A DNA stretch of 64,000 bases from Heptranchias perlo (lineage: Eukaryota): NCBI RefSeq assembly GCF_035084215.1, contig NC_090343.1, positions 33,604,001 to 33,668,000 of the forward strand, read 5' to 3'. The notes under the pieces were generated by a model that was not told the origin of the DNA, ran no database searches, and worked only from the letters and a program-made list of their open reading frames with translations. Numbering within the stretch: position 1 is the stretch's first letter; each line of letters opens with the position of its first letter. A program made the translations under genes and the position numbers. Positions 1-64,000 of this stretch are shown here, in pieces.

Positions 1-440
1 CTGTGCAGAGAGATACAAAATATTTGTTTAACATCTCTGCCGTTTCCTTATTCCCCATTATAATTTCTCCAGTCTCTGCCTCTAAGGGACCCACATTTAC
101 TTTCACTAATCTCTTCCTTTATACATACTCGTAGAAGCTCTTACAATCTGCTTTTATATTTCTTGCTAGATTACTCTCATATTCTATTTTCTCCCTCTAT
201 CAATTTCTTGGTTATCTTTTGTTGATTTCTAAAACCCTCCCAATTCTCAGGCTTACTACTCTTTTTTGGCAACGTTGTAAGCCTCTTCTTTTAATATGAT
301 ACCATCCACTTTTCCTGTGGAGTTTCTATTCCTCAAGGGAACGTATATTCGTTGAGAAGTATGAATTATTTCTTTAAATGTTCACCATTGCTTATCTACC
401 ATCATATCTTTTAATCTAATTTCCCAACCACCTTAGCCAT
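1..440 (-). mobile_element. CR1 LINE ORF2 fragment (region between endonuclease and RT)
   Basis: The reverse complement encodes KRLVKVNVGPLEAETGEIIMGNKETAEMLNKYF, homologous to the CR1 ORF2 segment at ~21940-22050. Confidence 0.85.
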
Positions 441-834
441 AATTCTAAATTATAAATCTTCATTGTATCCTTTCCATGGTTCTAATAAGCTTCCTGTAAT
501 AAAGTGCCAAGAACAGCACACTATACTCCAACTGTGGACTAACCAATGTCTTATACATGTTCAACATAATATATGAAATATTACATTTATACTATATATA
601 TGCATAATTCATTTCCACTAATCCAGTGTCCAAAATGTTAATTTTATACGGCAACATTGTAGATCAAGGCATGAACCATACAGCTTTAGGTTTTACATGC
701 CTGTCATTTTTATTACCCAGCTTTCAATTATGTCACATCGGCTCTACTATGTTCAGCAGAGCTGTCGCATAATGGTTAAAAAATTAAACATGATACATAT
801 ATGCCTGGCAGTGAATTAAAGGCTGTAAATTAAC

Positions 835-1049
835 CTTATAGTTCTAGTAATGTTCATAAATGTGCTTTATGATCATTTTTACACCAGATTCTACAAAATG
901 ACGGTAGTTTTATAAAAACTGCTTCTGTTTGATTTTGAAAAATAGGTGGGTTGGTGTATGGTGCTGGAGCATATCGTGTCACAAGGTGGTAGGATACAAG
1001 TTTGGGAACAGGTCATTGCTCCTCTTTTTGGCTCGGAATGGTAAGTAGT
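835..1049 (-). other. Candidate minus-strand exon (non-coding or pseudogenic)
   Basis: Strong minus-strand acceptor (ttttctccccctctctttggattttcccag|) and donor (ataag|gttaat); all three frames contain stops. Confidence 0.35.
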
Positions 1050-4000
1050 CTGGGAAAATCCAAAGAGAGGGGGAGAAAATACATTTAAATATTTTTTTTT
1101 AAATGAAAATCTACATTTAAACCCTTAAATTGACCTACAGGGAATGAAAGATACACATTGTTAAATGTAATCATGAAATTTCAAGTATGCTGGATGACTG
1201 AAGCAATTAAGGATTGTCAGAAAACAAGCTATGAATGATTCAATCATCATGGCATTCTCACCATGTGACTATATTATCAAAATCACACAGTTCATGCCTA
1301 AATAAAATATGTATTAATTCCTCCTACTCTGCTTGTAGTCTTTTGTGAAACTATAAACAATAAATGCTACAATACTGTAAACTTTTATTTACCAAGTTAC
1401 AAATATATTACATTTTCATTTTTGAGCACAGAACAAACATATCAGCATTGAAATAACAGTACACTATGGTGCTAGCAGTGCAAAAGAGTTCAAACCATGC
1501 TATATAATATTCCACATCAGCAATTAATAAATAAAATCACTTAAAGTTAAGAACAACAAAATGCATGCCTTCAACTTCCTAACTTGTTTCATTCAATATG
1601 CATTTTGATATTTACTATATGAAAAACCCAAAATGTTAAAACTGCGACTCTGTCTATCTGATACATGTATAACACAGCAACTTGGACTATTGCTTCTACT
1701 CCCCATCTCTGGTCATGTCTACCTTCAACCAGTTTAGTTTCCTAAAGCAGCACCGTAGTCCTGGCAGTGCCAGGTACAAAATGTGGGCTACTATGGTCCT
1801 AAATACTGTTTGCTTCACCAATGTGTTGTGGAGCTAGCATAAAAGAGCTCATGCACTCAATGAAAACATAAAAAGATTTACATATTTGTTCAAATTCATT
1901 ATTGGTCCAGTGTACAGGAGACAGCTCACTTGCTATGATGGGGAGTCTGAAAGCAATTGTGTTATGCCAATTGTGCTATGCCTGAATTTCCTTGCTGTTT
2001 TACGTCTATTGATCCCTGTTCTTGAATGCATCGTGGCTCATTATAACGACTGCGCCCCCCAGGCTAAAGGGTCGCATACACAGATTTCCTGCAATTACAC
2101 TGATCCAGAACGGGTGTAAAAGTAAGCCCAGAATTTTAGGCGCAGGAGGAAGCAGTCATTTTTCTGGTGTTGTATTGCGATTTGTTGAGCAATTTTTAAA
2201 AAAAAAATCCTCACTGAGACCGGCACAGTAATTTCTGTTTCTTTGAATGCATTTTTATGCCCTCAGTACAAATCACATTCAAATTTGAAAAACTTCTGTG
2301 ATTGTATGTTCTTCAATATGCTGTGCTTAATGTGCACGAGTGATGGTTAGGTGGCTTGAAACTTTAATTCTCATATTTAAAAAAGGAACATATGGCGTGC
2401 TTTCCTCGAGCTCCAGTTGTTTCTGCTGATTTCCGCTTGTTTACACTGATTTTTATGTTCTGGCTAATACTAATACTAATTTAGGTGTGAACAGGCATCG
2501 GCAAAATGGGTGTAATCTTGGGTGTAACTTCCCGATTACATCTACTTAGCTTCATAGGTCTTTTTCAGCTTCAATCTTAGCTATTTCAATACCATTCAAT
2601 GGGTTAGTGCGTCATCTATTTTTCCTTCCAACGTGCAGCACGTTAAACTTTACGAAAGAATTGTAACAAGAAACTTACAGCTGTTATGTGTTCAGACTGT
2701 GAGCCTATCATAAATGTAGTGAATAAAGACTCAGGGCACATGTAGTTCAGAACAGTTCATTTATTACTGAAAACAACTCAAAACACCCTTCATTGCTTAT
2801 ACTAACTGGTTACTGTCTGTCACTCTCTTTCTTCTGCTGATCAAGACATGCTAGTGTCAGATATAAAATATGAAATGGATCAAGAGATCACACCTATAAT
2901 TATTCATTCTTAAGTCAGCATTTTCTTTTATTTTTCAGAAATTGTCCATCTCTGCCACAGATTTCCATTTTGCAGTGGCTCTGGAATGTCACATACCCAC
3001 TGTTTTTTTTATTAACAACCTCTCTAACTTTAAAGTCAAGTTATGATGATATGATGATTCTTATATAATGTACAGAATAATGGTACATTTAAACAAAAAA
3101 AATCCAGATGTGTATATGGTCCTTCACTGCAACTGGGCTTATGCACATCACGTGCCAAGCCAAAAGCAATTCAGAGCTGTGCACATAATTCACCCTGACC
3201 ATTCATTATTTTGTATAAATTTACCAAGTTGCATCAGTGTGAAATAATCTAGCAATTTAGATGCTTTCATTTTTTATTTGTTCTGAACAAAAACATTCCA
3301 ATGCCAAACACACATTTGTTGCAAAATAATGTAAGGCAAATGTTTAGTATTTGAAGGTCACTCAACTGAAACAGAATTTTTAGTTCAGTGCTCTGTTCAC
3401 ATTGTCAAAAACAGTGGTTGTATTGTATGTCTTTAAACTTCTTGTCTGAAACTTTATCTCACTCCTACAAACATTTTTTGTTGCCAGCTTTTGTTTCATG
3501 TTTTCATGGTACAAACAAGTATCATTCCAGTTCATTTCTGACAAAAAAAGTTATCTCAATATTTGAAAGATATAGGTGATGTTTCTTTCTGAATTTTGAA
3601 ACTGTTGCATTGTTAATTTTGTTATCCATTCTTTACACTTCTTTGGCATAGGATAGTTTGTCTCAATTTTCTACATTTTTCTTTCCTCGGCTTTTTCATT
3701 ATTGTTATGGAAATAGTGAACATCTAAAAATAATTTTAATACATTAAAAAGTGGTATAACATACTAAGTAGGTTCACATACCATAATAACCGAAAAATTC
3801 CTTCATAATGACAATTTTTTATTCTGGTTTGATACTTTATAAAGTAATTTCAATTAAAAAGAAAGCTTTTATATTAACTGCTCCAGTATTTTAGATCGTG
3901 CATTTTGGTAGGCATGTGTTGACCTTATGTGGGTTGGGTTGATGTTTTTCATTGTTGCCAATTTCTCCTGCAAGTTCGCATGTGAATTGTAATTTTTTTC

Positions 4001-4169
4001 CCCCCAAAGTGCCACTTCAACTCTAGACACAATTTGACAAGTGCTGCGGTTAACAGTGACAGCTCCACCCTTGAGCAATTGTGTTGAACTTCAGTGTGCA
4101 GGTTGCAGCTCACAGTGAAACTGGCCACTTTTGACAGGGAAACTGGTCGGTGGAAGAAAACAATAGCAC

Positions 4170-4620
4170 CTAAGTTACCTCTCCTTCCTCTGTGTGGCTG
4201 CAATCGGATCTCGGTGTACTGTGGATACTCAATCGAGAACTACAAGGTACTTATTGCAGGCAAGTCTTACCTCTTCTCGGCGGTTGTTCTGGAGAAAGAC
4301 GTGCTGCAAACTTTAAGGGCCCTCACCAAACCTATTGCGGATTTTTAAAAAAATGTACTAGAACGTGGCTGAAGTCACAATATTACCAGAAATCTTTTTT
4401 AATATGAAGATATATTTGCCTTAAAGTACGATGTTTTGCCAAAGCAAAAAAAATATATTTTCAGAAATGATTTTCTTTGTTGGGAACAAAAATATTAATA
4501 TTGTATTGTCAGTAATCGGTTTTTGAAGTACAATAGCGTCACTTTTTCATGAACTTTCGAGTGTTGAACAAGTGCAAGAGGCGTTCCTTGTGCACATGCG
4601 CAGAAGTATTTAGCCGTGGT
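4170..4620. promoter_or_regulatory. CpG-enriched promoter-like segment with NRF1-like motif
   Basis: Local CpG excess in AT-rich flanks; TGCACATGCGCA at 4591-4602; minus-strand donors GAG|gtaaga (exon end 4271) and GAG|gtaact (exon end 4179). Confidence 0.35.
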
Positions 4621-5095
4621 TCATTTTTCAAGTCCTGACTGGTTGGATGTGGATTGTGTTTAGGGTGGTGCTGTCTTTCTGCAATAACTCAACAAATTAC
4701 TCTCGAAGGTGTAGGCTTAAGTGACTGGAATGTTACATAGTTTAACCTTAATTTGTCTATAATTGGTATTTATTAAACTGCTTTTATAAATAGCAATGAA
4801 ACTTCATAATTACCACTTGTGGTTGGAGGGACACCAAAAGACAGATGAACTGACTTTTTTAAGGATTAAAAAAAATGTAAATTGTTTTCAGATAAGGGGG
4901 AGGGTGTATTCTGAGTAAAATATAGGAAAACACAGAGTCACGAGTTTGTTGCAGTTTCCACTGCTAGCACCAATGGAGGTTAGCACTAAAAGGAACAGAA
5001 AATCAAAAAATAAGCACCAGCAGGTTAAGCTGTGGAAAAGAAACTTGTAAACAATTTTACAACACCAAGTTATAGTCCAGCAATTTTATTTTAAA

Positions 5096-5134
5096 TTCAC
5101 AAGCTTTCGGAGGCTTCCTCCTTCCTCAGGTGAA
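5096..5134 (-). ncRNA. Minimal type I hammerhead ribozyme motif (PLE pLTR)
   Basis: Reverse complement of 5175-5213. Confidence 0.75.
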
Positions 5135-5174
5135 CGTTATTGGAAAATTACTTTATAAAGTTTTTCCAACAACG

Positions 5175-5213
5175 TTCACCTGAGGAAGGAGGAAGCCTCC
5201 GAAAGCTTGTGAA
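5175..5213 (+). ncRNA. Minimal type I hammerhead ribozyme motif (PLE pLTR)
   Basis: TTCAC-CTGAGGA-A-GGAGG(AAG)CCTCC-GAAA-GCTT-GTGAA: stem I TTCAC/GTGAA, CUGANGA and GAAA core boxes, stem II hairpin, palindromic AGCU stem III. Confidence 0.8.
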
Positions 5214-6099
5214 TTTAAAATAAAATTGCTGGACTATAACTTGGTGTTGCAAAATTGTTTACAATTGTCAACCCCAGTCCATCACCGGCATCTCCACATC
5301 ATGGCTACCATCGAAAAGAAACTTGTTAGCACTAATATTCTCATTGTTAAACAATGGGCAATAAAATAATGCCATTTAAGGGCTTGGCAATGACTCTTAG
5401 CACCAATTAGCAATGTTTCCTTTTCATTGCAATTAATTATCTCCATTGCCACCTCATTACTCCAGACCTGAGTTATTGGCATCTTCGAGATATGTAAATA
5501 TGTTGGTTAGCAGTATAGCAGCAATATTTGCTATCTTCTATTGCTGAAGGAGCAGCAAGAGTGAAGGCTTCATAGAAGACTCACGGGCACTTATGCAAAC
5601 TACTTCCAGCTCAAGAAGTAGCCACCTGTCCATAATGAAAAATCTAAGGCTCTCCAGGAAGATGGCTGCTGATCCCAGCCATCTCCTGAAGGATGAGCTT
5701 TAGGCAGAGTCTTCAATCAGCACTAGCCTCTCTGGTGCCAAGGTAGCAACAGCTCTGTTTATATGCCACTTGTTTCCGGTCCCAATAGAGTCCTATTTTA
5801 ATATACATGTGGTATGAAAGCAAATACTTTAGACTGCGTATGTTAATGCCTGCTTCTCAAGGAGTTCCCATAATTCATACATTCTCCAAAAACCCAACAT
5901 TACTGAGCTTTTTTGAGGGGTGGAAGGAAGGCTTGATGGCTAGATGTTAATGGCTATGTCTTGCTCCAGTGGTTCATGATATTTCTGCATAACTGGCATA
6001 CCAGGGCATAAGTCTATTACAAAGGCACCCATAGCTGGCCCAGAGTGCTGATCAAGTACTGAAGTGGTGCTTCAGCACCACTACTTGGACTACTTTATC

Positions 6100-6826
6100 C
6101 CCCTCCCCAGCCACTCATCTCAGGCTGAACCAGACTGTTCGCAACTTAAGCATCCTAAGCAGCCCCAAGCTCAGATTCTGATCCCATATCCTTTCTATCA
6201 AAAAGACAACTTTTTTCCACCTCTGTAAAATCTCCTGCCTTTGCCCCTGCCTTGCCCCATTTGCCACTGAAAGCCTCATCCATACCTTTGTCACCGCCAG
6301 ACCTAATTTTTATGCTGTCAAGCCTGGCATTTTATCCTCCACCCTCCATAAACTTGAGCTAATACAAAACTTAGCTGCTGTATTCCATCAGACTCAAGTC
6401 CTGCTCACCCATGTCCTTGCTGACTTACGTTAGCTCCTGGCCAGTCATCGCCTGAAATTAAAGTTCTCATCTTTATGTTTCTATCCCTTCATGGACTTGC
6501 CGCATCTTTTTGTAACCCCCACCAAATTTTCCACTCCTCTGACTGTGGCCTTTTCTGCATCCTCCCCTCCCTTTGCCATCCATTAGTGGCCGTACCTTCA
6601 GCCACCTAGGCCCATACTCTGGAATTCCTTCCCTAAACCCCTCCACCTCCCCCACTCTGCCTGCTTAAGACTCTCCTTAAAAACCACCTCTTTGTCCAAG
6701 TTTTTAGTCACCCCTCCTAATACCTTCTTCATTGGCTCGGCGTCTATTTTTGATTATGCCTCCGTGAAGTTCCTTGGGATGTTTTTCCTATGTTAATGGT
6801 GCTATATAAAAGCATTTGTTGTTGTT
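6100..6826 (+). mobile_element. L2 LINE 3' fragment
   Basis: Homologous to 13800-14470; ends in GCTATATAAA...(GTT)n tail. Confidence 0.75.
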
Positions 6827-6913
6827 TAGTGATTCATTGATGAATGCTCCTGAGAACGTTAACAAAATAATTATGGTCTGTTGCAATCACTATAATATCA
6901 CCATTGATAAGAT

Positions 6914-7365
6914 TAGAAAGAAAGAACTTGCATTTATATAGCACCCTTCTTGACCACAAAGTGTCCCAGAGCACTTCACAGCGAATGAAGTACTTTTATA
7001 GTCACTGTTGTACTAGGGAATTGCAGCAGCCAATATGTGCACAGCAAGGTCCCACAAACAGCAATGAAATAAATGATCAGATGAGCTGTTTTTGGTGGTG
7101 TTGATTGAGGGATAGATGTTGGTCAAGGCATCGGGAGAACTCCCCTGCTCTTCTTTGAAAAGTGGCATGGGATCTTTTCCATCTGAGAGAGCAGATGAGG
7201 TCTCAGTTTAACATTTCATCCAAAGGTAGCATCTCCAATAGTCCAGCATTCCCTCAGAATTGCACTGAAGTGTCAGCCTAGATTATCTGGTCAAGTCTCT
7301 GGTGTGGGGCTTGAACCCATGACCCTCTGACTCATAAGCAAGAGTCCTATCACTAAGCTAAGTCT
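6914..7365 (-). mobile_element. tRNA-headed Deu-domain SINE (SacSINE1/AmnSINE-like)
   Basis: tRNA-like head with B-box GGTTCAAGCCC on the minus strand near 7310; body TGCTGTTTGTGGGACCTTGCTGTG; L2-like tail ending (TTTC)n. Confidence 0.75.
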
Positions 7366-7369
7366 AGCA

Positions 7370-8460
7370 TTGCAAGATATGAAGAAGGCCCTTCAACCAT
7401 TTGATTTCAGCTTTCCAGAATACCAATTTTAACATCTGCCCATTACAGCACCTAGTGGTTTCTTAAATGAGTCCAGTGTCCTGGTCTCAACCACCATGGC
7501 AACCTGTTTCAGCCTTTGATCACCCTCTTTTTAAAAAAAAATACTTCCTGAAATCTGTCCTAACTTGCCAATTACAACATCTGGATTTCTTGTGTTGTTG
7601 CTCTGACATAGCTGAAAGTGATATTTTGGTTTACTTTTTATATCCTACTGAGAATCACATTTCTCTATAAGATTGCTACTGAAATGGCTCAGTGATGGTG
7701 AAAGACCCTAGATAATCAAATTGCTTCTCAGAGACCTCTCTCCTGCACTGGGGATCAGACTCATTGTTATCTTCTTCACTGCCCTAGAACCTGGATGGCT
7801 ATCTTATGTTATCGTGACCAGAACTGTATGCAGTACTTCAGCTGCAATCTGACCAGGGCAATATATTGTTTCAGCTTGACTTCTGGGGATTTAAACTCAA
7901 CTAATTTAGAATATAACACAGCATCATACTTGCTTTACTGCTGCCCTTCACATTGTTTAGGCATGGTGAGTGACCAGTCAACTAACACTCCTAGGTCTCT
8001 CTCAACTTCCCCCTTGGCAATATCCAGTCCATCCGTGGAGTAGATATGCCTCTTATTTTTACTTCCAATATGCAGTACCTTGTAGTTGCTAAGTTGAACT
8101 TCTACTGATCAGTACAGGTCCAAATGCTCAAATGCTGTTGAGCTATCTTGTAAATTCTAGGCCATTTATGTTCTAAATTGGATAGCCAGGTGGTGAAGAA
8201 TAGAATACTAGCACCTAATCTTCAGTTGCTTCCAAGCCTTTATTCACAGAGTTCCACATTACACCCACTACACCCTAGATCAGCTCTCTTATAAATGGAT
8301 ACATGAGCATTCCCAATTAATACGCCCCACTTGAATACAATTAACACTAATTGATATAAATCACATGGATAAAATTAACAATTTAGGTATACCAGGAACA
8401 AACAGGATCTCAGCACAATGCCTGTGGCGCATCACTCAACATTTCTTTCTATTGTGACAT
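7370..8460 (-). mobile_element. Old decayed CR1 3' region interrupted by a solo LTR
   Basis: CCAGAACTGTATGCAGTACTTCAG (CVQFW motif, reverse) and other RT C-terminal remnants. Confidence 0.55.
8169..8380 (-). mobile_element. Solo LTR (212 bp)
   Basis: TGTT...AACA termini; 5-bp TSD ATTTA at 8164-8168 and 8381-8385; TATA-like and AATAAA motifs on the minus strand. Confidence 0.75.
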
Positions 8461-9894
8461 GGCAATAGCCTGCAGTTGCCCAATGATCTGGATGGACTAC
8501 AATAGGAGGACGATGAGGAACATCCGTCTGCTGAGCATGCCAACATTTATTCTGCATTCATATGTTTCTCACTGTGCATCTAGTTTGTGTATTATTGTTT
8601 CTCTGCCTACTCTGCATGTGCAGAACTGTGATGGTGTGATAAGATAGTATTAATGTGCAAAGATTTTTATGGCTAATAATGGAAATAGTTTCAACAAGCT
8701 TACAAGTGGGATGGTTTTACTGTTATTGTGGATACTACCATGATCTTGTGGTCTGAATGTTACTTCAGTCCTAATCTACATCTAGTTGTTGTAATTCCCA
8801 GGGGTATACCTGGGCTTGGTGGCTATAATGCAGAGGGCCCTCTGTTGATCAATTCTGATGCAACAGGATAAGTCCCAGGAGTTTTGTCAAGTGTCACTCC
8901 AACATCCTAGGGTCTGAGATGTCTTCCATTGACAATTGTGCTGAGTTTGGTGTTGACACAGGACTGCCACCAACATGACCTCCATCTCGCCTCACATTGT
9001 TGGAGGATATGGGCTAACGATGTGCACTCGTCTGCTTCAGCACAATATGATCCATCTATCATCCCTCCTACATGTTTAGCTCTGCTGTTGCACGATAACT
9101 TGGCCTAGAAGAAACAAAAAATATAGTTGTGCAAAATGGTGATCAGGAAAGGTACACAGATGCAGTTGTTTCAAATGCATGGGGAAGTCATAGATAGGTA
9201 TTTAGATTCACAGGATGTGTGCCATTTATATTCTGCTGTGCCAAATCAAACATAGCGTATACCCATTCATTCACAGCATTTCAAACACAGGATGTAAATG
9301 ACAGTAGATGCACATACAGTACACTGATATGCAGCTGCTTTCACTATTTTTGAGATTTATAAGGTAGTGTGTGATTTTGTTATAATGGCAGCCTTTACAA
9401 TGGCAGCTGGATTGATTTGCCCCTTATGTTTGGTTAGCACTCTGTCGAGCATTTGCACACCATATTTGGCTCAAGCTGTGATAGCAACACGACATATACA
9501 TTACAAGCAGCTTCCAATATATGGTCACAATCCCTATCTCTCCTTTTATATAGTGTTTAACTATTATTGTTACCTTACCTTTGTAGGCTTCCATAGGTTA
9601 TTAAATTCCTTGGACAGTTCATCCATGTCCAAGGGGTTAGGGATGCCATTCAACTTCCCAGCAACATCTTGCCATGCATAGTGCCACTTGACCTTCATGG
9701 TAATCTAAAAGATCAGTCCACCTCTCCAAAACCCCATCAACTAATTATGAAAGAGCCTGACAGTAAAATAAACTTTTATTCTGCAGTCCTGTGCCACAGT
9801 TTCTGCTGAATTCCACCCTCCACAGCACTGTTCACCTTTGCAGTTGCTAGTTAAATGGCTATTAAACCACTTACGAATTGTACAACCCACATGA

Positions 9895-10330
9895 TCATAG
9901 TGTCCTGGCCAATATTGATCGCTTAACCAGCACACTAAAACAGATTCGATTCATTTATCTCATTGCTGTTTGTGGGATCTTGCTGTGTGCAAATTGGCTG
10001 CTGCATTTCCCTACATTACAACAGTGATAACACTTTAAACCTACTTCATTGGCTGTGAAGCACTTTGGGCTGGAATTCCCTCCCTAAACCTCTCCGCCTT
10101 TCTACCTCTCTCTCCTCCTTTAAGACGCTCCTTAAAACCTACCTCTTCGACCGAACTTTTGGTCACCTGCCCTAATATCTCCTTATGTGGCTTGGTGTCA
10201 AATTTTGTTTAATAACGCGCCTGATGAAGCGCCTTGGGATGTTTTACTATGTTAAAGGCGCTATATAAATGCAAGTTGCTGTTGTTGTTGTTGTCATGAA
10301 AAGCACTACATAAATGCAAATCTTTCATTT
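9895..10330 (+). mobile_element. Deu-SINE 3' part split by an L2 3'-end insertion (~10070-10293)
   Basis: The SINE tail ...GAAGCACTTTGGG resumes as TCATGAAAAGCACTACATAAATGCAA after an L2 end with a (GTT)n tail. Confidence 0.7.
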
Positions 10331-10589
10331 TTCTTTAATTTGGAACTGTCCAGCATTATGTTTAATTCCAATATTATTTATATTCCAATATTGTTTCCAG
10401 TGGAAAACATGGGACATATAATCATGTTAGAATGCTGAAGAATTTCAGCATTAATTAAGTCAAAAATTTACATTATTAGGACTGAAGAAATAAAAACAGA
10501 AAAGTTATCCTCAAGAAGTTGAGATGACAGAAACCTCGAGCGGGAAGTAAGAGCAATTTATCAATGATGTCTCAACACCAATGTCCTGG

Positions 10590-10838
10590 TGGCACCATCA
10601 CTTCAAAGTCCCTCTCCAAGTCCTACACCATCCTAACTTGGACAAATATCATTGTTCCTTCATCGTCACTGGGTCAATATCCTGGAATTCCCTACCTAAC
10701 ACCATCACGGGAGCACCCTCACCACGAGGACTGCAGCAGTTCAAGAAGGCCCACCACCATCTTCTCAGAACAACTAGGAATGGGCAATACATGCTGCCTT
10801 GCCAGCATCACCCATATCCTGAGAACAAATTTTTAAAA
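10590..10838 (+). mobile_element. LINE 3' end (common shark family, clade unassigned)
   Basis: WNSLP-encoding end and GGACTGCAGCAGTTCAAGAAGGC; same family as 27905-28060. Confidence 0.7.
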
Positions 10839-13119
10839 ACAAGTAGTGTTACTGCCTTGAATCATATTCTAGAGAGTGTTACTCTGTTCAGCATATAGAA
10901 TAAAAAATATGATTTCTATTTTATTAGTCCATAGAATGCTATGATAGTGAATGATGGACAGCCGGTCAGGCTTGTATACCACGTGATTAGGAAAGCAGTG
11001 GTACTGTACCAGGTGATTAGTTCAGCAATGGTATTGTGATTTATTTTTCAAGCTGATACAGGGAAATACCATAGCTTTTATATATTACTAGCAAATCTCC
11101 CATGGCATAGATTGTGATAATTTGGGTGACACGCTGTTTTCTAATGACGGGAGAATTATACCATGTAACCAGTTTACAACTTACATTTAGTAGCCCCAAT
11201 AATATTTGAACAACAGCAGAATTGTTGGGCTCGTATCAATTCAAACTCTGCTTCCACATTAAAAATAAAACTGGTACTCTTCAAGGGAGAAGAGAAGTCT
11301 GAGTTCCCCCCCCCCAAAATATTTACCCCTTTTATAGAGAAAAATAACATCCTCAGCAAAATTTAAAATAAAACAAAGATTTTTCTCAGCTGTTGGAACA
11401 CTTGAAGTGTTTGTCCTCCACTGATGGAGTGGCTTCATTGCAAACAACAGGCGCCTTGAGTTCAGACCAGCCTGAGGGCTGCTGCTGTGTTGAGACCCCA
11501 GGAACCTATGCATCTGTGTGTGCCTCCTGGCAATTATGAAAATAGATTTTTTTTTTAAAACCCTGAAACAATGTTTGGGAAGTATACTATTTTTCTTTAT
11601 GAATATAGTGAGTGCTTTGAATAAAAAGTATCCCCCTATCTTCTTCCTTTCATTTGGCATTGCTTGTAATAATAGCTGCCACTTAAAATATATAAAACTT
11701 CTTATTTTTCAAAAAAAGTTCCAGTAATCCTACTATCTTGCCAGGTCACCATTTTTGTAATGTGGACATACTGAACAGATTGCAATTGCATTTTGTTTCT
11801 CGTTTGTGACTCTGATCCCATTTCTGAAACAATCTCAAATGACAGTCACTGCCACAGCTGTCCCATCTGCTGATCTGGAGCAAGGCAAGACCAGCTCAGT
11901 TGCAGCAACTTTAAACAAAGAAAAAACAGAGGAAGCTGAGGATATTAAGTGCAAAGTATACTGGTAGACAAATATCTGGTTAAGAATTGAACTGGAGGTT
12001 ATTGAGATAAGTATAGGTGATTAAATACACCATGGAACACAATAGTTCCTGTGGTGCTGGGACCATGGAATGTGATTGGTCCCATTAAGCTTCAGGGAGG
12101 AATTCAGTGTGTTAATATTTTGTAAGTTTCCCTTTGATTATTCATCTACCTCAGGAGATTTTGATTCGGTAAGCAGGGCAAAGTCCATAATAGTGCAAAC
12201 TGTACATGGTCTGCGGAAGCAATGGGTTTCATGAACTAAATAACTTAATCTTGTGTCAAACTCTCTTTTGTGCTTATGCTCAATAACATGAATGAAAAGA
12301 AGAAAACACTTCATATGGTAAATGAGCAAAAATACTTGGTTCAAAATGAAGTGGCACTTGTAAATATTATTTTCAGAAAGACTTTGACCATCAATGAATG
12401 CAAAAAGTATGCAAACAAGTTGAGAATCTTTTCATGATTCATCTAGCAGGAATGGCTTATTGATAGTGTAAATTCTACACCTCTGTGTACCTTAACTTTG
12501 TAAATTTAACTAAATCACTTCAAACACTTGGGAAGCTAGCCTTTCAGTGATGAAACATTTTAATGTTTAAGTTACGTTTTAAAAAGGATGTACTGCAAAC
12601 CATTTACCAAAAGCCAAAATGAATTCTGTTTTACTGGTACCACTCTGTCTCGTTTTATTTAATGGTGTTCAGTTAGAGACTGTGACCCACTATAGTTTTA
12701 CCTTTGGAAACCAATATTTGAATGCAGCACAGAGAAAAAGCAAGTAAGTCATCCTCTCTGTTGTTGCTGTTTGCAAATAAGCCTGAATCCAATTTGCAGT
12801 AGAAATTTCACAATTTTTTACTCTAAAATGGCATTTGTAGAATCTGTATTCCTTTATTGATATTAGCAGTAGTATTACTAATATGTAAATTAAAAATCTA
12901 TTCTATCCTTTCATCACTGCCACCCTGCCACCTTCCCAGTGGGTCAGTTGATAAATGCACTGAATGGTGTGGCACTAAGCCATACAATCTGAGAAGTTCC
13001 CAGGTTTGATGCCAGGAAAGTGAAAATAAATGGATTAGAAATTTATTAGAGCAATGTAACAAAAACAGAATAGTAACTGAATAAAGCTGTTTTAATTTTA
13101 TACAGCAGTCTCAGTTCTC

Positions 13120-14470
13120 AAGGCATAATACTGTGACATCCCACCAAACTGCTGACCACCCAACTTCCCTTCCTGGCCGCCATGTTTGCTGATATTGTTA
13201 ATGATTTCCTCTCCTCAGGTAGTGTCCCCCTCCCCTTCAAATCTGCCAACATCATCCCCCCCTCCTCAAAAAACCTACTCTTGACCCTCTGTCCTTGCAA
13301 ATTACCGCCCCATCTCCAACCTCCCTTTCTTCTCCAATGTCCTTGAACCCCTCCCAAATCTGTGCCCATCTTTCGAACAGCTCCATTTTCAAAACCCTCC
13401 AATGAGGTTTCCGCCCCTGCCACAGCACTGAAAGGGCCCTTATCAAAGTCACAAATGACATCCTATGTGACTGTGGTAAACTATCCCTCCTCATCCTTCT
13501 CCACCTGTCTGTAGCCTTTAATACGGTTGACCACACCATCTTCCTCCAACGCCTCTCCTCTGGTGTCCAGCTGGCTGGGACTGCCCTCACCTGGTTCCTT
13601 TCTTATCTATCGAGTCGTAGCCAGAGAATCACTTGCAATGACTTCTCTTCCCGTTCCCGCACTGTTACCTCTGGAGTCCCCCAAAGATCTATCCTTGGCC
13701 CCCTCCTATTCCTCATCTACATGCTGCTCCTCGGTGACATCATCCGAAAACACAACTCAGTTTCCACGTATACGCTGAAAACATTCAGATTTGACCCCAA
13801 GCTGAACTTCTGACCCCATATCCTCTCCATCACCAAGACCACCTACTTCCAACTCCATAGCATCGCCGTCTCCGTCCCTGCCTCCGCTCATCTGCTGCTG
13901 AAACCCTCATCTATAACTTTATTACCTCTGGAGTTGACTATTCCAGTGCTCCCCTGAGGCCAGCCTCCCACCTTGCACCCTCCTTAAACTTGAGCTCATC
14001 CAAAACCCTGCCGCCCACATCCTAACTCGCACCAAGTCCCGTTCACCCATCACCCCTGTGGTGACCCACATTGGCTCCCGGTCCGGCAACGCTTTGATAT
14101 CCCTCCATGGCTTTGCCCTTCCCTATCTCTGTAACCTCTTCCAGCCTGACAACCCTCCAAGATCTCTGTGGTCCTCCAATTCTGACCTCTTGCGTATCCC
14201 CGATTTTCTTCACTCCACCACTGGCATCCGTGCCTTCAGCTTCTTGGGCCCCAAGCTCTGGAATTCCCTTCCTACATCTCTCTGCCTCTCTACCTTTCCT
14301 CCTTTAAGACAACCCTTAAAACTTACTTCTTTGACCAAGCTTTTGGTCACCTGTCATGTTATTTCCTTATGTGGCTCAGTGTCAAATACTGTTTGAAAAT
14401 TGCTTCTGTGAAGTATGTTAGGATGTTTTACTATGTTAAAGGCGTTATAGAAATGCAAGTTGTTGTTATT
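13120..14470 (+). mobile_element. L2 LINE, 5'-truncated and degenerate RT region
   Basis: NYRPISNLPF, HSTE, AFNTVDH, SGVPQ and LWNSLP remnants; (GTT)n tail. Confidence 0.85.
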
Positions 14471-14482
14471 GTTGTAGTGTAG

Positions 14483-14795
14483 GCATGGGCCTTTGGTTTA
14501 GTTGTAGTACTCCTGCCTCTGAATCAAAAGGTGCCAGGTTCGAACCCCACTCCATACAATCCTGGCGAGCAAAGACTGGAGCTCCAGCTCTGAATTCTGG
14601 GTTGACATCCAGCAGGATACTTGAGTCTGGTGAGTATGGGTGGTCCCTCCTTATCATATGGGTTGTGGGAGCCCATAAAACCCCCCGGCTGTATAGGACC
14701 AACCACCCTATTGGCTGGTATAAAGATGGAAGGAGCGTTCACGTCGCAGCCTGAGAGACTGTTAATCAGTCCGCGAGTCCTTTCACTACTTCACA
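14483..14795 (+). mobile_element. tRNA-headed SINE, family unassigned
   Basis: A-box-like TGGTTTAGTTG and B-box GGTTCGAACCC; body unlike the Deu-SINEs; ends TCACTACTTCAC. Confidence 0.55.
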
Positions 14796-14994
14796 CTGTT
14801 CTCCAGGGGAAAAGTGTGAAGATATGTAAACAACATCCTCTTAGTGTAACAGGAGCACTTCATGGAGTAAGATCAATACTTGGGACAGTGTAAAAATGAA
14901 TGAGGAAGCACTGCAACTTATTGATTGACATTTAACATGGGAATGCTTAGTGCTGTTGCTATGTTTGCTTTATTTGGAACAGCCTCTGTATATT

Positions 14995-15520
14995 TAATTT
15001 TCTATCCATGTCTCCTTATTCTAGACCCCTCAACCACTGGAAACAGTCAGTTTCTATCTACTCTGTCCCATGCCTTCAAAATTTTAAACACCTCTGTCAA
15101 ATCGCCCAGTATTTTCTCTGCTAATGAAACAACCCAATTTTTCAAGTCTTTCTTTACTGTTGTATTTTCTCATACCAGGCAGCAATCTAGTGAATCTGTG
15201 CTGGACCCTGTCTGTTGCTTCATCATGCTTCCTATAATATGGAGCCCAAACTGCACACAGTATTCCAACTGTGGTCTTACTGAGGTTTTATATAGATTCA
15301 TTATTACATCTTGACTTTTATGTTCTGTACCTCTTTCCATAAAATTCAGTATTCCATTTGTTTTTTTCAAATGGCATTATCACTTGAAGTGTTGCTTTTA
15401 ATGTCTTATGAATCTGAACCGATAAATCCCTCTGCTCTGCCACATCACCCAGCTTTCCTCCCTTCAAAGCAGAATTATTACTTTATTTTTAACAAAATGT
15501 ACCACCTCACACTTACTGAC
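14995..15520 (-). mobile_element. CR1 RT C-terminal fragment
   Basis: ORF 15170-15370: LYKTSVRPQLEYCVQF. Confidence 0.8.
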
Positions 15521-15864
15521 ATGGAATTACGTACACACACATATATATATATATATATATGGCATTCTCTTCTCACTTAAAGTGCCCACTAATAAATCAA
15601 TGACTAAAATATTTAATTTTGAAGCAAGGGGGTTGTGAGTGGATCAGTCCTGGGCCTGATAATGGAACCATTGCTTTTGGGGGAGTTGGAGACCAGAAAG
15701 GAAGGACAAAAGATGGGACTAAGTTTAAAAAATAAATTTGAGCACTAATTAGAACAAATAAATGTTTGGTGCTGCAGTTCATGCCTCTGCTGCACCAGAG
15801 AAGATTACTCAGAGTTGAAATTAACATTAGCGCACTTGCTGGCCACTTGGAGGACTGCAAGTGC

Positions 15865-16490
15865 TGTAGTGACACACCGCTGTTACACTGCATTCTGTAC
15901 ACTGTAGTGACAGACATAGACTGTCACACTGCATTCTGTACACTCTAGTGACAAACATAGACTGCTACACTGCTGTTACACTGTATTCTGTACACTATAG
16001 AGAAAGACACACACCTGTACACTACTGTGACACTGCATTCTGTACACTGTAGTGACAGACATAGACCGCTACACTGTTGTTACACTGCATTCCGTACATT
16101 GTAATGACAGACAGAACGCTACACTGCTGTTACACTGCATTCTACACACCATAGTGACAGACACACACACCTGTACACTGTAGTGACAGACACACACACA
16201 CACCTGTACACTGTAGTGACAGACACACACACACACACACCTGTACACTGTAGTGACAGACACACATACACACCTGTACACTGTAGTGACAGACACACAC
16301 ACACACCTGTACACTGTAGTGACAGACACACACACACACACCTGTACACTGTCGTGACAGACACACACACACCTGTACACTGTTGTGACAGACACACACA
16401 CACCTGTACACTGTCGTGACAGACACACACACCTGTACACTGTCGTGACAGACACACACACCTGTACACTGCTGTCACGCTGCATTCTGT
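15865..16490. repeat. Minisatellite ~28-38 bp (ACACTGTAGTGACAG(AC)nCTGT) with embedded variable (AC)n
   Basis: Direct tandem units visible; degenerate on the left, homogeneous at 16150-16470. Confidence 0.9.
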
Positions 16491-17154
16491 GCCACCCAAG
16501 CAGGCAGAGCATGTGCACAACTTCTCTTGAAAGACGCACATTTCGCAATTTTTGAAACACATTAGATTTACAATCAGCCCGACTTCTGATCGCTTCAAAA
16601 TACCAAGAACAGGAAGCAGCAAAAGCCAGTTAGCAAAACTGGCGCCAAACTTGAAGAGTTAGGACATTCCTGACCAACCTGCACAATGGTTCTGCCACTG
16701 AAAGGAATAAATAGTCAAATACTCAAGTGTTGCTGGGACCACATACACGACTGTGCGGAATGTAGGTGGTCATGGCTGAATGCACAAGTGCTAATGTTCA
16801 GCTTAATATCTGGAGTTTTGCTGGATTACATGAGAAAGGGTTAGAGAGAAGTTTCACAGAGTTTTATCTCCTGACAGTTTAACTGCATTATTTGCTTTAC
16901 TTGCACATTGGGCTGAACTCAAACCAGTGTAAGATGTACATAGTTTATTTTTAGGAACAGATCTGAACAACCTTTCTTACTTGTAGTACTATTTTCAATT
17001 TCCCATTGTTCTTTGTAACGTGTGTGTCTGTGCTATTTTCGTTTTATTACTACTGTTATTATTCACCCATATTTGCATAGCAAAATTTAAATTGTGTGTG
17101 ATTTGAAATTAATGAATTTTCATTCTGATTTTGTATTTAAACAGTATATTCACC

Positions 17155-17226
17155 ATGGGTAATGCAGTACCACATGAACCTTTGAATGACACTGTGGGGG
17201 AAAACTCATCATTGGAACAAACCAAG
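17155..17226 (+). CDS. BCAS1: BCAS1 first coding exon (MGNAVPHEPLNDTVGENSSLEQTK)
   Basis: Acceptor ttgtatttaaacag (ends 17144), Kozak CACCATGG, MGN start as in human BCAS1, donor AAG|gtagtg, phase 0 matching the next exon. Confidence 0.8.
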
Positions 17227-17444
17227 GTAGTGCTGGTATTCATTATTAATTCATCTTTCTTCAATTCATATTTTTATGCGTGTTTATTTTAATTTTGCAG
17301 TTTAACATACAAGGATCTACTTGTTAAAGCATGTCACAATTCTGTAGTAAGTGTTTTAAATCATTATTGTGACATTCGTATGGCATCATAAGGAATAAAA
17401 ACTAGCTGGCAGGTACTCCGGGAATGCTGCTGAAATAGCGTAGA

Positions 17445-18370
17445 ATTACAGAATCATAGAAAATTTACAGCACAGAAGGAGGCCATTCGGCCCATCGTGT
17501 CCACGCCGGCTGAGAAACGAACCATCCAGCCTATTCCCACGTTCCCGCATTTGGTATGTAGCCCTGCAGGTCACGGCTCTTCAGGTGCACATCCAGGTAT
17601 TTTTTTTAATGGGTTAAGTGTTTCTGTCTCTCCCACCCTCTCAGACAGTGAGTTCCAGATCCCCACCACCCTATGGGTGAAAATTTTTTTCCTAATTTCT
17701 GCTCTAATCCTTCTAACAATCACTTTAAATCTATGCCCCCTGGTTATTGACCCTCCACTAAGGGAAATAGGTCCTTTCTATCCACTCTATCTAGGCCCCT
17801 CATAATTTTGTACACCTCAATCAAATCACCCCTCAGCCTCCTTTGTTCCAAGGAAAACAACCCCAGCCTATCCAATCTGTCATCATTGCTAAAATTCTCC
17901 AGTCCTGGCAACATCCTCGTAAATCTCCTCTGCACCCTCTCTAGTGCAATTACATCCTTCCTATAATGTGGTGACCAGAACTGTACACAGTGCTCAAGCT
18001 GTGGCCTAATTAGTGTTTTATACAGTTCCAGCATAACATCCCTGCTTTTATATTCTATGCCTCGGCTAATAAAGGAAAGCATTCTTAGATTTATCCACCT
18101 GTCCTGCCACCTTCAGGGATCTGTGGACATACACTCCAAGATCCCTCACTTCCTCTACACCTCTCAGTATCCTCCCATTTATTATGTATTCCCTTGCCTT
18201 GTTTGCTCTCCCCAAATGCATTACCTCACACTTCTTCGGATTGAACTCCATTTGCCATTTTTCTGCCCATCTGACCAGTCCATTAATATCTTGCTGCAGT
18301 CTACAGCTTTCCTCCTCACTATCAACCACACGGCCTATCTTTGTGTCATCTGCAAATTTCTTAATCAAAG
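17445..18370 (-). mobile_element. CR1 3' fragment
   Basis: ORFs with KFADDTK and LEHCVQFWSPHYRKD; 3' microsatellite-like tail at 17445-17460. Confidence 0.9.
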
Positions 18371-18426
18371 CCCCCTTTAGGGTGAAATTGAAAGGGATCT
18401 GAGGCTATTAGTAGACTCATGGCTTA

Positions 18427-18600
18427 ACATAGAAACATAGAAAATGGGAGCAAGAGTAGGCCATTCGGCCCTTCGAGCCTGCTCCGCCGTTCACTATGAT
18501 CATGGCTGATCCTCTATCTCAATACCATATACCTGCTCTCTCCCCATACCCCTTAATGCCTTCTGTGTCTAGAAATCTATCTATCTCCTTCTTAAATATA
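18427..18600 (-). mobile_element. Short CR1 3' end
   Basis: (CATAGAAA)n tail and GGCCATTCGGCCC, reverse-similar to 23590-23767. Confidence 0.85.
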
Positions 18601-18727
18601 AATATACATAACATGTCCAGTCATTGCAGAACAGCACAACAAAGCTAATGGGACATTGAATTATATAGTCAAAACAGTAGAGTCGGGAAAGTCATGCCAA
18701 AACTGTACAGTGTTTTGGTCACACATT

Positions 18728-18881
18728 GGGCGGAATTTTCAGCAAGAGCGTAAAACAGGTGATAGCAGATAGGCCGCCTGTCATATATCTCGCCCAATTT
18801 TCCTTCCAAGGGGGTGTATAACAAGTCACCGATCTGCAACCGCCCATTTTATATCTCCCGCCAAAGTTGAAAGTTCTGCTC
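18728..18881. mobile_element. Harbinger-type MITE
   Basis: Imperfect TIRs GGGCGGAATTTTCAGC / GTTGAAAGTTCTGCTC (12/16), flanks ATT/ATA. Confidence 0.55.
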
Positions 18882-18911
18882 ATAGTGTCCAGTTTTGGCC
18901 AGCAAGACACA

Positions 18912-19745
18912 AGGAGAGTCCGAGAGCAGGAGGAGAGTCCGAGAGGTGAGCGCGGTGTAAAAGGAGAGTCCGAGAGCGGGAGGAGAGTCCGAGAGGTGAG
19001 CAGGGTGTAAAAGGAGAGTCCCGAGAGCGAGAGGAGAGTCCGAGAGGTGAGCGCGGTGTAAAAGGAGAGTCCCGAGAGCGAGAGGAGAGTCAGAGAGGTG
19101 AACGTGGTGTAAAAGGAGAGTCCGTAGAGTGGGAGAAGAGTCTGAGAGGTGAGTGCAGTGTAAAAGGAGAGTCTGAGAGGTGAGCACGGTGTAAAAGGAG
19201 AGTCCTGAGAGCAAGAGGAGAGTCAGAGAGGTGTGCGTGGTGTAAAAGGAGAGTCCCGTGAGCGAGAGAAGAGTCCGAGAGGTGAGCGCAGTGTAAAAGT
19301 AGAGTCCGAGAGCAGGAGAAGAGTCCGAGAGGTGAACGCAGTGTAAAAGGAGAGTCCTGAGAGTGGGAGAAGAGTCTGAGAGGTGAGTGCAGTGTAAAAG
19401 GAGAGTCCGAGAGGTGAGCGCAGTGTAAAAGGAGAGTCCGAGAGGTGAGCGTGGTGTAAAAGGAGAGTCCCTAGAGTGGGAGAAGAGTCCGAGAGGTGAA
19501 CGCAGTGTAAAAGGAGAGTCCGAGAGGTGAGCGTGGTGTAAAAGGAGAGTCCCGAGAGCGAGAGAAGAGTCCGAGAGGTGAGCGCAGTGTAAAAGTAGAG
19601 TCCGAGAGCAGGAGAAGAGTCCGAGAGGTGAGTGTGGTGTAAAAGGAGAGTCCCGAGAGCGAGAGAAGAGTCCGAGAGGTGAGCGCAGTGTAAAAGGAGA
19701 GTCTATAGAGCGGGAAGAGAGTCCGAGAGATGAACACAGTTTAAA
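18912..19745 (+). repeat. Composite tandem array forming the CR1 5' UTR (17 x ~31-bp unit with optional ~19-20-bp unit)
   Basis: GAGAGTCCGAGAGGTGAGCGCAGTGTAAAAG counted 17 times plus a degenerate 18th, ending just before the ORF1 ATG at 19759. Confidence 0.9.
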
Positions 19746-19758
19746 TCTAAGGCAAGTC

Positions 19759-20681
19759 ATGGCAGCAGAGCTCACACCCATGATATGCTCCTCCTGCACT
19801 ATGTGGGAAGTCATGGACACTACAGGTGTCCCAGGCGACCATGTGTGCAGGAAGTGTGTCCAGCTGCAGCTACTGACTGTCCGCATTTCGGAGCTGGAGC
19901 TGCGGGTGGATTCACTGTGGAGCACGTTCAGTGAGGTGGTCACACCGCAGGTAAAGATTACGCTGGCCAAAAGGAAAAGGGTGACAGCCAGGCAGAGTAA
20001 AAGGACTAGGCAGGTATAGCAGGAATCCCCCGGGGCCATCTCCCTCTCAAACAGATATACCGCTTTGGATACTGTTGGGAGAGATGGCTTATCAGGGGAA
20101 AGCAGCAAGAGCCAAGTTCGTGGCACCACAGGTGGCTCTGCTGCCCAGGAGGAGAGGAATAAGAGTGGCAGCGCTATATTGATAGGGGATTCAATTGTAA
20201 GGGGAACAGATAGGCGTTTCTGCGGCCACAAATGTGACTCCAGGATGGTATGTTGCCCCCCTGGTGCTAGGGTCAAGGATGTCATGCAGCGGCTGCAGGG
20301 CATTCTGGAGGGGGAGGGTGAACAGCCAGTAGTCGTGGTCCATATCGGTACCAAAGACATAGGTAAAAAAAAAGGGATGATGTCCTGCAAGGTGAATTTA
20401 AGGAGTTAGGAGATAAATTAAAAAGCAGGATCTCAAAGGTAGTGATCTCAGGATTACTACCAGTGCCACGTGCTAGTTAGCAGAGGAACAGGAGAATAGA
20501 CCATATGAATGCGTGGCTGCAGGGATGGTGTAGGAGAGAGGGATTTAGATTCCTGGAACATTGGGACCGGTTCTGGGGAAGGTGGGACCTGTACAAGTGG
20601 GACAGGTTACACCCGAGCAGGACCGGGACCAATGTCCTCGTGGGGTTGTTTGCTAGTGCTGTTGGGGAAGGTTTAAACTAG
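19759..20681 (+). pseudogene. CR1 ORF1 (Cys zinc finger, coiled coil, SGNH/GDSL esterase), disrupted
   Basis: CSSC..CRKC, GDSIVRG, VVHIGT and terminal EGLN*; internal stops and frameshifts. Confidence 0.9.
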
Positions 20682-20812
20682 AATGGCAGGGGGATGGGAA
20701 CCTGAGCAGGGAGACAGAGGAGGGGGAAACAAGGATAGAAACAAAAGACAGAAAGGGAAGAAGCAATAGTGGAAGGCAGAGAAAGCAAGGGCGAAAAACA
20801 AATAGGGTCATA

Positions 20813-23689
20813 GTGCAAAATAAAACTAAGATGACTAGCAATCTTAAAAAGACAAGTCTAAAGGCATTGTGTCTAAATGCGCGAAGCATTCGCAATAAGG
20901 TAGATGAATTAACAGCGCAGATAGATATTAACGGGTATGATATAGTTGTGATTATGGAGACATGGCTGCAGGGTGACCAAGGATGGGAACTGAACATCCA
21001 GGGGTATTCAATATTTAGGAAGGACAGGCAAAAAGGGAAAGGAGGTGGGGTAGCGTTGTTAGTAAAGATGGAAATCAATGCAATAGTGAGGAAGGATATT
21101 GGCTCGGAAAATCACGATGTAGAATCTGTATGGGTGGAGCTAAGAAACACCAAGGGGCAGAAAACGTTGGTGGGGGTTGTCTATAGTCCCCCAAACAGTA
21201 GTGGAGATGTAGGGGAGGGCATTAAACAGGAAATTAGAGACGCATGCAAGAAAGGTACAACTATAATCATGCGTGACTTTAATATACATATAGATTGGTC
21301 AAACCTAATTAGCAATAATACTTTGGGGGAGGAATTCCTGGAGTGTGTACGTAATGGTTTTCTAGACCAATATGTTGAGGAACCAACAAGAGAACAGGTG
21401 ATCCTAGACTGGGTATTGGGCAATGAGAAAGGATTAATTAACAATCTTGTTGTGTGGGGTCCCTTAGGGAAGAGCGACCATAACATGATAGAATTCCTCA
21501 TTTAAGATGGAGAGTGAAGTAGTTGAATCCGAAACTAGGGTCCTGAATCTAAATAAAGAAAATTACGAAAGTATGAGGTGCGAGTTGGCTATGATAGATT
21601 GGGTAACTTTACTAAAAGGGATGATGGTGGATAGGCAATGGCTAATATATAAAGAACGTGTGCAGGAATTACAACAATTATTCATTCCTGTCTGGCGCAA
21701 AAATAAAACAGGAAAGGTGGCTCAACTGTGGCTTACAAAAGAAATTAGGGATAGTATTAGATCCAAAGAGGAGGCATATAAAATTGCCAGAAAAAGCGGC
21801 AAGCCTGAGGATTGGGAGCAGTTCAGAATTCAGCAAAGGAGGACAAAGAGATTGATTAAGAGGGGAAAAATAGAGTATGAGAGTAAACTAGCAGGGAACA
21901 TAAAAACTGACTGTAAAAGCTTCTATAAATATGTTAAGAGAAAAAGATTAGTGAAGACAAATGTAGGTCCCTTATAGTCCGAAATGGGGGAAATTATAAT
22001 GGGGAACAAAGAAATGGCAGAACAATTAAACACATACTTTGGTTCTGTCTTAACAAAGGAGGACACAAATAACCTGCCAGAAATGTTAGGGAACCAAGGG
22101 TCTAGTGAGAGGGAGGAACTGAAGGAAATCAGTATTAGTAAAAAAAAATAGTGCTAGGGAAATTAATGGGGCTAAAGGCTGACAAATCCCCAGGGCCTGA
22201 TAATCTACATCCCAGAGTACTAAAGGAAGTGGCCCTGGAAATAGTGGATGCATTGGTGATCATCTTCCCAAATTCTATAGACTGTGGAACAGTTCCTACA
22301 AATTGGAGGGTGGCAAATGTAACCCCACTATTTAAAAAAGGAGGGAGAGAAAAACCAGGGAATTGCAGACCAGTTAGCCTAATATCAGTAGTGGGAAAAA
22401 TGCTAGAATCTATTATAAAAGATATGATAACAGAACACTTGGAGGGCATTAACGGGATTGGACAAAGTCAGCATGGGTTTACGAAAGGGAAATCATGCTT
22501 AACAAATCTACTGGAGTTTTTTGAGGATGTAATTCGTAGAATAGATAGGGGAGAACCAGTGGATGTGGTGTATTTGGATTTTCAGAAGGTTATTGATAAG
22601 GCCCCAAACAAGAGGTTAGTGTGCAAAATTAAAGCACATGGGATTGGGGGTAATATACTGGCATGGATTGAGAATTGGTTGACAGACAGGAAACAGAGAG
22701 TAGGAATAAACGGGTCTTTTTCCGGGTGGCAGGCAGTGACTAGTGCGGTACTGCAGGGATCAGTGCTTGGGCCCCAGCTACAATATATATCAATGATTTG
22801 GATGAGGGAGCTAAATGTAACATTTCCAAGTTTGTAGACGACACAAAGCTGGGGTGGAATGTGAGCTGTGAGGAGGATGCAAAGAGGCTCCAATGTGATT
22901 TAGACAAGTTGGGTGAGTGGGCAAGAACATGGCAGATGTAGTATAACGAGGATAAATGTGAGGTTATCCACTTTGGTTGTAAAAACAGAAAGGCAGTTTA
23001 TTATCTGAATGGTGATAGATTGGGAAATGGGGAGGTGCAACGAGACCTGGCTTTCCTTGTACACCAGTCGCTGAAAGCGAGCATTCAGGTGCAGCAAGCA
23101 GTTAGGAAGGCAAATGGTATGTTGGCGTTCATTGCAAGAGGATTTGAGTACAGGAGCAGGGATGTCTTACTGCAGTTATACAGGGCCTTGGTGAGGCCAC
23201 ATCTGGAGTATTGTGTGCAGTTTTGCTCTTGTTATCTGAGGAAGGATGTTCTTACCATGGAGGGAGTGCAATGACGGTTTACCAGACTGATTCCTGGGAT
23301 GGCAGGACTGGCGTATGAGTAGAGATTGGATCGACTAGGCCTATATTCACTAGAGTTTAGAAGAATGAGAGGTGATCGCATTGAAACATTAAAAAATTCT
23401 TTCAGGACTAGACAGACTAGATGCAGGGAGGATGTTCCCGATGACTGGGAAGTCCAGAACTAGGGGTCACAGTCTCAGGATACGTGGTATGCCATTTAGA
23501 ACCGAGATGAGGAGAAATTTCTTCACTGAGAGGGTGGCGAACCTGTGGAATTCTCTACCACAGAAGGCAGTGGAGGCCAAGTCATTAGATGTATTCAAGA
23601 AGGAGATAGATATATTTCTTAATACTAAAGGGATCAAGGGATATGGGGAAAAAGCGGGAACAGGTACTGAGTTAGACGATCAGCCATGA
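20813..23689 (+). pseudogene. CR1 ORF2 (APE endonuclease and reverse transcriptase), disrupted
   Basis: LNARSIRNK, DFN, SDH, KSPGPD, QHGF, YLDFQK, QGSVLGP, FVDDTK, LWNSLP across broken frames. Confidence 0.95.
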
Positions 23690-24762
23690 TCATTTTGAAT
23701 GGCAGAGCAGGCCCAAAGGGCCGAATGGCCTACTCTTGCTCCTATTTTCTGTTTCTATGTTTCTATGAGACCTTTACCCCCTGGATGCAGCACAGAGAAT
23801 TGAGGTATAAGGAAACACTGGAAAAACTTGGGCTTCTCAACTTTGAAACGAGGTGATTGTGATGTCTCATAAGGATGAATAATGTAGTAATGACAGAGAA
23901 GATATTTGGAACACTACTTTAAATTAACTGTGACAGTAGGACAGGAGGGCTCAGGTTCAAACTAGTGAAAGGCAAATTTAGGACTGACATCAGGAAGCCC
24001 TTCTTCATGCAAAGATTGATCAACACATGGAATGGACTTCTGGTTGGGATAGTGGAGGCAAACCCTGGAATCATTTAAGAAAGTGTTGAATGCTGGATCC
24101 TGTGATGGAGGGCTGTAGGCTGTTGCCCGATGAATCAACCAGGATTGACTGAATGGCTCTCTTCATTTATCTTGATTTATAATAAGCAAATAATATGAGT
24201 GTGAAATGACAGTCAGCTGATTTATGGCAGGCAGACATTCACCTTTATCAGCTTTTCACTCTGACAGTATTTTATCGTGGCATAGCACTTCTCAATAATG
24301 CTAGTTAAATAATAGTTTTCTTAGTGAAACTGAAAATATTTTTTCATTTGTTTGTAATATCTGCTTATGTTGTTGATTTATATGAAAGAAAAACTGATTT
24401 TTGAAGTGCCTATGTGTATTTAAAATACCTGACAAATGCCTATTACCATCATTTAGTTTGGATCCTTTAGTTCTTTCATGTTAAATTTACAAGATTTGCA
24501 TAGAACGTTTTACATACAAAAAAGGCATTTAATAGTCAATACAATAATGTGAATAAAACTACATTAGTAGTTTCAGTTAAATACTTACGTTTGATCTTTT
24601 ATTTGATCTCATTTTGTCCCCTGATTATATCATGTGCAGAGGATTAATAATTAAAATTGTTACCAAAACTGAAAAAAAAGGCTGTTTTATACATGTAAAA
24701 CTTACTATATAAGAAAGTACTGCTTGTAAGAAAAGTCTTTGAACTGTTGCCTTAACGAACGA

Positions 24763-24905
24763 ATGTGTTGATCAATCTTTGCATGAAGAAGGGCTTCCTG
24801 ATGTCAGTCCTAAATTTGCCTTTCACGAGTTTGAACCTGAGCCCCCCTGTCCTACTGTCACAGTTAATTCAAAGCAGTGTTCCAAATATCTTCTGTGTCA
24901 TTACT
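24763..24905 (-). repeat. Local inverted duplication of 23886-24028
   Basis: 143 bp reverse complement with 5 mismatches by manual alignment. Confidence 0.9.
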
Positions 24906-25514
24906 TATATGTGCTGCGGATGTCCAAAGTAAAAGAAGTAAATGCTTTGAAAGGATAGAAAAGATGACAGGAATCATTATATGCATCCAGCATTTTGGAA
25001 CTATTTTCAACCACTAAGTGAGTCTGATTACGCAATTCACAAATGATGGAGATTTAAGTGATTTAGCTTCATTCATGGAACAAAAGCCATATATCAAAAA
25101 TTAGGTGGGATCACAGTGGTAACAGTGGGAAAATAAGGCGGTAAAGATTTCTGCCATCTTCCCACTCGGACTTGGACTCCCCCCCTCACTCCGTCCCAGC
25201 TGGGGAGCTGCCCTTTTCCCACATGCTGTATGTAAATGACATCAAGAAAGTGGGGCCTGGGCTCTCAAGCCATTTCTCTCATATTTGCTTCAGTTATCAC
25301 CATTTCCCAGGACTGTCTGGTGGAAGGTGGCAGTAAGCCTGGGCAGCAGTGATAAAGGCCCCAATTGAGGGAGAGGGCCTAGTAAAGGCCTTCTCTCCCT
25401 CCACCTCAACCTGAGCATCTACTTTTTGTAGGCCTTCATTTTGGGTGAGGCTTACAAAAACTGTGGCCGGGATTTGTCATAGGAGCACCTCTGCCCCTTT
25501 AACTGCTGTTCTGA

Positions 25515-25815
25515 CAGAAGGGTTGGTAACCAGAGGACACAGATTTAAGGTGACTGTCAAAAGAAACCAGAGGCGACATAAGGAAAAAAAATTTAGCCAG
25601 CAAGTTGCTATGATCTGGAATGCACTGCCTGAAAGGGTGGTAGAAGCAGATTCAATACTAACTTTCAAAAGGTAATTGGATAAATACTTAAAGGGGAAAA
25701 ATTTACAGAGCTATTGGGAAAGAGCAGAGGAGTGGAACTAATTTGATGGCTCAACCAAAGAGCAGGTACAGGCATGATGGGCCGAATGGTCTCCTTCTGT
25801 GCTTTATCATTCTGC
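25515..25815 (+). mobile_element. CR1 3' end
   Basis: TRGHRFK and IWNALPERVVEA; GGGCCGAATGG near the tail. Confidence 0.8.
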
Positions 25816-25901
25816 TGCTTTGGGTGCTGCAGAGATGGTCCTGCTCATCAGTATTGACCCCCAACCCAGGAAAATGGGTCTGGGTTGGGGTGGAGTTCGA
25901 G

Positions 25902-26233
25902 TCGGGTTGCCAACTCTCCAGGATTGTCCTGGAGGCTCCAGGAATTGAAGATTAATCTCCAGGACTCTGCTGGAAGCAACACAGGAGAAGCTCTTTCAAC
26001 ACCTTTGTTTATTAGTTATAAAAATGTTGGCGATGGGAATGAAAAGGCTGTTTGGGTGACAGTAACGAATCATCCAATTGGGTAACGAGAGTCTGTTCGC
26101 AAGGGAAGGCGGTACGCTGCGAGAATGGACATGTTGGGCGACCAATGGGAGGTACGTGGGGGCGGGGCAGTTGGAAGAGGAGGTCATGTGATGAAACCTT
26201 TAGGAATACATCCAGCCAGAGTTGGCAACCCTA
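25902..26233. mobile_element. Non-autonomous hAT DNA transposon (MITE)
   Basis: TIR GGGTTGCCAACTCT / AGAGTTGGCAACCC; 8-bp TSD AGTTCGAG at 25894-25901 and 26234-26241. Confidence 0.9.
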
Positions 26234-27299
26234 AGTTCGAGGGGCAGGCCTGCAGTATGTTGTTTGTGAAGTATGTTTCTGAGTGATCTGCCAAACAGCC
26301 ACCTAGCAAAATACTTACAACTCTAGGTAAATTGAATGTGCTCTTTTTTTATAATTGTGGATTGTTTGTCGTTGGGGAGAAGTAGAACAGGAACTATGCA
26401 AAGCAAGCAGAGGGTTTGGAAAAGATACGGGAGCAAATAGGATTTTCCGCCCATTCTAAATAGTATGTGAATATTTATTATATCGTTGGAATAGCATTTG
26501 TTAATCACCTTTTATATAGAAATTCACTGGTTAAGTGTTGTACAGTGAGAACACTGTATCTGCTACAAAGGATAATCTTGTATTACTCTTTTGTCAGTTA
26601 TATGATGCTATAATCCTTCTGTGATTATGTCACAAAGATTGCATTATTCTCATGTCATGCAAACTCATGGGTTAATCCACCATTACTCATTTGTTGATAA
26701 AACTGCATGTTTTTAATTATGTACATGTGTTTTATGTAAAATAAAATTCTTTGAGTGAGTTCAGGATGAACTGAATACAGCAGGGATATAAGATGTAGGG
26801 GGTTACACAATAGGAGCCCTGCCCTTCTCAACTATAAGTGTGATTAGAACTGATTTTAAGGGATCCAGGAGATCACTCAGCTTCAACACATGGTAGAAGA
26901 GCTTTACAGAATCCAGCAAGGAACCACCAGTTTCCTGGACTGCAGCTCTTTTATTGTCCTCTGGACTTAGCCAAAAAGCTTTCCATTTACTATGTTTTAG
27001 TTCTTATACTATTCTTTATTTAAAAAAGACCCAACTATTCTTTAAACTTCAAGTTTTATTTCATTCATTGTGAAACCAGCACTGCCGAGAGTTGAACAGA
27101 ACTTAACAGAGAAACTCTACGGAAGCACATTGAACAGGTGTTTTTTTGCTGTAACATGATTAAAACGTTTACTTGAGAATGAGCACACAAACCCAAGCAT
27201 AATCACACTGTTATGAAACCTTTATTTCCATTGAAATCAATGTCATAGTCTTGTCTAGAGTTAAATGCTTACGTAATGTAATGACATCATAATTGTACC

Positions 27300-27530
27300 A
27301 TTTAGTTTATATTGCCTCTCCTCATTCTTCCTACTAAAATGCATCACTTCACACTTCTCTGCGTTAAATTTAATTTGTCATGTGTTTGCCCATTTCACCA
27401 GTCTGTCTATATCCTTCTGAAGTCTGTTACTATCCTCCACATTGTTTACTAAATTTCCAAGTTTCGTGTCATCTGCAAATTTTGATATTATATCCTTTAT
27501 ACCCAAATCTAGGTCATTAATATATATCAA
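27300..27530 (-). mobile_element. CR1 RT fragment
   Basis: The reverse complement encodes KFADDTKLG. Confidence 0.75.
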
Positions 27531-27904
27531 TGGTAAATGTTTTATTCTTGGTAAGGAGATGTTCAGGATGGTTCAGTTGACTTCTGGAGGGAAGTTATGT
27601 GTCCTGAAGATTATGCCAGTCCCAATATACATGTAATGGGCCTCAGGAATCTTTTTTTCATTTTTCCGAAGAAAATTACGATCAGTGAATTGTGTATGTA
27701 AAATTCTCACTGCGGTACAAGTGAATACAGAATTTGTTACACTGGTGAGGAAATCCTTAATAATTCGTAGGTGACTTTGGCATTTATAAATTATCAGATT
27801 TTCCTTATTCAATTAATAGTGTGCATTCCACAATTGTGCACGATATACATATAGTCTGTTATTTTAGATGTTGTTCTTAAATTGCTTAATTGTTTATTTT
27901 TTTT

Positions 27905-28060
27905 TAATATTCGTTCACGGGATGTGGGCGTCGCTGGCAAGGCCAGCATTTATTGCCCATCCATAATTGCCCTTGAGAAGGTGGTGGTGAGCCGCCTTCT
28001 TGAACCGCTGCAGTCCGTGTGGTGACGGTTCTCCCACAGTGCTGTTAGGAAGGGAGTTCC
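27905..28060 (-). mobile_element. LINE 3' end, CpG-retaining (younger) copy of the 10590 family
   Basis: GGATGTGGGCGTCGCTGGCAAGGCCAGC...GAACCGCTGCAGTCC. Confidence 0.75.
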
Positions 28061-28150
28061 TATCAGACAGAGCAAGAAAATGTCACTTGCCCTACATTCA
28101 ATTGGGCATAAAATGTATCTTTTGATAATTATATGTATTTTCCTTTCCAG

Positions 28151-28235
28151 GCTGAAACTGACATTGAGATTGTTCAGAATGGTCCTACTCGAGGAAAACC
28201 CGTACAGAATTCAGTTCAAAATAAGAGTGATACTG
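28151..28235 (+). CDS. BCAS1: BCAS1 second coding exon (AETDIEIVQNGPTRGKPVQNSVQNKSDT)
   Basis: ttttcctttccag acceptor, G|gtatgt donor; 85 nt, phase 0 to phase 1, exactly bridging the flanking exons. Confidence 0.75.
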
Positions 28236-28724
28236 GTATGTATAATCTGTTAAATAGATAAATCTCAAGTTAAGATGAACAACATCCTTTGTACCATTGT
28301 TCTCCATGCTCCAAGTTATTGGCCTTTAGACATTGAAGCTGATTACTTAAAATGTCAAATTTAGAACAAATCTATACTGCAGCCTGCTAACACTAAATTA
28401 ACATTCAGCAAATTTTCATTTTAATTTGCAACTTTTAAAACAGACCTCTCGTGTCATTATCATGGTCTTCAGATGGTTTAAAACCTAGGACCCAATTTCA
28501 AGAGACTTGTAACATCACACATACAATCTTAATCCGCCCAAGTAAGAATATATTTTCAATCCTGAATATACAACCTGATGCGACATTGAAGAAGCCATTA
28601 ATCTATCTTTACATACGGGTTAGTTGGGATGGAGATCAAAAGTCCCAGTTTAACTCCGGGCTAGTTTTGGTGGGTGAGCAGTGGTATGAGTTAGAAACTC
28701 ACCCGTTGCTCCAGAAATGAGACC

Positions 28725-29315
28725 CGTGGTATTTTAACTCCCGCCAGCCAACTTCTCACCCATTCCAGGCAGGAAGTCGGTGGGAAGCGACTGAAAATCA
28801 CACAGCCTGGAGGCCACCTGCCAATAGCAGGTAGGTACGGTATCGGCTGCTGGGGTCGCCTTACAAGGATCTCACAATCGGGAGGTGGAGGGCGATGATG
28901 AGTCCGCACTAGTGGAGGCCTAAGCTTTCCTGGTGGGTCTGGAGGAGCACTCGTGTATCTCCAGGCCCACAGGAAAGTAAAATAAAGTTAAAAACCTTAA
29001 TTGTTTGGGTCTCTTCTGGCCCTGGATTCTCTTCCCCGTTGTGTTCACCTGGCAGAAAAGCATCTGTGGCTTCCTGCTCAGGCTACCGAATTAAAATTGC
29101 AATTGGGTGCCAATGACGTAATTGGGACCTGACATGCATGTGTAAGAAAAAGACCCCGCTGGTTTTGGGCGGGTGTCCTTGCCACCTGCTCAGTTGAGCA
29201 TGTTAAAATTGGGAATCGTCAGTTCCCGGTGGCACTAGGGCAGGTAAGTAGTCTGGGCGATTTTAAGTGTCCACCCCAGTTTCTGCTGGGCGGGTAGGGT
29301 TAAAATCACTCCCCC
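28725..29315. mobile_element. Degenerate Harbinger-type MITE
   Basis: Ends GTATTTTAACTCCCGCC / GGCGGGTAGGGTTAAAATCAC; GC-rich body. Confidence 0.45.
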
Positions 29316-30685
29316 CAGAAATCACATACTGAACCAATTCATTCATATCTGAGAATATCATACTGCTGTTCCAATCTTGTCAGCCCCAGGGTTATGATTT
29401 CAGAATAACTAATTTCAATATTACATATATATTCTTATTTAGTGCAATTATTGCTGCACATGATATCTGCAGTTTATTGTATAAATTTTAAAGACCTCCC
29501 AAACCGGAAAATCACTGTGGGGTCGAGTTTAACTGTTTCCATTGAGCAGAAATCAGTGGCAGCGGGTCAGCTGCCCATTTTACACCCTGACCAATTTTCC
29601 TTTCCAATGATATCCCGCTGGTTGGAATGGTTAAAGTTGTCTACGTGATCTTAAACAGTAATTGTCACCTGCCTGTAATAGCTGATATGTGCAGAGCATT
29701 TGGGTGGAGGGGGTAATTGTAATTGTATTTAAATTTAGAGACGCACAAGCCTCTGCCCCATTCCACTCATAACACCATCTTGCAGTCGCATCAAGGTGTT
29801 TCCTTTAACTTGAATTTTTATTTAATGGCGCAATGGTGCCATTTTCAATTAAATATTTTTAATCAAGAATTGTCATTGTTGGAAAAGTATTTTGCAAATC
29901 TTTCTTGTTGGGGGAGAGAAGAGCTAGCTGTGTGTTTTGGACATCATGCACACGTAACTTTGTAATACATTTCATGGTGATATAATTAATACACTTTGTA
30001 TGTTGTATATGTTTATACGTAAACAAATGAAACAATGATTTACCAAACATATTTCTTCATGAAGTTTATTCCCCCTTTAATTAAAAGCACAGGTCTCCAC
30101 CATCCCATCCCAAAAAACAAAAAATTGAAAGTTCCAAATAACCATTGTCCACAAATTGTTTGCTTGTGTATGCAATCAGAGAAGTAATGGTCATTAAACT
30201 TCCTGCCATGTTCCATCTACTCCTTAGTTCACTATCACAGCTCAGACATAACAGGGCAGAAGTAATTTAAAGTAAGCAATAAAAGTTAATTTGTTACCAT
30301 GAAATTGTTTTTCAAACCAGACCAGTAAACTTGTGCATAAACTATGCTGCATTGGTGCTGATGTATATAGAAGTAGTAAAATCCAATTTTATTCATGAAC
30401 ATGAAATTTCTGTCATTCTGAGAAAGGCAGTATAAATGGAGGAATTGAGTCTAATTCTGTTCTTGTAGTATTAGTTCTCTGCCAATAAATGGCTCTAGTA
30501 CGCTTTGTGAACACTTCTGTACTTGTTCACAAAGGAAACCAAAACACTATAACTGATCATTTCTGCATTGCCAACTTTTAGACTAGTGTTGAAGAGAGGT
30601 AATTAAATAATCAGAATTACTTCCAACTGAATTGTCTCAATGGGCAAAATTAATTATTTTTAATTGAAACTCCATCTTTCTATGA

Positions 30686-31930
30686 CATAAGAACATCAGA
30701 ACATAAGAAATAGGAGCAGGAGTAGACCATACGGCCCCTCAAGCCTGCTCCGCCATTCAATAAGATCATGGCTGATCTTCTACCTCAACTCCACTTTCCC
30801 ACCCTATCCCCAAATCCCTTGATTCCCTTGGTGTCCATTATCCATCGATCTCAGTCTTGAATATACTCAATGCCTGAGCATCCACGGCCCTCTGGGGTAG
30901 AGAATTCCAAGGATTCACAACCCTCTGATTGAAGAAATTTTTCCTCATCTCGGTCCTAAATGGCCGACCCCTTATCTTGAAACTATGACCTCTAGTTCTA
31001 GACTCTCCAGCCAGGGGGCACAGCCTCTACCCTGTCAAGTCCTCTAAGAATTTTATATGTTACAATGAGATCATCTCTCATCCTTATAAACTCCAGAGGA
31101 TATAAGCCCAAACTACTCAATCTCTCCTCACAGGACAACCCTCTCATCCTAGGAATTAATCTAGTGAACCTTTGTTGCACCCCCTCCAAGACAAGTGTAT
31201 CCTTCCTTAGGTAAGGAGATTAAAACTGTATATAGTACTTCACGTGTGATCTCACCAGAGCCCGATATAATTGCAGCAAGACTTCCTTACTCTAATACTC
31301 CAACCCTTTTGCAATAAAGGCCAACATACCATTTGCCTTCCTAATTGCTTGCTGTACCTACATGTTAATTTCCTGTGATTCATGTACAAGGACACCCAAA
31401 TCCCTCTGACTACCAACATTTCTTAGTCTCCTACCTTTTAAAAAATATTCTGCTTTTCTAATCTTTCTACCAAAATAGATAATTTCACATTTCCCCACAT
31501 TATATTCCATCTGCCACCTTCTTGCCCACTCACTTAACCTGTCTACATCCCTTTGCAGCCTCTTTGCGTCCTCCTCACAGCTTACTTTCCCACCTAGCCA
31601 CCCCACTAGTTACAACCTGCCAACCTGAAAATGACCCGTTTATTCCTACTCTCTGATTTCTGTCCATTAACCAATCCTCAATCCACGCTAATATATTACC
31701 CCCAATCCCATGAGCCCTAATCTTGTGTAACAACCTCTTGTGTGGCACCTTATCGAATGCTTTTTGAAAATCCAAATATACTCCATCCACTGGTTCCCTC
31801 TTATGTACCCTGCTAGTTACACCCTCAAAAAACTCTAATAGCTTTGCCAAACATGAATTCCCTTTCATAAAACCGTGTGGACTCTGCCTAATCATATTAT
31901 AATTTTCTAAGTGCCCTGTTACTATGTCCT
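30686..31930 (-). mobile_element. CR1 3' fragment with internal deletion
   Basis: ORFs with YLDFQKAFDKVPH, WQMEYNVGKC and QRFTRLIP; (CATAAGAA)n tail. Confidence 0.9.
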
Positions 31931-32820
31931 TAATAATAGATTCTAGTATTTCTTGGTCATGACCAAAAAGCTGAAAGAGTTAGCAGGTTTTCCTACAAGT
32001 CATTCAGTCCATCGTAGAGCACAGCTGAACAAAAAGCAAAGGCAGCATTTAAATATCAATCTTTATAGAGTCAGAGCCCAAAGAACGCCATAATGCTAAG
32101 AAGTATTAGTGTGTTGTCCTGTGGATTTGCAGGTAGTTCTTGGGACAAATATGAATCTCCAGATAGCTTCAAGTCATGTTTGCTTATGGATTAGTAATGC
32201 AAACAGTGGTGAAGTACACCCAGCATTTAAGAGAATGAGCTTTGTGAATGACCAGGATGTCACTGTTTAAAGAATATTCTGAGGTGTAATTAGCATGCTG
32301 TCATGGGTTGACACCCAAAGTTCAAGTACATATATCCGATAATTCATTGTACATGGTAGGAAGTTGAGCCCAGTTAGGTGTCATTGCATTTGCTGTTCAC
32401 ACAAAGGATTTTTTTTTAACAATTAAAAACAATCAGTCATTATAAATAAAAGGCAGAGCCCATAAGTTAACCTGAATTGAAAATGTAAATTATTCATTTA
32501 AAGTTATCGGGGGTTAAATTGGGTAACCCCTGAAAACGGACGCTGGGATTGTGGTGTGCGATTAACTCGCGCTCATTGGTTGCGATGCAGGCAGCACGTA
32601 ACATCCATGCTGCCTGATCATTTAAATGATTGCTGCGTGCAGCCAGCGCTACCTGCGCTGTTGATTGGCTGCATGCACCAGCAGGGGGCCCTGATATCAG
32701 GAGTGGCTAGCACTACTTAAAGGCAGCCTGTACCTCTTAAAGGGGAGGTGCATTGTGGCTGCAGGAAGCACTGGAATTCGTTTGGCAACTAACTGTGATG
32801 CAGGATAGTGAGGAATAGCT

Positions 32821-34700
32821 GTGTCTACAAGACAGCATGGACCAAGATTCTCAGACAGGGCATTAGAGGCCTTGGTGGAAGAGGTGGAGGTACAAAGGGG
32901 CATTCTTTGTCCACAGGAGGGCAGGAGGCCTTCCAGATATATGCTCAAGAAGCAGTGGGAGGAAGTCGCGCACAAGGTCAATGCCAGGAACATCATACCA
33001 CGCACATGGATGCAGTACAGGAAGAAGTCCAATGATTTGACACGAGTGGTCAAGGTGAGTGACTTCAACTGTTAAGTGGCATTTCTTACCAACTACACCT
33101 CTAGCTGCATCCACTGCTCCACGCACTACACCCCCCCATCACTCACCTACCAACAAACTATTGCAATCAGCACACAACTTTCCAAATCAAATGCTTCATC
33201 ACACAACTTTCCAAATCAAATGCTTCATCTCACCTTCACACATTACCACCCTTGCAAGCCGCACAACCACAACTCACAGGTCACACACACTGGCAGCTAT
33301 TCAACCATGACAGCCACATCACCCAAACATCTTGCAGGACACTCACTGACACACTCCCCTCTTTCTTGCAGAAGAAGGTGGCTCGTAACAACAGGGGAGG
33401 AAAGGCACGCTTACTTGTCTTCACCCCCAAGAAGGAGACAGTGCTGTCGATCATTGGACAGGCCGTCACTGCGGCTGTGGCCACTGGCGATGCTGGAGGT
33501 ATTGATGATGAGGGTCTCTGCATACCTATACCTCCTTCTCACTTCCCACTTCTCCCTCATCTCACAATCTTTTCTGACTCACGTGCTGCAGATGGTGTAA
33601 GCACGCACGTCTTACTTTCTCCTCTCCCCGCACCACAACTCAACTCGTGTCCCTTTATCATTTCAGATACCCAAGAATTGGAATTGGCACAGTCAGAGGA
33701 GGCAGAGGATGATGACAGTGATGATGCAGATACACCGTCACTCGATCTTACACTCGCAGCCACCAACTCAGGGACTGATACTGCACGTTGTTTAGAGGCT
33801 AGGATAGAGGAGGGACCTGCCTGTGGTGAGACACCGGGCACAAGTGCGCAGGAGCCGGGGCGGGGGGAACTGATACCACAGGTGCCAGTCTGCCAGAGGG
33901 CAAGGTTGTAGACTAGTTCTGCTGCAGAGGAGTCAGATGATGACTTTGATGGGCCAGGCTGCAGAAGAAGGCTGATGGGCATACACAACCAAATGCTTAG
34001 TGCACTGGAAAGCCTGTCAGAAAGCCTGTGCACAATGTCAAGGGGCATGGAGGAGTGCAGCTCCAACTTGGCACAGGGCTTTGCACAGAGATGGAGCCCG
34101 TCCTTTCCCACATGGAATGGGTGGTCACCTCCATCAGCGCACCTGTGGAACCCACCGTGATGCAGTGTCTGATGACAGATGTCACAGCTTCCATTGCAGC
34201 ACAAACAAGGTCTGACAGCTGCTTTGGAAGCTCAGGCTGCTACTATCGTGGCTCTGGGTACCACTGTGAAATGGGGCTTCCAGGGCATCACAGCAGTCCA
34301 GCAATCTGTTCTCCAGCAGATCACCAGGATTGCTGAGGCGCCGCCCCAGGAGAGTGGCAGTGGCGTCAAGGAAGATGAACCTGCTGCCCTCTGTCAGGAT
34401 GACCGCATTACTGCTCCCACCCTTGCCACTCTGCCAGTGCCCTTGCTGTTGCCTGTCAGCCAGCCAGGCCAGACTGTTGCAGCCCAGGTCGAGATGGTGC
34501 AATCTGAAGATGGGCCCTCCCGGCCCAGAACTGCTCAACGTCATCCGTCAAGGCCATCTGCACACTGCTCCATTGAAAGCCAGCAGCCTTCCACCACCCA
34601 TGCTCCAGCCATTGGGGATGCACCTCGTAGATGCACTAGGAAAGGTAAAGGCACACGAACAACAGGCACTAAGGGAATGCGCAAGGGTGAATGGTGTTAG
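32821..34700 (+). pseudogene. Harbinger Myb/SANT-like DNA-binding protein gene, 3 exons (32821-33054, 33372-33513, 33667-~34700)
   Basis: PRFSDRALEALV..WEEVA..RTWMQYRKKSNDL; donor AAG|gtgagt, acceptors ttgcag and tttcag with consistent phases; stops and frameshifts in exon 3. Confidence 0.8.
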
Positions 34701-34869
34701 TTTGTTTTAATCATTTGATGTGTAAATCTATAAATGTGGCTATGAATTTGTATTTGGTGTTGGTTTTTATTTCTGCGATGAGCTGAGGGCGGAAGCAATG
34801 TGTAATCATAAGGAGGACGACTTGATGGTCATGTGGAAGAGGAAAGATAAGGAGTGTGGGACTGTTGGT

Positions 34870-35966
34870 GAATGGGGAGGTGTCGTTGAGGTTACTGAAC
34901 TCGCTGAATAGTAATCTTATCACGCAGAACCCTGGCGGACAGGGTCTGTCTACCTTGTGGCCTCCCTGCCTCTTTCTCCACTTCCTCCTCCTCCTCCTCC
35001 ACTTCCTCCTCCATCTCTTCCTCCTCTTCCTCATCCTCTGCCTTTTCCTTTGTGTCTTGCTCAGGTTCTCACCTAATAGGCGGTGGCAAGGGCTGCTCCC
35101 TCATAATGCCGAGGTTGTGCAGCATGCATCATACAATGACAAATCTTGATACCCGCTCAGCTGAGTACTGCAGGGCTCCTCCAGAGTGGTCCTGGCAGCG
35201 GGAGCAATGCTTGAGGATGCATATGGTGTGCTCAATGATGTTCCATGTGGCAGCATGGCTCTAGTTGTACGCCTGCTGTGTGTGCATTCCGGACCAGAGT
35301 CATGAGCCATTTCATGAGGGCATAAACCCTTGTCGTTCGGTCTTTGACTTGCCGTGCTGGTTGAAATATAAGTGGCACATTGGATATGGCCGAGTTCAGA
35401 TGTGGAGCACGCATGACAAAGTGCATGCAGTCACTGGCACCCTGCACCATGGGGAAGCCTGTAATGTGAGCAAACCCTTGTGCTTGCTCATGCTGCTTGT
35501 ATCTGTCAAGAGGGAACGTGATGAATCTGTTTCTGAGTGCGTACAGAGCCTCAGTGACCTCCCCTATACAGGAGTGCAATGCAAACTGCGAGATGTTGCT
35601 TATATCTCCAGCAGCAGCCTGAAAGGAGCCAGAGCCAGAGCCATAAAGATTAAGCGCTACGGTTACTTTGACAGCCATAGGCAATGCTGCCTTTGCCCTG
35701 CTCCGAGACAGCAGTTAACAAATCTCAGTCACGACCTCTTTCGTGAACCGCAGCGGTCGGATGCACTGATCATTGCTGAAGTTGAGGTAAGAGAATTGAT
35801 CCCTGAAGGCTCTCATTGGATATGGCCTCCTGTAGAGTGCCTTGCTCCTCTTCCTCCTCCTCCCTTTTCTGGCAGCTTGTCCAGCTCTTCGTGGCCTCTC
35901 TGCGTGCTCCCAGTCATGTTCAATTCCCAGAGGAAGCCCCAGCAGGCCACCCATGTCTGGAAGCAA
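34870..35966 (-). pseudogene. Harbinger DDE transposase (HARBI1-like), disrupted
   Basis: RFTKEVVTEIC, VKVTVALN..GSFQ, GFPMVQGASDCMH and EHTI remnants. Confidence 0.85.
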
Positions 35967-36654
35967 CCTTGTTCAGCACACTATTTTAAATGCCACTAAC
36001 AATACGACACAACCATGCTCTATATAACACAGCAACTTTCTCCAAGTATAGGAAACTTCCACAAACACCCACAATTGTACCAGCAGCCAGAATAACTAAT
36101 CCAGCAACTAATCTGTAACTCCTGCATGATCCCTTTAAAATAGCGCTGTTGCGGGGATCCATCATGCCCTTTAACTCCTGTTCAGCTACACGTTTCCAGC
36201 GTACGTTAGGTGCGCATTCACCTTTACCAATATGGCACCCTACACGTCGAAAGTGTGCGCATGCATCTCGGGCGCCATTTTCGGGCTTAGGTGTGCACGT
36301 AGCGCCTACAAAACGGGCACTACTTTTGGTCCCTATATTTTGACGTAGATGAGTAGTTCAGAAAGGTGATTCACCTTGAAGTGGCACGTGCTAACGCTGT
36401 AAAAATACTGACCCTGAATACAAGATTAGCCTCACATTGCATTTGAAACCATGATAACCATGTTACTTTATTTAAAATATTCTATTTTACCAGTTGGGTG
36501 TGTGCTGCTGAACCTCTTAAATGTCTAGTATAGAGTACAATATGTACCTTATATCTTTCTGTTCAAAGATTAATAAAAGAAACAAATGTAGGTTATAATG
36601 TAGCAATGTTCAGTATAATAGAGCATGCATCAATGGGTTATATAAATTGCAAAT

Positions 36655-37045
36655 TAAAATTCTCATCATGTTTTAACCCCTTCATGGCCTTGCCCCTCCC
36701 TCTCTCTGTATCCTCCCCAACCCCTACAATTCACTCCAGAACTCGCCGTTGCTCCGAATCTGACCTCTCGTGCACTACCTTGTGTTTTGCCCTATTATTG
36801 GTAGCTGTGCCTTCAGCCATCGAAGCCGCATGGTCTGGAATTTCCCCCTTGATCTCCTCTGCCCCTCCACCACCCTCTCCTCTTGTAAGACCCTTCTTAA
36901 AATCCACCTCGGACCAAGATTTTGGGCACTTCTTCTAATATCTCCTTCTTTGGCTTGGCATTCATTTGTGTCTGATTATGTCTCTGTGAAGCCCTCGAGG
37001 ACTTTTTTTTTGTGTTAAAGACGGTACATAAATGCATGTTGTTGT
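36655..37045 (+). mobile_element. L2 3' fragment
   Basis: GCCTTCAGCC..TGGAATT..CTTAAAATCCACCTC and (GTT)n tail. Confidence 0.7.
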
Positions 37046-37209
37046 TATATTGCAGCTAATTGTATGTGTAAACAGTCTTAAACAAAATTTAATGATAAAA
37101 AAGTAACATGAAAATTGTGTTTAAACATAAACCTATTGAAATTCAAAGATCTGGTTAAAAAGAAAAGAAAAAATAAGCCACATAAAAAAGGATTTCATTT
37201 AATATTATT

Positions 37210-37478
37210 CATTGAAATTTAAGGACCAGTGCATACTCCACTCAGTGCTGACCAATTTCCGGAATGGGTCGTGAAACAGGCGTTAGGCCCCTCATTAGCC
37301 TATGCAAAGGCCTAATGCCCGTTTTAGGCAGCTGCCAGGGAGCCTGAATGTTGCCCAACCCCCATATGGGGTTGGACTAATTTCAGGCACCATTGGGGCA
37401 CGGGCACTGTGAAATTGGTGCTGCTTGCCCCCATTCTGCACCCGAAAAATGAGCGCAATGAGGTCCAATTTCTAGGCT
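37210..37478. mobile_element. MITE fragment related to 58400-59116
   Basis: Shared GGCRTTAGGCCCCT..ATT.GCCTAT.CAAA motif; end CAATTTCTAGGC. Confidence 0.5.
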
Positions 37479-38270
37479 ATGGTTTGGGTTAATGTCTGAA
37501 TTTTCTTTCTATCTGAATGGGTCTCATTCAATTCAAGTAACTGACAGGGTACTGTAGTTACACGTGCCGACAATTACTGTGATTTGCTGATATAATAGGC
37601 ACCAGTGGAATTGTACTCCGTAAATCTGCCTAAACAATCCAGTGATTGTTCACTGTTGTAAAATAAAAAAGAAATCACTGCTGACAGTGAGACCTAAACA
37701 TGTTTTTACTTATTTGTCACACAATCATAGCTGTTTCACAAACGTGACAGAGCACGGTTAACCCGTAGTGAGATACCGTACATCAAATACTCCTTTGCAA
37801 TGTGTTCTGTTTTACCTCAGATTCTCACTCAAAAGTGAAAGCAATTATTAAACCTCATTGACATTTTAAAAATATTTTTAACAGTGTGTTAATGGATTGA
37901 GTTGTTGTTCTCCTGTGCTGTTTATTTTTGGACAAAATGCACATCATTTCTCACATGGGCAGTTAGTTTTGAAATCATTGTGTTACAGATTTTCCTATAA
38001 ACAGACTCCATCGTGGCAGAAAAACAATTAAAAACTCATTATATCAAATGTGAATTTAAAGTTAAAAAATCTGAAACTATGATTACCTAGGGGGAGTGGA
38101 ATGGCCAAGTATTTGGGTACATCCTTGTTACTGAGTAGGTGTGAGGGAGGATTGAGAAAGTTGTATATAATGCAGTACTGCATATACATCTCTTCTATTT
38201 CTTTTTATTCTCTAGTATTTTCTTTTTCATTATTCTGTCTCTTTCCATTCTTCATTTGTTCCATCTGAAG

Positions 38271-38330
38271 ATATGTGGAGATTTGATTACCTGTTGAGGA
38301 GATTACATTTAAAGTCTGGAGACTTCACAG
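38271..38330 (+). other. Candidate BCAS1 cassette exon, 60 nt, phase 1-1 (DMWRFDYLLRRLHLKSGDFT)
   Basis: ~80-nt pyrimidine tract, aag| acceptor, CAG|gtatgt donor; open in the BCAS1 frame. Confidence 0.4.
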
Positions 38331-50872: not shown

Positions 50873-53005
50873 GGGGGTTAAATTGGTTAACCCCCGAATC
50901 CGGGCGCGGGCATCATAGGGCTCGATGTTACCAGGCCTGCGGGTTTCCGGCGGGTTGGGTTTCGGGAGCGTGGCCAACATGCTCGGTGAAATTAGTGGGT
51001 TGCCCGTGCGATCGTGGCAGGCAATTCACTAATAGGAATCAATTACCTGCTCCTCCGGGGTCCACGCTGCTGGCCTGCGCGTCGGGCGGGCTGCGCATGC
51101 GCAGTACGATCTGTCAGCTGGAGGCTCTCTAGTTAAAGGGGCAGTCCTCCACTGACAGATGCTGCAACCAATGGAACAAATTTCAGCATGGAGCAGCCCA
51201 GGGGGAAGGCTGCTCCCAGTTTAATGATGCCTCACCCCAGGTATCATCAGATGGGGTGAGGAGGAGGGCGAAGACAGAGATCTTCCACCCGGCGGGTGGG
51301 AGGAAGCAGCCAGCCTCTGCCACCAAGAAGGCCTGGCCCGAGGTGGCAGAGGGGGTCACCTGCGCAACCAACATATCGCCCACCTGCATACAGTGCAGGA
51401 GGCGCTGCAATGACCTCAGTAGGTCAGCCACAGTGAGATCACAAAGTCTTTCCCCTACACTCCATCTGCCACAACACTGCCCCAACCCCACATCTCCTTT
51501 GGCACCGCCAACACTACTCTGTCACATCACCCCTCATACCCACTCAAACCCCATCCTCATCTTACCTCCACCTACTCACCTCGCCAGTACTCATCCTGCC
51601 ACTAACACGCGACCCAATCCTCATACAATCTCATGGCTCTATCCCATACTCACCCTCTCGTGCATCTCCCTCACGGCCAGCCTCACTCAACCTGCCACCA
51701 CCTGTGCTGCAGCCACAGGGCATGCATCACATATGTGCAGTAGGCAGCGTAAGGCAAATGTTTCGTGAGCATGAAGGGGGTGCACAAGGGTGTCGGAGGG
51801 TTTGCCATGGGTGTTACCTATATTGAATTTCAGAGCTACAAACAGCACACATTATATTGGCACCACCACTGCCATGTCTCCGCGCATCCTGTCTGTTGTG
51901 TCCAATAATGCCCGCTCCTGGGTATCACTATGAGGACCCACCACTGATGCCACCCATCGTGTTACTGCAGAGTAGGTGCAGGTGTATTTGCAGGGCTCTT
52001 CCGCGCAGACCACTGAGAGACATCGGCGGTGTAGCCGGCTGCACCCTGGAAGGATGCGGAGGAGAAGTTGTGGAGGGCAGTGGTGACTTTGGCAGCGACA
52101 GGTAAGCACTTGGTGCTGGGGCCAGCCAGGAGCAGCTCGGCATGAAAGAGCCTGCAGATCTCCATGACTACATGTCGAGCGAATCTGCGCCTCCGTGTGC
52201 ACTGCTGCTCGGAGAGGTCCGGGGAGCTTCGCCTCGGTCTGTGGACCATGTGGCGAGGGTAGTGCCCTCTGCGATGCGTCTCTCTCTGCGGTAGCCCTCC
52301 CTCCTGCTGTGCAGGTGGGCGTGCAACAACACCGTGTTGGGGGCTCCACGTCTCTGCGGCGGACCGCGTGGACTGCGAGGCTACTGGGGCTGGTCATGCT
52401 GTTCGTCCTCCGAGGGTGTCCACGCACCACCCATCTGGCAGGTGTTGGTCTGAGGGGTTGTGCAGGGTAGGTGGGTGGTTCCTCGGACTGGGGCTGCGGT
52501 TTCGTGTCGGTCTCTCCTCTGGCGTGGTGGGGGGCAGGGGTTGCCCTATGTGACGCGGTGGCCTCCTGCGTGGGTGAGGGCTCTCCCTCGTGGAGTGCAC
52601 CTTGGCAGCTGCCACAGGCTGCTGGCTGCAACACGCCTGGTTGGAGACAGACTGTTTCCCCCAGTGTGTGAAACAATCTGCGATGAAGGTAAAATCCCAC
52701 ACTTCCTCTTTTGGCAGCTGATTCAGCTCATTAACTGACCTCAACAAGCAAGGTAAGTACTCTCAAGTGGAACCCCGCTGGCTTTAATTGCCTGCAGGAT
52801 TCCCACCAGCGGGGGCCACGCACGCAGCCCCGCACGTCATCGGGGAACCCGGAAGTGGTCGGGATCGCGGCGCGATCCGGTCACATGACCTCATATCGGG
52901 ATTTTCGGGGCCCCCCCGCTGGAAACCCGCAGGAAACCCGACCCTAAAATCGAGTCCATAGTGTGTGATTAACCCGCGCCTGGTGCTTCCGATGCAGGCA
53001 GCAGC
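50873..53005. mobile_element. Left-end fragment of Harbinger family A interrupted by Harbinger family B
   Basis: 50873-50917 joined to 52961-53005 matches the left end of the 32510 element (GGGGTTAAATTGG..GATTAAC.CGCGC..CGATGCAGGCAGC). Confidence 0.75.
50918..52957. mobile_element. Harbinger family B deletion derivative (Myb exon + strand from 51188, transposase N-terminus - strand 51962-52249)
   Basis: TIRs GGGCTCGATGTTA / TAAAATCGAGTCC; TSD ATA; AKVTTALHNFSSASFQ present but no DDE core. Confidence 0.85.
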
Positions 53006-54020
53006 CAGGCCTGTCTGTGTTGTTCTCACCAGCTTCTCACTTCTACGTGTTGACTGAATGTGGTTGGTTGTAGCTGAAATTTAGAAAATCACATTGGACT
53101 AATACAACTGGAAATTCTGCGTCATTTTCATATTTAATAGAATTTTTGAGACCCAGGATGTGGACTTAAGATAATTTTCTGCTAATGTTCTGGAGTAAGA
53201 CTGTCAAAGTTTCATTGTCAAACTATATTGTTGTATAGTCCAAACATGGAGCATGGGCCAACTAGAGTGGTACAATCCTTCTGAAAATGGAGTAAGGACA
53301 GCCTCCAGTTGTGAAAGGTCCAACTGGGCTTACCCATGTCACAACTGCAAGGAGAATGTTTTGTTCACAAGTAAACCTTTTTTTAAGTCTCATTCTAAAA
53401 CGATTTAACTAATTTTTTTCTACCACCCTCCCCTTGGCTCTGTGCTGAGAACAAAAACTGTTTACTAAATGGGTGTCTCTGTTTTCAATGTGCTAAACTT
53501 CTTGAAGGACTGTACAAGATTGTAATTGCTGTACATTAGCAGTCGGCCTGCTGTCAGTTATTTATTGCATTATGCAAGTGAGCGTTTTCCTCTCCATCAA
53601 TTTTCTGCTTTTAGAAGCACCTGACCTGCCAAGTGTCACTCGTGTCGAGTGGCAAGTGCACGTTTTGGTTTTATACTGCAATAAATTGTCATTTAAAAAT
53701 ATGTCATTTAAAATAAATACAGCTTCAAATGTTTAAATAATTTTGTAATCTGTATAACTATTGCTGATCATAAATGTCATTCCAAACATTTGCTGATGTT
53801 AACAATTCTGTTACCTCTGGTCTCCTGAGGTGGTGATTCAATTCTATGGGTTTTGGCTGCTCTCCAGGTCCTACAGCCCAGGTCTCATTCTTTATTCATG
53901 AGCCTAGACTGTGAGTGTCAACTGGTTTCTTAGTTGTGGGGGCTGTGTCACGTTTAAGGATTTTAAAGATTGTAAACAATTTTACAACACCAAGTTATAG
54001 TCCAGCAATTTTATTTTAAA

Positions 54021-54059
54021 TTCACAAGCTTTCGGAGGCTTCCTCCTTCCTCAGGTAAA
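54021..54059 (-). ncRNA. Minimal hammerhead ribozyme motif
   Basis: Reverse complement of 54263-54301. Confidence 0.75.
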
Positions 54060-54262
54060 TGTTCAGGAGCTCCTCGAAGCCTACGCATTTATACATATAG
54101 AACAATACATGGTGTTTACAGAATGCCCCTGCAACTGCCCGTTGCCAAGGCAATCACCGTGTTCAGACAGAGAGGTGCCACGGGCAGTTGCAGGGGCATT
54201 CTGTAAACACCATGTATTGTTCTATATGTATAAATGCGTAGGCATCAAGGAGCTCCTGAACA

Positions 54263-54301
54263 TTTACCTGAGGAAGGAGGAAGCCTCCGAAAGCTTGTGA
54301 A
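54263..54301 (+). ncRNA. Minimal hammerhead ribozyme motif
   Basis: TTTAC-CTGAGGA-A-GGAGG(AAG)CCTCC-GAAA-GCTT-GTGAA (G-U pair in stem I). Confidence 0.75.
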
Positions 54302-56779
54302 TTTAAAATAAAATTGCTGGACTATAACTTGGTGTTGTAAAATTGTTTACAATTGTCAACCCCAGTCCATCACCGGCATCTCCACATCACGATTTTAAAG
54401 ATCACTTAGAGAAAAAATTTGGAAAAGAGTTACATTTAGATGTTTGGTTTAAAAGTAAAGTGTATTCACACAAGTTTTTTAAAAAAGCACTGAGATGAAA
54501 GATAGTTAAAATGCTAATGAATTCAGCAGTGAAGTTGTTTCCCAAAGACAGAAAACAATAAGCAATTCCTTAGCTTGGGTCAGTAATCGACAAATACTTC
54601 ACACTAATTGTATTGGAAAGCAAAAGCATAACCCTCCCTTCTGGTTGTGGACACAGGGAGATAAGAAATTGGAAGAAACACATACTGACAGTCTTTTTTT
54701 TAAACAGTGAGCTGTCACCAAACTCGGAAGGTAATAATGCAGAAGTTATTTAGTTTATGTCAAGCAAGGTGAGGTGGGAAAGCGTAGTGGGCTCATTATT
54801 TTATATTATTACGTGAAGACAACTTGTACTGATTACAATGAATCCAATGACAACTGTTGCTCTGTACGTTCATTTGCTGACTATGATATAAAGCAGCTTA
54901 ATGATTCGTATTTGGCCTTATTTTACCAAGTGATTTCTCAGTCTGCCTTAGAAAAGATTGAAGAGATGCAAAAGACACAATATCCAGTTCAGATGATAAG
55001 GGGTTTCTATTGTTCCACTCCTGGATTACTCTTATCATATGGTTAGGCATTGGGCAGCATGGGCCCACTCCTAAATGCACGATGCTCAGAACACTTGTGC
55101 AAATAATCAGCACCGCTGTACCTGAGGGAATACGTAAGGTAAGACCTGAATTTGTAACAGACTATTATGGATGAGCCCAATCCTATTTTTCACTAATATT
55201 CACACACTTAGGACACTAATAGGGGTCAATAGATAACAATCAGGAGAGATAAATTCAGCTGATGTATTTCCCCCTCCCTAGCTCAGGAACTTTGAGGCTA
55301 CCTGTAGCAGCTTCCACACCATTACTGCTCAGCTGAAGGATTGAATCTAGAACACTCCCTGGTCTTCACATCATATGGTATTTTTACCAGGTTTGATCCT
55401 GGACTGTATGATGTTACAGTGAAAGTTCTACAATTTGAATTGACATCACTGCGGTGGGAGAGGGGATATTATATTATTGGCCAAGATGCTTGCTTCTAAT
55501 TTCTATTTGGTGAATGTGCACATGAGCATTGGATGATGACTCAATCAGCTTTGATGGCTCCTGTGGTTAACTGACTCGTTTGCTAGTGTAAGTTCACACA
55601 TGGAGAATAGTATTTAAGTGATGTACTAAAGGATTACTGCAGCCCATAGAACCTTGTGTCAGTGTAAGTCATTACCCTTAGGAAAAGATGGTTATAGTGA
55701 TTAAAATTGGGGGAGGAAGGAAAAATTGATTTTATACACTGGGAGCATTCTTCAGTGAATATTGTGGTTTACTCTTAGTCTTCTCAAAATGATTTTGGAT
55801 ATATCTATGGATATAAAACTAACAGTATGATGAATGTTTAAAGATCGATACGGGAGGAACTCAGTATGTCACCAGTTCCACGCTTGCTGTCACCTGCATC
55901 CCGTTAAAATAAATGACAGGTTGGGCAAACTTCAAAGCAATGCCAGTGAAAGTATTGTATTTTGTTTAGCAATATATAAAGAGTCCTAGTAAGAAAAGAA
56001 AAATATTCTATTTTTCTTTATCAAGATTTAATTAAAATGACTACTGTATTTGTCTCAATTGTTTAAAATAATGGCTCCTTTATAACACATTGAAGTACAT
56101 GTGTTGGTTTCTAATAATTTATCCTTAGAACCATTCTTATGGGTTTCCCTGCTCATAATCAAGGGAATTCCCTCAGTATTTGTCATGCTAGAATGCTCTG
56201 GTCTTGTATTTCTGCATCTGGTTCAGAAATAACGAGAAATGTTCTTGCAAAAGTGTAGAATAAATAATTGACCACCAAACATAATAAATTCAATTTTGTG
56301 AGCTTATGCTTCCTGTGTGGAACTTCACTTGACAGGAGTGTGAATTGGAGAACTGGCTGCGGGGGTCACAATGCCCGATATTCTAGTGATTAATTTTTAC
56401 TAAAATTAAAGTTTATCCTTAGATGTCATCAAGAACTTGCTAATTATTACATGGGGTTGGTAAGTTCCTCCTAACTATATATACTTGTTGAAGGTATTGT
56501 CAAATTTCAGGTGAAACTCTACAATGAGATTTGATGCATGCTAACCCCAGAATTATGCATTTAAAATTCTTGACATTTGCATTCTTATAAAGAGGCCAAT
56601 GCCCTAGACTGCTGCAACTTTTGGAGTGAACCACCCTCCAGTGGCTTCTCCATGCAGCCGCACAGCACCACATCTTTCTCCCTGTCCCTTTGACGGACAT
56701 CCAAGATGCAGCCATACTGTTCCAAAAACATTATTGCCTCAATTAGGAATGATGTCTACACAACGTGTATGAGCATACG

Positions 56780-57355
56780 AAAAATGACAGACAGGAAAAG
56801 ACCTACTGATCCATCTAGCCTGTCCCATAGTTATGGTGCCTTATGCATCACAATACAGACACTCCCCACTCCATCACGTAATCTCCTGGGAGAGGTGAAA
56901 AACCACATAAAAACCCAGACCAATTAGGGGGAAAAAATCTGGAAAATTCCTCTCCAACCCCCCTTAGGCAATTGAAACTAGTCAAGGAGACCATCCCGGC
57001 CCTGATTAATGTTACCTCTTGTACGAGGTGCTCTCCACCCCAGCCAGAAACGGCTCCCACTCTCGCTTGAAGTAATTCAGCGAATCAGCTTTCACCACAT
57101 GAGCCAGCAAACTGTTCCACAGGTCCACTGTTCTCTGGGAAAAGAAGAACTTCCTGACGTATAACCTGGTTCTGCCCTTCCATAACTTACAAGAACCTGC
57201 TCCTCCCCAACCTATTCTGTTGAAATAATTGGTCTACACAGACATGCTCTAATCCCTTCATTATCTTATAAACCTCGATCAAATCACCCCTAAGTCTATA
57301 CTTCTCCAAAGTATAGTTCCTTGAGCCTATCTGGGTAACTAAGATGCTTTAAACT
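56780..57355 (-). mobile_element. Old CR1 3' fragment
   Basis: GTTCCACAGGTCCACTGTTCTCTGGGAAAAGAAG and CCTCGATCAAATCACCCCT (RGDLIE, reverse). Confidence 0.65.
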
Positions 57356-57729
57356 CTCTGTATACATATCTACATTGTAACTTTCTCTGGGCTTTAGCTC
57401 GCCCTGCACTGACAACAATCTCTAACATTTTCAACATACTTCATAAGTAATATGCTAATGGACAGCCCACTTGCATTGCTCAATTTGTACTTTGGAGTAT
57501 TGTTTCATACTATCACATAAAGTTAGCTGATGTTTTGAGCAACAGTAATTTTAAATTCTTCTCAGCTTATGATTGTAGTTGATTAAGTCTAAGGGAAAAT
57601 TATATTTATGTCAGGTTGATGTGGACATATTCAAATTGAGAATGCATGTGACAGGTGAAGTCTGGATATATCTACGACACTCTGCTGACTGATTATTAAC
57701 AGGATCTTTGTTCATATCTTTATTTGCAG

Positions 57730-58274
57730 TAGACACAGTGGCAGATGTTAAACAGGACAGTGGGACCTTCATACCACAGAAGACAATAGAGATGAACTGC
57801 AATACTAATGCAGAGGAAAAAGAACTTGAGAAATCTGCCAAGGCAGCTTCTAAATCTAGATTTTCCATGTCTTTTTCTCGCTCTGTACCAGGGCGTACTA
57901 ATGGCCTCTCCACAGAGCCAATATCTGGGACGGCTAAGCTCCAAACCAATCAAGAGAGCGCCTCGGTAAACACAGCATCAGTTGATAAAGTGAATCTTCA
58001 AGAATCCTCCTCACAAAAGGGGAGCTCCGCTCAAAAGCATCAGCAGCTTTCCACTGAATCATCAGATGCAGCAGAACCCCCTGAAAAAGAAACAGAACAA
58101 CCAAAGCAAAAAGAAGTAAGCTTTTTTGACAAACTGTTCAAACAGGGAGAAAAGGGCAAACTACAAAATGAGAACCAGGGAGATCTGAAGTCTGCTGAAA
58201 GTCAAGACCCAGCTGCTGCTGATAAAGAAGCTACAGAACTTATACACAGGCTGGATAGCGTGCAACAATACTTG
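57730..58274 (+). CDS. BCAS1: BCAS1 third (large) coding exon
   Basis: ttgcag| acceptor phase 1, TTG|gtgagt donor phase 0, 545 nt open; AASKSRFSMSFSRSVPGRT and KQKEVSFFDKLFK match human BCAS1 AAKSRFFLMLSRPVPGRT and KPKDSSFFDKFFK as recalled. Confidence 0.9.
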
Positions 58275-58399
58275 GTGAGTACTCCCTGCTTTCATCCAAT
58301 CAATTCAGCATCTCCAACTGGAACTAAGGAAAGTTTAAAATTGTTTAAAAGTATCTTTTTCCAGACATTTTTTTAAAAGTTATGGAATTAAAACATATA

Positions 58400-59116
58400 G
58401 GGGTAGAAATTCGGGTGTGCCCATTTTTGGGTGCGTTGAGGGGGGCGCAGATAAAATCCCTGCACCTGAATGGTGAGGCCCAAGGTGCCTCCAATATTGG
58501 GCAAGCCGGTTTGGCGCAGTCAGCCAGCGAAGAGTAAACGAAGATTGTGCTGCTGCTATAGTTGCAGCAGCCCTCAGGTAAGTGGGGGTCAGGAGATAGG
58601 AGGCTGAGGAGGGGGATCGGAGGATGAGGGTCAGGAGATAGGAGGTGGGGATGTGGATCGGAGGCCCAGGAGGGGCGAGCGCCGGCGATTGGTGGGGGGG
58701 GGGGGGGAGGGTGGGAGCGGCGGCCCATGATCTTTAAATATTGGGTTGGGTGAAGCACTCCTGGTCCTCCTGGTTCCACATTCAAGTACATTTTTAAAAC
58801 TTACGTTTTTAATAGCAGGTGTCCCAAGGTTTGGTTTTACTGAGTGTAGCCGGCTCTGGCTTGGGCTGCCTCAGGGCAAACTAATCTTGCAGTGGGGGCC
58901 ACAGACAGGCATTAGGCCCCTTATTTGCCTATACAAAAAGGGCTATTGCCTGTTTCAGGTGTGGGCACTGTATGACAAGTTTTATTCCTTTCCCAATTTG
59001 GCGGATGGTGCACTTCTGGCCAGAAATGTGTGCACATTCCCTGCCCGCCTTATTGGGGGCTTAGCAGTTCGGTTAGTGCCCGAAAACACAGCGCTGCCTA
59101 GCCAAATTTGTAGGCC
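58400..59116. mobile_element. Harbinger-type MITE
   Basis: TIRs GGGGTAGAAATTCGG / CCAAATTTGTAGGCC; flanks ATA/ATT. Confidence 0.65.
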
Positions 59117-60161
59117 ATTTTGTTTGTTGGCTTAGTGGGTAAATGTTCTGTATTGTTCAGGAAAGTCCCAGGTTCACTTGTTTGTCTCAAATGATTTAGC
59201 CGATCTCCGTCAAGGTAAAGGTAGGGGTACCATAATGGTAGGTTCAGCTCCCCTGGGCTAGATAGGAAAAACAACCACCAGTGTTCCTGATCCTGATCAT
59301 AGTTCAGCAACTCCTATTAGAAAGTGCATATGTCTGGAATTCTACTGAAACTAAGATTGGACTCGGCTGTGATGGCCCCCAAGTTAAGAAGCCATCTGAC
59401 ACTGACTATGCTCATAGGTCAAGATTAGCCATTTTGCTGTGGTTGTCGAGGATGGTGAGTATCTACGGAATCATTCCCCAGTGTGAGTCAACACCTTCTG
59501 GAGAGGAGAAAAGAAAGCTGAAGGATGATAAAAATAAAAATACAAAATTATCATCCTGTTAATAACAAATTACCCCAGTGCTAGGTACTTGTAATCTTTT
59601 TGATCATTCTATATTTTCTTTCTCTTTATTTCTTCCATCGTTCTAACCCAAATGGTAAATTTGTCTGTTCTTATTGTACAAATATACAATATGTTAATTC
59701 AAACCTTTACTAAGTGTCATTTGGGTGAAAGTCATTGACTGTGATGAACTTCTGTACTGCCACAGTACAAATATTAACTCTAGTAATCCACACTGACAGC
59801 TGAGGAAATGATGATTTTTCATGTGCCTCTGGAGCAAGTTTAGTTTGTGCAGTATTTTAAAACAACATTGTTACACCTTGCATCAACTGCGCTGATGCAG
59901 ACTAAAAATATTTTGAACATAAATTAGAGCTTATTAGATAAAATAAATCCAAAGTAAATTACTGACTTAAATACACAGTTTCAAATGCATTCTCAGTAAC
60001 TTTCCGAGGATTACATTAGTTTTTTTTGCACCAAAATTGATAAAATATGCTCTCTTCGTGTTATTCAGATAATAGTGTGAATTTAGAAATTTTTAGTGGT
60101 TCTCTACCCATCCTAATTTAGACTTTATCGTACACAATGTGAGAAATTTGAATAAATGGCA

Positions 60162-60225
60162 CATTTGAAACTGTGTATTTAAGTCAGTAATTTACTTTGG
60201 ATTTATTTTATCTAATAAGCTCTAA
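60162..60225 (-). repeat. Perfect 64-bp inverted copy of 59924-59987 flanked by a 12-bp direct repeat
   Basis: Exact reverse complement; TAAATGGCACAT at 60153-60164 and 60223-60234. Confidence 0.95.
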
Positions 60226-60760
60226 ATGGCACATGACTAAGGACCTTTAAAGTGTGTTTTTATTGCCAGGATTTTATTCCTGGTATAAAAAACCAAGAGA
60301 AAATCAGGGGGGAGAACTTAGACCCCAAAAGTTCAGGGTAAATTTGGCAAAAAAATATTTTTATTTAACATTACTAAATCTCAAGAAAACGAGCAAGAAA
60401 TTAACACCGCACAGTTAACCTAAATGACAATTGACAATTGTTTACATAGTTCACAGACACCACTTTTAAGGGCTTAAATAGAAGTTCCAAAAGTAATGAA
60501 AAATATTTCCAATATCCCAAAATACTGTCAAGCTATTTCAACAATAAAACACATTTATGAATTTTGAGAATGCACAGTATGCTGCAAAATGTTGACTGCT
60601 AAAATGCAGGTTTATGTAGCACATCACCATCATAGTACGATGAAGCACTAATATTTTTAAAGTCTGACTGAAATATGAAGTAGTGATGCTAACATTTAAT
60701 TTTGCTGTGAACAGTTATTATGGTCATCGTATACTGTGTGTCTGTTTTGTTCGTAACAAT

Positions 60761-61516
60761 GGGCCAGAATTTGCTGTCGAAATAATTACAAGGCTAATGG
60801 TATCACCGTTCTTTATGGGTAAATGGCACAGCAACTTCAGACGAGGGGCAAATGCGCAGTTAAATGTAAATATCCAAAAGTTGCTGCCAAGATATGCACT
60901 CCGCTGTTAGCTTCGCGAAAATGGCATCTCGCCCTTAGCCTCCCTGTTTTTTTTTTAGGAACTTACTGTATTTGCCCATTAAACTCACCACAGAAAGTTA
61001 AGTCTGGTTATTACAAGCGTAAGTACCTTTTAACGATGTGATAAGTATTAATGATTGCCAACCAACCTCTCTGGCACCAAAAATTAACTATTACAAGTGT
61101 GGAGTCTCATTCCTTCGGATTTTGAATTTTTCAGGGAGATTTTAAGAACATCAAATTTTAAATTGTCTTTTATTTCTTGCTTTTCATTTCTGTCCCTTTT
61201 TTCTCCCTCTCTTATTCCAATCTTTCTTTCCCTCTCTTTATTTCTCTTTCTGTAACTGATCTGACATTGAATTCACCCTCCTCCTCAGTCCTTCCTGTGA
61301 TTATTTCCCAATCCTTGAATCTCATTGGTGAAGGAGATACCCTGTTGGTTGCTCTGTTCACTCAGGTCCCACATCCCCTGTTTCTCTCGCTGCACCGTTA
61401 TCAGCTCACACTTTCAGCAACTTTGTGGGTAAATTTTTTTTGAGCTGGAGGATGCAGGGGCAAGACTAATTAATGGCAGATGCTGTTAGATGCCCTGCTA
61501 CAGCAAATTCTGGCCC
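60761..61516. mobile_element. Harbinger-type MITE
   Basis: Perfect 17-bp TIR GGGCCAGAATTTGCTGT; flanks AAT/ATT. Confidence 0.85.
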
Positions 61517-61551
61517 ATTGCTGTAATCATTTTCAAGGCTTTTCAACATGT

Positions 61552-61763
61552 GCCCTGACATTATAGATGCAATACGCCCTGACATTATAGATGCAATACA
61601 CCCTGACAATATAGATGCAATACGCCCTGACATTATAGATGCAATACGCCCTGACAATATAGATGCAATACGCCCTGACATTATAGATGCAATACGCCCT
61701 GACATTATAGATGCAATACGCCCTGACATTATAGATGCAATACGCCCTGACATTATAGATGCA
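61552..61763. repeat. 24-bp minisatellite GCCCTGACATTATAGATGCAATAC, ~8.8 copies
   Basis: Near-identical tandem units. Confidence 0.95.
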
Positions 61764-62067
61764 TTTGCAGAACAATTCAGTCTATTCAGTCAGTTAGAAA
61801 TTACCACCATTTTGAGATAGACCAAGCGGATCCAGTATTTATTGCGTGAGGCCACCTATTTCCCTTCCCACTAAATTACCAAGGATAGAACAGATGCATC
61901 ACTACTATGAAGCTGAATATTGTTCCACCCCCAGCATGCGCATATATGTACATTCTATACTACCAGTGATCATTTTCTTAACCAGCAGTGAGTGGTAAGG
62001 AAATGTACAGCAGGATATGCAAAATGTGTTATCATATACCAGTATCGTGTACCACATTGCTAGAGGT

Positions 62068-62330
62068 AGAATCATAGAATGTTAAGACACAGAAACAAGT
62101 CATTCAGCTCATCAAGTCTATGCCAGTGTTTTTCCCCACAAGAGCCACCTACTTTAATTCCACTCTCCCGCTTGCTTTCAGTATCTTTTAAAATTCTTCT
62201 TTATCTAATTCCTTTATAAAAGAACTTATGGGCTTTGCTTTAATAACTGTTGTTGGTTGAAAGTTCCAAATTTCTAAACAATCTCTGTGTAAAGAAATTT
62301 TTGCTAACTTTTTCTTTAATTCTGTTGGTA
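62068..62330 (-). mobile_element. Old CR1 3' end
   Basis: AGAATCATAGAATG..CATTCAGCTCATC tail pattern as at 17450. Confidence 0.55.
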
Positions 62331-62699
62331 ATTAACTGTAAATTTCTAATGTTGAAAATCATAAGTATTATCAAAGAACAATCCCTGAAGCACAAACAAG
62401 GCCTCACTCTCATAGTATTCTTAAAAGCCAGTGAAGACTTGTAATATGTTTAATAGCTGTAATTCTGATACAGAAATAGTACTACATTTCTGAGCAATTA
62501 ATTTTACAGCTCTGTAGATTCTGTGAAAATATTTTAACTGACATATCATTTTAAACCCAATTCAGACACATAACAACATTATCATTTTGCAACTAAAACT
62601 AACATGATCTTCACCATAATATTCTGAATAGGAAGCCAATGTAGCCAAACTAGGGTGGAGCCTTGAGAAATTTAAGGTAATCTACGTCCAAATGACAAT

Positions 62700-63050
62700 G
62701 CAATACTCCCTCAGACTGCATTGAAGTGTTGGCCTAGATTCTGTGCTCATATATCTGGAGTGGGGCTGAACCTTCAGATTCAGAGGCAAGAGAGCTATCA
62801 GTGAACCAAGGCTGACATGTTGGTTGAAGAAAAAGTGTTAGCCAGGACACCAGAATTCCCTGCGGTTCCTCAGATAGTATCCTCGGATCTTTAACATCCA
62901 CTTGAACCAGTGGAATAGGCAAATGGGGTCTCAGTTTACAATTTCATCAGAAGGCAGCACCTCTGAGAATACAGCGTTCCTTCAGTAAGTACCACCTGTT
63001 TTATGTGCTCAAGTTCTGCAGTGGCCTTAAACCCACATCTTACTGACTTA
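62700..63050 (-). mobile_element. Deu-type SINE fragments
   Basis: Similar to 7130-7360 (GCATTGAAGTGTTGGCCTAGATT, GGTCTCAGTTTA). Confidence 0.55.
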
Positions 63051-63051
63051 A

Positions 63052-63496
63052 ACCAAAAGCAAAATACTGTGGATGCTGGAAATCTGAACTAAAAACAGAA
63101 AATACTGGAGAAGCCCAGCAAGTGAGACAGCATCTGTGGAGAAAGAAACAAAGCTGACTGAAAAAATGGGAGCAATGGTTATGATCTGAAGTTATTGAAA
63201 TCAATGTTGAGTCCGGAAGGTTGTAAAGTGCGGTCAGCTAGTGCTGGTAATGGTTCTGCTGCTGCCATTTACTGCTACTCCTGATCAATCTTTGTTTCTC
63301 AGCCTGTCCCATTACCACCTTCCTTGCCTTGCACCATCGTCCCTTTTGTCATTTAATCACTCATGCCCTCTACCCTATCACAGACCTTCCCTTTTGTTCT
63401 TCCCTCCCCCACTTTCCTTAGCTCAATACTTGCTCAAAAACTTTAACTCTCTTAACATCTTCCAGTTCTGACAATAGGTCTTTGGCCTGAAACATT
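63052..63496. mobile_element. Old Penelope-like remnant (second family) with decayed hammerhead at 63464-63496
   Basis: GATGCTGGAAATCTGAA..CAGCATCTGTGGAGA arm recognised as a PLE terminal repeat; AGTT-CTGACAAT-AGGTC(TTT)GGCCT-GAAA-CATT. Confidence 0.55.
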
Positions 63497-64000
63497 GGGC
63501 TCGATATTAGCAGGGCGGTGGGTTCACAGCGGGGGGTCGACTGGGCGCGTGAGTAACGCACCCATTGAAATCGGGGTGCTCCGCACGCAATTGCAGCTTG
63601 ATTGGAGCCACTTACCTGTGCTTCTAAGTTTCCTGCTGGTTTGCTGTGCAGCGGGCAGACTGCGCATGCGCAGCATAGGCTGTCAGCTGGAGGAGCCCTA
63701 TTTAAAGGGGCAGTCCTCCACTGACTGATGTTGCAGAAAATAGGAAAAATTACAGCATGGAGCAGCCCAGGGGGAAGGCTGCTCCCAGGTTTAATGATGC
63801 CTCACTCCAGGTATTATTGGATGGAGTGAGGAGGAGGTGGAGGACAGAGATCTTCCACCCGGCGGGCGGGAGGAAGCAGCCTGCCTCTGCCACCAAGAAG
63901 GCCTGGCTCGAGGTGGCAGAGGGGGTCACCTGCACCATCAACATATCGCCCACCTGCATACAGTGCAGGAGGCGCTTCAATGACCTATGTAGGTCAGCCG
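63497..64000 (+). mobile_element. Harbinger family B, left part (continues beyond window)
   Basis: TIR GGGCTCGATATTA preceded by ATT; highly similar to 50918-51430. Confidence 0.85.
63757..64000 (+). CDS. Harbinger Myb/SANT-like protein exon 1 (open to window end)
   Basis: MEQPRGKAAPRFNDASLQVLLDGV..KKAWLEVAEGV..CIQCRRRFNDL, no stop; upstream CTGCGCATGCGCAG and TATTTAAA. Confidence 0.7.
   Translation, partial: MEQPRGKAAPRFNDASLQVLLDGVRRRWRTEIFHPAGGRKQPASATKKAWLEVAEGVTCTINISPTCIQCRRRFNDLCRSA

Follow-up and report, generated by a model that had tools for sequence, protein, structure and literature searches.

Typical insertions of Penelope-like elements (PLEs) are inverted, truncated at the 5' end and tailed on a single side (PMC8557442; PMC3846280), and both inverted pLTRs with a one-sided tail and pairs of hammerheads on opposite strands have already been published. 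A 2014 report on Schistosoma described dual minimal motifs on opposite strands, separated by ~100-700 bp (PMC4209133), and in that report single minimal hammerheads show no activity as monomers in vitro and low activity as dimers. A CX2-5CxxC linker marks Neptune and Nematis and is absent from Penelope/Poseidon (PMC8557442). For PAc, an element of Anolis carolinensis, it has been found that both strands are nicked and extended, that reverse transcription starts at two internal sites whose interval equals the tail, that the template needs the first 172 nt of the ORF, and that the hammerhead motif cleaves only with protein and is dispensable for insertion in vitro (PMC11167929).

Here we analysed a stretch of 64,000 nucleotides of Heptranchias perlo DNA (the 64-kb window, whose first letter is position 1), in which an insertion at 5035-5326 is probably a doubly 5'-truncated, head-to-head Penelope-like insertion that arose by two-ended priming, was likely made once at this place, and is predicted to be a dead end. 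Its features, together with a candidate donor in the host flank, are as follows.

3834..3850 (-): candidate donor of the apex filler, in the host flank 1.2 kb upstream; 17-nt exact match
5035..5048 (+): left TSD of 14 bp, of which the final 4 nt fit the inverted arm's end as well (microhomology)
5049..5147 (-): inverted, tail-less, 5'-truncated pLTR arm; outer end within ~2 nt of the tail-less end of the sister insertions
5085..5090 (-): AATAAA of the inverted arm, mirror of 5219-5224
5096..5134 (-): minimal type I hammerhead motif of the inverted arm, mirror of the plus-strand motif
5148..5161 (unstranded): 14-nt apex spacer with a 12-bp palindrome, likely a locally templated filler
5162..5264 (+): direct, 5'-truncated pLTR arm
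5175..5213 (+): minimal type I hammerhead, by motif anatomy against the min-HHR description in PMC4209133
5219..5224 (+): AATAAA in the direct arm
5265..5312 (+): tail of 48 nt, on one side only, which runs through an ATG at 5301
5313..5326 (+): right TSD, exact copy of 5035..5048

An earlier note on this DNA had described an almost perfect palindrome with arms of ~110 bp, and a repeat search bore this out, with inverted arms at 5040-5147 and 5162-5269 (108 nt, 96% complementary, 14 nt apart) that contain an ungapped core of 103 nt each (5045-5147 / 5162-5264) mismatched at two positions, 5059 and 5139. The note was also correct in seeing essentially no loop, because the 12-bp palindrome (5150-5161) inside the spacer folds and leaves a loop of 4 nt in the predicted RNA. 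The fold of the whole element is one rod (MFE -176 kcal/mol, z -26), and none of 200 shuffles was equally stable. Likewise confirmed were the AATAAA after the ribozyme, with its mirror, and the 14-bp TSD, which is exact and has a chance probability of ~5e-6 over 30x30 boundary positions; the insert is non-coding, as the note had it, its longest ATG frames being 4 and 9 aa. Three features were absent from that description, namely the 48-nt one-sided tail as a part of its own, carried by the direct arm and missing from the inverted arm, two sister insertions, and a match between the spacer and host DNA. The ATG at 5301 is likely the start of the ORF, since it reads M-A-T-I and two near full-length homologs start MASMDT and MPYLDT; ~12 nt are retained past it. 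Judged from the ends seen in contigs, those of this Penelope family mostly stop at 5301-5305, and the present copy continues beyond.

A motif scan recovered 6 hammerhead cores in the whole window, 2 of them in the insertion, at 5180 (+) and 5129 (-), exactly where the earlier note had placed one on each strand. On the plus strand, a 5-bp stem I (5175-5179/5209-5213, UUCAC/GUGAA) is followed by the core CUGAGGA (5180-5186), an unpaired A5187, a 5-bp stem II (5188-5192/5196-5200), GAAA (5201-5204) and AGCU, a palindrome that stands in for stem III in these hammerheads, and cleavage is predicted after U5208. This anatomy fits the PLE min-HHR of PMC4209133, in line with the minimal type I assignment. 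The call rests on motif anatomy, since Rfam gave no hammerhead match: at gathering score there were 0 matches in the 64 kb, and at E up to 10 there were 22 in 4900-5500, all below gathering scores and 0 from hammerhead families. These 22 matches, to miRNA and other hairpin-shaped models, were rejected as generic, sub-threshold hairpin matches. Two further attempts were set aside, an intermolecular hammerhead dimer fold, uninformative in that it gave just a 6-bp AAGCUU duplex (-4.3 kcal/mol), and a sigma-70 promoter scan, irrelevant to a eukaryote.

Viroid-like RNAs, as defined here, are distinct plus and minus RNAs that each fold their own hammerhead. A rod-like fold with a hammerhead motif on each strand had led the earlier note to a viroid- or retrozyme-like layout. 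An RNA of this type would have to cut itself in both polarities and to replicate or circularise. The motifs are indeed present in both polarities; this is, however, a trivial outcome of the palindrome, whose two strands are nearly the same molecule, and the hammerhead is predicted to stay unfolded in either. According to equilibrium fold predictions, forcing it costs 69.3 kcal/mol in the whole insert (either strand) and 64.4 kcal/mol in RNAs ending just past the ribozyme, and the pairing probability of stems I and II is 0.0000 in the hairpin versus 0.92-1.00 in either arm alone. Each strand of the insert holds one sense hammerhead, positioned after its own complement, so that no unit-length monomer could be released between two cuts. 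Retrozymes, for their part, are defined in PMC7761336 by tandem direct hammerhead repeats, with at least 2 hammerheads on one strand, and not by head-to-head units, and the weak in vitro activity of minimal hammerheads (PMC4209133) points the same way. The layout proposed by the note was thus not upheld, and we regard a replicating or circularising RNA of this kind as having a negligible probability. Instead, the prediction is that neither hammerhead of the hairpin can open: read-through transcripts of both strands would zip into a ~100-bp duplex that blocks hammerhead formation, and would then behave as plain dsRNA and not as a replicon. Heavy A-to-I editing is known from palindromic repeats and lizard Penelope (PMC5625713), and by analogy such transcripts would most likely be A-to-I edited.

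The remaining four hammerhead cores of the window belong to two sister insertions.

47802..50317 (unstranded): sister insertion B; 12-bp TSD; tailed 476-nt arm (-); tail-less 1,982-nt arm (+) with ORF
53959..54402 (unstranded): sister insertion C; 12-bp TSD; tail-less arm of ~210 nt; tailed arm of 174 nt plus tail

All three insertions share one layout, TSD, tail-less arm, apex, tailed arm, TSD, and compare as follows with what is described for EN+ PLEs: (i) an inverted 5'-truncated pLTR with a TSD around the whole unit is present in 3/3 copies (14, 12 and 12 bp); (ii) a tail is found at one end only, with lengths of 48, 38-39 and 36-37 nt, the first of which exceeds the published range of 30-40 bp; (iii) the pLTR contains a minimal type I hammerhead motif, by motif anatomy a predicted ribozyme; and (iv) the end belongs, via B, with which it shares 119/122 nt, to an element that encodes RT and has a GIY-YIG-like C-terminus. 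The Penelope-like origin and the inverted pLTR proposed by the earlier note are therefore supported, as sister B shares the end and carries the RT and all three copies have the inverted arm inside the TSD. From the hammerhead core to the tail, 119-121 of 122 nt are identical among the three, and their tail-less arms end within ~2 nt of one site. The apexes, by contrast, differ in 3/3 copies, each junction string being present once in the window; in C the upstream subfamily sequence differs as well. The tailed arm is not a simple copy of the other arm, because the longer arm is the tail-less one both in B (1,982 vs 476 nt) and in C (210 vs 174 nt).

Several side observations concern the sisters. 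Despite being 98-99% alike from core to tail, the copies diverge sharply upstream of the hammerhead core (5162-5179, 47937-48021, 54180-54267), B and C showing 57 identities, 19 mismatches and 21 gap positions over ~85 nt, so that several subfamilies have one conserved end module in common, a pattern suggestive of selection on the module or module swapping. At the B junction (48324-48328), TTGGA fits the short arm and the L-D codons of a homolog's RT frame, with 2-5 nt of microhomology. A 22/24 match to the TSD and arm start at 58336-58359 was rejected as an isolated AT-rich sequence without family context.

The long arm of B holds a 5'-truncated, frameshifted ORF (the frame shifts near 49103-49108) with an RT, matched by Pfam RVT_1 at E 1.6e-11, and a GIY-YIG-like C-terminus. 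Among the best 120 listed of 963 matches, none of which carries a clade name, its RT is 94% identical to Heptranchias perlo proteins and 82-89% identical to those of Scyliorhinus torazame. The frame at the C-terminus is similar to HTH_animal/GIY-YIG clusters of the Atlas; Pfam gave no GIY-YIG match in B, even at E 10 in this frame. It contains a CX4CxxC linker, CRGNLCKTC, followed by VVY-LIRCRKGC...YIG, and thereby fits the pattern of a CX2-5CxxC linker before a C-terminal GIY-YIG with CCHH that is expected of Neptune, a motif also common to Nematis. On these sequence grounds, the parent element of the 5035-5326 insertion is likely a Neptune-type Penelope-like retrotransposon. An RT-based metagenome scan yielded 9 loci, from 121 candidates, at 29-36% identity, too distant for use. 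The family RT is also included in a shark gene model, epn2 isoform X2 (P0006; 98% identity over 71% of the query), which is likely an annotation fusion with an intronic copy.

The apex of the 5035-5326 copy appears to carry a trace of its origin. Its 14-nt spacer occurs twice in the 64 kb, at the apex and as the reverse complement at 3834-3847; extended by 3 nt into the left arm (5145-5161), it is the exact reverse complement of 3834-3850 (17/17 nt). For this match, a post hoc observation, an analytic expectation of 1e-4 was obtained, and composition-matched 31-mers of the window reached 17 nt in 1/352, 1/344 and 0/303 cases within 1.5, 2.5 and 5 kb, respectively. Among palindromic shuffles of the spacer, 0/19,906 non-identical draws reached 17, with ~94 of 20,000 draws left out as identical (0.5% if counted). 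Reading the spacer as filler also removes a 2-nt indel that a pure inversion needs between the arms. The B and C junctions had no local donor, their best matches (10 and 9 nt) being at background level. Templated end-joining repair copies nearby DNA. Since the 14-nt spacer matches host DNA 1.2 kb upstream, the apex of this copy was likely built at its own locus by such end-joining, and the match speaks against re-insertion, because no resemblance to the surrounding DNA would be expected of an element that came from a master hairpin at another place. Among the papers listed by the literature searches, none dealt with fold-back stubs of this kind in sharks or with fillers of local origin at the apexes of Penelope insertions; the supplements of PMC4209133 and PMC11167929 may contain fish or shark motifs and end maps relevant to this.

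The abundance of this apex beyond the window was assessed from the contigs of 4 of 8 listed runs, all of one sample, mapped to 5100-5560; summed contig depth is not copy number, and was used as an order of magnitude and, for the apex, as an upper bound. In the two DNA runs (X1/X2), flank depth was 13.5/18.6 and the hammerhead bin (5180-5195) reached 3.1/3.6 million, which indicates, in order of magnitude, roughly 10^5 ends and a very abundant Penelope-type family. The apex bin (5148-5163) stood at 3,562 (X1) and 4,653 (X2), i.e. 0.115% and 0.130% of the hammerhead bin, or 250-264 times flank depth, an upper bound on copies; the neighbouring bin (628,000) could account for all of it by spill-over. 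There were 97 joints between left and right arm, and the 15 listed all link left arm to right arm elsewhere than at this apex, the deepest of them having a depth of 896 (X1) and 1,175 (X2), 63-66 times flank, and none being dominant. In sequence, the joints are readable as short fold-backs of subfamilies B and C, and several recurrent apexes as tight stem-loops. Among the 24 listed of 449 loose ends, those at 5301-5305 go on in sequence that is unrelated (in the DNA runs, agreement was 0.36-0.38), which identifies this position as the usual tail end at many loci. Exact pattern scans of viral and of metagenome contigs gave 0 loci each.

That the palindrome is a post-insertion DNA rearrangement or an assembly artefact might be argued from the contig pieces listed (32 of 34,955), none of which spans the apex. 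On the other side, the TSD encloses both arms in 3/3 copies, 2 differences separate the arms of this copy, all three insertions have one and the same tail-less end, one contig in each of the two DNA runs joins the tail to the right flank, and joints between arms occur at many other places; we hold this explanation to be highly improbable.

The earlier note had also considered a self-propagating non-autonomous family, in which the stub would be transcribed and re-inserted in trans by the family protein with its apex kept. The 250-264-fold depth of the apex bin could be taken in its favour, as could the 42-66 times flank depth of some other short apexes, the mobilisation in trans of a passenger by pLTR sequences alone in A. 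vaga (PMC3846280), and the existence of non-autonomous PLE derivatives (MRC1; retrozymes). Nevertheless, the apexes differ among all three window insertions, the apex bin amounts to ~0.1% of the hammerhead bin in 2/2 DNA runs, none of the 15 listed joints is dominant, and the spacer matches the flank of its own locus. Furthermore, the copy is devoid of nearly all the ORF-proximal sequence that the PAc template needs, and in so large a family short, microhomology-favoured apexes would be expected to recur by chance. The proposal was not supported and is, in our estimation, very unlikely; a unique fold-back junction in each copy, which the note itself had named, together with a lack of cleavage and transcripts, as what would speak against it, is what the three window insertions display. 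Several short apexes at the 5' edge of the hammerhead (5131-5141 joined to 5174-5185) recur at 42-66 times flank depth, and may represent hot spots or small bursts. There is only a slim chance that a minority of the shortest stubs, with their apex at that edge (~40-70 times single-locus depth), were re-mobilised in trans as a hairpin mini-family, with the 5035-5326 copy in one burst of at most ~250 copies.

This leads back to two-ended priming. What the locus and its sisters contain is a TSD, two arms, a tail on one of them, and copies with the same outer ends and other apexes; the succession TSD, tail-less inverted arm, apex, tailed arm, TSD is expected when two cDNAs, one from each nick and start site, join at their truncated ends. 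By analogy with PAc, a GIY-YIG nuclease would nick both target strands 14 bp apart; each 3' end would act as primer, with reverse transcription beginning at one of two fixed internal sites, of which one would yield the tail and the other none; and both cDNAs would stop ~15 nt beyond the hammerhead. From the match to the flank, it appears that one end would have copied 14 nt of host DNA from 1.2 kb away and that the two ends would have been joined through 1-3 nt of microhomology. As PAc is of the Poseidon clade, this analogy crosses clades. A counterpoint is that the two arms of this copy are truncated at almost the same place in the template, something not required of independent cDNAs.

Equal arm lengths and an apex with a 12-bp palindrome also fit self-priming, in which the cDNA or an antisense template would fold back on a short palindrome and be copied to a hairpin, to be resolved by a nuclease that leaves the one-sided tail. 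Such a route has been proposed for the junction palindromes of Adineta vaga Penelope elements (PMC3846280), the tail has been ascribed to nuclease resolution of an intermediate (PMC8557442), and the recurrent contig apexes readable as stem-loops are in keeping with it. However, both sisters (2/2) have the tail on the shorter arm, which self-priming could yield only with additional trimming and, in B, a ~1.5-kb loop; the apex palindrome of the 5035-5326 copy already exists in the host flank; and the PAc data link the tail to two RT start sites, with both strands extended (PMC11167929). We therefore consider self-priming unlikely. Under two-ended priming and self-priming alike, the 5035-5326 copy would be a dead end. 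If the family behaves like PAc, the copy would be without the protein-binding region, given the ~12 nt kept past the ATG. The alternative raised by the earlier note, an extreme truncation product, is the one that gained support.

Two runs guessed as RNA (X5 and X6, 2 of 4 such runs listed) contain ends of the family. Their apex bins amount to 0.066% and 0.037% of the hammerhead bin, and the right flank is not covered; as contigs cannot show level, strand or ends, these runs carry no weight here as evidence of expression. At position 5226, a T>C change on the plus strand (A>G on the minus strand) accounts for 3.36% and 0.68% of depth in these two runs, and for 0.17% and 0.22% in the DNA runs. 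From contigs only, this excess is a weak hint at A-to-I editing of family transcripts.

Other repeats were observed in the window. A perfect 64-bp inverted repeat (59924-59987 / 60162-60225) lies around a 174-nt AT-rich spacer, has no clear TSD, and is possibly a MITE or a local inverted duplication; a second inverted repeat of 143 bp (23886-24028 / 24763-24905) has arms 96.5% alike and ~730 nt apart, and both are unrelated to the Penelope family. LINE fragments at 20657-22837 match AP-endonuclease (Exo_endo_phos) and RVT_1, with related pieces in opposite orientation at 30686-31951. Tandem-repeat arrays occupy 15874-16490, 18911-19745, 43040-43375 and 61552-61763, and a dispersed 356-bp repeat forms a pair (51075-51429 and 63644-63999) of 88% identity.

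Overall, the locus is most likely an ordinary insertion scar, and its worth lies in its use as a mechanistic specimen. The three copies in 64 kb lend support, from the genome, to priming at both ends from two fixed start sites, earlier shown in vitro for another clade. In one of them, the apex seems to preserve a trace of templated end-joining from local DNA. So many insertions in one genome permit a census that could decide between two-ended priming and self-priming for Penelope-like elements. The hairpins may also be a bulk source of dsRNA for editing or silencing.

In L1 twin priming, the second primer starts internally and the two parts are mostly non-overlapping, whereas both arms of the 5035-5326 insertion start at the element's end, giving a palindrome. 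The two have in common that both ends of the cut target are extended by reverse transcription and then joined, with an inversion inside the TSD (bioRxiv 10.1101/2024.12.14.628481). Metazoan non-LTR retrozymes (PMC7761336; bioRxiv 10.64898/2026.07.22.740005) resemble this insertion in being non-coding, 150-300 bp long and related to PLE pLTRs, with a type I hammerhead; they are head-to-tail tandems with two hammerheads per strand, from which a monomer is released and circularised, and the present units lie head to head with one hammerhead per strand. With the metazoan PLE min-HHRs of PMC4209133, the insertion shares a conserved core, an unpaired nucleotide before stem II, the G10.1-C11.1 pair, a 5-bp stem I, a palindromic 15.2-16.2 and no stable stem III; the two motifs lie 40 nt apart here (5134 to 5175), below the Schistosoma range of that source. 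PAc shares with the family two preferred ends about a tail apart, AT-rich targets and the use of both strands (PMC11167929), and differs in being of the Poseidon clade and in starting its ORF inside the hammerhead, the likely ATG lying here ~90 nt after the hammerhead and the RT having a Neptune-type linker. The inverted-pLTR PLEs, Adineta vaga Pen2a and others (PMC3846280; PMC8557442), are like this insertion in the inverted 5'-truncated copy at the 5' end, the TSD round the unit, the one-sided tail (30-40 bp in theirs), the junction palindrome, and a pLTR and tail that reach the ORF start. Unlike them, the 5035-5326 insertion has arms of ~100 nt without an ORF body, a 48-nt tail, and an apex that is apparently local host filler.
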